A DNA stretch of 64,000 nt from Pseudomonadota bacterium (lineage in GTDB: Bacteria > Campylobacterota > Campylobacteria > Campylobacterales > Sulfurimonadaceae). This document shows positions 1 to 64,000 of this stretch, piece after piece. Numbering within the stretch: the first letter of the stretch is position 1; each line of letters opens with the position of its first letter. The stretch spans positions 64,001 to 128,000 of the forward strand of contig JAZDQA010000006.1 of assembly GCA_043797085.1 (NCBI GenBank), read 5' to 3'. Position numbers and translations under genes: made by a program. A model generated the notes under the pieces. The model worked only from the letters and a program-made list of their open reading frames with translations. It made no database searches and had not been told where the DNA came from.

Positions 1-440
1 TGCACTACAAAACAGACTTATTAAGCAACGCAGCGGTTTTAGTCTCTCTTGTAATCATTAGCTTGACGGAGTACACTCTTATAGACCCCTTGCTTGGGAT
101 AGGTATCAGCGCATATATGATTTATTCAGCCTTTCCTCTGATTCGTGATGGAATCATGATGCTGCTTGATGCCGCACTGCCGAGCGAAGATGTTGCAAAA
201 ATAATTGCTATTTTAGATAACGAAATGGGTATAAATTCCCATCACGATCTTCTTACGCGTCATTCTGCCTCTGATATCTATGTTAGCGTTCACATCGTTT
301 TTAGTATAAGCACCTCATTATACGATGCTCATCTAGTAGGTGACAAAATAGAACTGGCGCTAAAAAATTGCTTTCCGGACAATAATGTTCATCCCCTTAT
401 TCATCTTGATCCGTATGATGATTCAGAAGATGAGCATTAA
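1..440 (+). CDS. Cation diffusion facilitator (FieF-like) transporter, 3' part; begins before the window
   Basis: Frame is open from base 3: HYKTDLLSN (HxxxD transport motif), IDP helix, C-terminal dimerisation domain ending in IHLDP. Confidence 0.85.
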   Translation, partial: HYKTDLLSNAAVLVSLVIISLTEYTLIDPLLGIGISAYMIYSAFPLIRDGIMMLLDAALPSEDVAKIIAILDNEMGINSHHDLLTRHSASDIYVSVHIVFSISTSLYDAHLVGDKIELALKNCFPDNNVHPLIHLDPYDDSEDEH

Positions 441-441
441 A

Positions 442-894
442 TTATACGGAAAATTTTCCCTCTGGAAGAGCAAATATCCGTCGCTCCAAGCGATCAATAC
501 CCTCAATTAATTTGACAGACACTGCTTTAAGTTCATCATAATACGCTTTGGCTGCTTCTTGATTTTGAGGTGTTACTTTTTTGCGCATACCAAAAAACTT
601 GGAAAAAAGCGAACGATCTTCATCACTGAAATATATTTTAAAAATTTTCATATAAACATCATGAAGTTCAAAATGAAACTTTTCAATCTCTTTAAGACAA
701 TCCATATTCGGAATCATTCCAAGCACTTGACCCTCTCCATAAAACCACAAACCAAACTTACACTCCGTGCATCCAACAGGAACCTGTTCTTTCTCAATGG
801 GCAACCCCTCAATAAGAGCGTGCGCACGCTGAACCCACGTGATATGTGCTTTCTTCGCATTTCTTAGATGGGATAATGTATCTTCTTTAGTCAT
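442..894 (-). CDS. Stand-alone CZB (chemoreceptor zinc-binding) domain protein
   Basis: AHITW...CKFGLWFY...HFELH gives the 3His/1Cys pattern of CZB. Confidence 0.8.
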   Translation of the reverse strand: MTKEDTLSHLRNAKKAHITWVQRAHALIEGLPIEKEQVPVGCTECKFGLWFYGEGQVLGMIPNMDCLKEIEKFHFELHDVYMKIFKIYFSDEDRSLFSKFFGMRKKVTPQNQEAAKAYYDELKAVSVKLIEGIDRLERRIFALPEGKFSV

Positions 895-1011
895 AGTATA
901 ATTTTCCTTTTTACGTTCAATCTATCGAGTCTGTTTAATTGGTTAAAAAATCATAGCATTTTTCTATCACATCGTTATAATATTTTTAAATAAATTTAAC
1001 TAAAACGATAT

Positions 1012-2583
1012 TTATCGTGCGAACTCTATCGTACGGCTCTCTCGGATGACATTCACTTTTATCTCACCGGGGAACTGTACTTTTTGGGCAATTTCATCCG
1101 CAATTTCGCGTGCCAGCAATGCACTCTCATCATCACTGATACTCTGTGCATTGACAATAACACGCACTTCACGTCCCGCATTGATGGCATACGCTTGTTT
1201 GACACCGTATTTTGCCGTCGCGATTTCTTCGATTTCACTCACACGACGCAAGAAACTTTCCAACACTTCACGCCGCGCACCCGGACGTGCTGCGGAGAGG
1301 CTATCTGCAGCACACACACACGCGCACTCGACACTTTTTATCTCTTCTTGCCCATGATGAGCATAAATGGCGTTAATCACGACAGGATCTTCACCAAGAC
1401 GTCGGCATACTTCTACACCCAAATCTACATGATTTCCCCCTGCACTCTCTTGAGTCAGCGATTTGCCAATATCATGAAGCAATCCTGCCCGCTTGGCAAG
1501 ACGGACATCTCCACCCATCTCAGCTGCCATTAATCCTGCCAAATGTGCTACTTCAAGCGTATGAGCCAAAGCGTTTTGTCCATAACTCGCACGATAACGA
1601 AGCCGTCCTATCAATCGACAAAGCTCAGGATGCATAACACCAAGCCCTAAATCAAAAACGATCTCTTCACCCTCACGCAAAATTCCTTCTTCAAACTCAT
1701 CGACAACTTTTTGGTAAATTTCCTCAATACGTGCCGGCTGAATCCGTCCATCTTCGACCAAAAGCCCAATCGTTTTCGTAGCAATCGCACGACGATAAAG
1801 ATTAAATGAACTTACGACAATCGTATTGGGTGTTTCATCAATGATAATATCAACACCCGTTACCATTTCTATTGCTTTGATATTGCGCCCTTCTTTACCG
1901 ATAATGCGCCCTTTTAGCTCATCGCTTTCCAGATGAATGACACTAATAAGGCGTTCAGAGGCAAATTCACCCGCAAATCGTGATGTCGCTTGTCCCAAAA
2001 TATAATCGGCTTTGCGCTTGAGCTGATCTTTTGTTTGTTCTTCAAGCTGACGCGTTAATCGTCCCAATTCTAATCGGGAATCATTACGCACTTGTTCGAG
2101 CAATAATGTTTTAGCTTCTTGTACCGAAAGAGAACAACGCCCCTCTAATACCGAAGTAACTTGTTGTGTTTTTTGGTGATATTCTTCTTTTAATTTCTCT
2201 AAAGCACGCTCACTTCGTTCCAGATTCAATCGCGTATTTTCGATTCCGCTACGCAAAGTATTTATCGCATTCGACTCACTCAGACGAAAAGCCTCAAAAT
2301 CACTTTGCAATTGAAGCACATGTGCTTCTTGGATACTCAAATCACTCTTCGCACGGCTGTACACTTCGTCATATTTACGAATCGCTTCTTTTTCAATTTC
2401 ATTCGATCTTGACGTTGCACGTAACAGTAAGTTTTGCGCTTCTGACTCTATGGCATTTGCTTTTGCGCGCGCTTGCGCTTCATAATGTTCGAAACTAGAA
2501 AGTGATATTTTTCTTGAAATTAAAAATCCGACTATCCCGCTTAAAGTGGCTATGCCACTGCCTATGAGCAGGCTGTTTAACAT
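1012..2583 (-). CDS. rny: Ribonuclease Y
   Basis: N-terminal TM helix, coiled coil, KH domain (KGRIIGKEGRNI), HD motif (LLHDIGK), SAARPGARRE. Confidence 0.97.
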   Translation of the reverse strand: MLNSLLIGSGIATLSGIVGFLISRKISLSSFEHYEAQARAKANAIESEAQNLLLRATSRSNEIEKEAIRKYDEVYSRAKSDLSIQEAHVLQLQSDFEAFRLSESNAINTLRSGIENTRLNLERSERALEKLKEEYHQKTQQVTSVLEGRCSLSVQEAKTLLLEQVRNDSRLELGRLTRQLEEQTKDQLKRKADYILGQATSRFAGEFASERLISVIHLESDELKGRIIGKEGRNIKAIEMVTGVDIIIDETPNTIVVSSFNLYRRAIATKTIGLLVEDGRIQPARIEEIYQKVVDEFEEGILREGEEIVFDLGLGVMHPELCRLIGRLRYRASYGQNALAHTLEVAHLAGLMAAEMGGDVRLAKRAGLLHDIGKSLTQESAGGNHVDLGVEVCRRLGEDPVVINAIYAHHGQEEIKSVECACVCAADSLSAARPGARREVLESFLRRVSEIEEIATAKYGVKQAYAINAGREVRVIVNAQSISDDESALLAREIADEIAQKVQFPGEIKVNVIRESRTIEFAR

Positions 2584-3133
2584 GAAAATCCTTCATTCTA
2601 CGCACCCCATCAGGTGTGATCAGTAAATCACCTTGTATATCATAATCATCACACAGCGGTAATGCAGTATAGCAAACACATGACTGTACAAAAATTGTTA
2701 ACGGTTTACGTTTTAGTGTGGGAAAAAAACGATCATACATACCTTTGCCAAAACCAATTCGGCGTCCGGCTCCATCCACACCCACGACGGGGACAATAGC
2801 AATATCAATTAATTTTATATTTAAGTTAGAAATCCGTGGCTCATGAATCCCGAAGGCTTTACGCTCCAACGGCAACCTTAATGGTACCATTTTGAAACTG
2901 ACGTCATCCATAAACGGTAAATATAATGATTTTTTAGAGCGTAACTCAAAAATAGTACGACGAATGTCCACTTCAAAACCAAAAGGCCAATAAAATAAAA
3001 TTCGCTTCGCTTTATGATGACGTAAAAATTTTAAAAGATACTGATTAACACGGAAATCTCGATATATTTTACCTGTTTTTGGAAGATTTCTTTGTTTTTT
3101 TAAACATTGGTCACGAAAATCATTTTTGGTCAC
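2495..3133 (-). CDS. 5-formyltetrahydrofolate cyclo-ligase
   Basis: FGIHEP, VPVVGVD..GRRIGFGKGMYDRF, DDYDIQGDLLIT motifs; 3' end overlaps rny. Confidence 0.92.
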   Translation of the reverse strand: MTKNDFRDQCLKKQRNLPKTGKIYRDFRVNQYLLKFLRHHKAKRILFYWPFGFEVDIRRTIFELRSKKSLYLPFMDDVSFKMVPLRLPLERKAFGIHEPRISNLNIKLIDIAIVPVVGVDGAGRRIGFGKGMYDRFFPTLKRKPLTIFVQSCVCYTALPLCDDYDIQGDLLITPDGVRRMKDFHVKQPAHRQWHSHFKRDSRIFNFKKNITF

Positions 3134-3189
3134 TTCTAAACCTTTTTCGATATAATCATCATATTCTAGCCAATTTACAAAGGTTATCC

Positions 3190-3738
3190 ATGCGTTTATC
3201 CACTTTTTACATCTCTTTAGTTTCTGCCATGCTGCTCTTTACCGGATGCGGTGACAACTCGCCCGAAGAATCAATGGTCTCTACTGCCACTTTCAATCTG
3301 CTCGACACTCAAGGAAAATCGTACAGTGTTGAAAAAAAAGGGACCAATTTTACCCTCAGTGACAGTGATGACAAAGTTGTACTTTTTGATATTTTTGCTA
3401 CGTGGTGTCCTCCTTGCCGTGCAGAAGTACGTCATTTAGGTAATTTACAAAAAAAATATGGCGATGATTTGATCATTATGGGTCTAACAATCGAAGATGA
3501 TGTCTCTAATAATGATCTGGAAAAATTCAAAGAAAAATACGGCGGACAATATCTCATTTCCAACAAAGCTCAAAACCAAGACCTAGCCCGTGCCATAGCG
3601 TCCACCATCGGTGTAGGGCAACAATTTCCAATCCCGCTTATGGTTTTATATAAAGACGGTCAATACATCACACACTATTCAGGTGCAACACCTGAAGAGA
3701 TGATAGACAGTGACATTGCTCAGGCATTAGGTAAATAA
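3190..3738 (+). CDS. TlpA-family thiol:disulfide oxidoreductase lipoprotein
   Basis: ATG at 3190 gives lipobox LFTGC; FATWCPPC active-site motif. Confidence 0.88.
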   Translation: MRLSTFYISLVSAMLLFTGCGDNSPEESMVSTATFNLLDTQGKSYSVEKKGTNFTLSDSDDKVVLFDIFATWCPPCRAEVRHLGNLQKKYGDDLIIMGLTIEDDVSNNDLEKFKEKYGGQYLISNKAQNQDLARAIASTIGVGQQFPIPLMVLYKDGQYITHYSGATPEEMIDSDIAQALGK

Positions 3739-4628
3739 TGATGTTTAGTTTTATAAAAAAAGGGCTGCAAAAAACGATTGAAGCCATAAGTGCTATCGTC
3801 CCTGAAAAAAAACTTACCATCACCAAAGACGAACTCGAAAATATCCTTCTCGAAGCGGATGTCGAATATGATCTCGTCGAAATAATTTTACGTGAACTCT
3901 ATCAAAATGAAGTAAGCCGTGAGCAATTACGATCAAAACTTCTCGCAACACTCAGCTTTGCTCAAAACACACTTCCTGAAAATCCCGACAAACCTACCGT
4001 AACTCTCATCATCGGAGTCAATGGTGCCGGAAAAACAACAACCATTGCAAAACTGGCACAACGTCATCTCAACAACGGTGAACGTGTTATTTTAGGAGCT
4101 GGCGACACATTCCGAGCTGCTGCTATCGAACAGCTCACTCGCTGGGCCGATAAGCTCGAAATCCCTATTGTCTCATCTCGACAAGGTCATGATCCTAGTG
4201 CTGTCGCCTACGACACAATCGAATCAGCTAAAGCACGAGGGTTTGAGCAAGTTATCATTGACACCGCAGGACGTTTACATACCCAAACCAATCTCGGCAA
4301 TGAGCTTAAAAAAATCGTCCGTATCTGTGACAAAGCACACACAGGAGCACCACATCACAAAATTCTAATCCTCGATGGCACACAAGGAAGCTCCGCCATC
4401 GCTCAAGCCAAAGCATTTAATGAAATGATCGGCATCGATGGAATTATCATCACCAAACTCGACGGCACTGCCAAAGGAGGCTCCGTTTTCAGTATCGCCT
4501 ACGCGCTTGAACTTCCGATTCTCTTCATCGGTGTAGGTGAACAGCCGGAGCATTTGATACCGTTTAACAAATATGAGTTTGTGGATGGAATTTTGGATGC
4601 GATTTATGGGGAAGAAAATCAAAAATAA
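3738..4628 (+). CDS. ftsY: Signal recognition particle receptor FtsY
   Basis: GVNGAGKTTT, DTFRAAA, DTAGR, TKLDGTAKGG. Confidence 0.97.
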   Translation: MMFSFIKKGLQKTIEAISAIVPEKKLTITKDELENILLEADVEYDLVEIILRELYQNEVSREQLRSKLLATLSFAQNTLPENPDKPTVTLIIGVNGAGKTTTIAKLAQRHLNNGERVILGAGDTFRAAAIEQLTRWADKLEIPIVSSRQGHDPSAVAYDTIESAKARGFEQVIIDTAGRLHTQTNLGNELKKIVRICDKAHTGAPHHKILILDGTQGSSAIAQAKAFNEMIGIDGIIITKLDGTAKGGSVFSIAYALELPILFIGVGEQPEHLIPFNKYEFVDGILDAIYGEENQK

Positions 4629-5980
4629 TGGCAAAGAAAAAAACAACCCTTTTCGAATGTCAACACTGCGGTTTTACCACTCCTAAATGGATGGGGAAAT
4701 GTACCAACTGTGGTGGTTGGGACAGTTTTGTTGAGCTGAATGAACAGCAGCAGGATATTATCAAACTCACCTCTTCATCATCACCCTCAGATGCTTCCAA
4801 AGCCAAAGAGATTACTAAAATCCAAGAAGAGACGACAGAGCGCTACAGTAGCGATGATGCTGAACTTGATATGGTACTTGGCGGCGGGATTGTTCCGGGG
4901 TCGTTGGTGCTTATCGGTGGGAGTCCCGGGGTTGGGAAATCGACGCTATTGCTCAAAATCGGTTCAAATCTCGCTCGTCAAAATAAAAATGTATTGTATG
5001 TATCAGGAGAAGAGAGCGAGGGGCAAATCAAACTGCGCGCCAACCGTTTGGGTGCGAATGTCGATAATCTCTATCTCTTGGCTGAAATACGACTGGAACA
5101 AGTTCTCTCCGAATTGCATGAGAGAGCTTATGAGTGTATCATCATTGACTCCATTCAGACCCTCTATTCCGAGTCCATAGCGTCTGCTCCCGGATCGGTA
5201 ACGCAAGTGCGCCAAATTACTTTTGATTTAATGCGTATTGCCAAAGAAAGACGTATAGCGATTTTCATCATCGGGCATATTACCAAAGAAGGCTCGATTG
5301 CCGGACCACGGGTACTAGAGCATATGGTCGATGTCGTCCTCTATTTCGAAGGGGACAGCGGTCATGAACTTCGTATTTTACGGGGCTTTAAAAATCGTTT
5401 TGGTCCTACGAGTGAAATTGGTGTTTTTGAGATGCGTTCGGAAGGACTTATGTCGGCAAAAGATCTCTCCTCACGTTTTTTTAATCGCAATAAATCTCAG
5501 AGCGGATCTGCTTTAACGGTCATTATGGAGGGATCGCGCCCCATCGTCTTAGAAGTGCAAGCACTGGTAAGTGACACTCATGCCCCAAATCCCAAACGCC
5601 AAGCAACGGGATTTGATAACAATCGCCTTAATATGCTTTTAGCACTCTTAGAGCGTAAACTCGAGATCCCTCTCAACAGCTATGATGTTTTTGTCAACAT
5701 CACCGGCGGTATCAAGATCACAGAAACCTCTGCTGATTTAGCCATTTTAGCTGCCATTATTAGCAGTTTTCGTAACCGTTCTATTTCTAAAGAAACGGTT
5801 TTTATCGGTGAAGTCTCCCTCGTAGGGGATATTCGTGAAGTCTATCAGCTTGATCAGCGACTTAAAGAAGCACATTCTCAGCAAATCACAAAAGCACTGA
5901 TCCCGAAAAAACCGCTCGAAAAAACCGCCATTAAATGCTACGAAATTGATGAAGTCAGTAAGCTATTGGAGTGGTTTTAA
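4628..5980 (+). CDS. radA: DNA repair protein RadA/Sms
   Basis: CxxC-CxxC zinc finger, GSPGVGKST, KNRFG motif. Confidence 0.97.
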   Translation: MAKKKTTLFECQHCGFTTPKWMGKCTNCGGWDSFVELNEQQQDIIKLTSSSSPSDASKAKEITKIQEETTERYSSDDAELDMVLGGGIVPGSLVLIGGSPGVGKSTLLLKIGSNLARQNKNVLYVSGEESEGQIKLRANRLGANVDNLYLLAEIRLEQVLSELHERAYECIIIDSIQTLYSESIASAPGSVTQVRQITFDLMRIAKERRIAIFIIGHITKEGSIAGPRVLEHMVDVVLYFEGDSGHELRILRGFKNRFGPTSEIGVFEMRSEGLMSAKDLSSRFFNRNKSQSGSALTVIMEGSRPIVLEVQALVSDTHAPNPKRQATGFDNNRLNMLLALLERKLEIPLNSYDVFVNITGGIKITETSADLAILAAIISSFRNRSISKETVFIGEVSLVGDIREVYQLDQRLKEAHSQQITKALIPKKPLEKTAIKCYEIDEVSKLLEWF

Positions 5981-6025
5981 CGCTTCTAAGCTATAATAAG
6001 CCTATTAAACCAAAGGACATTTACC

Positions 6026-6298
6026 ATGACAGAATGCTCTATTATTGCAGATCATAAATCCGAAGAACGATACACTAAACTTTCACTTGCTTATTCTACA
6101 CAGCAAGAAAAAGAACAAATTGAAGATGCCATTTCACAATGTACTACAGAATGTTCTGTTCAACCCATTATTTATGGCGGGGATGTAATCGGTGGGAAAA
6201 AAATGATTACCATCGAATACCATGATGATTGTGATCGTGAGGGAGGCGCTGTCTATGAAAAGATTTTATGCACTCTTGGGATCAAAGAATGTCATTAA
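6026..6298 (+). CDS. Small Cys/His/acid-rich hypothetical protein overlapping the carbonic anhydrase start
   Basis: 90-aa ORF with AAGGA RBS and an upstream TATAAT (5992-5997). Confidence 0.7.
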   Translation: MTECSIIADHKSEERYTKLSLAYSTQQEKEQIEDAISQCTTECSVQPIIYGGDVIGGKKMITIEYHDDCDREGGAVYEKILCTLGIKECH

Positions 6299-6969
6299 GC
6301 CGTAACAGCTCGGATAAAAGTGCTCAACTTCTTCAGGAATTTGTAAAGGGAAATGAAACTTTTCAACAAACTTATTTCAAAAAACATGAAGAGCAACTCC
6401 TTAATCTTGTCCAAAATGGACAAAATCCTCGTGCCTTATTTATCGGATGCTCAGATTCACGGGTTATCCCCGATCTGATTGTTCAGACACGTCCTGGTGA
6501 TCTGTTTGTTATTCGCAACGTGGGAAATTTTGTTGCACCTTATAAACCCGATGAAGATTTTCACTCAACTGCTGCCGGAATCGAATATGCCGTTGCCGTT
6601 TTGGAGGTTTCTGAGATTATTATTTGTGGACATTCTCATTGCGGAGCGATTGAAGCACTCTATAATCCTACCTGCGATACAACGATGGTTCATACGGCTA
6701 AATGGCTGACATTGGGAGAAAAAGCAAAATCAATGGCGATGATAGCTTTAGGTGACAATGCACCTCGCGAGGAATTGCTTCGGGCAACAGAACAGCTTTC
6801 CGTTGTGACCCAAATTGAAAATCTTCTCACCTATCCGTATGTAAAAAAATTAGCGGAAGAAGAAAAACTTTTTATCCATGGCTGGTACTATGACATCGAA
6901 ACAGGTGCCATAGAATATTATGATCCTGAAATATTTCAGTTTCGCCCACTTAGTGAGCTTGGGGAATAA
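6289..6969 (+). CDS. Beta-class carbonic anhydrase
   Basis: CSDSR and HSHCG zinc ligands, RNVGN, GWYYDIETG; likely start at ATG 6289. Confidence 0.95.
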   Translation: MSLSRNSSDKSAQLLQEFVKGNETFQQTYFKKHEEQLLNLVQNGQNPRALFIGCSDSRVIPDLIVQTRPGDLFVIRNVGNFVAPYKPDEDFHSTAAGIEYAVAVLEVSEIIICGHSHCGAIEALYNPTCDTTMVHTAKWLTLGEKAKSMAMIALGDNAPREELLRATEQLSVVTQIENLLTYPYVKKLAEEEKLFIHGWYYDIETGAIEYYDPEIFQFRPLSELGE

Positions 6970-7764
6970 TTACCAATCCAAATACAAAAATAACGATGAC
7001 ATAAAGTAGTTGGCAATAAAGATTGCTACTGCTGAATAAACAACAGCATAGATCGTTGATTGTCCTACCCCTCGTGCTCCGCCTGTTGTGTTGTATCCGA
7101 TATAACTTCCAATAGCACTTACAATCCATCCAAATACTGCGGCTTTAATAACTCCGGTCATAATGTCATTAAGTTCACCAAATCGCATTACGGTATCTTG
7201 ATATGCGATAGGATTTATCCCAAGCGCACCCGTTGAAATAAAATACGCGGATGAAACAGCAATAAAATCGAACCATATAACAAGCAAGGGAAGAGAAATC
7301 ACAGTTGCAACAATTCTAGGTACCAATAGATACTCTTTTGAATCGACCCCTAAGATATCAATCGCATCAATCTGCTCACTCACTTTCATCGTCCCAAGCT
7401 CTGCAGCCATTGCACTAATGGAACGAGAAATAAGCATCAATGAGGCAAATACAGGTCCAAGCTCTTTGGTGATTGAGAGAAAAATCGTGTATCCGATAAA
7501 ACTTTCAATACCAAATTGATGAAATCCGCTGTACAGCTGAATTGCTTCCACCATTCCCGTAAACAATGCAGTGAGCGTTACAACACCCACACAGCCAAAT
7601 CCGATAATATCTATTTGAGTTAAGAGAATTGTTGGGCGTTTAAAAACTTTTGGATAAAGACGAAGTAGTCTAATCTGAAACAAAATAAACACGCCAAAAC
7701 GCTCAAGACTCTCAAATAGTGATAAAAAAGGACGTCCAATAAATCCAAAAATTGACTCAATCAT
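6970..7764 (-). CDS. mlaE: MlaE-family ABC transporter permease
   Basis: KELGPV, AAELGTMKVSEQIDA, GGARGVG motifs. Confidence 0.9.
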   Translation of the reverse strand: MIESIFGFIGRPFLSLFESLERFGVFILFQIRLLRLYPKVFKRPTILLTQIDIIGFGCVGVVTLTALFTGMVEAIQLYSGFHQFGIESFIGYTIFLSITKELGPVFASLMLISRSISAMAAELGTMKVSEQIDAIDILGVDSKEYLLVPRIVATVISLPLLVIWFDFIAVSSAYFISTGALGINPIAYQDTVMRFGELNDIMTGVIKAAVFGWIVSAIGSYIGYNTTGGARGVGQSTIYAVVYSAVAIFIANYFMSSLFLYLDW

Positions 7765-7868
7765 ACTCTAAACCCCTCTTTGCTCTTACAAGTTTACTCA
7801 AATCGGGATAAATTTCAAAGGTTTCAAGATACAATAAAGAAAATATTTACTTTCATAAGGAGCAACGG

Positions 7869-8459
7869 ATGGCTGAAAAAGAAAAAGGACATCATGAAGA
7901 TGAGGTACCAGAGGGTGGTGAAAAGAAAAAATCGGGCAATTTACTCCTGATTATTATCATTGCAGTACTCTTTCTCGTTATTATTATTGGCGGGATTATC
8001 ACTTTTATGATGATGGGAAGCCATGAAGAAGAGTCGGGTGCAGCTAAAACCACTAAAGAAGCTTCAGCTCACGGTGACGAAAAGGCTGCTGAAGGTGAAG
8101 ATTCCGAACATAAAGATGAACCTGCAAGTGACAGTCATGGAGAGTCGTCAACTGAAGTTGGAATTATGTTTCCTCTGGATTTGTTCACGGTAAATCTCCT
8201 TTCTGAGAGCGGCAGACGCTATTTAAAAGTAGAAATGAATCTTGAACTCGAAGGTGAAGAATTAGCTATAGAACTCGAAGCCAAAAAACCGGTATTGCGC
8301 GATATTATTATCCGCATTCTCTCTTCAAAATCTCTCGAAGAGATTTCAACCGCCAAAGGTAAAGAGACGCTCAAAGAACAAATTGTATCAGAGCTCAATA
8401 CTAGAGTCAAAGACGGTAAAATTAAAAATGTTTACTTCGTTGATTTCGTTGTCCAATAA
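7869..8459 (+). CDS. fliL: Flagellar basal body-associated protein FliL
   Basis: Single N-terminal TM helix; FTVNL...RYLKV, LRDIII, GKETLK, VYFVDFVVQ. Confidence 0.92.
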   Translation: MAEKEKGHHEDEVPEGGEKKKSGNLLLIIIIAVLFLVIIIGGIITFMMMGSHEEESGAAKTTKEASAHGDEKAAEGEDSEHKDEPASDSHGESSTEVGIMFPLDLFTVNLLSESGRRYLKVEMNLELEGEELAIELEAKKPVLRDIIIRILSSKSLEEISTAKGKETLKEQIVSELNTRVKDGKIKNVYFVDFVVQ

Positions 8460-8465
8460 CGGCGT

Positions 8466-8816
8466 ATGATAGGAATTGACCTCATTAAAATTGATCGTAT
8501 GAAACGTCTCATGGAGCGTTTTGGCGATCATGGATTATCCAAGTTTTTATCTCCCGAAGAAATTACTCTTGTCAAAAACCACTCTACAGCCGCAGGATTT
8601 TGGGCGGCAAAAGAGGCGTGTTCAAAAGCACTTGGATGCGGGATTGGACATGAATGTGGATTTCACGATATAATTCTCTCCAAATCACCCAAAGGTGCCC
8701 CTCAAATTGCTTTGAGTTCTAAAGTACAAAATACTTTTGCTATCACCAGCACCTCTGTGTCCATTACCCACGATGGTGAATACGCCATTGCTGTCGTGGC
8801 ACTTTCTGCCTCTTAG
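8466..8816 (+). CDS. acpS: Holo-ACP synthase
   Basis: IGIDL, FWAAKEACSKALG, SITHDGEYA. Confidence 0.95.
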   Translation: MIGIDLIKIDRMKRLMERFGDHGLSKFLSPEEITLVKNHSTAAGFWAAKEACSKALGCGIGHECGFHDIILSKSPKGAPQIALSSKVQNTFAITSTSVSITHDGEYAIAVVALSAS

Positions 8817-8880
8817 AGGCAAGCTTTAGTGCCTCAGCGGCTAGCGTAGCCAAAGGGATAAATTCCTTTGGCGTTTAAAT
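8815..8880 (+). repeat. Structured intergenic element, copy 1 (leader of the PhnA-domain gene)
   Basis: 45-nt core matches the reverse complement at ~17084-17128 at 40/45 positions; hairpin GCCAAAGGGA-TAAA-TTCCTTTGGC at 8849-8872. Confidence 0.85.
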
Positions 8881-8900
8881 TAAATAATAAAAGGAAAAAT

Positions 8901-9443
8901 ATGCGCAATAATACCCAATGTGAACTTTGCGGTTCAACAGAAAACTTAGAACTACTCAATATCGGAGACGGAAGTGCAGAACAATCTCTCACTCTTTGTG
9001 AAACATGCCGCACACAAATATCGAATCCACAAAATCTTGATGCTGATCACTGGCGCTGTCTCAATGACTCCATGTGGAGTGAAACACCTGCTGTACAGGT
9101 AATGTCATATCGTCTTCTTAAAGCACTTGGAGAATCTGATCTTGTAGATATGATGTATTTCGAAGATGATGTTAAAAAATGGGCGGATTCAGGATTATTA
9201 AAAGGTTCTGAAGAATCAAGTGAAGGGGCAGTTGTTCATCGCGATAGCAATGGAACCATTTTGGTGGAGGGTGACACCGTCACACTGATTAAAGATTTAG
9301 AGGTAAAAGGGGCTGGTTTTACCGCCAAACGCGGTACTATCGTCAAAAACATCCATCTCACCGATGATGCTAAATTTATCGAAGGCAAAATTAACGGCAC
9401 TCAAATCGTCCTTGTTGCCGAATACATGAAGAAAAGTAACTAA
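8901..9443 (+). CDS. PhnA/YjdM-domain zinc-ribbon protein
   Basis: CELC...CETC, HWRCLNDSMWSE, C-terminal DSNG.L..GD.V.LIKDL.VKG; AAGGA RBS before ATG 8901. Confidence 0.88.
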   Translation: MRNNTQCELCGSTENLELLNIGDGSAEQSLTLCETCRTQISNPQNLDADHWRCLNDSMWSETPAVQVMSYRLLKALGESDLVDMMYFEDDVKKWADSGLLKGSEESSEGAVVHRDSNGTILVEGDTVTLIKDLEVKGAGFTAKRGTIVKNIHLTDDAKFIEGKINGTQIVLVAEYMKKSN

Positions 9444-9450
9444 CAATTAG

Positions 9451-9479
9451 AAAGCTTTTAGAATCACACTAAAAGCTTT
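9451..9479. terminator. Inverted repeat between convergent genes (probable bidirectional terminator)
   Basis: AAAGCTTTTAG-aatcaca-CTAAAAGCTTT. Confidence 0.55.
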
Positions 9480-9680
9480 TCACCCACCCCCAACGAAATC
9501 AAGCAACTCAATCACATCACCATCGTTCAATACAGCACTGTTCCAGACATCTTTTTTCACAATCTGCATATTGACTGCTGCTGCCATTACTCGCTCTTCT
9601 AGGCCCAAAGAATGGATTACATCAAACAGAGTTGAGCCCTCACCTATTTCACGCATTTCACCGTTTACTTTTACTTGCAT
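9480..9680 (-). CDS. thiS: Sulfur carrier protein ThiS
   Basis: 66 aa, VNG start, C-terminal FVGGG. Confidence 0.92.
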   Translation of the reverse strand: MQVKVNGEMREIGEGSTLFDVIHSLGLEERVMAAAVNMQIVKKDVWNSAVLNDGDVIELLDFVGGG

Positions 9681-9696
9681 TCTACTTCCTAGTACG

Positions 9697-10200
9697 TTAT
9701 TTTAACATTTGAGCAATGTTCATATTTTTCTTTGCCACTGCAAAATCGTACGGCGTTGCACCCTCATTATTTTTAACTTTCGGATCGGCTTTTGCTTTGA
9801 GCAAAAAATCGACCACTAAATCGTTTCCACTAAACGCCGCTTGATGCAGGGGGCTAATCCCCTCATTATTGGCTAAATTAACATCCGCACCGTTCATCAC
9901 CACAAAGGTTGTCAATTCCAAGTTTTTTTTCTTAACCGCTAAAATAAGCGGGGTATTTCCTTGGTTATCTTGAAAATCAATATCCGCACCCCGACTCAGT
10001 AAAAAACGTGCCATCTTAATATCTGAAAGTTTAATTGCAACATGTAAAGCGCTTAACCCTGCTTGGTTAGGTTCATCAATTTTATGTGTGGATTCTAAAT
10101 ATTTTTTTACTTTTACAATATTTCCTTCATATACGGCATCGTGTAATTCACCTGCATTTAGTAGCAATGTAAAAATAATAAATAAAAAAAATTGCTTCAT
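9697..10200 (-). CDS. Secreted ankyrin-repeat protein
   Basis: Signal peptide plus repeated G.TPLH/G.SALH ankyrin motifs. Confidence 0.9.
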   Translation of the reverse strand: MKQFFLFIIFTLLLNAGELHDAVYEGNIVKVKKYLESTHKIDEPNQAGLSALHVAIKLSDIKMARFLLSRGADIDFQDNQGNTPLILAVKKKNLELTTFVVMNGADVNLANNEGISPLHQAAFSGNDLVVDFLLKAKADPKVKNNEGATPYDFAVAKKNMNIAQMLK

Positions 10201-10202
10201 TT

Positions 10203-11192
10203 TTAACCTTGTGTAAACCGTATCATCTTAAACCGCTCACCCATCAGTGATGGTGTTATGAGTATTTTAACTTTTTCGAGTTCTTGGGTATATATCTCAT
10301 CACTGGCATTTTCTTTTAGCATTGAGAGTAAATCCAAAATACCCATTTCAATCAATGCCACCAACTGCGTTGAAAATTGAACGCACTTTATCCCTTGCGC
10401 TTCAAAAGCATCTCGTACATGTGAAAAATTTACATCGTAGGTTATGTCAGTCGTTCCAAAAGCATTGTCTAAAACTAATGCTTCATCAAACAGCGGTGTC
10501 ACTTGGTGCCCTTGATAAACACGGATTGAAAAATCACTGCGCGCCGCCAACTCACCGTAATCAAAACTCATAAACTCAAATTTTGGAATACTCTGTGCCA
10601 TTGACTTTGCAAATTCTTCGTATCCTACCGCGATTTCCCCTCGATCTTTTTTATACTTTACAGCATGTTCGTTCATTTCAGCTAATTCACTGTCGAAAAG
10701 GATTTTTCCCTCTGATACACGAGCTATTTTACATTTATAAAAGAGCTCGCACGTAAACGCATCAAAGATTTCATTGGCAATAAAAAAAGCACATGGCGTC
10801 TCTATTTCACTTACATCATGATAATGTTCTAACTTGACCGCATCACCGAAAGAATCGGTGAAATAATTTCTCTGCTGATCTTGAAGCGCATCAAACCGTT
10901 CAATAATTCCAAAACGAAGAGTCTCAAGCAACTGGGGGCGCAACGTGTGTAAAAATTCGATAATGTCTGCAAGAAGATAACCATGATGCGCACCAATCTC
11001 ACAGATCAAAGAATCAGGAGCTAAAAATCCCTCATCAATACGGGCGATAATGTGCTTTGCAATGGTTCCGCCGAAAAACTTCGAGGTACTTACAGCGGTG
11101 TAGAAGTCCCCTTTTTTACCGATAGGTCGATAGGTACCGTAATAGCCCTCCTTACCATACAGCCACTCATTCATATACTTACTAAAAAGCAC
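10203..11192 (-). CDS. SAM-dependent methyltransferase, MidA/NDUFAF7 family
   Basis: GYY...IG..GDFYTA, EIGAHHG, ANEIFDA, FDYG, DITYDVNF, MGERFK. Confidence 0.88.
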   Translation of the reverse strand: MLFSKYMNEWLYGKEGYYGTYRPIGKKGDFYTAVSTSKFFGGTIAKHIIARIDEGFLAPDSLICEIGAHHGYLLADIIEFLHTLRPQLLETLRFGIIERFDALQDQQRNYFTDSFGDAVKLEHYHDVSEIETPCAFFIANEIFDAFTCELFYKCKIARVSEGKILFDSELAEMNEHAVKYKKDRGEIAVGYEEFAKSMAQSIPKFEFMSFDYGELAARSDFSIRVYQGHQVTPLFDEALVLDNAFGTTDITYDVNFSHVRDAFEAQGIKCVQFSTQLVALIEMGILDLLSMLKENASDEIYTQELEKVKILITPSLMGERFKMIRFTQG

Positions 11193-12368
11193 TTATAAAT
11201 CACCCATCGCTTTTTCTAAACGGACAAATCCCTCATCAATATTTGCTTTTGTAATCGTAAGCGGAGGGAGAAAACGCAGAGTATTGCGCCCTGCTTTAAG
11301 GACGATAACACCAGCTTCACGAGCCCCATTGATAATTTTACCAAGTGTTTCAGCATCGCATACACGTAATCCGCGCATTAATCCAAAGCCAACATGCCCC
11401 TGGAAGATGGCAGGATGTTTTTGGGCAAACGCTTCCAATGCCGTTTCAAAATAGATCAATGTCTCATCGAGTTCACCGCTTGCTTTTAGCTCTTCAAGAA
11501 TATCAAGCACTTCATTCGCAGCAGCTGTTGAGAGATAATTTCCCCCAAACGTAGAGCCATGATCGCCGGGGGCAAAAATATCCAAACGATTAGTCATCAC
11601 GACACCGATAGGAACACCGCCACCAAGCCCTTTAGCCAAAGTTATAACATCCGGTTCAATTTCATAAAGATTGGAGGCTAAAAATTCACCTGTACGATAA
11701 ATTCCCGTTTGAACTTCATCCACCATTAGCAAAATATTACGCGGCTTAAGCATCTTTGCCAATGCTTGAACTTTTGCTAAATCCAAAGGTTGAACTCCGC
11801 CCTCCCCTTGTACCAGTTCAATCATGACTGCAACCGTATGCTCATCAATAAGAGATTCGATCTCATCAATATTTTTAGCATAGACGAAACCATCAGGGAA
11901 AGGTCCGAAATAGTTGTGCATCGATTCTTGACCCGTTGCTTTAAGTGCCGTAATCGTACGCCCGTGAAACGAGTGCTCTAGTGTAATGATTTTATAGCGC
12001 TTAGGCTCTCCGTCTACTTCTCCAAATTTACGTGCAATTTTAATTGCCCCCTCATTTGCCTCCGCACCGCTGTTACCGAAAAAACATTTCATGTTATATC
12101 CGCTAAGCTCCACAATTTTTTTAGCACATGTAGCTTGTGGCTCAATGTAATACAAATTAGAAACATGAATAAGTTTTGAGACTTGATCACATATCGCTTT
12201 TGTCAAGCGATTGTTACTGTGTCCTACACTGCATACTGCAATTCCAGCGGCAAAATCAATGTATTCTTTCCCTTGGGTGTCGATCAAAATCGCATTTTTT
12301 CCTTCTACAAAACTAATAGGCTGGCGACCATACGTGGGGAGGACATACTGTTCAAAATTTGTTGTCAT
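11193..12368 (-). CDS. argD: Acetylornithine aminotransferase
   Basis: NSGAEANE, SFHGRT, VQGEGG, DEVQTG, TLAKGLGGG, HGSTFGGN. Confidence 0.92.
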   Translation of the reverse strand: MTTNFEQYVLPTYGRQPISFVEGKNAILIDTQGKEYIDFAAGIAVCSVGHSNNRLTKAICDQVSKLIHVSNLYYIEPQATCAKKIVELSGYNMKCFFGNSGAEANEGAIKIARKFGEVDGEPKRYKIITLEHSFHGRTITALKATGQESMHNYFGPFPDGFVYAKNIDEIESLIDEHTVAVMIELVQGEGGVQPLDLAKVQALAKMLKPRNILLMVDEVQTGIYRTGEFLASNLYEIEPDVITLAKGLGGGVPIGVVMTNRLDIFAPGDHGSTFGGNYLSTAAANEVLDILEELKASGELDETLIYFETALEAFAQKHPAIFQGHVGFGLMRGLRVCDAETLGKIINGAREAGVIVLKAGRNTLRFLPPLTITKANIDEGFVRLEKAMGDL

Positions 12369-14104
12369 TGTTTTTCTACCTTTATTTTAAATTCTTGATA
12401 TACTGCATTTTCACCCTCATAACTCAATAAGTTTGGGGTCAACACATTCACTTCCGGCGTTCCTGCATAAACCAATGCACAATCATGTCGAAGTCTACTA
12501 TCATATTGTATAATAAGAGAAATAGATCCTATCTTATTACTCACTTTCACCGTTTCCCCCTCATTAAATCCACACTCAGGATGTAAAAAAATCCCTTCTT
12601 CACGGTGAAATTGTGAATTTAATGACCGTGAAGATTTTGGTGTGATTAAAAACAAACCCTCCTCATCACTCAAACTCAAATCAACTTCATCCATAAAGAG
12701 AAATTTTCCCGACTCTGTGGCAAAGCCTTCCGAATAAGGGATGTCAGGACGATTTTTCTTGTAACTAACGCCATCACTCTTTTTCATTTGTGCTCTCAAG
12801 ATCTCCAAGCACTCCTCTTCATCAGGGATGGAGAGATTAAAATGATCGCAGAGAGATTTTGAAAGAACATATTCCGAAATTCCGATCTCGCTTTCACGTA
12901 ATTTTGACATATTTTGAAGCGTAAAATCACCATACGAAGCGCGGATATCCTCTTTTTCTAAAAATGTTTTTGCCGGAATGACTAAGTCCGATGCCAATGA
13001 GGTTTCATTTTCATACAAACCAAAATAAATTTTAACTCCGGCATGGGCAAATTCCTTTTGTACTTTCGAAGAATTTGGCATTTGTGCAAGCGGATTTGCC
13101 CCTTGGACAAAGACCGTTTCAAACGTTGAAAAGTCTACTGTTGGTTTTGCCACAGTGTTATGGATTGAAACAAAAGGCAAGTTTATCTCTGCCAAAGACG
13201 AGCCTAAATAACTCACGCCGCTTCCTCTCTTTCCAAATAACCCAAGTATCACTCCAAACGCATCTATGGCTCGGACAATATCTGCACCGTTTTGATATTT
13301 TTGCACCCCTGCCCCGACTAAAATCACCGTTCTTTTCCCGCGAACAAGGTCTAAAACAGCACCTATTTGTCCGAGGCTTACATCGATAGCATCCAATGTC
13401 GATTTTATTCGAACGCTCTGTGTTAATTCATAAAACTCTTCATAATCACTTCCAAAGCTTTCTAAAAACTCTTCATCTTGCAACCCTTCGATGATACAAA
13501 ATCTTGAAAGGAGCAGTGCCAAATGCAAATCGCCGCGCGGTTTAATCTGTACATGCAGCTGCGCACTGTGTGCTAGGGAAGTTTTTACAGGATCAATCAC
13601 AATAATCTTTTTATTTTTCAAAAAAGGCAGCAAGTGAGAATGGGTTGTATGGAGGTTTCTCCCCCATACTATGACCACTTCAGACGCATCGATCATTTCA
13701 GCTGAAAGAGGATGATTTACACCTCGTCCAAGCACAATACCCGCTTCTCCCGCTCCATCACAAAGCGATCCTCGCGTTCCTACGGCTCCCATACGAGCAA
13801 AAAAATGATCCATTGATCGCTGCATTAATCCCAAATTACCGCTTCCTCGGTAAAAAAGGGTTTTTTCAGGAGAACTTGTCTCTAGAATTTCTACTAATTT
13901 GCTGTGTGCTTCTTCCATCGTAATAGTTTTGCCATGATAACGAGGGGCATTAAGTCGTTTATTCTCATCAAAATGATTCAAATGTGGGCATAAATATCCT
14001 TTTGTTACAGGGTGAGACTTATCACCCTTAATCTTCCCATTCTCATCCAAAACAATGCGACACGCATCATAACAATCGAGTGGACAAGCGGTAGTATTAC
14101 TCAT
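12365..14104 (-). CDS. Molybdopterin-dependent oxidoreductase (DMSO reductase superfamily), substrate unknown
   Basis: N-terminal CPLDCYDAC...C Fe-S motif, VWGRN, VIDP, SDLVIPA..FLEK, C-terminal LITP..SLNSQF. Confidence 0.85.
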   Translation of the reverse strand: MSNTTACPLDCYDACRIVLDENGKIKGDKSHPVTKGYLCPHLNHFDENKRLNAPRYHGKTITMEEAHSKLVEILETSSPEKTLFYRGSGNLGLMQRSMDHFFARMGAVGTRGSLCDGAGEAGIVLGRGVNHPLSAEMIDASEVVIVWGRNLHTTHSHLLPFLKNKKIIVIDPVKTSLAHSAQLHVQIKPRGDLHLALLLSRFCIIEGLQDEEFLESFGSDYEEFYELTQSVRIKSTLDAIDVSLGQIGAVLDLVRGKRTVILVGAGVQKYQNGADIVRAIDAFGVILGLFGKRGSGVSYLGSSLAEINLPFVSIHNTVAKPTVDFSTFETVFVQGANPLAQMPNSSKVQKEFAHAGVKIYFGLYENETSLASDLVIPAKTFLEKEDIRASYGDFTLQNMSKLRESEIGISEYVLSKSLCDHFNLSIPDEEECLEILRAQMKKSDGVSYKKNRPDIPYSEGFATESGKFLFMDEVDLSLSDEEGLFLITPKSSRSLNSQFHREEGIFLHPECGFNEGETVKVSNKIGSISLIIQYDSRLRHDCALVYAGTPEVNVLTPNLLSYEGENAVYQEFKIKVEKQ

Positions 14105-14229
14105 AAAACGTCCCCTTTTACTATTATCAATGCTAATGTATTATTTTACAGTCCAATGGCTTTAATTTTTAGTAAAAAAAAGCTTCAGTTTGGATATGAT
14201 TAACACCAATAAAACTCTCGAGGTTAATA

Positions 14230-15189
14230 ATGTCTCTTTTAGAACATGTAGATGGAGCCACAAATCTGGCAAAAAATAATGAAGTACAACTTCTGATCTT
14301 TAAAGTAGATGCTGCCGAAACATCTGCTTATTACGCCATTAACGTTTTTAAAACACGAGAAGTTGTAGAGGCCAAACATCATCAGTTAACCCTTATCCCC
14401 TCTCCTCATCCATTACTGGAAGGAACCATCGTCTTACGCGGTCTTCAAATCCCCATTCTTAATCTTCCAAAATGGCTGGGATCTGAGCTATCACCTGAAA
14501 AGAAAAAACTTTCCAATCTTTTGATATGTGATTTTAATGGCATTATTATCGGTATACGTATCATGTTTGCCTACCGTGTTATCAAGAAAAACTGGAATGA
14601 GATGCATGCACCCGATAGCTATCGTCTTGGCGAAGACGGATTGGTTATTAACGATACAAGACTCGATGATGGAAGTTTGTGCTTGGTACTCGATTATGAA
14701 AAATTACTCGCAGATGTCATTCCCCAAGCAATGGTCAATGTTTCAGAATCACCTAATAATTTAGCCAATATTGTGATTCCGGATAAGTTAAGAAACGGAA
14801 CCGTTTTAATTGCCGAAGATTCTAAAACTGCCCAACGTCATCTACGTCAGGTTTTTGCAAATGCTCATCTCTCCTATCAAATTTTTAACAATGGTAAAGA
14901 ATTGATAGATTTTGTCAATGCGCATCCAAACCCTTCTTCCATTCCCGCTATCATTACGGATATTGAGATGCCGGAAATGTCAGGTTTTACCGTTGTCCGC
15001 CTTTTAAAAGCGAATGCCGCAACGAAATCTATCCCCATTATCGTCAACAGTTCAATGACAGGTGAAAATAACAAACGAGAAGCAGCAGGATTAGGGGCAG
15101 ATGGGTTTATTGATAAGACAAAGAGTCACGATATCATTCCGCTGATTGTCAGTAAGATGGAAAGTGCTAGACAATTGCAGCTAGCATAA
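14230..15189 (+). CDS. cheV: Chemotaxis protein CheV
   Basis: CheW domain (YAINVFKTREV) plus receiver domain (AEDS, TDIEMPEMSG). Confidence 0.92.
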   Translation: MSLLEHVDGATNLAKNNEVQLLIFKVDAAETSAYYAINVFKTREVVEAKHHQLTLIPSPHPLLEGTIVLRGLQIPILNLPKWLGSELSPEKKKLSNLLICDFNGIIIGIRIMFAYRVIKKNWNEMHAPDSYRLGEDGLVINDTRLDDGSLCLVLDYEKLLADVIPQAMVNVSESPNNLANIVIPDKLRNGTVLIAEDSKTAQRHLRQVFANAHLSYQIFNNGKELIDFVNAHPNPSSIPAIITDIEMPEMSGFTVVRLLKANAATKSIPIIVNSSMTGENNKREAAGLGADGFIDKTKSHDIIPLIVSKMESARQLQLA

Positions 15190-15194
15190 AAGTT

Positions 15195-15223
15195 CGTCAT
15201 ACTGTATCAGGTACGGTATGACG
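15195..15223. terminator. Hairpin between convergent cheV and the carboxyltransferase gene
   Basis: CGTCATACTGTA-TCAGG-TACGGTATGACG. Confidence 0.65.
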
Positions 15224-15234
15224 GGGATATAATT

Positions 15235-17064
15235 TTAGTCTACGACTGCGAGAATTTGACCAGCTTCAACTTTATCATTTACTTGTACCATAACTGCACT
15301 CAAAACACCTGAACGCGGTGCTAAAACATCAATTTCCATTTTCATTGCTTCAAGAATCATAATCTTATCGCCGGCAATGATTGGAGCACCTACTTGAGCC
15401 AAAAGTTTAAACACAGAACCCGGAAGTTCTGAACGAATAGCGTTTTCATTAGCAACAGGCGCTGCTACTACGGGAGCTGCAACTGGTGCTGCAACCGCTA
15501 CTGGTGCCGCTACTGATTGAACATTTGCATTGCCATCTACGATTTGTACGTTGTATTGTTGTCCGTCTACGATTACCGTGTAAGTACCATTTGCCATTGT
15601 GAAATTCTCCTGTTTTAGTGTTGATTGAATTGATTGAGCTGTATCAGCCGTTTTTGGGCTGTTTTTTCGAACATTTACGGTTGCTTCCCCTTTTAGGAAT
15701 GCAATCCCTTTAATATCACACGAAGCAGCGATAAAAATATTTTCATCACTGGCTTCGATTCCTTCATTTTCTAACTGCGCAGTCCAGTACGCAATTGATT
15801 TTTTCTCATCACGGTCCGCAATATCGATAGCATTATCGGTTGTCGGCTCTAATTTTAACTGTTCTGCTGCAATACGGATAACTTCAGCATCCGGCGTCGT
15901 TGGTGTTTTACCAAAATAGCCCAATACCATCTTACCGTAACCCGGAGCTATTTTTTTCCATGGTCCCATAAGAGCATTGTTAAGCGCCTGTTGGAAATAA
16001 AACTGAGACACTGGAGTAACGGATGTACCGTATCCCCCTTTTTCAACCACTTCACGCATTGCACGAATGACTTCAGGATAACGATCCAACATGTTGTTAT
16101 CACGCATCATTTGAGTATTTGCTGTCAATGCACCGCCTGGCATTGGAGAAAATGGAATTAAAGGTGAAACTTGTGTTGCTTCAGGCGGGATGAAATAATC
16201 TTTCAAACAATCGCCCAATACATCTTCGTATTGCAAGATTTTTTCAAGCTCTAAACCGCCAAGATCAAAATTCTTACCCTTGACTGCATGCAGCATTGTC
16301 AGAATATCCGGCTGAGATGTACCACCGCTGACCGGAGAGGCTGCCATATCAATACCATCAATACCTGCATCAAGCGCTGCCATATAACACGCAACGCTCA
16401 CACCCGCAGTTTCATGCGTATGAAGACGTAAATGCGTCCCCTCAGGAACAAGACGACGTGCCATTTGAATGGTTTCATACACTTTCTGAGGGCTTGATGT
16501 TCCGCTGGCATCTTTGAAACAAATCGAGCTGTAAGGGATACCCGAATCTAAAATCTCTCGAAGCGTTTTTTCGTAAAATGCAACATCATGAGCACCCACA
16601 CATCCTGGAGGAAGGTCCATCATGGTCACAACAACTTCGTGCTTCAAACCATGATGAACAATACGTTCACCAGAATATTTCAAATTTTCAACATCGTTCA
16701 GAGCATCGAAATTTCGAATGGTCGTTGTTCCGTGCTTTTTAAACATCTTGGCGTGCAAATCAACCATCTCACGGCTGCCCGTATCTAGCATAACCGTATT
16801 AACACCGCGAGCAAGCGTTTGGAGGTTAGCATCCGGACCTACGATAGCACGGAACTGATCCATCATATCAAACGCATTTTCATTTAGATAGAAAAAAAGA
16901 CTTTGAAAGCGTGCTCCGCCTCCAAATTCAAAATGGGTAATTCCCGCATGAGCCGCAGCTTCAACTGCCGGAAAAAAATCATTCATCAGTACGCGTCCGC
17001 CAAATACGGATTGAAATCCGTCACGGAAGGTTGTATCCATTATGTCGATATATTTTTTTGCCAT
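15235..17064 (-). CDS. Pyruvate carboxylase subunit B / oxaloacetate decarboxylase alpha-like carboxyltransferase with biotin carrier domain
   Basis: DTTFRDGFQS, HTHET, VTPVSQ, Ala/Pro linker, EAMKM biotinylation site. Confidence 0.92.
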   Translation of the reverse strand: MAKKYIDIMDTTFRDGFQSVFGGRVLMNDFFPAVEAAAHAGITHFEFGGGARFQSLFFYLNENAFDMMDQFRAIVGPDANLQTLARGVNTVMLDTGSREMVDLHAKMFKKHGTTTIRNFDALNDVENLKYSGERIVHHGLKHEVVVTMMDLPPGCVGAHDVAFYEKTLREILDSGIPYSSICFKDASGTSSPQKVYETIQMARRLVPEGTHLRLHTHETAGVSVACYMAALDAGIDGIDMAASPVSGGTSQPDILTMLHAVKGKNFDLGGLELEKILQYEDVLGDCLKDYFIPPEATQVSPLIPFSPMPGGALTANTQMMRDNNMLDRYPEVIRAMREVVEKGGYGTSVTPVSQFYFQQALNNALMGPWKKIAPGYGKMVLGYFGKTPTTPDAEVIRIAAEQLKLEPTTDNAIDIADRDEKKSIAYWTAQLENEGIEASDENIFIAASCDIKGIAFLKGEATVNVRKNSPKTADTAQSIQSTLKQENFTMANGTYTVIVDGQQYNVQIVDGNANVQSVAAPVAVAAPVAAPVVAAPVANENAIRSELPGSVFKLLAQVGAPIIAGDKIMILEAMKMEIDVLAPRSGVLSAVMVQVNDKVEAGQILAVVD

Positions 17065-17083
17065 AATCCCTACTTTTAGTTTT

Positions 17084-17150
17084 ATTTATACGCTAAAGAA
17101 ATTCATCCCTTTGGCTACGCTAACCGCTAGGGTTACTAAAGTCAGCCTCT
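17084..17150 (-). repeat. Structured intergenic element, copy 2 (leader of the carboxyltransferase gene)
   Basis: Reverse complement reads AGAGGCTGACTTTAGTAACCCTAGCGGTTAGCGTAGCCAAAGGGATGAATTTCTTTAGCGTATAAAT, homologous to 8815-8880. Confidence 0.85.
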
Positions 17151-17168
17151 TTCAAGGCATAAATCTTC

Positions 17169-17453
17169 TTATTTGGAAGATTTATTATGATGATGGATTG
17201 CTGCAACGAGGGAAGCAAGCCCAGCTAAACCATTATTCTGACCTGAATTTTCAAGTTCATGATGATGAAGTGCTACAGCGATAGCAGCAACTCTTGCCCT
17301 AACATCATCGTTCTCTAATGAATGATGATGCAGTGCAGCAGCAATCGCAGCTACTCTTGCACCCTCATTATTAGGAATACATACTTGTAATTCTGAGAGG
17401 TTTTTAGGCTTCGACTTCGTAAAATATTTCATTACTTTATCTAGTAATTCCAC
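17169..17453 (-). CDS. Small OadG-like protein with three AAI..A(L/I)HHH repeats
   Basis: GTG start with GAGGA RBS; repeats ARVAAIAAALHHH, ARVAAIAVALHHH, LVAAIHHH; directly upstream of the carboxyltransferase. Confidence 0.75.
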   Translation of the reverse strand: MELLDKVMKYFTKSKPKNLSELQVCIPNNEGARVAAIAAALHHHSLENDDVRARVAAIAVALHHHELENSGQNNGLAGLASLVAAIHHHNKSSK

Positions 17454-17609
17454 GTCTATATTCCTCTACTGATATTTTGACAACGCAACACGTTAGTGTG
17501 ATTTTAGTATAAAGTTCATTAAAATTAATTTACTGCACCGTTTCAATATAGCTCAAAGATAATTTTGTTACAATCCGCACCAATAAAATAATAACAAAGA
17601 GGTACGCAA

Positions 17610-18131
17610 ATGGATCTTAGTAAAATCGGATATGGCGAAAACCCGGATAAAGTTAAAGCAATTATAGAGATTGCCTGCGGATCAAACATCAAATATGAAG
17701 TAGAAAAAGAAAGCGGTGCATTAGTCCTTGACCGTGTCATGCACTCAGCAATGTATTATCCGGCAAACTACGGTTTTGTCAATAAAACACTTTCCCAAGA
17801 CGGTGATCCGGCGGACATTTTGATCCTTACTGAATATCCTATGGTTGAGGGATGTGTAACCAACTGCCGTTTAGTCGGTGTTTTGATCATGGAAGACGAA
17901 AGCGGTATTGATGAAAAACTGCTTGCGGTTCCTACCTCAAAAATTGATCCTACATTCGAAGAGATCCAAGATCTTGGAGATATTCCAAAACATACCTTGG
18001 CAAAAATCAAAAACTTTTTCGAAACTTATAAAATGCTAGAGCCAAATAAATGGGTAAAAGTAAAAGGGTTTGAAGACAAAGCATCCGCAACTAAAATTCT
18101 CGAAGATGCAATTGCTGCATACAAAGAATAA
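17610..18131 (+). CDS. ppa: Inorganic pyrophosphatase (family I)
   Basis: KYE, YPANYG, DGDPAD, DEKL, FFETYK.LE. Confidence 0.96.
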   Translation: MDLSKIGYGENPDKVKAIIEIACGSNIKYEVEKESGALVLDRVMHSAMYYPANYGFVNKTLSQDGDPADILILTEYPMVEGCVTNCRLVGVLIMEDESGIDEKLLAVPTSKIDPTFEEIQDLGDIPKHTLAKIKNFFETYKMLEPNKWVKVKGFEDKASATKILEDAIAAYKE

Positions 18132-18139
18132 GTTTTCCG

Positions 18140-18430
18140 ATGATTGATTTTTCTTCACCCGAATTTTTCTCCTACGCCATTTTCGGTGTAATTCTAAATT
18201 TCATTTTCTCAATGGCATTTGGAGTGTATTTGAGCAATAATATCGGTATCGAAGAGATGGTGCTTTCAAAAGGGGAAAAAGAGCAGCAGTGGTGGCTCTC
18301 CCTTTCTTTGGCAATCCCTTTTGCCAAAATGATCATCACTCTTTATCGTGTTGCCATCTTGCAATTTTACTTTCTGGACCAAGGAAAGTCTCACAAAGAA
18401 TTTTGGGTTTATCTCACAACTGAAGAATAA
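18140..18430 (+). CDS. Hypothetical membrane protein
   Basis: 96-aa ORF with two hydrophobic segments, immediately after ppa. Confidence 0.7.
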   Translation: MIDFSSPEFFSYAIFGVILNFIFSMAFGVYLSNNIGIEEMVLSKGEKEQQWWLSLSLAIPFAKMIITLYRVAILQFYFLDQGKSHKEFWVYLTTEE

Positions 18431-18691
18431 TCTATCTTCAAATCTCTCTTTTTTAGCTTAAATATAGCTTAATGTTAAATTCGAACTTAAGTTAAGCACA
18501 GATATATAATATAACATAACATTTATTAACCATATTATAACGTTATCTTAATATTAACATTCCCTATGTATAGGCTCAAATCACCTATTTTCATTACTTT
18601 TTCTTAACTAAATCATTTAGAAGTACAACAACAGCACTGGAAGCTTACAAATGCCTTAAAATTTCACTACCGAAATAAGGAGGTATAAAAA

Positions 18692-19231
18692 ATGAAAATT
18701 CTTTCATTCCTAGTTCTCTTTGTATGCGCATCATTAGCCGATAATACAATTCACCAAATGAGTCCAAAGCAACTACATGTTTTACAAACGGTCCGAGACG
18801 TCGCCAAGAACATCCCTGACAAACATGGAAATACGTATGAAAATACGGTAAGTGCCATCTGTATTACCGAAAGTAGTGCAGGTAAAAATACTATTGGTGA
18901 CTTTCATCATAAAAAGTCAATTACCAAAGCTTCGCTTGGACCCATGCAAGTTCGTGTTTCCACGGCACGCCACGTATCTCATAGTGTTAAAAATCTAAGC
19001 TGGCTTAATAAACTTAGTGATATTCAACTCGCGGCACGACTGTTGGGTGATACACGTCTCTCAGCAAAAGTGGCAACGTATTATGTAGTATTGCTCCATA
19101 ACAGCCGTAAAAACTCTTTTAATGCTGTCAGTGGCTACAATGGCGGAATGGTCAATCATAAATATTACAATAAAATTATGAAAAATAAAGCGATTATAGC
19201 TCAGCTAGTTGCTAACGGAAAACTCTCTTAA
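18692..19231 (+). CDS. Secreted lytic transglycosylase/lysozyme-like protein
   Basis: AGGAGG RBS, signal peptide, SLT-like motifs ITESS, GPMQV, YNGG. Confidence 0.7.
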   Translation: MKILSFLVLFVCASLADNTIHQMSPKQLHVLQTVRDVAKNIPDKHGNTYENTVSAICITESSAGKNTIGDFHHKKSITKASLGPMQVRVSTARHVSHSVKNLSWLNKLSDIQLAARLLGDTRLSAKVATYYVVLLHNSRKNSFNAVSGYNGGMVNHKYYNKIMKNKAIIAQLVANGKLS

Positions 19232-19272
19232 AAATTCGCTATAATATTCCTATATTTGATGGGAGTTTATGC

Positions 19273-19482
19273 ATGGATGATTATAAGCTTAAACTGATTC
19301 TTGCTGGACTTGGCGGATTGGTTTTTAGTCTGATTTTTATATTATTGGCTTTTGTTCTTCCCCTGAAAGATCATAGCGTCGATGCAGATATAAAAGCCAG
19401 AAATACCCTCGAAAAGATCTCAAAAGGGATTAAAGAAGGTCAGCTTCGACCTCCGCCAAAAGATCAAAGTAATCATGAATGA
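19273..19482 (+). CDS. Small single-TM hypothetical protein
   Basis: TATAAT at 19240-19245, GGAG RBS, hydrophobic N-terminus, ATGA-coupled to the next gene. Confidence 0.6.
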   Translation: MDDYKLKLILAGLGGLVFSLIFILLAFVLPLKDHSVDADIKARNTLEKISKGIKEGQLRPPPKDQSNHE

Positions 19483-20432
19483 TTAGCACCTCGACCCAGT
19501 CAAAACTTTCACTCTTACTCCCAAACCAAAACAAGGTGCTCTCCGAAATCATCAAACATGCCTCCCCTGAGCAACTAAATAATTTACAGGAAAAAAGTAA
19601 TCTTAAATCCTTTTTAGGATCACTTTTTCGCGATACTCTCACCAATACTAAATCCGATTCAATACTCCTCGATATGCTCAAAAGCAATCCCTCCTTTAAA
19701 AATATGGGGAATTTCACCGATAATCTCAAAATACTGCTAACGTCATTAAAAGAAGAACCTTCTCTCTCACCAAAACTTGTTAAGCTTGAGAGCTTTGTAC
19801 ACTCTATTCAGACCATAAATGTCCCGATTTTAAAAGAAAAAATGGTAAATTCAGGTGTTTTTATGGAATCTAAAATGGCTTCTTTAGCCGATGCGTCACT
19901 CCAAGAGGTTGAACTGAGTATGGGGCGCGATGTCAAATCCAATCTTTTAACCCTTCAATCTGACTTAGAAAAACTGAATTTACCCAATAAAGAAGCACTC
20001 CAAACGCACATCGATCAGCTCATCACGAACATTGACTATCATCAGCTTCTTTCTCATCTAAGCGGTGCTAATTCACTTTATTTTCCATTTAGCTGGAATC
20101 AGCTTCAAGAGGGAAGTGTTACGTTTAAAAAAGCCAAAGGAAAAAAGTTTTACTGTGAAATCAATCTCATACTCAAAGAATACGGTGAAATTGACCTGAT
20201 GATGGGGCTTTATGAGGAAAATCAACTCGAAATCCAAATACACACCGAAAAAACTTCCTTAAAAACACTGATTCAAACCCATCTTGAACTTTTACGGACG
20301 CTGCTCATCGATGTAGGAATCACATTGCGTATTATTCGTATCCATGAGACCAAAGATCTCCAAAACCCCTCCTCAATAGCTTATACCTCTGAAACAACGA
20401 ACAGCCATACTGGCTTTGAGGCACTTGGATGA
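19479..20432 (+). CDS. Flagellar hook-length control FliK-like protein
   Basis: NSGVFMESK and C-terminal FYCEINL.LKEYGEI.LM pattern; adjacent to an FlhB-like gene. Confidence 0.7.
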   Translation: MISTSTQSKLSLLLPNQNKVLSEIIKHASPEQLNNLQEKSNLKSFLGSLFRDTLTNTKSDSILLDMLKSNPSFKNMGNFTDNLKILLTSLKEEPSLSPKLVKLESFVHSIQTINVPILKEKMVNSGVFMESKMASLADASLQEVELSMGRDVKSNLLTLQSDLEKLNLPNKEALQTHIDQLITNIDYHQLLSHLSGANSLYFPFSWNQLQEGSVTFKKAKGKKFYCEINLILKEYGEIDLMMGLYEENQLEIQIHTEKTSLKTLIQTHLELLRTLLIDVGITLRIIRIHETKDLQNPSSIAYTSETTNSHTGFEALG

Positions 20433-20683
20433 AAAAGGCTGTCGCTCTAAGCTATGATAAAATAAAAGACAGAGCACCAAAAGTCATTGCGAAAGGGAAA
20501 GGAGATACAGCTGAAATCATCATAAAAATTGCAAAACTGCATAATCTCCCCATCACCCAAGATGAAGATCTCGTCGAATTGCTCAGTAAAGTCGAAATCG
20601 ATCATGAGATTCCCGATAAACTCTACATAGCCGTCGCTGAAGTGTTTAAATTTCTTTATACGATTACCCATAAAGAGCCCTAG
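20429..20683 (+). CDS. FlhB C-terminal domain-like (EscU/YscU family) small protein
   Basis: KAVALSY....APKVIAKG, EIP..LY.AVAEV. Confidence 0.9.
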   Translation: MKKAVALSYDKIKDRAPKVIAKGKGDTAEIIIKIAKLHNLPITQDEDLVELLSKVEIDHEIPDKLYIAVAEVFKFLYTITHKEP

Positions 20684-20705
20684 AAAATTATGCTACACTT
20701 TCATC

Positions 20706-21146
20706 ATGAAAAAATATACAAATCCTTTTTGGGAAACCAAACAACTCCATGAACTTACCAATGAAGAGTGGGAGGCGTTGTGCGATGGCTGCGGACTGTG
20801 CTGTTTACACAAACTCCAAGATGAAGAAGTCGAAGACGCTCCTGTTTTAATGACACGTGTCGTTTGCCGCTGTTACAATCTTCAAGCGCACGGGTGCAGT
20901 GATTATTCAAACCGACAAAAAATCGTCCCCGAGTGTACGGCGCTTACTGTAAAAAGAGCTTCCGAATTTGAGTGGCTTCCACAAACCTGCGCCTATCGTT
21001 TACGCCATCATAATCTTCCGATCCCGCTATGGCATCCGCTTATCACGGGGACACGCGATAGCGTTCGACCGTATAGCGTTCATGCTCTTAATCCTGTTCT
21101 CGAAACTGAAACCATCGATTTCGAAGAGTATCTCATCCAAAATTAA
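20706..21146 (+). CDS. YcgN-family cysteine-cluster protein
   Basis: FWETK.L..L..EEWEALCDGCGLCC, WLPQTCAY, WHPLITG. Confidence 0.9.
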   Translation: MKKYTNPFWETKQLHELTNEEWEALCDGCGLCCLHKLQDEEVEDAPVLMTRVVCRCYNLQAHGCSDYSNRQKIVPECTALTVKRASEFEWLPQTCAYRLRHHNLPIPLWHPLITGTRDSVRPYSVHALNPVLETETIDFEEYLIQN

Positions 21147-21222
21147 AATTATTATAAAAAAGATACCTTAATCTTCATAATGGCATAATTCATCATTATA
21201 CGATTGAGTAGGAGTTGAAAAC

Positions 21223-21594
21223 ATGACGGTTCTTTTGGTGGATGATAGCAAAATTGTACGAATGTTTTTGAGAAATGTTTTAAGGAGAATTGTAGGAACT
21301 GAAACCATTTTTTTAGAAGCAGAAAATGGCGAAATGGCTCTTGAGCAGATGAAAAATGCTTCCGTTGATCTTATGATGCTTGATTGGAATATGCCTATTA
21401 TGGGAGGAGAGCAAGTCGTGGATATTATTCGTGCCAATCCTGCCTACAAAAAGACCCGCATCATCATGGCAACCACTGAAGGCGGGAGAAATGATGTGCT
21501 TCGTATGATTAAAAAAGGGGTTAACGGATATCTCGTTAAGCCGTTTATTGAAGCAAATATTATCAAATCAATTGAAGCGCTGCGAATACGCTAA
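21223..21594 (+). CDS. Single-domain CheY-like response regulator
   Basis: LLVDDS, LDWNMP, TTEG, YLVKPF. Confidence 0.9.
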   Translation: MTVLLVDDSKIVRMFLRNVLRRIVGTETIFLEAENGEMALEQMKNASVDLMMLDWNMPIMGGEQVVDIIRANPAYKKTRIIMATTEGGRNDVLRMIKKGVNGYLVKPFIEANIIKSIEALRIR

Positions 21595-21598
21595 TTTC

Positions 21599-22210
21599 TT
21601 AACGTATCGTGCATTTTAGCAATCGAGGATCGTTTCTATGCTCTATCAAAATTCGCTTTACACGATCTTGCCAAAGCATAGCAAATAACTCTCGCTGCGT
21701 CGTATCCGCACGATCCGATGCAATCAGAGGAAGCAACTCACCCATGCGTGGGTCACTCATAACAAAAGAGGGATTGTAGCTAAGGGTTACTCGCTTACTT
21801 GTATCAACACGCTCAAGCGCCATCTCTCCTTCTATCTCTGCATTGTAAAAAAGCAACTGTCGTCGATCAAATTTTCCTGCAAGACCATGAAAGCCACCCA
21901 CATCGGTTGCTCCTGTAATCATAGAGGCAACATTTGCAATCACCCCTACGACTCCCTCACCGAGCGTACCCTTCATTAGAACTTTAATCTCTCCACGTAC
22001 AGGTGTTTCATCCTTATACAGTAATTTAAGTCCTTCTTGGACCATCAAAAATGCACCGGCTACTGTAGGACACGAGTGACCTGCGAGTTTTACCACATCT
22101 CTATACGTATAGTCAATTATACCGTTATTCGCAGCTCCAAGTACCTCGCAGAGCGGATCACGCACTACTATAGGTGTAACATCATTAAAAAAATCGGGTG
22201 TTCTCATCAT
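21599..22210 (-). CDS. FmdE-family protein
   Basis: AGHSCPTVAGA motif, GF.GL.GKF.R. Confidence 0.75.
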   Translation of the reverse strand: MMRTPDFFNDVTPIVVRDPLCEVLGAANNGIIDYTYRDVVKLAGHSCPTVAGAFLMVQEGLKLLYKDETPVRGEIKVLMKGTLGEGVVGVIANVASMITGATDVGGFHGLAGKFDRRQLLFYNAEIEGEMALERVDTSKRVTLSYNPSFVMSDPRMGELLPLIASDRADTTQRELFAMLWQDRVKRILIEHRNDPRLLKCTIR

Positions 22211-22266
22211 CTCTCCCTAAAAAAAGAGATTATAATATTTTTATCTGCTTTAACCATTGACCTGCA

Positions 22267-23121
22267 TCAATCACGTGATACAATCTCACGCAATGCCTCT
22301 TCAAATGTCGGATATAAAAACTCAAATCCGCTTTGCAAAAGTTTCTGGGGATACACCTCTTTCGAATCAAGCATAACCGACGACCCTTCACCAAAAGCAA
22401 GTTTGACAAGCCATACCGGAAGTGTAAAAAAGGTTGGGCGATGCAATACTTTTCCAATAATTTTGGTTTGAGATGCATTGGTAAGGGGGTGAGGTGCCGT
22501 GAAGTTTACGATACCGTTTAAATTAGCATGGTCAATTAAAAAAGCGCAAGCACGAACGAGATCGTCTAAATGAATCCATGAAACGAGTTGTGTTCCATCA
22601 CCCATTTTACCCCCCAATCCCATTGTAAAAGGGGGAAGCATTTTTTGCATTGCACCGCCGCCTTTCCCGCATACAACTCCAAATCGCATCACACATACTC
22701 TCGTTTTCTGTGCTGCAAATGTTGCCTTTTCCCAATCCATGACCAAAGTAGCCAAAAAATCATCAGCAAAGAATTCAGAGGCTTCGGTATGCTGATGATT
22801 ACCGTCATAAATACCGACTGCAGATGCATTTATAAATGTAGAAGGAGGAGTGTTACATGCAGCAATGGCGGCTACCAGTTTGTCGGTACTTTCCAAACGG
22901 CTCTGACGTAATATATTTTTATAACTCTCACTCCAGCGCCCCAAGATATTGGCACCTGAAAGATTAATGAGCACATCTGCGTTGTCAATCGTTTCAACAA
23001 TTTTTTCAACTGAGGTATCGCTACGAATACTCAAACCCACAACCGTATCGGAGCGTTTAAGTAAATAAGTACATAATGCACTTCCGACAAATCCACTCAT
23101 TCCACATATAACAATTTTCAT
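22267..23121 (-). CDS. TIGR01777/YfcH-family NAD-dependent epimerase-like oxidoreductase
   Basis: GMSGFVG, INLSGANI..RWS, ASAVGIY, GLGG..GDG.Q..SWIHLDD. Confidence 0.9.
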   Translation of the reverse strand: MKIVICGMSGFVGSALCTYLLKRSDTVVGLSIRSDTSVEKIVETIDNADVLINLSGANILGRWSESYKNILRQSRLESTDKLVAAIAACNTPPSTFINASAVGIYDGNHQHTEASEFFADDFLATLVMDWEKATFAAQKTRVCVMRFGVVCGKGGGAMQKMLPPFTMGLGGKMGDGTQLVSWIHLDDLVRACAFLIDHANLNGIVNFTAPHPLTNASQTKIIGKVLHRPTFFTLPVWLVKLAFGEGSSVMLDSKEVYPQKLLQSGFEFLYPTFEEALREIVSRD

Positions 23122-23133
23122 ATTTTTTTCCTT

Positions 23134-24897
23134 TTACAGCGTACTAAATTTTATAATTACTTGATTTCGACCCTGATCTTTTGCCATATAAAGCTGGTCA
23201 TCTGCTTCTTTGTAAATCTGTTCATGGGTCATGATAGCTTCAGGATGATACACAAAAATCCCCATAGAGATGGTAACATACTTTGAAGCATCGCTATTTT
23301 CATGTAAAATTGCCAATTTTTCTATGTCATTTCGTATACGACTTCCAAGCAAGAAGTATTCTTCGTCACTCATATTCGATATCACTATTGCAAACTCTTC
23401 ACCCCCCAGTCTAAAAGAATATTCACCGCTTCTGGTAGTATACAGCTTTAAAATTTTGGCAATGCGTATCAAGACATCATCTCCTGCTTGATGCCCATAC
23501 GTGTCATTGTACAGTTTAAAATGGTCAACATCCAGCATCATCAATGCTATAGTATGATTATGTCGCTTAGCACGGTTCATCTCTTCTTGAATGGTTAAGA
23601 TGTAATGCCGTCGATTATACAGTTCAGTCATAGGATCAGTAATTGCCAGTTCTTGAAGTTTTTTAGTTTTAGCCTCAATGCGTGTTTCCAACGTACGATT
23701 AAGCTCTTCAAGCTCACTTTTTTGAGTCTTTAGTACAATATTTGTCTCATATAATTGTGTCACTTTTTGTTTGATCTCAATCGCCATTTTTTGAAATGCG
23801 TGGGTAAGTAATTGCCACTCGTGATCGTATTGGCTGCTGTTGATCTCAATATCATAGTGACCGTTTGAAATCAATAAGGCATTATGGCTCAATTCTTGAA
23901 TCGGTTTTGCAAACGAGCGCAGTGCAATAATAATCATAAAAAAGACAACCATAACACCAATGAAAAATAATAACAGTAACGATGTTGTTTGCTTGTACCA
24001 TTCGTACAGTAATTCACTTTCGTCAATTTTAACCATCATGCCGCAACGAAGCTCTTTTTGATAGCCCCAGGCAACAACCGAGTTCTCCCCTGTTTCGTCA
24101 ACCATATACTTTTGCCCTCTTCCGCCACGTACAGCTTCATAGATTGGATTATCCTGAGGTAATATTAAAAAGGTATGCGGGGAAATTTTAGTGTGACGAG
24201 TGGCAAACATATTTATAAGTTTTTCATTGTCTATGACAGCGGTAAGCACTTCACCTGTTTTTCCAAGCTCACTGGAATCATTAACAACAGCTTGAATTGT
24301 TTTATTATCAATTTGGGCAGCTGAAATACCAATAATTTTTCCATTATGAATAATCGGTTCAGCTATAAAAGCAGCATAATCATTACTTGGCTCATAAAAA
24401 TGAAATTCAGATACATAAGGTTTAGTATTTTTTAGGGCATCTTTAAATACATGAGCCAGCTGTGAAACACGATAATCACCGGTTAAAAGGTTGGTGTACA
24501 AATCAGATTCATGCTTTACACTATAAATAATTTCACCCTCAAGTGAAATTACAAAAATATCATAAAATCCATTTTGTTTGGCAATAATAGTTAGTTTTTT
24601 TTGTAAACTTTCCGGTGAGTGCTTCCAAAAATATTTTTCAAAAATACTATGATGACGCGAGGCAAAATAAAAAAGTTCAGTTATATTTGTTAAAGAGACA
24701 TAACGTTGCTCAACATAGTTATCTATGGCTTCAATTTTATGATTAAGAATGTTATTAATGCGGTTCAGACCATTATGACGAATGGTTTCACGCACTTCCA
24801 AACCGATAAATAATAAGATAGTAAAACTAAAAATGGCAATGGAACTAAGCCAAATAATAGTTCGCTTAAGTATCGTCATTTTATTCGTCAAATACAT
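23134..24897 (-). CDS. Membrane diguanylate cyclase (Cache sensor, HAMP, GGDEF)
   Basis: Two TM helices around a periplasmic domain (YDIFVI, FYEPS), DPMTELYNRR, DVDHFK.YNDTYGH, RLGGEEF. Confidence 0.92.
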   Translation of the reverse strand: MYLTNKMTILKRTIIWLSSIAIFSFTILLFIGLEVRETIRHNGLNRINNILNHKIEAIDNYVEQRYVSLTNITELFYFASRHHSIFEKYFWKHSPESLQKKLTIIAKQNGFYDIFVISLEGEIIYSVKHESDLYTNLLTGDYRVSQLAHVFKDALKNTKPYVSEFHFYEPSNDYAAFIAEPIIHNGKIIGISAAQIDNKTIQAVVNDSSELGKTGEVLTAVIDNEKLINMFATRHTKISPHTFLILPQDNPIYEAVRGGRGQKYMVDETGENSVVAWGYQKELRCGMMVKIDESELLYEWYKQTTSLLLLFFIGVMVVFFMIIIALRSFAKPIQELSHNALLISNGHYDIEINSSQYDHEWQLLTHAFQKMAIEIKQKVTQLYETNIVLKTQKSELEELNRTLETRIEAKTKKLQELAITDPMTELYNRRHYILTIQEEMNRAKRHNHTIALMMLDVDHFKLYNDTYGHQAGDDVLIRIAKILKLYTTRSGEYSFRLGGEEFAIVISNMSDEEYFLLGSRIRNDIEKLAILHENSDASKYVTISMGIFVYHPEAIMTHEQIYKEADDQLYMAKDQGRNQVIIKFSTL

Positions 24898-25047
24898 GGA
24901 TTCAACCTTTAATCGATCGACTGTTCTATCATAAAACTTTATAATAGTAAAGATGACAATTTTTATCTATTAAAGGTATTTTCTACATGCCTTGTGAATA
25001 TTAGTAACAAAATTTGATAAAAATGTAATTTTGATGCGCTCCCATCA

Positions 25048-26697
25048 TTATCTATTGTAATCGTACATTTTGAGATAATATTCATGTGCCATGCGTCCTG
25101 AGTCAAATGCCGGAAGAACATCGGACATGGCACTTTTCATGATTTGTATCCAATGCTCAGGTTTGTCGTAGTACATTGGAATGATCTCATTTTCAAGCAT
25201 ATTCATGAGATTTTTGTTATCTTCAGCGTCTTGAACCTCGATTGGTGTCGTGTGGTCAATGGGTGGGATAGTGAATGAATTACAGCCATGTTTAGCAAAT
25301 TCAGGATGCCATCCATCGTCTGTTGAGAGGTGAATCGATCCATTCATACTTGCCGTCATCCCGCTTGTACCGCTGGCTTCTCTCGAAACTCTGGGAGTAT
25401 TTAGCCATACATCGGAACCTTTTTTAAGCATTGCTGACAATTCAAGCTCATATCCAACAATAACTGCCATATTATTGAAGCAATGACTGCTATGGATTAA
25501 TTCATTAAAAGCGTTGATGGCATTGGTATCGAATGGATAAGGTTTACCCGCCCAAATAACTTGAATCGGTTTTTCAGTGCGTTCTAAAAGACGTTTAAAG
25601 CGTTCATAATCATGCTTTAGTAGTCCTGGGCGTTTGTATTCCGCAAAGCGTCGTGCCCAAACAATGGTCAAAATATCCGGATCAAACATTTTACCCGTCT
25701 GATCGGCAACAACATTAAATAATAGACGTTTCAAGTGTTTTTTTCGCCCAATCAATGCATAATCTTCATGTTCATCGAGAGCAGAAAGCATCCCTTTATC
25801 AGTCCAAAAACGGCGATTTTGAGCATTGGTAATATAAATTATCTCAGAACGTCCTTCGCACTGTTCCCACATCCGATTCGCTACTTCTCCATGAAACTTT
25901 GAAACGGCATTGGTAATCTTCGATGAGCGCAAAGCTCCTACGGTGAGATTAAAAGTTTCATCATTTTCCATTTTCATAATCGTCCGCACAGTACCCAAAT
26001 CAAGACCGTTAAAGAATCCAAATTTATGGAGTAGAAAGATACTGTGCTGCTCATTTCCAGAATCTTCAGGGGTATGGGTCGTAAAGACAACCTTCTCTTT
26101 GACCTTCTCCATATCCTGATACTGCGCATACAACTCATAAACGAGAGGAAGCGCATGTCCCTCGTTCATATGATAGATATCAATTTTTTGTTTTAATGCT
26201 TCCAGTACTTTTATACCGCCAATTCCCAATATTATTTCTTGAGAAATACGAGTCTCTTCATTGCTATCATAGAGTTTATGGGTGATAGTACGTGCTAAAA
26301 AGTCGTTTTCAGGAATATCCGTTGAAAGTAAAATAAGAGGAGCAGAACCAAACACATTGGGTGGAAGATAGAAAGCCTTGATATGAACTTCTTGCGAGTG
26401 AATAGTGACCGTTGCACGAACACCCAAATCTTCGAGAAAATAATAATGCTTACGGATAAATTCAGCTTTTAAATAACGCTTTTCGGTACGCAATTGATCG
26501 TAATAGCCAAAGCTCCACAAGATACCGACTCCCACTACATTTTGTCGTAGATCGTAAGCGCTTCTCATATGGGAACCTGATAAAAATCCTAACCCGCCGG
26601 AGTAAACTTTCAATGCCTGATGAATGGCAAATTCCATCGAAAAATAAGCGACGCTCGTGGAGTATTTCGAGTCAAACTCGTAATCGTGTAAAATCAT
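25048..26697 (-). CDS. glgP: Short alpha-glucan (glycogen) phosphorylase, GT35
   Basis: VAYFSMEF, YSGGLG, HMNEGH, FTTHTP, WARRFAEYKRP, EASGTSGM(T)A. Confidence 0.9.
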   Translation of the reverse strand: MILHDYEFDSKYSTSVAYFSMEFAIHQALKVYSGGLGFLSGSHMRSAYDLRQNVVGVGILWSFGYYDQLRTEKRYLKAEFIRKHYYFLEDLGVRATVTIHSQEVHIKAFYLPPNVFGSAPLILLSTDIPENDFLARTITHKLYDSNEETRISQEIILGIGGIKVLEALKQKIDIYHMNEGHALPLVYELYAQYQDMEKVKEKVVFTTHTPEDSGNEQHSIFLLHKFGFFNGLDLGTVRTIMKMENDETFNLTVGALRSSKITNAVSKFHGEVANRMWEQCEGRSEIIYITNAQNRRFWTDKGMLSALDEHEDYALIGRKKHLKRLLFNVVADQTGKMFDPDILTIVWARRFAEYKRPGLLKHDYERFKRLLERTEKPIQVIWAGKPYPFDTNAINAFNELIHSSHCFNNMAVIVGYELELSAMLKKGSDVWLNTPRVSREASGTSGMTASMNGSIHLSTDDGWHPEFAKHGCNSFTIPPIDHTTPIEVQDAEDNKNLMNMLENEIIPMYYDKPEHWIQIMKSAMSDVLPAFDSGRMAHEYYLKMYDYNR

Positions 26698-26703
26698 TTC
26701 AAC

Positions 26704-27951
26704 TCAGCTTTCAAATTTTTTGTATAAAATCTGCTTGCCCAGTTCAACTCCCGGTTGGTCGTAAGTATGAATGTGCATCATCGCACCGACCAAAGAAGTT
26801 AAGAGTTCATAATACATGATAAGCGTACCGATATTTGCCTCATCACGCTTAGGAAATACAATCTGATCCGTCGGGATACCGTTCATCTCCAGACTCTCTT
26901 TAGTCGCATCGCATTGAAGATTTATGAGGATATTAAAGTTTTTGGTGTTAACAAAATCAGTCATTTCGAGATATTTTAAGGAAATATTCGGGATGACGAG
27001 AGGCGTTTCAAAATCCTCAATCGTGAGAAAAGTGACCGTCTTATCCTTGGGTCCCTCAATGAGCAGCTGCAAAAATGAGTGCTGATCAACTGAACCGATC
27101 AACGATGCGGGAGTTAACCCGACACTCTTGCCCGATGCGTCGATTTTACCCAAAGACTCTCCCCATAGCTGAACATACCATTTACACAGATTTTCCAGTT
27201 CATTGGCATAGGCAAAAATGACATTGATCGTTTTTTCGTGGCTTCGGAGGTAGAGATACGAAGCTTTTGTCAAAAGATGATCCTCTTTACGCTCAAAAAA
27301 GCGCTGCAAGAAACTTTCTGCTCCCTCAAGCAATGCTTTCGTATCGTATCCTGCCAATGTCAATGGAACGATTCCCACCGCACTTAAAACTGAAAATCTT
27401 CCTCCGACGTTCTGAGGAATCGAAAACTGCGTAAGATCATAATGGTCACCGAATTTGGACAATGCCGAACCATGATCGGTTATGATGAGGATTCGTTCTT
27501 TATCACCGCCTTCTATCTCCAAACCAAAATGGGAAATAATCGTTTTAAAAATAGAGATGGTCTCTATCGTTGTTCCCGATTTTGAGATGATGATAAAGAG
27601 AGTATTTTCTTTTGTAAGTTTATTCAACGTCTCTGAGATAATGATCGGATCGGTGTTCTCGAAAAAATGCAACGTTCGAAGATTGGTTGCTTTTGATTTT
27701 AGCAACGAATCAATCCCTTTTGTCCCTAATGAAGAACCGCCGATTCCGACAATCGCAATATCCCGAATCTTTCCGGATGCAAAAATAGAGTTTTTTTGTT
27801 TAAAATCCTCAAGGCGATCAATCAATCCGTCAGAATCTGAGGGCAATGCATAATAACCGACCGTTTGGCTATCACATTCTTCACGAACACTCGCAAAAGC
27901 AGCTTCTTGGATAGGGGTTTGGGTTTCATCGAAATCGTGTTTAAAAATCAT
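26704..27951 (-). CDS. pgi: Glucose-6-phosphate isomerase
   Basis: GIGGSSLG, ISKSGTTIET, VGGRFSVLS, QLWGESLGK, DQHS, DQPGVELGK. Confidence 0.95.
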   Translation of the reverse strand: MIFKHDFDETQTPIQEAAFASVREECDSQTVGYYALPSDSDGLIDRLEDFKQKNSIFASGKIRDIAIVGIGGSSLGTKGIDSLLKSKATNLRTLHFFENTDPIIISETLNKLTKENTLFIIISKSGTTIETISIFKTIISHFGLEIEGGDKERILIITDHGSALSKFGDHYDLTQFSIPQNVGGRFSVLSAVGIVPLTLAGYDTKALLEGAESFLQRFFERKEDHLLTKASYLYLRSHEKTINVIFAYANELENLCKWYVQLWGESLGKIDASGKSVGLTPASLIGSVDQHSFLQLLIEGPKDKTVTFLTIEDFETPLVIPNISLKYLEMTDFVNTKNFNILINLQCDATKESLEMNGIPTDQIVFPKRDEANIGTLIMYYELLTSLVGAMMHIHTYDQPGVELGKQILYKKFES

Positions 27952-29882
27952 AGTTTCTCCTGCGATATATGTTTGATGTAAAGTACCCCTAGAGGGGGAA
28001 GTGTTAGTGTAATTGTAAACTCTCGTGCGTGTGTAGATTCTGAAACTGCCTCAATAGATACACCATTCCCAATATTCCACCCTTCGTAGAGAGAGGATTG
28101 GGAATTAAAAATCTCGACATACTCGCCTGCATCCAAGACGCCCATTTTATAATTTTCACGTGTTGCATCGGCAAAGTTGCACACCACATAGATCTTTTCT
28201 GATGGGCTTGTGCTTTTTCGAACAAAACTGATGCAGTTATGACTGAAATCTTGATCATCAATCCATTCAAACCCTTCACGTTTTTCGTCCAACTGATGTA
28301 AAGCAGGTTCGTTCGTGTAGAGTCGATTCAAATCAGAAACCATCTTTTTCAACCCTGCATGAAGTGGATTTTCTAAGATGTGCCAGTCCAAAGAGCGTTC
28401 AAAATTCCACTCGGAATATTGGGCAATCTCACCCCCCATAAAGAGAAGTTTTTTACCCGGGTGCGCCATCATATAGCCATACAATGAGCGTAAATGAGCA
28501 AATTTTTGATTGGTGTCTCCCGGCATTTTGTTGATTAGGGAACCTTTCATATGGACGACCTCATCGTGACTTAGAGGAAGCATGAAATTTTCATCAAAAC
28601 CATACCACATGCTAAAAGTCAGCTGTGCATGGTGGTGCTGTCGGTGAATCGGATCAAAACTCATGTATTTGAGCGAATCGTGCATCCATCCCATGTTCCA
28701 TTTAAACCCAAACCCTAAACCGCCGACATCGACAGGACGGGTGACCATCGGATAGGCAGTTGATTCTTCGGCAATCATTAAAATGTCGGAAAATTCTCCA
28801 TAAAGACTGGTGTTGAGTTTTTTCAAGAATTCTACGGCTTCGAGATTAATGTCTCCGCCATCTTTGTTGGGAATCCACTCCCCCTCTTTTCGGGCGTAGT
28901 TGAGATACAGCATCGACGCGACTGCATCCACACGAATCCCGTCGATGTGGTATTTATCCACCCAAAACATCGCTGAGCTGATGAGAAACGACTGGACTTC
29001 GTTGCGCCCGTAATTAAAAATGATGCTTCCCCACTCCGGATGATACCCCTGACGCGGATCATTATGTTCATACAGTGCGGTTCCATCAAAATTAATCAGT
29101 CCGTGCATATCGACCGCAAAATGCGACGGTACCCAGTCCATAATCACCCCGATACCATTTTCGTGAAGAGTACTGATAAGGTACATCAAATCCTGCGGTG
29201 TCCCAAAACGGGACGTTGCGGCAAAATATCCTACAACCTGATATCCCCAAGAACCGAAAAACGGATATTCGGTGAGAGGCATAAACTCAACATGGGTGTA
29301 GTTCATCTCTACTAGATACTCGACCAGTTCAACGGCAAGTTCACGATAGGTTAAAAAGCGCTCTCCCTCTTCTACGTTTCGTCTCCATGAACCCACGTGC
29401 ATCTCATAGACGCTGATAGGGGCATCATGGGCATTGTTGACATGACGATTTTGCATCCATTTACTATCGTCCCACCCGTAATCTTCTAAGCTCCACACTC
29501 TTGAAGCCGATTTTGGAGGTAATTCAGCAAAGAATCCAAACGGGTCACTTTTATCATGGATGATGTTATGAAACTGCGAGATGATGTGATATTTGTAAGT
29601 AATCCCCTGCTCTACACCCTCAATAAACCCTTCCCAAATCCCTGATTCATCGGGACGTAATGCGAGAGGATGGGTGAGCGTATCGTAGTCGTTAAAATCA
29701 CCCCGCACACTGACACTGGCTGCATTGGGTGCCCACACGGCGAAATAGACCCCTGATTTTCCCTCATGCACCATCGCATGGGAACCTAGTTTATCGTAGA
29801 GCTTGGTATGCGTTCCTTGCTTGAAGAGGTAAATATCCATCTCACTCAAACGCGAAATATCATAGCGTATCGGATTATTCAT
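27948..29882 (-). CDS. glgB: 1,4-alpha-glucan branching enzyme (GH13)
   Basis: FAVWAPNA, YEMHVGSW, SWGYQ, GIRVDAVASMLY, AEEST, LSHDEVVH. Confidence 0.97.
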   Translation of the reverse strand: MNNPIRYDISRLSEMDIYLFKQGTHTKLYDKLGSHAMVHEGKSGVYFAVWAPNAASVSVRGDFNDYDTLTHPLALRPDESGIWEGFIEGVEQGITYKYHIISQFHNIIHDKSDPFGFFAELPPKSASRVWSLEDYGWDDSKWMQNRHVNNAHDAPISVYEMHVGSWRRNVEEGERFLTYRELAVELVEYLVEMNYTHVEFMPLTEYPFFGSWGYQVVGYFAATSRFGTPQDLMYLISTLHENGIGVIMDWVPSHFAVDMHGLINFDGTALYEHNDPRQGYHPEWGSIIFNYGRNEVQSFLISSAMFWVDKYHIDGIRVDAVASMLYLNYARKEGEWIPNKDGGDINLEAVEFLKKLNTSLYGEFSDILMIAEESTAYPMVTRPVDVGGLGFGFKWNMGWMHDSLKYMSFDPIHRQHHHAQLTFSMWYGFDENFMLPLSHDEVVHMKGSLINKMPGDTNQKFAHLRSLYGYMMAHPGKKLLFMGGEIAQYSEWNFERSLDWHILENPLHAGLKKMVSDLNRLYTNEPALHQLDEKREGFEWIDDQDFSHNCISFVRKSTSPSEKIYVVCNFADATRENYKMGVLDAGEYVEIFNSQSSLYEGWNIGNGVSIEAVSESTHAREFTITLTLPPLGVLYIKHISQEKL

Positions 29883-31348
29883 CCTTTTCTCCCCTCTTTG
29901 ATGGTGTAATAAAGGGCTTCATACTCACGTCCTGCTACGTCCCAGTCAAACCGTCGCTTCATTGCATTGCATTGCATCTGTCTAAATCCACTGGGGTCAT
30001 TGTACCAGGTATGAACTGCCCAGCCAACGGTATTGACAAGAGCGTCAGCCGTGGCATCATAAAATTTGAACCCTGTTCCGTGCCATGAGTCGTTTTGGTA
30101 GTTTTCAATCGTATCGTCCAGTCCACCCGTTGCCCGAACGATGGGGAGCGTTCCATAGCGAAGAGAGTAAATTTGATTCAACCCGCACGGCTCGAAGAGT
30201 GACGGCATCAAAAATAAATCAGATGCTGCTTCGATTTGATGAGCGAGATCGTTTCGATAGCCGATGAAAAAGCTGAATTTGTCCGGATAGATTCCTGCGA
30301 TGTGGCTAAAAAACGATTCTGCCCATTTTTCTCCCGCACCTAGCATGACGATTTGAATGTCCATCTCCAACAGTTTATGGATCGAGGATGCGAGCAGGGC
30401 AATCCCTTTTTGTTCGGCTAAACGCCCAACAAGACCGATAAGGGGAACTTCGTCTCTTTGGGGAAGATGAAAGGCCTCTTGCAAAGCACGTTTGCACAAA
30501 ACCTTACCGCTCATATCCTCGACATCAAAATGGTTGGGTATAAACGGATCGATTGCAGGGCTCCATTCGTCGTAATCAACCCCGTTTAAAATCCCGTGCA
30601 GTTTAGTCGAGTACTTCCCGATCAGTCCCTCTAAGCCCCATCCAAATTCCTCTGTACAAATTTCTTGGGCATATTTGCGGCTCACCGTACTGACTGCATC
30701 GGCGTGGACGATTCCTCCTTTGAGAAGGTTGACGCTGCCGTTGTCTTCAAAATCGTAAAAGTGTTCCCAGCCAATGGCGAGTACATCCATCACTCCTTTG
30801 TAAAACTTCCCTTGATGCTGGAGATTATGGATGGTAAGCAGCGTTCCTGTGTGCTCAAAATCTCTATCATGCTTATACAACGTGTTGAGCATTACGGGAA
30901 TTGCGGCTGTATGCCAATCGTTGGTATGAATCACGTCGGGATAAAAATGAAGTTTCTTCGCCAATTGCATCACAGCGCGTGAAAAGAAGATAAATCGATT
31001 ATCGTTGTCTGCGAACCCTTCTCCGTTTGTATCATACAGGTCACTGCGACCAAAATACTCTTCATAGTCGATGAAATAAACGGGGATATCGGTTTGCGGT
31101 AAAAGACCTTCATACACTCCTGCCCATAACTCTCCCATCACCCCCATGGGAACACCCAATGATCCTTCCATAAGTTTTAAACCGTATTTCTCACGATCAA
31201 CGAGATAGTAGCGAGGCATGACTAAACGTACATCATGCCCAAGTGCGCGAAGTGCTTTAGGAAGAGCTCCGGCGACATCAGCCAAACCGCCAGTTTTGGC
31301 AAAAGGGACAACCTCAGATGCCGCGATCAAAATGTTAAGCTTATCCAT
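29879..31348 (-). CDS. glgA: Glycogen/starch synthase (GT5), copy 1
   Basis: PFAKTGGLADV, HTNDWH, TIHNL, PSLFEPCGLNQ; likely ATG at 31348. Confidence 0.95.
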   Translation of the reverse strand: MDKLNILIAASEVVPFAKTGGLADVAGALPKALRALGHDVRLVMPRYYLVDREKYGLKLMEGSLGVPMGVMGELWAGVYEGLLPQTDIPVYFIDYEEYFGRSDLYDTNGEGFADNDNRFIFFSRAVMQLAKKLHFYPDVIHTNDWHTAAIPVMLNTLYKHDRDFEHTGTLLTIHNLQHQGKFYKGVMDVLAIGWEHFYDFEDNGSVNLLKGGIVHADAVSTVSRKYAQEICTEEFGWGLEGLIGKYSTKLHGILNGVDYDEWSPAIDPFIPNHFDVEDMSGKVLCKRALQEAFHLPQRDEVPLIGLVGRLAEQKGIALLASSIHKLLEMDIQIVMLGAGEKWAESFFSHIAGIYPDKFSFFIGYRNDLAHQIEAASDLFLMPSLFEPCGLNQIYSLRYGTLPIVRATGGLDDTIENYQNDSWHGTGFKFYDATADALVNTVGWAVHTWYNDPSGFRQMQCNAMKRRFDWDVAGREYEALYYTIKEGRKG

Positions 31349-32768
31349 GAATTTCCTTCTTGTTTTCGTACAGTGCTCCATAGGCTATTGCACTCTCTCC
31401 CCAGGAAAAATCACATCTCATGTTATGATGTACTATCCGTTCAAAATGTTTTTTATCTTCAAACAACTCACATCCTTTTTTAACCGCACTAAGGAATGAA
31501 CGCGATGTAGGGGAACTAAAAATCAAACCATACCCTGAACAGCTGTCTTCTTGGTATGTTTCCACTCGCTTCACCGTATCGGTCAATCCGCCCACACGAT
31601 GGACAATCGGAACAGCTCCATACGAGAAAGCGATCATTTGGTTTAATCCGCACGGCTCAAAAAGGGATGGCATCAACAAAAAATCTGCCGAAGCGTACAT
31701 CTGATGCGAAAATGACTCATCATATCCAAAAGTGAGATGGATGTTTTTATGGTGAGAAGCGAGGATTTTTAACGCTTTATAATAGCTCTCCTCCCCTTCC
31801 CCGATAAGCGCTATATTGCATTCCAAAACTGCTATTTTCGGCAAAGTTTCAATCAAGAGATCGATCCCTTTTTGCGACGTAAAACGACCGATAAAGACGA
31901 ACATGGGCTTCGTAACGCCTTTGAGTCCCAAGCGTTTTAGTAGATTGCTTTTGTTGACTTTTTTCCCTTTGGCATCACTGTAGGGTGAAACCAATGCACT
32001 ATCCGTTGTCGGAGAAAAATGCTCTCTGTCGATTCCGTTGATAATACCGCTGAGTTTTGCGCGATGAAAATGCAAAAATCCCTCCAATGCGCATCCAAAC
32101 GCAGGAAACATAATCTCTTTTGCGTAGGTTGGGCTTACGGTCGTGATCTCATCTGCGTACGCAATCCCTGCTTTCATAAAATTCACTTTGCCGTAAAACT
32201 CCAAAGAATCCATTGTAAAATATTTTTTATCTATCCCAATACTCTCTAAAAGAGTCGAATCAAATATCCCCTGATATGCCAGATTATGAATCGTATAGAT
32301 CACTTTTGGCGAGAGAGTCCGATCTTTGTGTATCAATAATGCCGTGAGTGCGCACTGCCAATCATTGAGATGGACAATCTCGTAACGATTTTTATGCAGC
32401 AGTGCGGTAATTGCATACGAGAAAAGGGCAAAACGCAATCCGTTATCCTCATATCCGGCTTCCGGTGTACCGTAGAGAAACTCTCTATCGCACAGCATTG
32501 GATGGTAAACAAAACGATATTTTACCTCCTCATACGTGCATTCATACATCTCAATTCGGTAGTGCGTCTCTCCCATCGATACGTCGAAAAAGCAATCTTC
32601 TGAGACAATTTTGAATTTATCTCGATCAACCGATTGATACAGAGGCATAATGACCTCAACATCATACGTACTAAGCGCACGAGGTAAAGCATGTGCCACA
32701 TCTGCCAAACCGCCTGTTTTGGCAAAAGGATAAACTTCACTTGCAGCGAATAGCACTTTTTTAGACAT
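31341..32768 (-). CDS. glgA: Glycogen/starch synthase (GT5), copy 2
   Basis: PFAKTGGLADV, HLNDWQ, TIHNL, PSLFEPCGLNQ. Confidence 0.93.
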   Translation of the reverse strand: MSKKVLFAASEVYPFAKTGGLADVAHALPRALSTYDVEVIMPLYQSVDRDKFKIVSEDCFFDVSMGETHYRIEMYECTYEEVKYRFVYHPMLCDREFLYGTPEAGYEDNGLRFALFSYAITALLHKNRYEIVHLNDWQCALTALLIHKDRTLSPKVIYTIHNLAYQGIFDSTLLESIGIDKKYFTMDSLEFYGKVNFMKAGIAYADEITTVSPTYAKEIMFPAFGCALEGFLHFHRAKLSGIINGIDREHFSPTTDSALVSPYSDAKGKKVNKSNLLKRLGLKGVTKPMFVFIGRFTSQKGIDLLIETLPKIAVLECNIALIGEGEESYYKALKILASHHKNIHLTFGYDESFSHQMYASADFLLMPSLFEPCGLNQMIAFSYGAVPIVHRVGGLTDTVKRVETYQEDSCSGYGLIFSSPTSRSFLSAVKKGCELFEDKKHFERIVHHNMRCDFSWGESAIAYGALYENKKEIHG

Positions 32769-33762
32769 AATTTTCTCCTCGCAAAACTTTAGCCGCCAAT
32801 TCGGGTTCCATCGGATTAATCATCATGTCGGTATTCGTCTCAAATCCGCCAAAGCGATAAAGTCGCGGAAGGATGCGAATGTAAAAAGGATACAGATTGC
32901 TTCTCTCTCTGTCTTCGTGCAACGGCGGTGTTGATACCCATAGATTAAATGCCATGTTGTCCATTTGAGTACTCAAACGCTGCATCACCGACAAAAGCAA
33001 GGTTGATAGTGATTCGATTCTTTCGTTACTGAGCGCGTCGATTGATTCCATCCTCTGAGATGAAGCGATCATCACCTCAAAGGGATAATTGCTGGCATAA
33101 GGACAAAATGCACTAAATTCCCCTACTCGCTCGATGATTCGAACCTCAGCGTCCTCTTCATCACGTACGATCGATTCCATCAAAGGATGATGATGAGTTT
33201 CGAAATATTCACGGCTTCGCTGATATACATCACGCTGTGCTTTTGGGATCAAAGGAAGGGCTATGAGCTGAGTATGACAATGGCTCATGGTTGAACCTGC
33301 ATCATATCCTTCGTTTTTAAAGAGAGAAATGGAAGCAAGACGATGATCACGTCTAAGGTCTTCCACCCGTGCTCTGAGGGTTTTGAGCCATGCGACGCTC
33401 TCCTCATGACTCCACTGGCTCATGGAAACATAATGTTCCGACGTATCGATGATCACTTCATGCGCCCCAAAACCTTCCCACGACTCAAACGTCCCGAAAT
33501 TATGCTGATGGGGAGCTTCGATCGCAACGGCTTTGTAGAGATTGGGGACGACGCGAGTATGCCATTGAGGTTGATTAGCCAAGCTGTCGCTGTGACGCAA
33601 TGCAAAAATTTCTTTGGGAGTCATGGCTTCATTTCCCTCGCAAAAAGGACATATTACAAGTTGGTCTTCTTCTCGTATCGTAGTCATATCCGGTCGGTGC
33701 AACCGCTCAGGGGAGATGAGGACATAGCTATCGTTTAAACGATCATATCGGATTTCAGACAC
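32761..33762 (-). CDS. GalT-superfamily nucleotidyltransferase (possible ADP-glucose phosphorylase)
   Basis: CPFCEGNE, VVPNLY, GAHEVII, FKNEG..AGSTMSHCHTQ (HxHxQ). Confidence 0.85.
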   Translation of the reverse strand: MSEIRYDRLNDSYVLISPERLHRPDMTTIREEDQLVICPFCEGNEAMTPKEIFALRHSDSLANQPQWHTRVVPNLYKAVAIEAPHQHNFGTFESWEGFGAHEVIIDTSEHYVSMSQWSHEESVAWLKTLRARVEDLRRDHRLASISLFKNEGYDAGSTMSHCHTQLIALPLIPKAQRDVYQRSREYFETHHHPLMESIVRDEEDAEVRIIERVGEFSAFCPYASNYPFEVMIASSQRMESIDALSNERIESLSTLLLSVMQRLSTQMDNMAFNLWVSTPPLHEDRERSNLYPFYIRILPRLYRFGGFETNTDMMINPMEPELAAKVLRGENYV

Positions 33763-35785
33763 GGGTAATCTCCAAAACGCCGCTTAGATCCAACACTGTA
33801 TCAAAAGCAAAGACCAAAGCAAGACTTAGCCCCTGAACACTCAAATCAAATCCCTGTTCGCTTTGAGAGAGCGTTTGGAGCTGAAAATAGTGCACTTTGA
33901 AGGGAGTATCGGTACGGATGATTATTTTTTTCTCCAAATACAGGTCTTCGATCTCGATCGTCTGCGTCTCTTCAATCGTCCCTATTTGCGCTAAATTGAC
34001 TCCATTGATCCGAATCTTCTCATAATCCGCAAAGTGAAAATTGTGTTCCATCACATAGGTAAAATCGCCTTTGGCATCACTTTTTAGATGGAGAGAAAAT
34101 TCGATTGCACTGGAAGTAAAAATAAAGTTTTTTTCCAACGAGGCATTGGCTCTTTCATCGGTGTATATTCCACCCTCGCGTGTAAAGGAAATACTATTTT
34201 TTGTTTTCGACGATGTATAGGGCTGATTGGCGAAATCTCCATATTCCCGAAAATTACAGTGACGAAAATTTTCCACATTAAAGCTTCTGTCACTGATGTG
34301 ATCGACAAATGAATTTTTGAGATACCAATCATAAATAATTGCATCCCTCAATGCATCATTGACGACCATATTGGTATGATGAATCGTATCAATTCCCTCT
34401 TCTAATGGAGAAACTTTTTCTTTAGGTGCTTCGAAGAGAGCTTGATGATACGCCTCTTTTCGACGCGTGAGGGTATTTTGATAGTTAAAAAATTTATCTC
34501 GTACATCGAGTTCCACCATCTGTCCTCCATGCGCTGAATCAAAACGGGCAATCAGCTTGGAGCTCACTGATTTATACTTCGTATGTCCATCAAGCTCGTT
34601 GGAGTCACTGACGAGGGCTTTCTTTTTCCCGTAACGGATATTTTCACATTCAATTAAATAGCGATAACTGTTGTCGCGCAAGTTGGGAAGATACAGACCG
34701 CCAAAAACCCCATGCCACAAAGGATCATTCGTCTGAAGTTTATACAGCGGTGTTTCGAAATCTCCCTCTTTGTTATGATAGGCGCGAGAAAGCTCGATCA
34801 TCCGTTTGTGAAGACGGTTGCTCTCAGGATATTTGACAAAGAAATTTTTCCAAATTCCCCCTTTGAGAAACTTCACACCGTACTCTTCATAGCGCTGTAA
34901 TCCCATCTCTTCTTTGAGAGCTTTAAGATGCAAAGCATTCTCCGCTCTTAAACTCCATTCACCCATCTCGTAATATGACACATTGGGCAAATAGGCAATC
35001 CCGCGAGGACAATGTGCGTTAAAATACTCACCGAAATGACGTGTCTGGATCGACTCATCTGCCAATACTGTTTTAACAAAAGACTCAAGCCAGCCTTTTT
35101 CATACACCCATTCATGAGTACCCGGCCACATCCCAAATTTTTCGGCATCGTCGAAGATAATCGCCGCCGAATCCTCCTCCCGGTTGTACGATTTAATCGC
35201 ACGAATGGCACTTTCAACATTTAAAAAAGGAATAGCATAACGGAGCTTTTGACTGATAGGAAAGAGCCCCATCGGAATGCCCCCTTCTTCACTCATATAC
35301 ACTCCGTCCAAGACCTCTTGATCAAAGCCGGCACACTGGAAGTGGTAATCGTCCATTACGGTGTAACGCATACCTGAACGATCGAGATCGGGAATGAGGG
35401 AAGATTCCCATACCCGTTCCGTGAGCCACAACCCTTGAGGTTTTTGATCAAAGCGTGTGTGTATCGAATCATTCAGCCGCTGGATTTGCCGTACACGATC
35501 GATTGAGGGAATAACGCTCAAAATCGGTTCATAATACCCTGCACTGAAAAACTCGATGCTCCCGGCTTTAGCCAAAGAAACAATTTTTTCATAGAGTGAC
35601 GGTCGTAATTCCTCGATCCGCTCCATAAGCCATCCGCTGCAATGGACCGAAAACTTAAACTCAGGATAGCGGCTCATCACCTCAAAAAAAGGTTCGTAAC
35701 AAGTTTTTATCCCCAGTTCGATTACCCACTCGAGATTATCCACCGGCTGGTGCATGTGAATCCCTAACAATAATGATGTCTTCAT
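33755..35785 (-). CDS. GH57 4-alpha-glucanotransferase/alpha-amylase
   Basis: HMHQP, GLWLTERVWE, FDDAEKFGMWP, WHGVFGGLYLP. Confidence 0.92.
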   Translation of the reverse strand: MKTSLLLGIHMHQPVDNLEWVIELGIKTCYEPFFEVMSRYPEFKFSVHCSGWLMERIEELRPSLYEKIVSLAKAGSIEFFSAGYYEPILSVIPSIDRVRQIQRLNDSIHTRFDQKPQGLWLTERVWESSLIPDLDRSGMRYTVMDDYHFQCAGFDQEVLDGVYMSEEGGIPMGLFPISQKLRYAIPFLNVESAIRAIKSYNREEDSAAIIFDDAEKFGMWPGTHEWVYEKGWLESFVKTVLADESIQTRHFGEYFNAHCPRGIAYLPNVSYYEMGEWSLRAENALHLKALKEEMGLQRYEEYGVKFLKGGIWKNFFVKYPESNRLHKRMIELSRAYHNKEGDFETPLYKLQTNDPLWHGVFGGLYLPNLRDNSYRYLIECENIRYGKKKALVSDSNELDGHTKYKSVSSKLIARFDSAHGGQMVELDVRDKFFNYQNTLTRRKEAYHQALFEAPKEKVSPLEEGIDTIHHTNMVVNDALRDAIIYDWYLKNSFVDHISDRSFNVENFRHCNFREYGDFANQPYTSSKTKNSISFTREGGIYTDERANASLEKNFIFTSSAIEFSLHLKSDAKGDFTYVMEHNFHFADYEKIRINGVNLAQIGTIEETQTIEIEDLYLEKKIIIRTDTPFKVHYFQLQTLSQSEQGFDLSVQGLSLALVFAFDTVLDLSGVLEITRV

Positions 35786-35793
35786 TCCCTCTC

Positions 35794-37788
35794 CTATATA
35801 AACCAGTCGGTTGTAAAATAATTATTCAATTCAATCACAAGCGTTCCATTCCCCGGCAGGGTTTGAAGGGGTTGGTTCTCTTCCATGAGTGTCCAACGAA
35901 GATGAACAACGGTGTTGCTTCCAAAATGAGCTCGTGTAAGTGAAAATTCTAAACGGTGGTCAACCACAACCGGTTTTAAAAGCAGACGTTCACCCGTCTC
36001 TTCGATCACCATCTCGATTTGGATAGTATGCGCAGAAAAAGGACTTTTGCCTTCCAAGGCGATATAAACGGCTTGATCATCGAAGCCATAACAGATGGTA
36101 TCGACAGGGCCACGCAACCTGTCCATCGTTGAAAAGCTCTGCGTCTCATCGATCATACCGCATCCAATCCATTCAAAAAAGCCTCTTTTCTCTCCGTCTA
36201 AACGAGGAGAAATACTATTTCGAGGCTTGATCCAAGAGGGTTTGGCGACATTAAAAGAGTTGATCGCTTCCATAAAACGAGTGGGAACCGTTTTTTCCAT
36301 CAAACGATAGATCTCGATCAAATGGTCTCGGAACAAGGTATCAAACTCGGATGAAAATTCGGTCACGTGATCCTCACCGTACCACCAAAACCAGTCACTG
36401 CACTGCGACGCCAAAAGATGATACCGCATCGTTTCGGTGATCTCATGGGTTTGGGCGTAGCTTTCTAGCTCACGGCGTGTCTCAAAAATGAGTTCCCATG
36501 CCCGATTTTTTTCACGATGTCCTACCCACGTATCAAACGTTCCGTGTATCCAGCTGCCGGGGGCTAAATGCTCTAAGCTCTCACACTCGTTGATTTGCGC
36601 TACCTGATCCATACTCACTGTTTTACACCATGTTGACGTGCTCAAAGTGCTATAAAGGGTGGTGAAAAAATCCCATCCGTTGTTCGGATAAAACTCCCAT
36701 GCATTCTCGCCATCGACAATCACGAAAACATGTGGATTTTCTTCATTTTGGGCAATACGATGCAGTTCATCCATAAAATGGCTGCTTGCATTTTCCCCTT
36801 TCATGTGACGATACTCAAATCCGATCAGATCACTCAAACCATGATCACGAAAAGCGATGGTCACATCCTCATAACGATAGGGTTTATAACGCAGAGATGA
36901 CGTATCATTGTGAAGTGATTTATGAAGTATCGCTTCATCAGTCGCAATCCACTTTATACCATGCTCTTTGTAGAGAGCAACGCTTTTTTCATCCACGGCT
37001 CCCTCTGCCGGCCAAAAACCGCTGGGCTTGGTTCCAAATGTTGTTTCATACAATGCAATAGAGCGTTTCACATGCTCAATCGCATCGTCACGTAGTGCAT
37101 ACGCCCCCTTGGGCAACACGGTTGAGGCATTGGCACGCTGTCCATTATCCATGTCCATTAACAAAGGAAGGATCGGATGAAAATAAGGAGTGGTCGAAAC
37201 CGAGATAATCCCCTCTTTTTGCAGTCTCCCGTAAAAAGGGAGTATCTCTTGGACAAAAAGGGATAACGTTTCCAGTAATTCCGTTTTGTCATTTTGGGTG
37301 TACCCTCGCTGTTTGATAAACAACGCTTTGACCAAATCATTATGAAGCCGAAGAGTATTTCCGCACCATGCGAGTAAAAAAACTACTTCCAAATCGATCA
37401 GTTCATCATCACTAAAAAACGTCTGCTCATAGAGCTCACTATAGCGCTGTATGGGGTGAACCATGGTGTCATACTGCGTCGCGGTACAAAGTTTGATGAG
37501 CCACTCTTGTTGCGATTGGCTAAGTGTTGAGGGGTGCTGTGCCCACAAAGAAAGAAAATAATCGTATTTCAGCGGTTGGGTATAAAGTTTGAGCTGTTCG
37601 ATTAACGAAGCACTGAGGTTGAACGTGGCTTTGAGTCCCGAATACTGACTCATAAGCCACGGCATCTCATAATAATCTTTTATGGCATGTAAAAAAACCC
37701 ATGGCATACTCATCACACCATCACGACCCCGATAATCAGGCTGATGCATGTGCCAAAAAAACGAGAGGCTAAGGGTTCGATCATTCAT
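35794..37788 (-). CDS. GH57 amylopullulanase-like glycoside hydrolase
   Basis: WHMHQP, PYFHPILPLL, GFWPAEG, VDGENAWE, SDWFWW; ATG at 37788 overlaps the upstream stop. Confidence 0.9.
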   Translation of the reverse strand: MNDRTLSLSFFWHMHQPDYRGRDGVMSMPWVFLHAIKDYYEMPWLMSQYSGLKATFNLSASLIEQLKLYTQPLKYDYFLSLWAQHPSTLSQSQQEWLIKLCTATQYDTMVHPIQRYSELYEQTFFSDDELIDLEVVFLLAWCGNTLRLHNDLVKALFIKQRGYTQNDKTELLETLSLFVQEILPFYGRLQKEGIISVSTTPYFHPILPLLMDMDNGQRANASTVLPKGAYALRDDAIEHVKRSIALYETTFGTKPSGFWPAEGAVDEKSVALYKEHGIKWIATDEAILHKSLHNDTSSLRYKPYRYEDVTIAFRDHGLSDLIGFEYRHMKGENASSHFMDELHRIAQNEENPHVFVIVDGENAWEFYPNNGWDFFTTLYSTLSTSTWCKTVSMDQVAQINECESLEHLAPGSWIHGTFDTWVGHREKNRAWELIFETRRELESYAQTHEITETMRYHLLASQCSDWFWWYGEDHVTEFSSEFDTLFRDHLIEIYRLMEKTVPTRFMEAINSFNVAKPSWIKPRNSISPRLDGEKRGFFEWIGCGMIDETQSFSTMDRLRGPVDTICYGFDDQAVYIALEGKSPFSAHTIQIEMVIEETGERLLLKPVVVDHRLEFSLTRAHFGSNTVVHLRWTLMEENQPLQTLPGNGTLVIELNNYFTTDWFI

Positions 37789-40295
37789 GAAGACTTCGAC
37801 CACTCCTGTATTTTTTCCGTGTAGCGTTTAGTATACATCTCCCCTTTTTTATCGTCCGTTGCTTGGATCGTCAGATTGAGATAATCGCTGTATTGATCCG
37901 GAATCATTAACACCCAGTCGTCTTTATCCAGCCAAATTTTGACCCCATCGAGCGTCGACGATTCTTTGTCTTTGGCATCTTCCAAAAATTTGCGCATCAT
38001 TTTTCCCTTCAGGGACTGAGTACACGGAAGCTGAATCGTTGTATAGAAAAAGTGGGGAAGTGATGCAATAATTTCAGAGAGTTTTACACCATGTGTCACC
38101 ATCATCTCCAAAATTTTCAATGTCGCATACATCGAATCTCTGTGGGTCGCAAATTCGGTAAAGGTAAAGTTCCCCTCACCCGTAGCAACCAAATCATAAC
38201 TTTTCATCTTAGCCGCTTTGAAATTCGCGTATTGTCCCCGTTCAATCTCCAGATGATCAAAATAGACAATATCTGCAGCCCATGTCGGTAAAAAGACCCG
38301 CTTCTTCGCTCCGCTGGCTTTGGCTTCCATATTTAAAAGACTCATGACAACATACAAGGCACTTTGTTTGGAGAGGGGAAGCCCCTCATCACACATAATA
38401 TCCAATCGCTGACCATGAGGATAAAGTATAAATCCACCATCGAGTTTGAGTGCGTTAATCACCGCCCCCATATCCTCATACGAGCGTTTTACCAACGTGT
38501 TAATGTTCGAGAGACGCTGTTCATCGCTGTAAGCATTGAACATAATGTGTTCAACCCCCAGATCGTTCAGAATATCAGGAAATACCTCAGATGCCAAACC
38601 ATGTGTCAAATCGACGGCAATACGGCAATCAAGGCATTTAAACCGATGCGATTGTAAAACGGACTCCATCCCTTTTTTATACTCGGCGTATTCACGCTTG
38701 TGATCAAGTTCGTGTATCTGCCCGATTTGAGAATAATCGACTCGACGGAAAGTCTCTTTGAAAAATGCCTTTTCTACTTTTTTTGCCACATCATTGTTGA
38801 TACGAAGCGCTTCATGATTGTAAAAAGTAATCACCGTACTGGTGGGATCATCGATTTTTTGATGAAAATGGACCCCTGCCGTATAGTGCTCATGGAAGGA
38901 AAGACTGCATCGCATAACGGCTGAGGGGATAGCATTATAATCGACAACGTCGACTCCCGAAGAGAGCAGACCGCCTAAAAATGCCCGCTTCAGCATCCGT
39001 GAGCTTTTATCATAATGACGTGATACCAACACCTTCGAGCCTACAGGCAACTGCGCACCAAAAGATTCCGCTATCTTCGTCGCCATTTCGCATGAAAGTT
39101 CCACATTTGATTTTCCGATAACCATTCCGTTTTCAAAAATAGAATTTTTATATTTACTTCCCAGAATGACACTGCGGCTGACGATAGCGGCATCTTCGAT
39201 CATTTTATACGGCCAAATGGTGACATCTTTTTCGATGGTGACGAGCTCACCGATTTCGCATCCCTCGGCTAAGATCAATCCTGATTTAGCGGTAACATTT
39301 TTTCCGATACGGTTCCCGTCGCAAATAACACACCCGTCTAATTTGGCATTTTTTCCGATCTCAACATCGTTCCAAATGACGGTATTGGCAATTTTTGACG
39401 AAGAGCCGATAACAACATTATTTCCTATCACGACATTGCAGAGCTTCGAACCGCGTTTAACCGTTACATTTTTACCGATTACGACGATTCCGATGACTTC
39501 AACACTCTCATCGAGGGTATTGTCCTCTTCACAAATGAGAACACCATCGGGATATTTAACCGTTTCTCCCCCAATATTAAGTTTGATTTTACCGGCAAGT
39601 ATATCTTCATAGACATCGCGATAACTCTCAGGATTTCCGACATCGCGCCAGTAGCCCGCAGCGTAGCCAGCCATCAAATCGATTCCCTGACGCATCAGCA
39701 GAGGAAAGAGATCTTTGGCAAAATCAAAATTCTCATTTTTGGGAATGTACTCCAAAATCTCAGGTTCGATGATATAAATACCGGTGTTTATGGTGTCACT
39801 AAACACCTCACCCCAGCTTGGTTTTTCGAGGAATTTTTCGATTTTTCCCTCTTCATTGGCGATAACCACACCAAATTCAAGCGGATTTTCAACGGAGGTC
39901 AATGTAATGGTTAATTTAGAATTTTTTGATTTGTGGTAATCAAAAATCTGTTGAAAATCAAAATCAGTCACCAAATCACCGCTGATAATGATGAAGTTTT
40001 CATCTCCGATATATTCCTGCGCTTTTTTAACCGCACCCGCAGTCCCATAATCATCATCAGGGACAACATACGTAATATTGATACCCCAAGCACTTCCGTC
40101 TTGGAAATAATCTTTGATGACATCGGGCTTAAAATAGAGTAATACAATAAATTCTTTAATGCCTAAATCTCGTAGGCTTACAATCGTATGCTCCATCATT
40201 GGACGGTTCATTATCGGTAACATGGGCTTTGGGACAGAATTCGTCAGGGGCTGTATTCGTGTTCCAAATCCGCCTGCCATAACAACAGCTTTCAT
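37785..40295 (-). CDS. Sugar-1-phosphate nucleotidyltransferase / left-handed beta-helix / phosphohexomutase-like fusion protein
   Basis: MAGGFGTR.QPLT..PKP, FLEKP, YWRDVG, hexapeptide repeats, C-terminal PGM/PMM-like region (DGVKI). Confidence 0.88.
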   Translation of the reverse strand: MKAVVMAGGFGTRIQPLTNSVPKPMLPIMNRPMMEHTIVSLRDLGIKEFIVLLYFKPDVIKDYFQDGSAWGINITYVVPDDDYGTAGAVKKAQEYIGDENFIIISGDLVTDFDFQQIFDYHKSKNSKLTITLTSVENPLEFGVVIANEEGKIEKFLEKPSWGEVFSDTINTGIYIIEPEILEYIPKNENFDFAKDLFPLLMRQGIDLMAGYAAGYWRDVGNPESYRDVYEDILAGKIKLNIGGETVKYPDGVLICEEDNTLDESVEVIGIVVIGKNVTVKRGSKLCNVVIGNNVVIGSSSKIANTVIWNDVEIGKNAKLDGCVICDGNRIGKNVTAKSGLILAEGCEIGELVTIEKDVTIWPYKMIEDAAIVSRSVILGSKYKNSIFENGMVIGKSNVELSCEMATKIAESFGAQLPVGSKVLVSRHYDKSSRMLKRAFLGGLLSSGVDVVDYNAIPSAVMRCSLSFHEHYTAGVHFHQKIDDPTSTVITFYNHEALRINNDVAKKVEKAFFKETFRRVDYSQIGQIHELDHKREYAEYKKGMESVLQSHRFKCLDCRIAVDLTHGLASEVFPDILNDLGVEHIMFNAYSDEQRLSNINTLVKRSYEDMGAVINALKLDGGFILYPHGQRLDIMCDEGLPLSKQSALYVVMSLLNMEAKASGAKKRVFLPTWAADIVYFDHLEIERGQYANFKAAKMKSYDLVATGEGNFTFTEFATHRDSMYATLKILEMMVTHGVKLSEIIASLPHFFYTTIQLPCTQSLKGKMMRKFLEDAKDKESSTLDGVKIWLDKDDWVLMIPDQYSDYLNLTIQATDDKKGEMYTKRYTEKIQEWSKSS

Positions 40296-40508
40296 TGATC
40301 TCCTTTTTGAAACAGTTTTAACTACACAATCATCTATTATTCTAATACTAGCACTAAATCATAGCATTTTTTTTATACATTCTCAATCGCTATTTTATAA
40401 ATATTGATAATTTTCTGCTCTTTCAAAAGATGTGATTATTTTATTACTATAAAAATATGTTGATTGATTTTACTCTCACATTATTTCTCTTAGGAAACAC
40501 TCAATACT

Positions 40509-41093
40509 TTAGATGCTAAGCATATTGACAAGATCATAGGAAAAAAGTCCTAAAAGTTTTTCAAAAGTTTTTACGCCGCCACTAGGATCATTGGTCGGGC
40601 ATTGTTGAACGAAATTGAAATTTTTGGTTTTAAGGAGTTTATTACCCTCATTTGAAATGAGATTGACTTTTATTTGCATGATCACATGTGATCCTTGGGG
40701 ATTAAACTCTTGATAAAAATCGATCACTTCGACTTCCAGTGTCAAGTCCGTATTGGCTTTAGACGCTGTTGGTAATACAGCTTTATAAATATTATGCGTA
40801 ATTAATGCAGATTCAACGCTTTGACTTACCAAATCACTGGGTGCAATCACCCACTGGTTGTAGGCAAAATAAGAAAATATCGATCCTTTTTTGTACCACA
40901 TATGATTTGTATTATACATATCATTCGTCATCATAGGCTGAATTTTGATAGATAAATTCGTCTGAATATTGGTTTTATTATTCTCCACAACTTTGCTGTT
41001 AATCCTATGTTCTTTCATCACAACGGCTGAGTTTTTTAATGAACAGCCACTCAAAATCAGTAAGCTTAGAATGGATACTAAAAGTTTTTGCAT
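40509..41093 (-). CDS. ABC-transport auxiliary lipoprotein (PqiC-like)
   Basis: ATG at 41093 gives lipobox LILSGC; W...P motif; last gene of the MCE operon. Confidence 0.8.
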   Translation of the reverse strand: MQKLLVSILSLLILSGCSLKNSAVVMKEHRINSKVVENNKTNIQTNLSIKIQPMMTNDMYNTNHMWYKKGSIFSYFAYNQWVIAPSDLVSQSVESALITHNIYKAVLPTASKANTDLTLEVEVIDFYQEFNPQGSHVIMQIKVNLISNEGNKLLKTKNFNFVQQCPTNDPSGGVKTFEKLLGLFSYDLVNMLSI

Positions 41094-41094
41094 A

Positions 41095-42003
41095 TTATTC
41101 TCCTGGTCCAGGTTGGATAATTTTTTGTTTAAAAAGTAAATCACTTGGACTCTCTTTGAGTTCTTGAATGACGATTTTCCCCTCGCGCACAAGATTTTTA
41201 GTTTGATTGATAGCATCATTAGAGTTATCCAGCGTCAACGATAGTTTTTCTATTACTTTTGATTTCTTAACATCTTGAAGCATACTGGAGGTCTCTTGGG
41301 TTAAGATTCTTGTGTCATTAATGGCAGATTGCGCTTGCTGTGCAACATTGGAAAATTCTTGCAGCGTTTGATTGATATTATTTTCGACTTCTTTTGTCCC
41401 ATGTATCAAGTGCGTAATCTCTTCTTTATTGTTTTTAAGTTCGGTGGAGATTTGAGAAAAATTATCCAAACTGCTGCTTACGCTGTTAATATTTTTATCA
41501 CTTATGAGGGTATTAACCTTCACTATGGTTTTGGAAATATCCGTTAGCATCCTTTCAGCTTTGTCCGATAGTTTTGACAGCGTGGAAGATTCTGATTTGA
41601 TAACAGGGCGTTCACTTTTATCCATACTTTTTAGAGTTTTGGTCTCTTTTGTCCCCCCTTTTATCTCTAAATATCCGACGCCGGCTATACCTTGTGAATT
41701 TAAAACGATCAAACTGTCCGTTTTGACGGGCGTCTCTTTTTTCACTTTAAACGTTACTTCTACACGCTCCGGATCATTTTTATCAATGGTTATATTTTCA
41801 ACATATCCGACATCTATCCCTTTTAATTTAACGGGTGATGATGTTTTGAGTCCGGAAACAGACTCCCCTATGTAGGTTTTATAGCTGTCGTACTGATCAC
41901 TGTCAATCCCATATTTTCCCATCCAAAAAGCAAATCCCGCCAAACATAGGATACTTATAATTCCAAATAAACCTACAATTATAAAATTCGCATTTCTTTC
42001 CAT
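41095..42003 (-). CDS. mlaD: MlaD/MCE-domain protein
   Basis: N-terminal TM helix, SVSGL...SPV.LKGIDVG.V, long helical C-terminus. Confidence 0.9.
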   Translation of the reverse strand: MERNANFIIVGLFGIISILCLAGFAFWMGKYGIDSDQYDSYKTYIGESVSGLKTSSPVKLKGIDVGYVENITIDKNDPERVEVTFKVKKETPVKTDSLIVLNSQGIAGVGYLEIKGGTKETKTLKSMDKSERPVIKSESSTLSKLSDKAERMLTDISKTIVKVNTLISDKNINSVSSSLDNFSQISTELKNNKEEITHLIHGTKEVENNINQTLQEFSNVAQQAQSAINDTRILTQETSSMLQDVKKSKVIEKLSLTLDNSNDAINQTKNLVREGKIVIQELKESPSDLLFKQKIIQPGPGE

Positions 42004-42737
42004 TAAGTAACCTTTAAAAAATCTTTCAAAAATGTCATATCGCTGTTAATGGCTGCTTCATAATTCCCATCAAAACAAATTCTTTTGTTCTGAAGAACGA
42101 TAAATCTATCCAGTGCACTCTTGATCGTATCCAGATCATGGGTAACGATAATCACGCTAAACCCTAGCATATCTCTTAATTCTACGATTAACTTATCAAA
42201 CGCTTCTGCACTTGACGGGTCGAGTCCGCTTGTCGGTTCATCCAGAAAAAGAAGTTCAGGATCAAGGGCAAGGGCCCGTGCCAAGCCTACTCTTTTTTTC
42301 ATTCCGCCGCTTAGCTCGCTGGGATATAAATAGGCAGACTCACTGGAAAGCCCCACCATGGCGAGCTTGGTCATAGCCATATTTTCGATAAGACCTATAG
42401 GGAGTTTTGTGTACTCAATCAGCGGAAGACAAATATTTTCCAGTACGGTGAGCGATGAGTACAATGCCCCAAATTGGAACAATACGGCCCATTTTTGTCG
42501 AAGTTTATGTGCAGCTTTATGACTGATTCCTCTTAGTGATTCGCCAAGAATTTCGATGTTCCCCGATTGGAATTTTTGGAGCATAATGAGTTGACGCAGC
42601 AGTGTTGATTTACCGGCACCGCTGCCCCCTAGTATTCCAAAAATTTCTCCTTTTTGAATACTAAAAGAGAGATCATCATGAATAAGGGTGTTCCCAAATT
42701 TTGTGACAATATTTTCTACCTTAATAACTTTGGTCAT
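42003..42737 (-). CDS. mlaF: MlaF-like ABC ATPase
   Basis: GGSGAGKS, LFQFGAL, LSGGMKKR, LDEPTSGLDP. Confidence 0.92.
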   Translation of the reverse strand: MTKVIKVENIVTKFGNTLIHDDLSFSIQKGEIFGILGGSGAGKSTLLRQLIMLQKFQSGNIEILGESLRGISHKAAHKLRQKWAVLFQFGALYSSLTVLENICLPLIEYTKLPIGLIENMAMTKLAMVGLSSESAYLYPSELSGGMKKRVGLARALALDPELLFLDEPTSGLDPSSAEAFDKLIVELRDMLGFSVIIVTHDLDTIKSALDRFIVLQNKRICFDGNYEAAINSDMTFLKDFLKVT

Positions 42738-43849
42738 ATGCCCAGCTTTGTCAATGCGACTGCTATGATGGCATCACAAATAATGACCCAAAAAAGTGCG
42801 CTTACAACACTTTTGGTTGTGAGTTTTCCAATACTGTCCGTGCTTCCAGTTGCTTGAAATCCCCTGTAGCATCCTACAACACCGATAATGGCACCGTAAA
42901 CGGGCGATTTTGCTAATCCGACATACAATTCATTAACGGATATTTCAAGATACATTCTGTCGATGAAGTCATTCAAACTAATACCTAATTGAAAATGTGA
43001 AACAATATAAGCACCCGTCATACCTGCCATATCTGCAGCAAAAACCAAAAATGGCATCGTAATGATAAGAGCAAAAACCCTTGGAATGACCAAAAAAACA
43101 AAGGGATCAAGTCCCATCGTCCGCATCGCATCAATTTCTTCGGTAATTTTCATGGTTCCAATTTCAGCTGTAAAAGAACTGGCACTTCGTGCAGCGATTA
43201 AAATGGCGGTGATAATGGGTGAAAGTTCTCTAAAAACAGACATTACGCTTAGATCAACAATGAAAATATCAGCACCGATTTTTGTCAGATACCCTGCAGA
43301 TTGATATGCCACAACCAGACCTATTAAAAAAGATAAGATTGTAATGATTCCGATAGCTTGGATGGCAGACGTATCAATATGTTTTACCAATGCGGTAAAT
43401 CTAAAATTCCACGGTGAAATAATGAGCTTCAGCAGTGCAAAAAGCATTTCACCGACAAACGATAAAAAATCACCGCTTCCTTTAACCCCATCAATAATCC
43501 ATTTACCTATTCCTTCAACAGAAAGATATTGTTTTGGGGGTAACTCAGGTTTGTTACGGAAGTTTTTTTGATAAAAGTTGAGGAGTTTTGCGTGATCTTC
43601 GTGTACATTCACGCACGTTACACTGCATTTATCTTTAATAAGCTTATTTTTAATCCGCAAAATTTCAACTGCACCTGCTGAATCAATAGTTAGGCAATCA
43701 ATAAAATCAAAAATAATCGCTTTATCAAAAAAATTGCCAATATCCTTTTCTATACTGTTCGTATTTGCTAATGATTCTTTTGTCCAATCATTGGCGATCA
43801 ATACTTTAAGATCGACTGCACTTAAATATTGAATTTTTATTCTTTGCAT
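42734..43849 (-). CDS. mlaE: MlaE permease with N-terminal STAS-like domain
   Basis: IDSAGA (STAS) then RELSP, TAEIGTMKITEEIDA. Confidence 0.9.
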   Translation of the reverse strand: MQRIKIQYLSAVDLKVLIANDWTKESLANTNSIEKDIGNFFDKAIIFDFIDCLTIDSAGAVEILRIKNKLIKDKCSVTCVNVHEDHAKLLNFYQKNFRNKPELPPKQYLSVEGIGKWIIDGVKGSGDFLSFVGEMLFALLKLIISPWNFRFTALVKHIDTSAIQAIGIITILSFLIGLVVAYQSAGYLTKIGADIFIVDLSVMSVFRELSPIITAILIAARSASSFTAEIGTMKITEEIDAMRTMGLDPFVFLVIPRVFALIITMPFLVFAADMAGMTGAYIVSHFQLGISLNDFIDRMYLEISVNELYVGLAKSPVYGAIIGVVGCYRGFQATGSTDSIGKLTTKSVVSALFWVIICDAIIAVALTKLGI

Positions 43850-43987
43850 GGCGAAATTATGCCCATAAAAGCGATTAATTTAATTTCATTGTTGTAATGC
43901 AATTGTTTCGTAATTGTAATAAATTCTATTTATACTTCCATCTGTGAAAAAACTTTATGGCAATTTAATTAAAATGCCTCTAAAAGC

Positions 43988-44533
43988 TTAAAAAACTATA
44001 GATAAAAATGCTTTAACTTCGTCAAAATAGCGTTCAAATTGATCGAAGCGGTGATTTCCACCTTCTTCAATAATCATCTTTGCCCCATCATAATGGTTTT
44101 TTGCCACAGTATGATCGAGTATTTCATCCCCAGTTTGCAGAAAGATACAATAATTTTTAGTGTTTGGTTGTTTAACGATATAGGGGCAAAAATCATTGAT
44201 GTCGCTTTCGTTCCAGATAAAAATACTGCCATCGTCTCGGGTGTTTTTTCCTAGGTAGCGACGTGTTGTTTCGTAGGGAGCAATAGAAGGGTTGATTAGA
44301 ACCGTTTTGATGTTATGGCACTCACTGAGATATGAAGCGTAAAATCCACCTAATGAGCTGGCAATAATCCCCGTAATGGAATGTTTTTTGATGAGCATTT
44401 CCAAGTCTTCGATAGCCTCTGCCGGAGAAACCCGAAAATCGGCAATTACAATAGTGTCATTAAAATGTTTTTTAAGTATGTTGGCTTTAGACGATTGAGC
44501 TGTTGTTCTAAATCCATGGATATAAAGAATCAC
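43988..44533 (-). CDS. YqiA/YcfP-family alpha/beta hydrolase (esterase)
   Basis: ILYIHGF, ASSLGG, LINP, GDEILD, GGNH; GTG start likely at 44533. Confidence 0.88.
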   Translation of the reverse strand: MILYIHGFRTTAQSSKANILKKHFNDTIVIADFRVSPAEAIEDLEMLIKKHSITGIIASSLGGFYASYLSECHNIKTVLINPSIAPYETTRRYLGKNTRDDGSIFIWNESDINDFCPYIVKQPNTKNYCIFLQTGDEILDHTVAKNHYDGAKMIIEEGGNHRFDQFERYFDEVKAFLSIVF

Positions 44534-44597
44534 GTCGTAACCTTTCTGCAAAAAGACAAATTATAGTCTTTTCACTATCTAATTATCAAGGAAAATG

Positions 44598-45659
44598 CTA
44601 TTTGACACGGTACTTTTCTACAATACGTCTGATTACTTCATCGGCAATTTGTTCTTGAATCCCCATGTCTAAATGGCTGAAAAAACCGACACACGAGCAG
44701 TTTATCTCACCTAGCACATAGGTATCATTTCCATCATCATCGTTGTCGAGCATAAAATCACCTGTCCAGAGAATGGGCGGTTCCTTGATTTTGCCCAGTT
44801 TACTTGAGATGAGGGGGATGGAGTCAACAAATTTATTTATCAATTTAGGATAAGCATCGGGAGAATAATAGGTGTAATGCGCTCCCGAACCGATTGTGGC
44901 TGAAAATGCATCTGCATGATCTGCTGGTTTTTTATGGACGACAAATATAGGCTTGTTACCTATCATTAAAATGCGAATTTCTCCTTCCGTAATACGAGGA
45001 AGAAATCGCATATCAACCAGCATCCCATTTTTCCCCTTGATGTATTGCTTGCAAAAACGGATAAAGTTACCCAGAGAGTGATATTCTACATGATTATCAA
45101 ATGCTTCGGTACATTTTACGACTGTTTCTTCAGGAATTGCCTCGCCCGCTTTGTACTCGATATGATTATCAGTTACTTCGACTTTCCAGATACCTGAACC
45201 TGTAGACCCACGATTTTGTTTAAGTACACGCGGTCCATAAGAAAGGGTTTTCGGAAATATCTTTTTGAACTCTTTGTAAGTGTAATACGCGTAAGTATCA
45301 TCGGGAACCAAATCAGTATTGGCGAGTTTTGAGAGGACATCTTTGGAGCCGAAACGCATCATGGTCGTAGGGTGTGTCATTACCAGTACGTCTTTTTTAC
45401 TGAGTTTATTTAACATATCAAAGAGTTTATTTTCGCCGTTTGGAAGATTTCCAGGATTAATTCTGGTAATAACAGCATCGGCACGTTCAAGAATATAAGA
45501 ATAAAGCTCATCAACCCACTCATCTCGAAAATAGATTACTTCAGCAGTAAATCCTTTTTCAATCAATGCTTCGATAATAGGCATCGTATCGCGTCAATGT
45601 CCATTGATCCATTTATCTGACCCGCCTTCAGCTTCGATAATTATGATGTGTTTTTTCAT
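44598..45659 (-). pseudogene. Cj0069-family ATP-grasp protein with an in-frame TGA at codon 22
   Basis: AGGAG RBS then ATG 45659: MKKHIIIIEAEGGSDKWINGH*RDTMPII...; remainder intact (RINPG, KQNRGSTG.GIW, EGEIR, GEINCSCVGF). Confidence 0.75.
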
Positions 45660-45842
45660 GCACTACTCCTATGGGATGTGGAAGTGTACATAGTAAAGAT
45701 TATAGATTGGTTGCAAAGAAAAATATTGTTGGAACGGTAAAACAAAAAGTGCGCAAGATCAGTTTAGCCCTCTTGCGTTATTATATCATTTAGGTTAATT
45801 TCAGCAGTGCCTATAGTTTAATCAATCAATACGAATACAACT

Positions 45843-45851
45843 TGCTACAAT
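45843..45851 (+). promoter_or_regulatory. Extended -10 promoter element upstream of zwf
   Basis: TG-C-TACAAT about 30 bp before ATG 45881. Confidence 0.5.
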
Positions 45852-45880
45852 GGTAAAAATTAAAATTTTAAAGAGTCTTT

Positions 45881-47344
45881 ATGAGTGAAATATCCAATTT
45901 ATGCGACGTTATTATTTTCGGAGGGCATGGTGATTTAGCATTTCGAAAGCTCATGCCTGCGTTGTATCATCTTTGTAATGACGGACACATTAACGAGCAC
46001 AGTCGTATTTTTTCCACAACCCGTGCCAATATGACCCAAGAAGAGCACCTTGAACTGGTCAAAACAAAATTAAAAGAATTTTTAGCCCAAGAGCAATTTG
46101 ATGAGGCAAAATTTGAGAATTTTAAAGCACGCCTGCATCTGGTTAAAGTAGATCTGGGTAATGTTGAAAGTTACGAGGAACTCAGCCATCTTCTTGGAGA
46201 AAATCCTCAACGAGAACGAATCAGCTATCTCTCTACCTCTCCTGATTTTTTCGGAACGATTTGTAAAGCCTTAAGCACGTGGAGACTTGTCAGCCCTCAA
46301 AGTCGTGTCGTTTTGGAAAAACCGATCGGGCGGGATCTTGTCTCTTCGCGTGCCATCAATGTGGAAGTGCTCAAATATTTCGACGAGTCCCAAGTCTACC
46401 GCATCGACCACTATTTAGGAAAAGATACCGTTCAAAACATTATGGCGTTACGTTTTTCCAACCGTATTTTCACCCCTTTATGGGATGCGAGCAACATTGA
46501 CCATGTCGAAATCACGGTCTCCGAAAGTGTCGGGGTTGAAGGGCGTTGGGGATATTATGATGAGTACGGTGCAATGCGCGATATGATTCAAAATCATCTG
46601 ATGCAGCTGCTGTGCCTCATCGCTATGGAACCCCCGTGTTCTTTGGATGCGGACAGTGTACGGGATGAAAAAGTAAAAGTACTCAAATCCCTGCGCCCTA
46701 TGAGTGCCGCGGATATCCAGCAAAAAACCGTTCGCGCCCAATATTCAAAAGGCTCCAGTAACGGTCAAATCGTCCCCGGATACAAAGAGGGGGAGGGTGT
46801 CGCAAACAGTACGACCGAAACCTATGCCGCCGTTCGTGTCGACATCGACAACTGGCGTTGGAACGGTGTGCCGTTCTATCTACGTAGCGGAAAACGTCTG
46901 CGCAACAGAAACTCTGAAATCATTATTCAGTTTAAATCAATCCCTTACTCGATTTTTGCCAACAAAGGCAGCTGTATTTCGCAAAACAAACTGGTCATCA
47001 CTTTGCAGCCCAAAGAGAGTATTCAGCTCAAACTCATGAATAAGATCCCCGGACTCAGTGAACAAATGCGTCTGCAACAAGTCGATTTAGAACTCAACTC
47101 CCCTATGAATGATGAAAGAAAACCCGAAGCCTATGAACGCCTGATGCTCGATGTTATCCGCAGTAATCCGACCTTGTTTATGCGACTGGATGAAGTGGAA
47201 GCGGCGTGGAAATGGGCGGATATTATTTTGCAAGGATGGGCCCAAAACATTGTTCCGATGAAAAGCTACAGTGCAGGAACCGATGGACCCACCGCCGCAG
47301 TTGAGCTAATCGCACGTGATGGCAGAAGCTGGCATGATGAATAA
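45881..47344 (+). CDS. zwf: Glucose-6-phosphate 1-dehydrogenase
   Basis: FGGHGDLA, LEKPIG, RIDHYLGK, DMIQNHL, NWRWNGVPFYLRSGK. Confidence 0.97.
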   Translation: MSEISNLCDVIIFGGHGDLAFRKLMPALYHLCNDGHINEHSRIFSTTRANMTQEEHLELVKTKLKEFLAQEQFDEAKFENFKARLHLVKVDLGNVESYEELSHLLGENPQRERISYLSTSPDFFGTICKALSTWRLVSPQSRVVLEKPIGRDLVSSRAINVEVLKYFDESQVYRIDHYLGKDTVQNIMALRFSNRIFTPLWDASNIDHVEITVSESVGVEGRWGYYDEYGAMRDMIQNHLMQLLCLIAMEPPCSLDADSVRDEKVKVLKSLRPMSAADIQQKTVRAQYSKGSSNGQIVPGYKEGEGVANSTTETYAAVRVDIDNWRWNGVPFYLRSGKRLRNRNSEIIIQFKSIPYSIFANKGSCISQNKLVITLQPKESIQLKLMNKIPGLSEQMRLQQVDLELNSPMNDERKPEAYERLMLDVIRSNPTLFMRLDEVEAAWKWADIILQGWAQNIVPMKSYSAGTDGPTAAVELIARDGRSWHDE

Positions 47345-48017
47345 TCTCAATTTTCACCGTTTTGATGATGAAGAAAAGCTTGCTTTTTCTCTTACTCAAA
47401 GCATCGTGGATGATCTCAACGACGCCATCGCCGAAAAAGGATCTGCATCTTTGATCGTCTCAGGCGGAAGCACCCCTAAAAAACTTTTTAAAGCCTTAAG
47501 TAAGATAAACATCGATTGGGATAAAATTAAAATCGGTTTGTGTGATGAGCGTCTCGTTGAACCGACCCATAACGATAGCAATGAAAAACTTGTTCGAGAA
47601 ACACTCATGACAAGTTATGCCCAACAAGCAACGTTTATTGATATGGCAAGCGAAGATGAGACTGCGTGTTCTATGCGCGTTAAAGAGCTACTTATGCCCT
47701 TTGATGTGATCGTTTTAGGGATGGGAGAGGATGGTCATACCGCATCACTTTTCCCTAATAATCCAAGGCTTGATGAAGCATATGACCAAACCAAAGAAAA
47801 TGTCTGCATTAAAATTGTTCCGCAATATGCTCCACATTCGCGCATGAGTCTTACACTGGGAGCTATTTTAAGCGCTCGCCATGTCTATCTTCATTTTCAA
47901 GGCGAGAGCAAACTGAATGTTTACAAAGAAGCACTAAGGGGGGCGGATTCATTCGCTATGCCCATTCGTGCTATCATTAACCAAACAGATAAAAAGATTG
48001 AGGTATACAGCGCATGA
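47334..48017 (+). CDS. pgl: 6-phosphogluconolactonase
   Basis: SGGSTP, DERLV, LGMGEDGHTASLFP. Confidence 0.95.
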   Translation: MMNNLNFHRFDDEEKLAFSLTQSIVDDLNDAIAEKGSASLIVSGGSTPKKLFKALSKINIDWDKIKIGLCDERLVEPTHNDSNEKLVRETLMTSYAQQATFIDMASEDETACSMRVKELLMPFDVIVLGMGEDGHTASLFPNNPRLDEAYDQTKENVCIKIVPQYAPHSRMSLTLGAILSARHVYLHFQGESKLNVYKEALRGADSFAMPIRAIINQTDKKIEVYSA

Positions 48018-49843
48018 ATGAAATACTCCTTCGCGTTACTAAAAACATACAAGAACGTTCCCGTATCAGCAGAGAACATTATCTCCAACGGATCAACGAA
48101 GCAAAAAGACATGGCGTTAATCGGCAAAAACTCGGATGCAGTAATCTAGCCCATGCCATGGCACCGATGGATGCACACGATAAAGCCTCACTAAGTGCAC
48201 TGCAAAATCCCAATATCGCGATTGTCACGGCGTATAACGATATGCTCTCCGCCCATGAACCCTATAAACTCTATCCTGCCCTCATTAAACGGACTCTAAG
48301 CGACATGGGTGCCACGTGTCAGGTTGCAGGAGGAGTTCCCGCCATGTGTGATGGGGTGACTCAATCGCAAAAAGGGATGGAGTTAAGCCTCTTTAGCCGT
48401 GACAACATCGCCATGGGAACCGCTATTGCCCTCTCTCACAATGTCTTTGACGGAGCTTTGTATCTGGGAATATGCGATAAAATTGTCCCGGGTCTTGTCA
48501 TCGGGGCATTGGCGTTTGGTCATCTCCCCGGACTCTTCGTCCCAGGTGGACCAATGCCATCAGGAATTAGCAACGCGGAAAAAGGGAGAATCCGACAAGA
48601 GTATGCCAAAGGCAACGTCACTAAAGTCGATCTTCTAAAAGCCGAAGCCGCCTCCTATCACAGCAGCGGGACATGCACCTTTTATGGCACCGCAAACTCA
48701 AATCAAATGCTCTTGGAAATGATGGGTCTGCAACTTCCCAACAGCTCGTTTGTCAACACCAACACCCCGCTTCGTGAAGCACTCACCATAGAAGCTTCTC
48801 GCACCATCCTTGGTTTGACTGAGAGTTTTGGAAACTATCTCCCCATAGCCGACATCATCGATGAACGCAGTTTTGTTAATGCGATTGTAGGACTCATGGC
48901 AACCGGCGGATCGACCAACCATACCATCCATCTCATCGCCATGGCGCGCGCCGCAGGGATACTGCTGACATGGGATGATTTTGATGCTCTTTCGAAAATC
49001 ACACCGCTTCTATGCCATATGTATCCTAACGGAAGTGCCGATGTCAACGCATTTCGAGACGCAGGCGGAATGTCGGTCGTGATCCATCAGCTTCTGAATG
49101 CAGGTCTGGTGCATAACGATGTCCAAACCATCATAGGCAAAGGGCTTGATCGCTACGTCGTTGAACCTACACTTAAGGAACATACATTCCGTTTTGATAC
49201 CGGAGCCACAATCTCTCGTGACACTTCGGTCATTTCCAGTGCAGAAACTCCCTACAGACACGAGGGGGGAATTAAACTGCTTCGCGGAAATATCGGTCGA
49301 AGCATCATAAAAACCTCAGCGCTCAAAGATCCCGATATCATTATCGAAGCCGAAGCGATTATTTTTGATTCTCAAGAAGCATTGCAAAGTGCCTTTAAAC
49401 GCGGCGAACTGGAGAGAGATTTTATCGCCGTTGTCCGATTCCAAGGTCCACGCGCCAACGGTATGCCCGAACTTCACGGTCTTATGCCTCCGCTTGGCGT
49501 GCTTCAAGAGCGAGGATTCAATGTCGCAATCGTAACCGATGGTCGAATGTCCGGTGCATCAGGAAAAGTCCCCTCGGCAATCCACATCACACCCGAAGCC
49601 GCTGAGGGAGGAATATTGGCAAAACTCCAAAACGGTGACAGAATCCGTTTTGATGTCAAAACGGGGGAAGTCACGGTATTGGTAGATGATGCAATAGTAT
49701 CAGCCCGTCCGATTTATACACCCGATTTGAGCCACAACCGATACGGCTTTGGTCGAGAACTCTTTGCCTCAATCCGAGCCAGTGTCGGAAGTGCTGAAGA
49801 GGGTGCAAGTATTTTTGATATTACAGGTAAGGAACGCGCATGA
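48014..49843 (+). CDS. edd: Phosphogluconate dehydratase
   Basis: CSNLAH, YNDMLSAH, AMCDGVTQ, CDKIVPG, TDGRMSGASGKVP. Confidence 0.97.
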   Translation: MNEILLRVTKNIQERSRISREHYLQRINEAKRHGVNRQKLGCSNLAHAMAPMDAHDKASLSALQNPNIAIVTAYNDMLSAHEPYKLYPALIKRTLSDMGATCQVAGGVPAMCDGVTQSQKGMELSLFSRDNIAMGTAIALSHNVFDGALYLGICDKIVPGLVIGALAFGHLPGLFVPGGPMPSGISNAEKGRIRQEYAKGNVTKVDLLKAEAASYHSSGTCTFYGTANSNQMLLEMMGLQLPNSSFVNTNTPLREALTIEASRTILGLTESFGNYLPIADIIDERSFVNAIVGLMATGGSTNHTIHLIAMARAAGILLTWDDFDALSKITPLLCHMYPNGSADVNAFRDAGGMSVVIHQLLNAGLVHNDVQTIIGKGLDRYVVEPTLKEHTFRFDTGATISRDTSVISSAETPYRHEGGIKLLRGNIGRSIIKTSALKDPDIIIEAEAIIFDSQEALQSAFKRGELERDFIAVVRFQGPRANGMPELHGLMPPLGVLQERGFNVAIVTDGRMSGASGKVPSAIHITPEAAEGGILAKLQNGDRIRFDVKTGEVTVLVDDAIVSARPIYTPDLSHNRYGFGRELFASIRASVGSAEEGASIFDITGKERA

Positions 49844-50463
49844 ACGCTTATGATGTGATGAAAATCTCCCCCATTGTCCCCGTTATTGCTATCGAAGATG
49901 CCAAGGATGCACTGCCTCTTGCCGAAGCGTTGTTGGCAGGGGGAATCGCTCTTATGGAGATTACCTTGCGCACTCCCGCAGGGATAAAAGCAATCGAGAT
50001 CATTGCCAAAAACTTACCCCAAATGGCGGTAGGTGCAGGAACCGTCCTCAATGCGGATGATTTCAAAAAAGTAGTCGATCACGGTGCGCAGTTTGTCTTT
50101 AGCCCCGGCATCAGCCTCGAACTGATGGAAACATCAAAATCACTCAACATCCCCTTTATTCCGGGAGTAGCTACGGCATCGGAAGTGATGCTTGCCTTGA
50201 ACAACGGCTTTGAGCATTGTAAACTTTTTCCCGCCACTGCCGTGGGAGGAATCGAAACACTCAATGGCTTTTACGGTCCATTTCCCTCCATGCGTTTTTG
50301 TCCGACAGGAGGGATCAATCTCCACAATCTCAACGATTTTCTAAAACTCCCCAATGTTTTATGCGCCGGAGGGAGCTGGATTGTCCCAAAAATGGTACTC
50401 AAAAACAAAGAATTTAGTTCAATTACCAAATTGTGCCACGAAGCACTTATCCATATAGATTAA
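49840..50463 (+). CDS. eda: KDPG aldolase
   Basis: EITLRT, VGAGTV, KLFPA, FCPTGGI, GGSW. Confidence 0.96.
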   Translation: MNAYDVMKISPIVPVIAIEDAKDALPLAEALLAGGIALMEITLRTPAGIKAIEIIAKNLPQMAVGAGTVLNADDFKKVVDHGAQFVFSPGISLELMETSKSLNIPFIPGVATASEVMLALNNGFEHCKLFPATAVGGIETLNGFYGPFPSMRFCPTGGINLHNLNDFLKLPNVLCAGGSWIVPKMVLKNKEFSSITKLCHEALIHID

Positions 50464-50485
50464 AATTATTTCACTTAGGTCATCA

Positions 50486-53473
50486 ATGAATTTGGATCAT
50501 ATCAACGCATTACTCGAAAAACACTACAACTCTATTGATAAAATCATTCTCTCTCGCCAAGATCCCATCACCGGTCTCTTGCCTGCTAGTACCGCAATAA
50601 CAGCTCATGGCGATTATACCGATGCGTGGGTACGCGATAACGTTTACAGTATCCTTTGTGTCTGGGGGCTTGCCCTTGCGTACAAAAAAAACAATCCCGA
50701 CCATTATCGAAACTACCTCTTGAGTCAAAGTGTGGTTAAACTGATGCGTGGACTCCTAGAGGCAATGATGCGCCAAGCCAATCGTGTCGAAACGTTCAAA
50801 AAAACGCTCAATCCTACCGATGCCCTACACGCTAAATACGCAACGGCAACAGCATTGGCAGTTGTCGGGGATGATGAGTGGGGACATTTGCAATTGGACG
50901 CTACTTCTTTATATCTTTTGATGAGTGCACAGATGATTGCTTCGGGATTACAGCTGATCTATACGATCGATGAGGTTGATTTCATTCAAAATCTCGTCCA
51001 CTATATCAGTCACACCTACTGCATCGCCGATTATGGGATTTGGGAACGTGGCAATAAAATCAATCACGGTACAACGGAGATCAATTGCAGTTCTGTCGGG
51101 ATGGCAAAAGCGGCGCTGGAAGCACTCAATGGCTTTAATCTCTTTGGAAACGTCATGAGCCAAGAGGCCGTTATCCATGTCATACCAAGCGACATTGCAA
51201 GGTCACGTTTTACCCTCCACGGATTGCTGCCGCGAGAATCTGCCTCCAAAGAGACCGATGCGGCATTGCTAAGCATCATCGGATATCCCGCTTACGCGAT
51301 CGAAGATGAAGCTCTTGTAGAGCGTACACGAACTAAAATACTTAAAAAACTCGGTGGTCGTTATGGATGCAAACGCTTTCTTCTCGACGGGCATCAAAGC
51401 AGTATCGAAGATCCTTCCCGCTTGCACTACGAACCCTTTGAATTGCGTGAGTTTGAACACATCGAATCCGAATGGCCCCTCTTTTTTACCTATCTTTTAC
51501 TCGATTCACTGATGCGCCAAGACCATGAGGGGGTGCGTCATTGGAGAGAGAAACTTCAATCGCTGTTTGTCGATCAAGAGGGTGAAAAACTGTTGCCGGA
51601 ACTCTATCTCGTCCCCAAAGAGTCTATCGAAGCCGAAAAAGAACATCCGAATTCTCAAACCCGTGTCCCTAATGAAAACATACCTCTCGTCTGGGCGCAA
51701 AGTCTTTTTATTCTCAGCGATATGATTATGGACAACATCCTCTCTCCTCAGGACATTGATCCGCTTTCACGCAGAGAACGTATCGGTTTTAAACGCACTA
51801 ATCGTCCTCTCGTCTGTGCTCTCGCAGAAAATGAATCCGTCAAACAGCGTCTTCTTGAGCATGGCATCCACAGTGAAACTCTCGATGAACTTTATCCCAT
51901 CAAGGTAATGCACGCGTCACAACTTTCCAAAATCCATACTCTTTTAGGGAAAAATGAAAAATTGGGATTAAGCGGACGCCCGCACGTTGCAGCAAGAACC
52001 ATTACAACCGCACGCCTGCATCTTTTGATCGATCAGGAAATCATTTTTCTACCCTATTATTTTAATCCTAAAGGGTTCTATTTTAGTTATGACACCACTC
52101 TTTTGGTAAAACGTTTTCGATCATCTTTGAAATTTCTCTCTACCCACTGGGATCAGCAGGCTCAACCGATACTGCCATTTCTGATCCGTGAAGACATGCT
52201 TGAAAGTCCTCAAAAAGAGGTGATTTTAGAGCTTCTCCATGAGTTGGAAAATAACTCTTGTAATTTTATAACCATTACAAAAGCCCCACTGCGAGAGCTT
52301 TTAAAAACCGCCAGTGTTGAACAAATCAATAATATTAATCCATTGGACCTCAACGCACTGGAACTCCATTCTCTCAATCATAGCCATACTGCCGTTACCT
52401 CAGAAACCGACTACGAATCGGCAGCTCTCAATCAAGATTGGGCCAGTGTCCGTCGAATCGCTGAAGCCATGTGTAAATACGATGAGCGTCTTGAAGATGT
52501 ACTGCTGGATATTATCATTCATCAAAAACATCTAGCCGTTGGGCGTGCCTACAGTGAACGCGCTACCTTTTCAAAGCCGTTAAAAAATACGGATATTGTC
52601 ACGATTATTCGAGAATCATGCGGGAACAATGCCGCAGAAAGCGTTTTAACCCAAGAGGTGATGGTCCATCTCGGAGCACTTATCCAAGCAGAACCGGAAC
52701 TTTTTAACAACATGATTACCCTGCGCACTTGGTATTTCGTCCAACTCTTAGTCGGTCATATCAGCCGTGAGAACAATCTCCCCATAGGTGATTCCTACGA
52801 GTACCTGTTAGGTTTGTCTCCCCATGATATCTACGAGCGAATCCGAGCGATTTTAAAATCATTTTCCCAAGAAGTTTCCCAGTTCAACCACCAAGAAAAT
52901 CTTAATGCGTCAGGAATACCTGTCGTTAATTCCATCCCTACCGACGTATCTGCAGACCCCTGCCTGCAAAGTGATAATTGGGCTCAATGGCGCCAGCATG
53001 AGGGGATGATTAGCAGACTGACTCAAAAATTTTATAAAAATGTGTGGTATCTGCTACGCCAATGCAACGGGCTTGTCATAGGCGACAAGTACAATCTGAA
53101 CAGCCGCATAGGAAGTGAACTCACCTTGGACTCAACCGCAGGAGAACAAAGCTTCGCCCACAAAATTGAAGACCTCTTACAAAGCATTGAAGCTCCCGAG
53201 TATCGCCAGCTCAATATAGAAGCGATTGAAAGCCTCTCTAAACTCTTTAAACACTCGCCGGAACTTCATGTTGATGATGATTTGGTCTTGGATGTACTCA
53301 TCGGGCATGCTGTGAGGATTGGGTGGACACACCATCATCCTTATGAAGAAAATTATGATGAAGTACGCGCTCAGGCATGGGACAGGATATACCAGTGTTC
53401 ACCCGAAAAAACGGCAGAGCTCTTTGTTGAAGCGTTTATCTATTTATTAGCTCCACAGTCAAAGGAAAAATGA
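50486..53473 (+). CDS. GH15-like protein homologous to phosphorylase kinase alpha/beta subunits
   Basis: AWVRDNVYSI, VVKLMRGLL, VVGDDEWGHLQLDATS, DYGIWERG, LLPRES.SKE.DA, YGCKRFL.DG, EWPLFF, PLVWAQS. Confidence 0.88.
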   Translation: MNLDHINALLEKHYNSIDKIILSRQDPITGLLPASTAITAHGDYTDAWVRDNVYSILCVWGLALAYKKNNPDHYRNYLLSQSVVKLMRGLLEAMMRQANRVETFKKTLNPTDALHAKYATATALAVVGDDEWGHLQLDATSLYLLMSAQMIASGLQLIYTIDEVDFIQNLVHYISHTYCIADYGIWERGNKINHGTTEINCSSVGMAKAALEALNGFNLFGNVMSQEAVIHVIPSDIARSRFTLHGLLPRESASKETDAALLSIIGYPAYAIEDEALVERTRTKILKKLGGRYGCKRFLLDGHQSSIEDPSRLHYEPFELREFEHIESEWPLFFTYLLLDSLMRQDHEGVRHWREKLQSLFVDQEGEKLLPELYLVPKESIEAEKEHPNSQTRVPNENIPLVWAQSLFILSDMIMDNILSPQDIDPLSRRERIGFKRTNRPLVCALAENESVKQRLLEHGIHSETLDELYPIKVMHASQLSKIHTLLGKNEKLGLSGRPHVAARTITTARLHLLIDQEIIFLPYYFNPKGFYFSYDTTLLVKRFRSSLKFLSTHWDQQAQPILPFLIREDMLESPQKEVILELLHELENNSCNFITITKAPLRELLKTASVEQINNINPLDLNALELHSLNHSHTAVTSETDYESAALNQDWASVRRIAEAMCKYDERLEDVLLDIIIHQKHLAVGRAYSERATFSKPLKNTDIVTIIRESCGNNAAESVLTQEVMVHLGALIQAEPELFNNMITLRTWYFVQLLVGHISRENNLPIGDSYEYLLGLSPHDIYERIRAILKSFSQEVSQFNHQENLNASGIPVVNSIPTDVSADPCLQSDNWAQWRQHEGMISRLTQKFYKNVWYLLRQCNGLVIGDKYNLNSRIGSELTLDSTAGEQSFAHKIEDLLQSIEAPEYRQLNIEAIESLSKLFKHSPELHVDDDLVLDVLIGHAVRIGWTHHHPYEENYDEVRAQAWDRIYQCSPEKTAELFVEAFIYLLAPQSKEK

Positions 53474-54465
53474 TGATACTAGCCGGCGATATAGGGGGGA
53501 CAAAAACGATTTTAGCCCTCTTTGAGATTTATGAAAATATCTTAACACTCCACTCCAAACATCAGTTTGCAAGTAAAGATTACGATAGTTTTAACGATGT
53601 ACTGTTGGAATTTATCCGATTAAATACCAATCCTGCGATTGACGCGGCGTGTTTTGGCATAGCAGGACCGATTATCGATGAAAAATGTCACACCACTAAT
53701 CTCCCATGGGAAATCGCAGCAACAGATCTTAGAGCGCTCCTTAACACCCCTCATGTTCGTCTTTTAAATGATCTTGAAACCACTGCCTATGGGATGCTCT
53801 ATCTCAACGAAGATGAATTTGTCGATCTAAACCCTGATGCGCCTGTATCCCATGGCAATTATGCTGTTATCGCTGCGGGTACAGGTTTAGGTGAGGCAAT
53901 GCTCTTTTTTGACGGAACATCCTATCATCCCAGTGGTTCAGAGGGAGGACATTGTGACTTTGCCCCTTTAACCTCGCAGCAAGATTCCCTTTTGCAGTGG
54001 TTGAGACAGCGCTTCAACGATCATGTAAGCTATGAGCGTATTTTGTCCGGTCCGGGGATTGCAACCTTGTACGATTTTTTACTCGAAAGTAATTTTGCCC
54101 CTCCTCCCCATCAGATGACCAATCTAAGCGAAACGGATGATCGAAGCGCCCATATCAGTCAATGCGCACTCGAGCACCATGATCCGCTGTGCATCGAAAC
54201 ACTTCGTTTATTTACCGAAATATACGCGGCAGAAGCTGGAAATTTAGCCCTAAAATCAATGTCGCTTGGAGGAGTTTATATCGGTGGAGGCATCGCCCCT
54301 AAAATTTTGCCTTTTATTCAAAGTGACATCTTTATGAACGCCTTTACAGCAAAAGGACGATTTGAACCGATGCTGCGAAAGATGAAAGTCAGGGTTTCTT
54401 TAAATCCCGAAACAGCCCTTTTGGGTGCTGCTCATTTTGCACAAGATTGTAAGTTTCCATTATAG
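53470..54465 (+). CDS. glk: Glucokinase
   Basis: LAGDIGGTKT, GIAGP, LLNDLE, AGTGLG, SEGGH, SYERILSG, GGGIAPK. Confidence 0.95.
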   Translation: MMILAGDIGGTKTILALFEIYENILTLHSKHQFASKDYDSFNDVLLEFIRLNTNPAIDAACFGIAGPIIDEKCHTTNLPWEIAATDLRALLNTPHVRLLNDLETTAYGMLYLNEDEFVDLNPDAPVSHGNYAVIAAGTGLGEAMLFFDGTSYHPSGSEGGHCDFAPLTSQQDSLLQWLRQRFNDHVSYERILSGPGIATLYDFLLESNFAPPPHQMTNLSETDDRSAHISQCALEHHDPLCIETLRLFTEIYAAEAGNLALKSMSLGGVYIGGGIAPKILPFIQSDIFMNAFTAKGRFEPMLRKMKVRVSLNPETALLGAAHFAQDCKFPL

Positions 54466-54594
54466 ATCAAATTGAGCTTATTCTCATACAGAAGTCTCAG
54501 TTCTTCTTCGGATTTTTCCAATACATGAAGTTGTGAGCATAGCAGAAAATGTTAGGCTCAACGACTGGAGGAAGGTAAAAGATAGCCCTTTGTG

Positions 54595-55173
54595 TTAATC
54601 AAAATTTTTAATTAGCATTCTCTCTTCTTCCAATGTAAGGTAACGCCACTGACCGATTTCAATGTCGAGTTTAAAACTGCCAATACTGATTCGGTTCAAG
54701 TCTAAGACCTTTAATGGCGTCCCAAATTTCGGGTCTTTCAGCGCCCCAAAAAGCCGACGGATATGCCGATTCTTTCCCTCGTCAATTACAACCTTGAGTT
54801 TTGTTTTCGCGCCACCAATGCTTATCTTTTCGACTTCAAGAGCTTTTAGTAGACCGTGTGGGCTTTGGACGCCTTTCAAAGACTGCGCAATATGGTCGTC
54901 TGTTACGTGGCCTCTGACCCAAATCTCGTATACCTTAATACAATTCCCAGGTTTGGTCAATGCATCGCCGATTTTACCGTTAGTTGTGAATAATAGAAGC
55001 CCTTTAGATTCTAGATCAAGGCGTCCAATTGGCATCCATTCATCATAAAAAACCCAGTCAGGCAAAAGATCATAAACTGTTTTTCGCCCAAGTTCGTCAG
55101 ATCGTGTGACCACGTAACCCTTAGGCTTATTGAGTACTAATAGTTTTTTCGAATAGGGCGTTGTTTGATTCAT
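54595..55173 (-). CDS. RsuA-family pseudouridine synthase without S4 domain
   Basis: LNKPKGYV, GRLD.ES.GLLLFT, EGKNRHIRR. Confidence 0.9.
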   Translation of the reverse strand: MNQTTPYSKKLLVLNKPKGYVVTRSDELGRKTVYDLLPDWVFYDEWMPIGRLDLESKGLLLFTTNGKIGDALTKPGNCIKVYEIWVRGHVTDDHIAQSLKGVQSPHGLLKALEVEKISIGGAKTKLKVVIDEGKNRHIRRLFGALKDPKFGTPLKVLDLNRISIGSFKLDIEIGQWRYLTLEEERMLIKNFD

Positions 55174-55289
55174 TGTGTCTGTCCTTGAGTAGTTGATATT
55201 TTACTGGCTTGACACAGAATTTCTAACGCTCCCATTTTGATTAATACAACTGAGATCATTCAACTCATTTTAGCATTACATCAAAATTA

Positions 55290-56060
55290 TCAAGATCCAA
55301 TAGTGTCATAGCTTTGTGGTGAAATTTTATACCCTATTTTTGAATAGCATTGAATAAAATCTTTTGGCAGTTTTTGTCGTATTCTAAACATCAATGATCG
55401 AAAAGCACCTTCTCCGACTAACTCCCCATCCCAAACAAAATCTTCAATTTGTTCTACGCTAACAACTTTTCCCAAGTATTTTATGAGTAGTTTAAGGAGT
55501 TTTTTTTCTTTATCATTCAAATCGCATTCTTTGCCATTAAGCATTAAAGTAAAATTCTCATTATCATAGATATAGCCATTGTGCAAATTAATCAAACGCA
55601 TCTTCGATTGTTTGTCTATGTCTAGTTTACTTTGAAGAGATATGTTTTCACTCTTGATTTCGATGATTGTTGATGCTAATTTCTTGTTTTCGGTAAATGT
55701 TTTTAATGCAATTTCCACAGCAGTTTTTAATTCAATTTCTTTAAATGGCTTAAGAATATAGCCATAAGGTTTTATATTGATAGCTCGGTCGATGGTCTTA
55801 CTTTTATCATTAGCCGTTAAAAAAACAATGGGGACAGAGAGCATTGCAGATATTTTTTCGGCAACTTCAATCCCATCCTCTCTGTCTTGCAGGGTGATGT
55901 CCATAAGAACAAGATCTGGAATTTTTGTACTTGCAAGATGCAGTGCTTTAGCACTGTTATTGGCGATCCCTACGACTTCGTACCCAAAGTCGATTAATAT
56001 TTCTTTGATATTTAGAGCAATAATACTTTCATCTTCGACAATTAAAATTTTTAGTTTCAT
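55290..56060 (-). CDS. Response regulator (receiver, coiled coil, OmpR-type winged helix)
   Basis: IVEDE, DLVLMDI, GYILKPF; C-terminal VW......FRSLMFRIRQKL..I....KIGYK; ATG 56060 overlaps the kinase stop. Confidence 0.9.
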   Translation of the reverse strand: MKLKILIVEDESIIALNIKEILIDFGYEVVGIANNSAKALHLASTKIPDLVLMDITLQDREDGIEVAEKISAMLSVPIVFLTANDKSKTIDRAINIKPYGYILKPFKEIELKTAVEIALKTFTENKKLASTIIEIKSENISLQSKLDIDKQSKMRLINLHNGYIYDNENFTLMLNGKECDLNDKEKKLLKLLIKYLGKVVSVEQIEDFVWDGELVGEGAFRSLMFRIRQKLPKDFIQCYSKIGYKISPQSYDTIGS

Positions 56061-57358
56061 AAGTTCCCTTTCTCTTTGGGGATAAAAGTGATGGAGCATT
56101 TAAACCCATCTTGGGAGTCCGTCACTATTTCACCATTTAACTGGAATTCTGTAATGGTGTTGATAAGTTGACAGCCAAGTGAAGTTGATGTTTGGATTTT
56201 TTCATGGTTAATTCCGATTCCATTGTCATTTACACCAAACACAATCGCTCCATCAACTCCATTTTTAATAAATATGGTAATTATCCCGCTATCCAAATCG
56301 ACAAATGCATGTTTAATAGAATTTAAAAAAAGTTCATGAACGATTAAAGCCACTAGAATAGCAGAATCCATCGTCAAAAATATATTTTCAGTATCCAAGA
56401 TTACAGATATTTTTTTAGTTTGAGCATATAAGTCCACCATGGAAGATGATAATCTATCAAGATGAATCTTCATATCGATTGTCGCTAAATCACTATTTTT
56501 GTAAAGCATTTCATGTACAAGAGCTATTGCATAGATACGGCTTTGGCTTTTTGAGAGAGCATCTTTTACTTGCTCATTGGTTTCTCGTCGGTTTTGCATT
56601 TGCAACAGTGAAGAGATTACTTCCAAATTATTTTTGACACGGTGATGGATTTCTTTGATTAGCACTTCTTTGTCTTGCAGAGAATTCTTTAGAGCTTCAT
56701 TTTGTTCAATAATCATCCTTCGTCTTTCTTTTTGTTCGGTAATATCTCGACCAAATGAGCAAATAAATTCTTTTGATCCATCGCAAAAATAACTTGCAGT
56801 AACCGAAGCTGGAAAAACACTCCCGTCCTTTCGAGTTTGCTGGCTTTCAAAGCAGATGTATTGTTTTTCTTTGATTTGTGCTAAAAAATCTTGAGTATTT
56901 TTGGTGTAGTCGGGATCAATATCGCTTAACTTCATATTTAACAATTCATCTTTACTGTATCCAAGCATGAGACATGCAGCATCATTTACGTAAAAAAAAC
57001 GTGTATCAAATGTAAACCAATAAATCGCATCTGCACTGTTATCGAGGGCAAAGTTAAATAACTGAAGATTCTCTTTTTCTTGACGCTGATATTCTGCAAG
57101 CTTGATTAATGCCTCTTCAGCAATTCGGGCAGTACGTCTAAGTAAAAAATATATAAAAATGGCTGACAGTACAAAAAATACGACACCAACGAGAAATGGC
57201 AGTCCGAAGTTATTGTTTCCAGAATGAATCATATTGATAGAAGCTCTGTCTACAACAGCAACGCCAATCACTCCGACAATGGCAAACACTACTGCTTGTA
57301 TCTTTGCTCTATTTACAGTTGACATTTTTAAAAATGAACGCTGAATTTTATCTATCAA
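56057..57358 (-). CDS. PAS-domain sensor histidine kinase (HisKA_2 type)
   Basis: Two TM helices, PAS (VNDAAC.MLGYS, RKDGS.FP), KEIHHRVKNNL H-box, DNGIG. Confidence 0.92.
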   Translation of the reverse strand: MIDKIQRSFLKMSTVNRAKIQAVVFAIVGVIGVAVVDRASINMIHSGNNNFGLPFLVGVVFFVLSAIFIYFLLRRTARIAEEALIKLAEYQRQEKENLQLFNFALDNSADAIYWFTFDTRFFYVNDAACLMLGYSKDELLNMKLSDIDPDYTKNTQDFLAQIKEKQYICFESQQTRKDGSVFPASVTASYFCDGSKEFICSFGRDITEQKERRRMIIEQNEALKNSLQDKEVLIKEIHHRVKNNLEVISSLLQMQNRRETNEQVKDALSKSQSRIYAIALVHEMLYKNSDLATIDMKIHLDRLSSSMVDLYAQTKKISVILDTENIFLTMDSAILVALIVHELFLNSIKHAFVDLDSGIITIFIKNGVDGAIVFGVNDNGIGINHEKIQTSTSLGCQLINTITEFQLNGEIVTDSQDGFKCSITFIPKEKGNL

Positions 57359-57477
57359 TTAAATTCCTTAGATCTTTAATCAATTTGTACACTTAAATTA
57401 CATTATTTTACCTTATACGCGCAATGAATAGCTATTTTAGTAATGTTTATATTTAATTCATGGATGAAATATCCATA

Positions 57478-57496
57478 TGCGAGTTTTATGCGAGTT
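57478..57496 (+). promoter_or_regulatory. Tandem direct-repeat operator TGCGAGTT-N3-TGCGAGTT upstream of the cytochrome c gene
   Basis: 11-bp period; TATATT -10-like hexamer 8 bp downstream; box starts 64 bp before ATG 57542; same geometry at 61915. Confidence 0.8.
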
Positions 57497-57541
57497 TTTT
57501 GCTTTATATTTACTGTGTTCAAAGTTAATCAAGGAGGTTAC

Positions 57542-57868
57542 ATGAAAAAGTTGGCTTTAGGTCTACTCTTAGTTACGTCTTCCATTTATGCGGTGGAATT
57601 AGGTAAGAATTTTAAATTCGAGAATGGTGAACATGCTTATAAAAGCGTTTGTTTTCACTGTCATACACTCAAAACTGCTCCACAGTCTATTTTCATAAAA
57701 ATGGATGATGATGCAAGTATTAAAGCACGCGCTGAGGGAATTTTTCAAACGGTTCGGCATGGCAGTAATCAAATGCCTGCTTTTAGAAAATCAGAAATAG
57801 ATGATGTTGTATTGAAAGATTTGGCAACCAAATTAGCCAATGGCACAATCACTTTTACTGAAAAATAG
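57542..57868 (+). CDS. Monoheme cytochrome c, PchC-like subunit
   Basis: AGGAGG RBS, Sec signal peptide, CFHCH heme motif, VRHG..QMPAF...EIDD axial-Met region. Confidence 0.85.
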   Translation: MKKLALGLLLVTSSIYAVELGKNFKFENGEHAYKSVCFHCHTLKTAPQSIFIKMDDDASIKARAEGIFQTVRHGSNQMPAFRKSEIDDVVLKDLATKLANGTITFTEK

Positions 57869-57878
57869 GAGGCATATT

Positions 57879-58457
57879 GTGATTAGAAGAAATTTTCTCA
57901 AAAGTTCTGCAGTGGCAGTAGCAACCGCTGCTTTATATTCACCCTTGTCTGCTGCCGGATTTAGTGATAGTGCTAATCAAAAAAAGATAGCTATCGTATC
58001 CGAATCAGCCGGTGAAACCGGATACATTCACGCATTGGCAAAAAATAATAAAATGGATGACGTCATTATCCTAGGTTCCGACCGATTGAAAAACCTGCAT
58101 ACGCTGTCAGATGTGCTGGAAAAAAACAAGGGTGCATTGATCTGTGGTCTATTAGAAAACAGCGATTATGCACTTTTAAACCATGCGGCACTATCAAACG
58201 GGGCGAAATTTGTTTCTGAAACGGCACATACTCCATCCAATGCAGGAATTTCCCACACGGAAAATTCGTTCGCGAGTATGTCACTCAAAAAAGCGTTTGA
58301 TCAATTTTCTTCACTTAATACTGACCAATACGGTATCGCTCTTTCATCGTATCACACAACCGGAGCACACAATACTGTAGCTACATCAAAGCAAGTTGAT
58401 TTTGTATCCGATCACACATCGAAAAATGCGTTTGTATCTTTCGTATTAAAAGCATAA
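57879..58457 (+). CDS. Twin-arginine signal protein between the cytochrome and flavoprotein genes (pchX position)
   Basis: AGGAGG RBS, GTG 57879, RRNFLK Tat motif followed by a hydrophobic stretch ending in LSA. Confidence 0.75.
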   Translation: MIRRNFLKSSAVAVATAALYSPLSAAGFSDSANQKKIAIVSESAGETGYIHALAKNNKMDDVIILGSDRLKNLHTLSDVLEKNKGALICGLLENSDYALLNHAALSNGAKFVSETAHTPSNAGISHTENSFASMSLKKAFDQFSSLNTDQYGIALSSYHTTGAHNTVATSKQVDFVSDHTSKNAFVSFVLKA

Positions 58458-58469
58458 AAGGAATATCAA

Positions 58470-60017
58470 ATGGCTAAAAAACTGACTGCAATGCCTAAAA
58501 ATGTTTCATTGGAAACAATGAATAAGGCAATTAAAGAGTTCATAAAAATCTTGGGTGAGGAAAACGTCCTTATCGGTGATGAGGAGATTACTCCGTATAA
58601 AAAGATTATGATGGCAGTACCAATCGAAAAGCATATGCCCTCCCTTGCACTACAAGCATCTACAAAAGAAGAAGTTGTTGCTATCGTGAAAGTATGTAAC
58701 AAATACGTCATACCAATTTGGACATTTTCAACCGGTAAAAATATGGGGTACGGTACGGCAGCACCAGCTCAAAAAGGGACAGTAATTCTTGACCTTCACA
58801 AAATGAATAAAATCATCGAAGTGAATGACAAACTTTGTTACGCTGTACTTGAACCGGGTGTTACGTATCAGCAATTGTTCGACTATATCCATGAGCGCGG
58901 TCTTAAATTATGGCTCTCTTGCCCAGCCCCAAGTGCGATTGCAAGTCCTGTCGGTAACACTATGGACCGTGGTGTAGGTTACACACCCTATGGTGAGCAC
59001 TTCATGATGCAATGCGGTATGGAAATCGTTCTTGCCGATGGTTCATCCTTCAAAACTGGTATGGGTGGAGTCAAAGGTTCTACCAGTTCAGCCGTATTCA
59101 AATGGGGATACGGACCGTCTTTGGATGGTATCTTCACCCAAAGCAACTACGGTATTTGTGTACAAATGGGTATGTGGCTTATGCCGGAACCGCCAGCATT
59201 TAAACCTTTTTGTATCACATTGGATACAGTTGAAGAAGTTGAAAAAATCGTTGAAGTACTTCGTCCGTTGCGTATCGCGAATATCATTCCGAACGCATTT
59301 ACGATTGCAAGTACACTCTATGAAGCGGCAGGCGTAGTTAAACGTTCAGACTATGTTGATGGAAATCGATCCATCACAGAGGCTGAAATCGAAAATATCA
59401 AAAAAGATACCGGAATGGGTACATGGAATGTTTATGCTGCCTTGTACGGAACGGAAGAAGGAAATGCACTAAACTGGAACATTATCCAGGCAGTTGTCAA
59501 TGCGAACTTTACAAAGCATAAATTCTTGACTGCTAAAGAGATGGGTAATGACCCGGTATTTAAATATCGCGCAGACTTGATGAGAGGTTACATGACCCTT
59601 CAAGAATTTGGTCTCTACAACTGGAGAGGCGGCGGAGGAAGTATGTGGTTCGCACCGGTTTCTCCTGCAGAAGGAAAACATACCCTGAATCAATCAGCAT
59701 TGGCGAAAAAGATTTTGAACAAATATGGATTTGACTATGTTGCTGAGTTCATCGTCGGATGGCGCGATATGCACCACATCATTGACTTGCTCTATAACCG
59801 AAACGATCCGGAAGAGATGCAACGTGCACATGATTGTTACAAAGAACTTGTACTTGAATTTGCAGCACAAGGATATGGTGTTTATCGCACGAGCAGCGGA
59901 TTTATGGATCTTGTTGCGGAAACGTATGGTCCTGAAATTCGCAGCGTATTCCAAAAAATCAAACGAGCACTTGACCCTAAAGGGATCTTGGCTCCTGGTA
60001 AATCAGGGATTTATTAA
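58470..60017 (+). CDS. pchF: p-cresol methylhydroxylase-type flavoprotein subunit (VAO/PCMH family)
   Basis: STGKNMGYG, VLEPGVTY, GNTMDRGVGYTPYGEHFMMQCGME, FKWGYGP, LQEFGLYNWRGGGGSMWFAPVS, RDMHH, LAPGKSGI. Confidence 0.88.
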   Translation: MAKKLTAMPKNVSLETMNKAIKEFIKILGEENVLIGDEEITPYKKIMMAVPIEKHMPSLALQASTKEEVVAIVKVCNKYVIPIWTFSTGKNMGYGTAAPAQKGTVILDLHKMNKIIEVNDKLCYAVLEPGVTYQQLFDYIHERGLKLWLSCPAPSAIASPVGNTMDRGVGYTPYGEHFMMQCGMEIVLADGSSFKTGMGGVKGSTSSAVFKWGYGPSLDGIFTQSNYGICVQMGMWLMPEPPAFKPFCITLDTVEEVEKIVEVLRPLRIANIIPNAFTIASTLYEAAGVVKRSDYVDGNRSITEAEIENIKKDTGMGTWNVYAALYGTEEGNALNWNIIQAVVNANFTKHKFLTAKEMGNDPVFKYRADLMRGYMTLQEFGLYNWRGGGGSMWFAPVSPAEGKHTLNQSALAKKILNKYGFDYVAEFIVGWRDMHHIIDLLYNRNDPEEMQRAHDCYKELVLEFAAQGYGVYRTSSGFMDLVAETYGPEIRSVFQKIKRALDPKGILAPGKSGIY

Positions 60018-61480
60018 TGAAAGCCCGTTTGAGTTTCGTAGGAGCTGCGCTCCTCATTAGTTCTACATCGTTTGCTGCTGATACACTTTCGACGGCAATC
60101 AGTGAGGGTAAATTTACCGGAGGTGTAAGAGCACTTTACACAAATGTTAATTTCGAAAACGGCGGTGCTTTTGAAGACCGTTATGCAATCGGAACAGGAC
60201 TCAGACTTTCCTATGAGACAGCTCCGTTGTATGGTATTGCAGCAAAAGTTTCTATGTTTTCGGCAAGCGGCATGGGTTTGAATTCAAGCAATGCCAATAA
60301 AGTTGATTCGGTTTATTTTGAAAACAAACAAGTAGTCGGAACGAATACCAATAGTGTTTACGGAACAAGTGCCGACAGCTATGCTGTTTTAGGCGAAGCG
60401 TATCTCAAAGCTGCTTTCGGTAAAACATTTATTCAAGTGGGTCGAATGCAAATTGATGCTCCCTTTGCATCATCACATGATATTTACTTGGTGCCCAATA
60501 CGTTTGAAGCGGCTCAAATTGTCAATGTCAATATTCCAAATACTACATTGGTACTCGCCCATGCATCTAAGATGAGCGGTCCGGATATGGTTCAAAGCAA
60601 TAGCTTCGCAGGCTCAACGCCAGGTATCAAAGCGTCTGATTTTGTGAGTATCTCCAGAGCCTCAGCCTTCCAAGGGCTAGCGGATGGCGATGGGAAACTG
60701 AATACCGAGAAAGACACGATCGGTGCTACGGTAGCCGGAGGGATTTACACCGGATTTGAAGGACTTGTTCTTCAAGCATGGTACACCCGAGTATGGGATA
60801 TTATGGATATGCCTCATTTACAAATCGATTACAACACCAAAGTGGGTGATATCGGAGTATTCGCCGGTGCACAATGGGCAACACAAAGTGCTATCGGCGG
60901 CACGAAAGAGACGTTGGATAAACATATCGATCCGGGTCTGATTGCGCTTAACATCAAAAATATCGATGCAGAGCATACCGAAGCAAAAATCGGTGGTTCG
61001 TATAAAGGGGCTACGGCTACTTTGGCCTATGCTAACACTAAAGGGGAAGATGAAAATGCTGCACGCGGCGGATTTGTTTCTCCTGTTGGCGGAAATCCTT
61101 CTTGGGTTCGTACCCGTTATCAGTCGCCCCATTTCGGATATACAGATACGTCGTGTTATACGGGCGGAACGAAGGCATACTCGATCGGTGCAGAATACGA
61201 TTTTGGTTATACGGGGATCAGCGGTTTGAAGGGTGAAGTGAAATACCTTAACTTCAATAGAGATGAAAAATATTCATCATCACCGGGATTACTATATTAT
61301 AAATCAAATGCGTATGATGACACTGCAGCGCTTGAGGCTTCTCTTGATTATAAATCACTTTTCGGGATGAAAGGACTTGATGGCGGGGTAACACTCTTAT
61401 CCGTTGATAACAAAGATGCAGCAGGCAAAGCATCTACAGATCATACTGATTTACGCGTTGCCGTAAATTTAGCGTTCTAA
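60017..61480 (+). CDS. Outer-membrane porin (OprD-like / Campylobacterales porin)
   Basis: Signal peptide, LSYETA, LGEAYL, GRMQID.P, alternating beta pattern, terminal Phe; TAATG-coupled to pchF. Confidence 0.82.
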   Translation: MKARLSFVGAALLISSTSFAADTLSTAISEGKFTGGVRALYTNVNFENGGAFEDRYAIGTGLRLSYETAPLYGIAAKVSMFSASGMGLNSSNANKVDSVYFENKQVVGTNTNSVYGTSADSYAVLGEAYLKAAFGKTFIQVGRMQIDAPFASSHDIYLVPNTFEAAQIVNVNIPNTTLVLAHASKMSGPDMVQSNSFAGSTPGIKASDFVSISRASAFQGLADGDGKLNTEKDTIGATVAGGIYTGFEGLVLQAWYTRVWDIMDMPHLQIDYNTKVGDIGVFAGAQWATQSAIGGTKETLDKHIDPGLIALNIKNIDAEHTEAKIGGSYKGATATLAYANTKGEDENAARGGFVSPVGGNPSWVRTRYQSPHFGYTDTSCYTGGTKAYSIGAEYDFGYTGISGLKGEVKYLNFNRDEKYSSSPGLLYYKSNAYDDTAALEASLDYKSLFGMKGLDGGVTLLSVDNKDAAGKASTDHTDLRVAVNLAF

Positions 61481-61493
61481 ATCTCTCATATAA

Positions 61494-61521
61494 AGTAGAG
61501 ACGATATTTATCGTCTCTACT
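61494..61521 (+). terminator. Perfect hairpin after the porin gene
   Basis: AGTAGAGACGATA-TT-TATCGTCTCTACT followed by a T-rich tract. Confidence 0.65.
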
Positions 61522-61557
61522 CAACTTTTATCCTCTAAAATAGTACCAGGAGAGAGT

Positions 61558-61899
61558 ATGTTACTCATAGAAATATTTACAGATACCATCCTAAACAAAA
61601 AAAATCTCAAAGATTATGTAAAAATACGAAAAGAAAACAATAAACGCGGTGAATTTGATGACGCTTCGCTGATGAGAGCAGAAGAAAACCTTCAACGTCT
61701 CAAAAATGAAAATCCAGAAATTCATGATGCAATGTATGAAACTCTTGCAAAAATATATGAACGTAATATTGGGTTAACACTTGAATACCCCATTGACTTT
61801 ATTCGTCAAATTCTCAAAATGTACAATGGCTCTTTAACCCCATGCCAAGTATATGAAGAGTACCAACGGGTTTTAAACCATTATCATCATAATGCATGA
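61558..61899 (+). CDS. Hypothetical soluble protein
   Basis: 113-aa ORF with AGGAG RBS. Confidence 0.7.
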   Translation: MLLIEIFTDTILNKKNLKDYVKIRKENNKRGEFDDASLMRAEENLQRLKNENPEIHDAMYETLAKIYERNIGLTLEYPIDFIRQILKMYNGSLTPCQVYEEYQRVLNHYHHNA

Positions 61900-61914
61900 T
61901 TGAAATTTTACTTT

Positions 61915-61933
61915 TGCGAGTTTTTTGCGAGTT
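61915..61933 (+). promoter_or_regulatory. Second TGCGAGTT-N3-TGCGAGTT operator, upstream of the aldehyde dehydrogenase
   Basis: TATGAT 8 bp downstream; box starts 64 bp before ATG 61979. Confidence 0.8.
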
Positions 61934-61978
61934 AATTTATTTATGATGGACAAATAAATTAAGTCAGGAGTGTCGATT

Positions 61979-63424
61979 ATGAAAGAATACGAATTGTTTA
62001 TTAATGGAAAAAATAAACCTTCATCAAATGGAAAAATTATTGATGATATCAATCCATCAACCGGAAAAGTATTTGCCAAAGTTCATATGGCGAGTTTAGA
62101 CGATATCGAAGAAGCGATCAGTTCCGCATACGCAGCATCAAAGCTTTGGGCAAAAACTACTCCGAGAGAAAAAGAAGCTGTACTGCTAAAAGCTGCCGAT
62201 ATTTTTGAAAGTCGCTCCGATGAAATCAAAACAATATTGATGCAAGAAAGCGGTTCTGTTTATGCAAAAGCTATGTTTGAAATTGGTTTGGTTGCCGATA
62301 TTCTACGTGTAGCTGCGGGTGAAGCACGGCGCGTATTCGGTCAAACCTTTACTTCTAACGATCCAGGAGTTCTCTCTTACAGTACACGTCGTCCACTGGG
62401 AGTTATCTCTGGGATCTCTCCTTTTAATGCTCCGATGATTTTAAGTACGAAGAAATTTGCTATGGCTATTGCGGCTGGTAACGCATTTATCTTAAAACCC
62501 TCAAGCCATACGCCAATATGCGGTCTAGTTTTTGGTGAAATTTTTAAAGCAGCAGGACTTCCTGATGGTGTTTTAAATATCATTCCATGCTCAAGCTCTG
62601 TATTGGGAGAAACGTTCCAAACGGATCCTCGTATCTCTATGATTACTCTGACTGGGTCAACACGTGTCGGTAAACTTGTGGCTGCGTCGGCTGCTATGAA
62701 CTTGAAACGATGTACGGTTGAACTTGGAGGAAAGAGTCCGACTATCGTTTTGGGTGACGCTGATATTGATTATGCTGTTAATACCGCTGCGTTTAGTATC
62801 TTCTTGCACCAAGGTCAAATTTGTATGGCGGGATCAAGAATTATTGTAGAAGAAAATATTTATGATGAATTCTGCGAAAAATTTGCGGCTAAAGTTAAAA
62901 CTCTAAAAGTAGGTGATCCAGAAGATCCAACTACGATTATCGGACCGCTTATCGAAGAGGCTCAATGCCATTTTATTGATGGCTTGATCGATGATGCTGT
63001 CGCTAAGGGGGCCAAGCTTCTCTCTGGACGTGAGCATGAAGGGTGTTTTTACAAACCAACCGTTGTTTCAAACGTTACAACAGAGATGCTGATCTTCCAC
63101 GAAGAAGCCTTTGGTCCTGCTGCTGCTATTATCAAAGCACGTGATATTGATCATATTATCGAATTAGCAAATAATAGTACATACGGACTCAGTTCATCAG
63201 TTATTACGAATAATTTAAGTGCAGCTTTGAAACTTTCAGAGGAGATTCACTCAGGAATGGTACATATCAATGGACCAACCATTCAAGATGAAGCACATAT
63301 TCCATTTGGTGGAGTAAAAGAAAGCGGTATGGGTCGTGAAGGTGGTCACTTTGCGATTGAAGAGATGACGGAACTCAAATGGGTTACTGTCGAGCCGGCT
63401 GGGAACAGACATTATCCGTTTTAA
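61979..63424 (+). CDS. Aromatic aldehyde dehydrogenase (4-hydroxybenzaldehyde dehydrogenase/PchA-like)
   Basis: ISPFNAP, LTGSTRVG, ELGGKSP, FLHQGQICMA, EEAFGP, PFGGVKESG; AGGAG RBS before ATG 61979. Confidence 0.85.
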   Translation: MKEYELFINGKNKPSSNGKIIDDINPSTGKVFAKVHMASLDDIEEAISSAYAASKLWAKTTPREKEAVLLKAADIFESRSDEIKTILMQESGSVYAKAMFEIGLVADILRVAAGEARRVFGQTFTSNDPGVLSYSTRRPLGVISGISPFNAPMILSTKKFAMAIAAGNAFILKPSSHTPICGLVFGEIFKAAGLPDGVLNIIPCSSSVLGETFQTDPRISMITLTGSTRVGKLVAASAAMNLKRCTVELGGKSPTIVLGDADIDYAVNTAAFSIFLHQGQICMAGSRIIVEENIYDEFCEKFAAKVKTLKVGDPEDPTTIIGPLIEEAQCHFIDGLIDDAVAKGAKLLSGREHEGCFYKPTVVSNVTTEMLIFHEEAFGPAAAIIKARDIDHIIELANNSTYGLSSSVITNNLSAALKLSEEIHSGMVHINGPTIQDEAHIPFGGVKESGMGREGGHFAIEEMTELKWVTVEPAGNRHYPF

Positions 63425-63487
63425 TCAATAGACTCCTCTGGGGGTCTTATTGCTCCACATTTTATATCCAATCACATAGGTTTCACA

Positions 63488-64000
63488 ATGATAAATAAAC
63501 TAGCGGATATTCCGATTAACGACGTGTTAAAAAAATATATCTTTATCTTTATCGGGGCCTCTTCACTGGCACTTGGTGTCGTATTATTTTTAATTCCTAA
63601 CCATATTGTAGCTGGAGGAACTCCTGGTATATCGATAATTATAAACTATTTCACCGGAATTCCAGCAGGAATGTTGATGTTTTTAATCAATATTCCTCTG
63701 GTGCTGATGAGTATGAGATACATCAGTAGAGAGTTTGCCGTTCGTACTATTTTTTCAATCATTGTCTCTTCATCGGTGGTTGATATACTGCGTGAATACT
63801 TTCAAGTCACCGCATGGACAAATGATCCGATTTTATCCAGTATATTCGGTGGTATAGCAATTGGAATCGGTCTTGGATTTATCATTGCCGGAAACGCTTC
63901 GGCCGGAGGGCCATCTATCGTTGCCAGATTCATAGCAGATAGAATGCATTGGAAACAAAACAATGTCATCATTGCATTGGATTTCATTATTGTTATTGCT
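63488..64000 (+). CDS. YitT-family membrane protein, runs off the window end
   Basis: Manual translation from ATG 63488: FLIPNHIVAGGTPGISII...INIPL...IFGGIAIGIGLG...ASAGG..IVA. Confidence 0.8.
   Translation, partial: MINKLADIPINDVLKKYIFIFIGASSLALGVVLFLIPNHIVAGGTPGISIIINYFTGIPAGMLMFLINIPLVLMSMRYISREFAVRTIFSIIVSSSVVDILREYFQVTAWTNDPILSSIFGGIAIGIGLGFIIAGNASAGGPSIVARFIADRMHWKQNNVIIALDFIIVIA

Follow-up and report, generated by a model that had tools for sequence, protein, structure and literature searches.

Purified p-cresol methylhydroxylase (PCMH) of Pseudomonas putida, in which the flavoprotein PchF is paired with the cytochrome PchC, is a two-subunit enzyme without PchX. Its subunit make-up is given as alpha2beta2 in a preprint (10.1101/2025.09.08.674859), and Tyr384 of PchF serves as the FAD attachment residue according to another (bioRxiv 10.64898/2026.01.30.702948). 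Other chemolithoautotrophs often carry PchF-type operons, and PchF-like operons are common in nitrifiers too. The cassette described here is itself already present in published sequence, on pSULKU01, a plasmid of the cultured Sulfuricurvum kujiense type strain, at 75-77% nucleotide identity and with its aldehyde dehydrogenase part inverted. This strain, which came from a crude-oil storage cavity, is described as a chemolithoautotroph; a literature search found no report of phenol use by it.

We analysed a stretch of 64,000 nucleotides (the window) from a Sulfuricurvum chromosome, in which a PCMH-type cassette spans 55290-64336, including the part of its last gene that lies past the window edge. 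We consider it likely that this is a self-contained, horizontally mobile unit that oxidises p-cresol-type 4-alkylphenols, independently of oxygen, to the matching 4-hydroxybenzoate.

Gene content and extent of the cassette

A sequence-only reading of the window had named a cytochrome c, a Tat protein, a flavoprotein, a porin, an unknown ORF, an aldehyde dehydrogenase (ALDH) and a kinase/regulator pair within 55290..63424. All are present at or near the positions it gave, and their Pfam families agree. The conserved cassette, however, extends beyond that end through a YitT gene, and three gene starts probably lie further downstream than first listed.

55290..56099, minus strand: OmpR/PhoB-type response regulator, receiver and winged-helix domains (Response_reg 2e-22, Trans_reg_C 5.8e-10)
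56057..57358, minus strand: membrane-anchored sensor histidine kinase (PAS_9 7e-12, HisKA_2 3.8e-25, HATPase_c 6e-9)
57478..57496, plus strand: Box 1, an 11-bp direct repeat in tandem, TGCGAGTTTTA-TGCGAGTT, lying 46 nt ahead of the cytochrome c start codon (ATG)
57542..57868, plus strand: monohaem cytochrome c, putative PchC-like electron acceptor (Cytochrome_CBB3 1.9e-11, one CFHCH)
57879..58457, plus strand: Tat-signal protein, PchX family (RRNFLK motif, TAT_signal 2.4e-5)
58470..60017, plus strand: PchF-type flavoprotein subunit (Pfam FAD_binding_4 7e-25, FAD-oxidase_C 1.4e-8)
59616..59618, plus strand: Tyr383 codon TAC, equivalent of PchF Tyr384, the 8-alpha-O-tyrosyl-FAD site, by alignment to 1DII
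60017..61480, plus strand: OprD-family outer-membrane porin with signal peptide (Pfam OprD 2.2e-14, 53.8 bits against a cut-off of 25)
61494..61521, plus strand: terminator-like hairpin, 12-bp stem and T-rich tail, closing the cytochrome-to-porin unit
61558..61899, plus strand: 113-aa ORF
61915..61933, plus strand: Box 2, the tandem repeat TGCGAGTTTTT-TGCGAGTT, lying ahead of the ALDH gene
61979..63424, plus strand: cytoplasmic aromatic-type ALDH, predicted PchA-like role (Aldedh 2.8e-164)
63488..64000, continuing to about 64336 outside the window, plus strand: YitT-family membrane protein (YitT_membrane 6e-42 for the window part, 1.1e-54 for the full ORF)

The revised starts follow from Shine-Dalgarno positions and the lengths of relatives. 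The cytochrome c likely begins at ATG 57542 (108 aa), after an AAGGAGG (listed ORF 57443-57868), the Tat protein at GTG 57879 (192 aa; listed ORF 57840-58457) and the ALDH at ATG 61979 (listed ORF 61970-63424).

The porin occurs in Sulfuricurvum-type cassettes and has a weak PDB relative, OpdO (E 0.002); we propose it as the phenol uptake channel. The 113-aa ORF matches no Pfam family above cut-off, has relatives only at loci L001 and L020-L023, and is linked to the ALDH gene in every Sulfuricurvum-type cassette. The assignment of the ALDH as a PchA-type aromatic aldehyde dehydrogenase is borne out by its best PDB match, 4-hydroxybenzaldehyde dehydrogenase (NADP+) 9jw2, at 391 bits; vanillin dehydrogenase (381 bits) and salicylaldehyde dehydrogenase (372) follow at so small a bit-score margin that the substrate may be that of any of the three. 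The ALDH shares 42% identity with its counterpart in the pNL2 pch-like cluster. The YitT protein is a lineage-specific companion of the ALDH, with which it occurs at seven of nine Campylobacterota loci and at none of 71 other loci.

The flavoprotein and its cytochrome

Among solved structures the flavoprotein matches P. putida PCMH best (1dii_A; 679 bits, E 3e-203, residues 7-514 aligned), followed by 9ffk (550 bits), 8s7p (480), eugenol oxidase (390) and VAO (350). Tyr383, in the motif LQEFGLYNWRGGGGSMWF (residues 377-394), takes the covalent-FAD position of PchF at exactly the codon that had been named from the letters alone. Y94, E176, E379, Y383, Y472 and R473 are all present and are invariant in alignment A1; at all six of these compared residues the flavoprotein is identical to PchF.

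In a tree of 53 rows the 18 Campylobacterota rows form a single clade (SH-aLRT 98), with a sister group of 30 proteobacterial and Nitrospirota rows that includes Pseudomonas panipatensis, whose flavoprotein scores 984 bits to 1DII. The Campylobacterota and Pseudomonas flavoproteins fall in separate clades, at 59-62% identity. Tyr stands at position 383 in 48 of the 53 rows, which are every row of the Tyr-bearing PchF clade; it is replaced in L100-L104, the characterised BpfA type among them, and BpfA and 9ffk-type proteins lie outside that clade. The match to 1DII, the tree placement and the Tyr column agree in assigning the flavoprotein to the Tyr-FAD PchF clade, as had been claimed. PCMH-type is used here for a class that takes in eugenol hydroxylase and 4-ethylphenol methylenehydroxylase as well as PCMH, since those two enzymes likewise bear Tyr-FAD.

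The cytochrome c carries a Sec-type signal peptide. Its best solved-structure match is PchC (1dii_C), though weak (E 0.0037, 20.4 bits), consistent with its earlier designation as the PCMH partner.

A Tat-signal protein of the PchX family

Between the cytochrome and flavoprotein genes lies the Tat protein gene, which had been seen in the sequence-only reading with its role left unexplained and which we assign to the PchX family. The family is narrow: a word search gave 34 matches, and 10 were found among 1.84 billion representatives. In Paenalcaligenes (2e-7), Herminiimonas (5e-5) and P. panipatensis (1.6e-4) its profile picks out the ORF that immediately precedes the pchF-like gene, and hhalign aligned the family with proteobacterial ORFs upstream of pchF-like genes at 96.4% (E 1.2e-9, signal-peptide columns included). 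The flavoprotein has no signal peptide. A complex model of the two proteins gave a median of 0.83 (runs 0.00, 0.83 and 0.84) against 0.00 for the best of three controls; 116 of 157 solved complexes and 2 of 215 mismatched pairs come up to the mark used. In the model, partner pLDDT is at least 58 and contact agreement between runs at least 0%. The modelled interface covers flavoprotein residues 375-384 and 387-390, that is, the Tyr383 face, which we take to be the docking face of the cytochrome in 1DII. This placement fits a Tat escort: the Tat protein probably binds the folded flavoprotein around Tyr383 and escorts its export through the Tat pathway. An FAD dehydrogenase-cytochrome c complex with a Tat hitchhiker small subunit (PMC6719666) provides a precedent.

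Distribution and mobility

Of 66 genus genomes 7 carry the cassette, as do 5 of 401 sampled phylum genomes (its own genome counted in both). The flanking genes, psiU and exo/nudix, adjoin each other in two genus genomes that lack the cassette, showing it to be an insertion here. Among the 81 loci whose upstream DNA was long enough, a scripted rule recovered the order cytochrome, Tat ORF, signal-less flavoprotein at 72, and inspection showed it at six more; an ALDH relative is near at seven of nine Campylobacterota loci and 48 of 71 others. Metagenome runs from groundwater, wastewater and hydrocarbon settings contain near-identical cassette DNA, and three of the four runs examined cover all 30 bins (two cassette-bearing runs are labelled RNA-Seq, from which their RNA nature is a guess).

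Regulation

The kinase gene, whose translation has two N-terminal hydrophobic stretches, is divergent from the cytochrome operon; the regulator gene adjoins it at six of nine Campylobacterota loci and on pSULKU01. The tandem box pattern matches twice in the window against 0.00 expected (100 shuffles), and throughout the 2.40-Mb genome TGCGAG-N5-TGCGAG occurs only at Box 1 and Box 2, one before each transcription unit. At L001, L021, L022 and L023 a box is kept before the cytochrome gene and also before the ALDH gene, including at loci where the latter's unit has been inverted or relocated. We regard these boxes as candidate binding sites for the regulator.

Host and fate of 4-hydroxybenzoate

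The host had been read as a probable Campylobacterota chemolithotroph. It is a Sulfuricurvum, a sulfur-oxidising, CO2-fixing groundwater autotroph rather than a known aromatic degrader, and SoxB, CcoN (cbb3 oxidase), NapA and an ATP-citrate-lyase domain all score above cut-off in its genome. Nap in Campylobacterota is quinol-fed; Nir, Nor and Nos are reductases fed by c-type cytochromes. We searched the genome (14 contigs, 95.9% complete) for seven downstream families. No match was found for pobA, HcrA, BcrB, or intradiol and LigB dioxygenases; the benzoate-CoA-ligase-family matches are fatty-acid and acetate CoA ligases only, and the only UbiD is a menaquinone decarboxylase. The lack of ring-cleavage and benzoyl-CoA genes that had been observed in the window thus holds, for these families, across the assembly. 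Because no gene for further 4-hydroxybenzoate metabolism was found among them, the oxidation of p-cresol-type substrates is probably incomplete, serving electron supply, detoxification or both.

Discussion

In the working we propose, a 4-alkylphenol would enter through the OprD-type porin. In the periplasm the flavoprotein, with FAD on Tyr383, would oxidise its methyl group to 4-hydroxybenzyl alcohol and on to 4-hydroxybenzaldehyde in a water-dependent manner, and the four electrons would pass to the monohaem cytochrome c and then to terminal reductases fed by c-type cytochromes, of which the cbb3 oxidase is present. The cytoplasmic NAD(P)-dependent ALDH would oxidise the aldehyde; YitT may transport aldehyde or acid. 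After the PchX-family protein has taken the folded, signal-less flavoprotein through the Tat pathway, as it probably does, the cytochrome would take its place on the Tyr383 face. Activation of both transcription units probably comes from the PAS kinase with its winged-helix regulator, acting through the 11-bp tandem box. 4-Hydroxybenzoate is the probable end product, with electrons and/or detoxification as the gain.

The physiological substrate might instead be another 4-substituted phenol (4-ethylphenol, 4-hydroxybenzyl alcohol, a eugenol- or lignin-type phenol, or a bisphenol), which would leave the chemistry unchanged and alter substrate and product. The related flavocytochrome BpfAB acts on bisphenol F, according to the preprint that gives the PCMH subunit make-up; the ALDH is nearly equidistant from three aldehyde dehydrogenases, and the Campylobacterota clade stands apart from that of Pseudomonas. 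We nevertheless think another substrate unlikely, as PCMH far outscores every other characterised enzyme (679 against at most 550 bits), the six compared residues are those of PchF, and the Tyr is missing from BpfA and 9ffk-type proteins, which lie outside the clade. We similarly doubt that the Tat protein serves as a stable third subunit, as a flavinylation or assembly factor in the periplasm, or as a ligand-binding protein. Its model does have a Rossmann-like alpha/beta fold that resembles periplasmic binding protein lobes (best Z 6.6, below the tool's meaningful level), and several histidines are kept in the Campylobacterota subfamily. Yet its presumed cargo lacks a signal, and the only flavoprotein relative without a PchX-type ORF (L100, which is 9ffk, 1054 bits) bears its own Tat signal; the interface is modelled on the Tyr383 face, and purified PCMH has no third subunit. 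An export escort is the role we retain.

Detoxification or tolerance of phenols in oil, waste and groundwater habitats, with electrons incidental and no measurable energy gain, is a possible reading, though not one we favour. The cassette is accessory in the genus, is plasmid-borne in the storage-cavity strain, recurs almost unchanged in metagenomes from such settings and is accompanied by no assimilation genes of the seven families. Detoxification is, however, compatible with electron harvesting, the enzyme feeding a cytochrome c in a host with a cbb3 oxidase, and a dedicated uptake porin speaks for active use over mere defence. Far less probable is that the host is a true aromatic degrader, taking 4-hydroxybenzoate further through genes in the unassembled 4% or an unrecognised pathway. 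The genome is in 14 contigs and the downstream search was confined to seven families; yet no ring-hydroxylating, ring-cleaving, aryl-CoA ligase or reductase family matched above cut-off, sub-cut-off matches were housekeeping enzymes, and none of these genes lies beside the cassette in the 10 Campylobacterota loci that were inspected for relatives of the window's proteins. If the oxidation does end at 4-hydroxybenzoate, a sulfur-oxidising autotroph would draw electrons from, or detoxify, phenolic pollutants.

Gene content and extent of the cassette

Domain searches (Pfam and others) recover all nine ORFs named in the sequence-only reading, with the families that it had given them. The cassette is laid out as follows.

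Features of the cassette (window positions, strand, description)
55290 to about 64336, both strands: whole cassette
From 55290, minus: regulator and kinase genes
57542, plus: revised start of the cytochrome c gene
57879-58457, plus: Tat protein, a PchX-family Tat-signal ORF with a revised GTG start at 57879
58470-60017, plus: flavoprotein, with LQEFGLYNWRGGGGSMWF at residues 377-394 and the Tyr383 codon at 59616-59618
Between flavoprotein and ORF113, plus: porin gene
61558-61899, plus: ORF113, an ORF of 113 amino acids
61979, plus: revised start of the aldehyde dehydrogenase (ALDH) gene
Across the window end, plus: YitT gene

Each of the three revised starts has a good Shine-Dalgarno sequence ahead of it and agrees with the lengths of relatives. 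DNA likeness to the nearest named relative spans 55322-64332, and the YitT gene is therefore part of the conserved unit, which extends past the end given in the sequence-only reading.

The flavoprotein groups with p-cresol methylhydroxylase

The flavoprotein carries the Pfam domains FAD_binding_4 (7.2e-25) and a C-terminal cap domain (1.4e-8), and has the VAO/PCMH fold. Among all solved structures its best match is p-cresol methylhydroxylase (PCMH) of Pseudomonas putida (1DII/1WVE), at 679 bits over residues 7-514; lower ranks are taken by 9ffk (a Novosphingobium-type dehydrogenase, 550 bits), 8s7p (480), eugenol oxidase (390) and vanillyl-alcohol oxidase (350). PCMH, an alpha2beta2 enzyme, turns p-cresol into 4-hydroxybenzaldehyde, water being the oxygen donor. 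Alignment to 1DII pairs Y94, E176, E379, Y383, Y472 and R473 with PchF Tyr95, Glu177, Glu380, Tyr384, Tyr473 and Arg474, and all six are invariant across 22 relatives. In PchF, Tyr95, Tyr473 and Arg474 bind the phenolate, and Glu177 and Glu380 are the two glutamates of the active site. According to a preprint, PchF Tyr384 is the 8-alpha-O-tyrosyl-FAD position (bioRxiv 10.64898/2026.01.30.702948). Tyr383, which the sequence-only reading had singled out and whose codon we verified, is the predicted covalent-FAD tyrosine of the window flavoprotein.

A quick IQ-TREE phylogeny (LG+G4, SH-aLRT) was built from 53 rows: the window protein, 40 drawn from 80 genome-contig loci plus the S. kujiense plasmid locus and L002 (another of the related loci compared), seven further Campylobacterota proteins and five plasmid outgroups. 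All 18 Campylobacterota rows form one clade (SH-aLRT 98), sister to 30 rows from Pseudomonadota, Nitrospirota and one actinobacterium; these together with the basal L100, a Novosphingobium plasmid outgroup, form a clade with support 100 that leaves out two sphingomonad and two Rhodococcus homologues. The P. panipatensis flavoprotein scores 984 bits to 1DII, which places P. putida PchF in the Pseudomonas subclade; that of N. europaea scores 777 bits in the comparison with solved structures. The flavinylation Tyr is found in 48 of the 53 rows, comprising the entire PchF-like clade; the five outgroups have Leu, Met or a gap in its place. Bit scores and tree thus agree in grouping the window flavoprotein with PchF, apart from VAO, eugenol oxidase, 9ffk-type and BpfA-type proteins. 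This bears out the PCMH-type assignment of the sequence-only reading, in a tree whose rows, like the structure comparison, are without the eugenol hydroxylase (EhyAB) and 4-ethylphenol methylenehydroxylase sequences.

The cytochrome (108 aa) has a signal peptide and one CxxCH motif (CFHCH), and its top match among solved structures is PchC, a weak one (E 0.0037). For the ALDH, the top structures are 4-hydroxybenzaldehyde dehydrogenase 9jw2 (391 bits), vanillin dehydrogenase (381) and salicylaldehyde dehydrogenase (372), and it reaches no NCBIfam equivalog cut-off; by these matches it is a member of the aromatic aldehyde dehydrogenase group, no one substrate being singled out. By every testable sequence feature, then, the cassette is of the PCMH kind, the comparison by sequence being with enzymes other than eugenol hydroxylase and 4-ethylphenol methylenehydroxylase.

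Relation to named systems

The closest named system is that of Sulfuricurvum kujiense DSM 16994, isolated from drain water of a crude-oil storage cavity, whose plasmid pSULKU01 (NC_014754.1, 8023-19182) carries all nine genes and both of the tandem boxes described below. Its flavoprotein is 93% and its Tat protein 72% identical to those of the window, with nucleotide identity of 75-77%. The two copies differ in that one is plasmid-borne and the other chromosomal, and in that the ORF113-ALDH-YitT part is inverted on the plasmid, where three additional genes lie between the porin gene and the inverted part (L001:14245-16385: a second winged-helix regulator, an NAD(P)H-dependent oxidoreductase and a hypothetical protein). 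TraT and HipA toxin genes are also found near the plasmid cassette. The cassette sequence is therefore not new, being already in the S. kujiense plasmid record; its genes carry generic annotation only there, while one protein from a Campylobacterota metagenome-assembled genome (MAG) had already been named 4-cresol dehydrogenase by its source. Our literature search, with subscription journals mostly outside its reach, found no paper tying Sulfuricurvum or its phylum to PCMH.

With the pchA-pchC-pchX-pchF locus of P. putida NCIMB 9866/9869 (1DII, 1WVE) the cassette shares a full-length flavoprotein match, the Tyr-FAD site and active-site residues, a monohaem cytochrome partner, a Tat-signal ORF between the cytochrome and flavoprotein genes, and an aromatic ALDH gene nearby. 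However, the flavoprotein is only about 60% identical to P. putida PchF (61% to the P. panipatensis orthologue) and belongs to the separate Campylobacterota clade, and the cytochrome and PchX counterpart are very diverged from the P. putida versions. The cassette has a two-component pair where the pNL2 cluster has a sigma-54 regulator. Relative to P. putida pch it adds the porin, ORF113 and YitT genes, and it resides in an autotroph in which a downstream pathway was not found. It thus differs from known PCMH loci in lineage, regulator and the added porin, ORF113 and YitT.

The membrane-associated PCMH of Geobacter metallireducens GS-15 is reported to comprise two isoforms of the flavoprotein and a membrane complex that resembles cytochrome bc, whereas the cassette has neither a second isoform nor such a complex. 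Likened by description, the two share a cluster of Tyr-FAD flavoprotein, cytochrome and ALDH genes; published descriptions of the G. metallireducens pcm cluster include all three and place the tyrosine at Tyr394 of PcmI. The bisphenol F hydroxylase BpfAB of Sphingobium yanoikuyae and the 9ffk-type Novosphingobium enzyme belong to the same 4-phenol-oxidizing flavoprotein/cytochrome c family, but have Leu at the Tyr column, fall outside the PchF clade and are 42-49% identical to the window protein. A preprint (10.1101/2025.09.08.674859) gives the outgroup L101 as 100% identical to BpfA, the characterized bisphenol F enzyme. On N. aromaticivorans pNL1 (L102:1809-7527) we observed a His-type flavoprotein, 42% identical, behind a Tat-motif ORF; its neighbors (UbiX, ALDH and non-oxidative hydroxyarylic acid decarboxylase subunits) mark a different phenolic pathway context.

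Regulation

A terminator-like hairpin with a 12-bp stem lies 3' of the porin gene, indicating at least two plus-strand units, one from cytochrome to porin and the other ORF113/ALDH/YitT. A tandem 11-bp box, TGCGAGTTTTW (TGCGAGTT), lies 46 nt 5' of the cytochrome start, with a second copy 5' of the ALDH gene; the window contains two instances of this pattern, where 0.00 are expected. Genome-wide, TGCGAG-N5-TGCGAG occurs at only these two sites, against 678 single hexamers. The box is kept ahead of both genes in S. kujiense and in three MAG loci, with one or two substitutions, and keeps its position wherever the ALDH unit lies, be it downstream, upstream or inverted.

The regulator has receiver and winged-helix output domains (Pfam) and is of the OmpR/PhoB type. 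Such regulators use a direct repeat of about 11 bp overlapping the −35 region, which makes the divergent regulator a natural candidate for binding the box. A scan for sigma-70-like promoters gave 26 sites against 28.8 in shuffles, that is, no enrichment. Metagenome contigs cannot reveal transcription, and among the listed public runs with the cassette none is recorded as RNA; two labeled as RNA-Seq cDNA may be DNA.

The Tat protein and its proposed role in export of the flavoprotein

The Tat protein gene adjoins that of the flavoprotein and encodes the twin-arginine signal RRNFLK. Its family is narrow: a word search gave 34 matches, all Campylobacterota-type; there were 10 matches among 1.84 billion representatives, and tblastn against plasmids hit that of S. 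kujiense only. Signal peptides aside, it had no sequence relative among solved structures, a Foldseek search with its model gave no match at E <= 0.001, and the ESM Atlas returned unnamed clusters only. With VIA-align the model's best Z was 6.6, to lobes of periplasmic binding proteins, a range that the tool calls a common arrangement.

More distant relatives emerged from profile searches. A Tat-protein profile (hmmsearch) picks the ORF directly upstream of proteobacterial pchF-like genes, with E-values of 2e-7 at L091, 5e-5 at L029, 6e-5 at L028, 1.6e-4 at L036 and 1.7e-3 at L002. By hhalign the profile matches 14 such upstream ORFs at 96.4% (E 1.2e-9) over 121 columns, signal peptide partly included. 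Published accounts of P. putida give the gene order pchC-pchX-pchF, which the cytochrome/Tat-ORF/flavoprotein order of the cassette matches. The proteobacterial upstream ORFs would then be counterparts of the P. putida pchX product, equated purely by position. To our knowledge, pchX has been assigned no function since the pch operon was sequenced, and searches of the literature on pchX and on PCMH with twin-arginine export gave no relevant paper among those listed.

We surveyed export signals with a scripted rule at the 81 loci having sufficient upstream DNA. A signal-less flavoprotein with an adjacent Tat-motif ORF was found in 72 of them, a count that describes a pattern and is no statistical test, since the loci are related to one another and some nearly duplicate the window. 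The rule missed eight loci: six show the motif on inspection, one is masked, and one, from Rhodococcus, is of the oxidase type and lacks a cytochrome. L100, of the 9ffk type, was the sole locus of the 81 whose flavoprotein has its own Tat signal, and it has no Tat-ORF. This locus (L100:2914-4542, Novosphingobium sp. ES2-1 plasmid p1) encodes the 9ffk crystal protein itself (1054 bits); the twin-arginine signal is absent from the crystal construct, Leu replaces the flavinylation Tyr, and there is no PchX-type neighbor. With these sequence features, L100 is a naturally occurring counter-example that would be consistent with the escort idea set out below.

Complex modeling of the Tat protein with the flavoprotein gave 0.00, 0.83 and 0.84 in three runs (median 0.83), with 0.00 for the best of three controls; the mark used is reached by 116 of 157 solved complexes and by two of 215 mismatched pairs, a calibration only approximate for our runs, which used custom alignments. 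Partner pLDDT was at least 58 and contact agreement between runs at least 0%. On the flavoprotein, the confidently modeled interface takes in the loop that carries the flavinylation tyrosine (residues 375-384 and 387-390); its counterpart on the Tat protein takes in 67-73 and 93-99, a region holding the invariant Asp96 and the nearly invariant Asp68 and Asn72. The modeled site corresponds to the face on which, as we assume for 1DII, the cytochrome docks. Covalent FAD attachment requires the cytochrome. Together with the profile matches, the gene order and the distribution of signals, the model suggests that the Tat protein may be an escort, which would take the signal-less flavoprotein through export and then be swapped for the cytochrome; the exchange is proposed because the modeled site overlaps the expected cytochrome face.

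A functional precedent for a Tat escort is the gamma subunit of the Burkholderia FAD glucose dehydrogenase. In B. cepacia this small twin-arginine protein is required to secrete the signal-less FAD catalytic subunit, which then operates with a cytochrome c subunit (PMC6719666). The gamma subunit differs from the Tat protein in being an unrelated, all-helical protein that has a GMC-type catalytic partner and remains in the complex.

Distribution and mobility

Seven of 66 genus genomes and five of 401 genomes sampled from the phylum have the flavoprotein gene; both counts include the window's own genome. The cassette is flanked in its contig by a pseudouridine synthase gene and by an exonuclease-NUDIX pair. 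These flanks are adjacent in two genus genomes without the cassette, among 13 other loci examined; of the remainder, 10 show neither within 1.5 kb and one has the cassette. The plasmid copy, the patchy occurrence and the joined flanks in cassette-less genomes indicate that the cassette is an accessory insertion moving within the family. The monophyly of the Campylobacterota rows argues against recent import from Pseudomonas. A misbinned contig is rejected as an explanation, the flanks being 86-96% identical to genus orthologues and the cassette being present in a complete genome of the genus.

The pseudouridine synthase gene lies in opposite orientations in the window (54595-55173) and in a near-identical Sulfuricurvum record (L020:2197-2772), and the exonuclease/NUDIX genes are arranged otherwise in cassette-less relatives; this junction is a hot spot of rearrangement. 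Farther along the same contig (130689-138254; L003:3689-11254), outside the window and 2.4 kb past the right flank of the cassette, a stretch has a phage-type integrase, a WYL/WCX regulator, a tubulin/FtsZ-like fragment and several family-less ORFs, and may be a separate island.

Near-identical DNA occurs in 20 public runs from 11 studies. Four runs were examined, of which three (two belonging to a wastewater study, one to a hydrocarbon study) fill all 30 bins at 90-99% likeness. In all four, a contig joins across a 238-nt stretch of the porin gene (60816-61055). A second replacement, which is run-specific, is found at 61205-61346; the porin seems to have segments that vary between populations.

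Host and downstream metabolism

The genome (2.40 Mb, 14 contigs, 95.9% complete) yielded no 16S rRNA, so its taxonomy follows from relatives, and its nearest named records are Sulfuricurvum MAGs. Among the genus-level genomes searched is one with a match on its contig 2 at exactly the coordinates found on the S. kujiense plasmid NC_014754.1. SoxB, CcoN, NapA and the citrate-binding domain of ATP-citrate lyase all score above curated cut-offs, which together indicate a sulfur-oxidizing autotroph of the reverse-TCA type, as the sequence-only reading had guessed.

That reading had also seen no ring-cleavage or benzoyl-CoA genes in the window, and the same holds for the seven families searched in this 95.9%-complete genome. 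There was no match to pobA (TIGR02360), HcrA (TIGR03194), BcrB (TIGR02260), intradiol dioxygenase (PF00775) or LigB (PF02900). Sub-cut-off matches to the benzoate-CoA ligase family proved on inspection to be a fatty-acid CoA ligase and an acetate CoA ligase, and the genome's one UbiD protein is the decarboxylase of menaquinone biosynthesis. Judged by these seven families in an incomplete genome, phenol oxidation seems to stop at hydroxybenzoate.

Elsewhere in the window, a long glycogen/sugar gene block (25048-54465) encodes phosphorylase, PGI, branching enzyme, two starch-synthase-type proteins, a GalT-like protein, two GH57 proteins, a fused NDP-sugar pyrophosphorylase/phosphomutase, G6PD, 6-phosphogluconolactonase, Edd, Eda, a 995-aa GH15/phosphorylase-kinase-like protein and glucokinase. 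It contains a full Entner-Doudoroff route, in an autotroph.

Other chemolithotrophs and implications

The chemolithotroph context is less singular than the sequence-only reading had implied: among the 80 closest genome loci, 27 belong to Nitrosomonas (13, an N. europaea record included), Nitrosospira (seven), Nitrospirota (six) and Gallionellaceae (one). An ALDH gene is often near the PchF-like gene in these 27 loci. Complete cytochrome c/Tat-ORF/PchF-like operons, about 60% identical to the window protein, were observed in these chemolithoautotrophs (within L039-L099; for example L083:4699-7545), and several Nitrosomonas loci have an ALDH gene 2.7 kb downstream. We found no paper on Nitrosomonas and cresol methylhydroxylase.

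We tentatively propose, with more doubt than confidence, a model in two parts. Sulfurimonadaceae sulfur oxidizers would supplement their electron supply in an 'organo-lithotrophic' way through the mobile PCMH cassette, gaining six electrons per p-cresol, excreting 4-hydroxybenzoate and assimilating zero carbon, and nitrifiers and Nitrospira with the same operon type may do likewise. PchX would be a Tat escort bound to the cytochrome-docking face around the flavinylation tyrosine; given that FAD attachment needs the cytochrome, covalent attachment would be possible only once the flavoprotein has been exported and has changed partners in the periplasm.

The physiology is directly testable in culture, because the S. 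kujiense type strain DSM 16994 carries the cassette, which also offers a compact system for the role of PchX and for the periplasmic arrival of a signal-less flavoprotein. Sulfuricurvum is plentiful in oil-, waste- and groundwater. Should the reading given here hold, sulfur oxidizers that are common in the subsurface would contribute to the first, oxygen-independent step of cresol attenuation, and 4-hydroxybenzoate would be passed to neighboring organisms. The boundary between lithotroph and pollutant degrader would then be blurred, and the reading of cresol-degradation marker genes in metagenomes would be affected.
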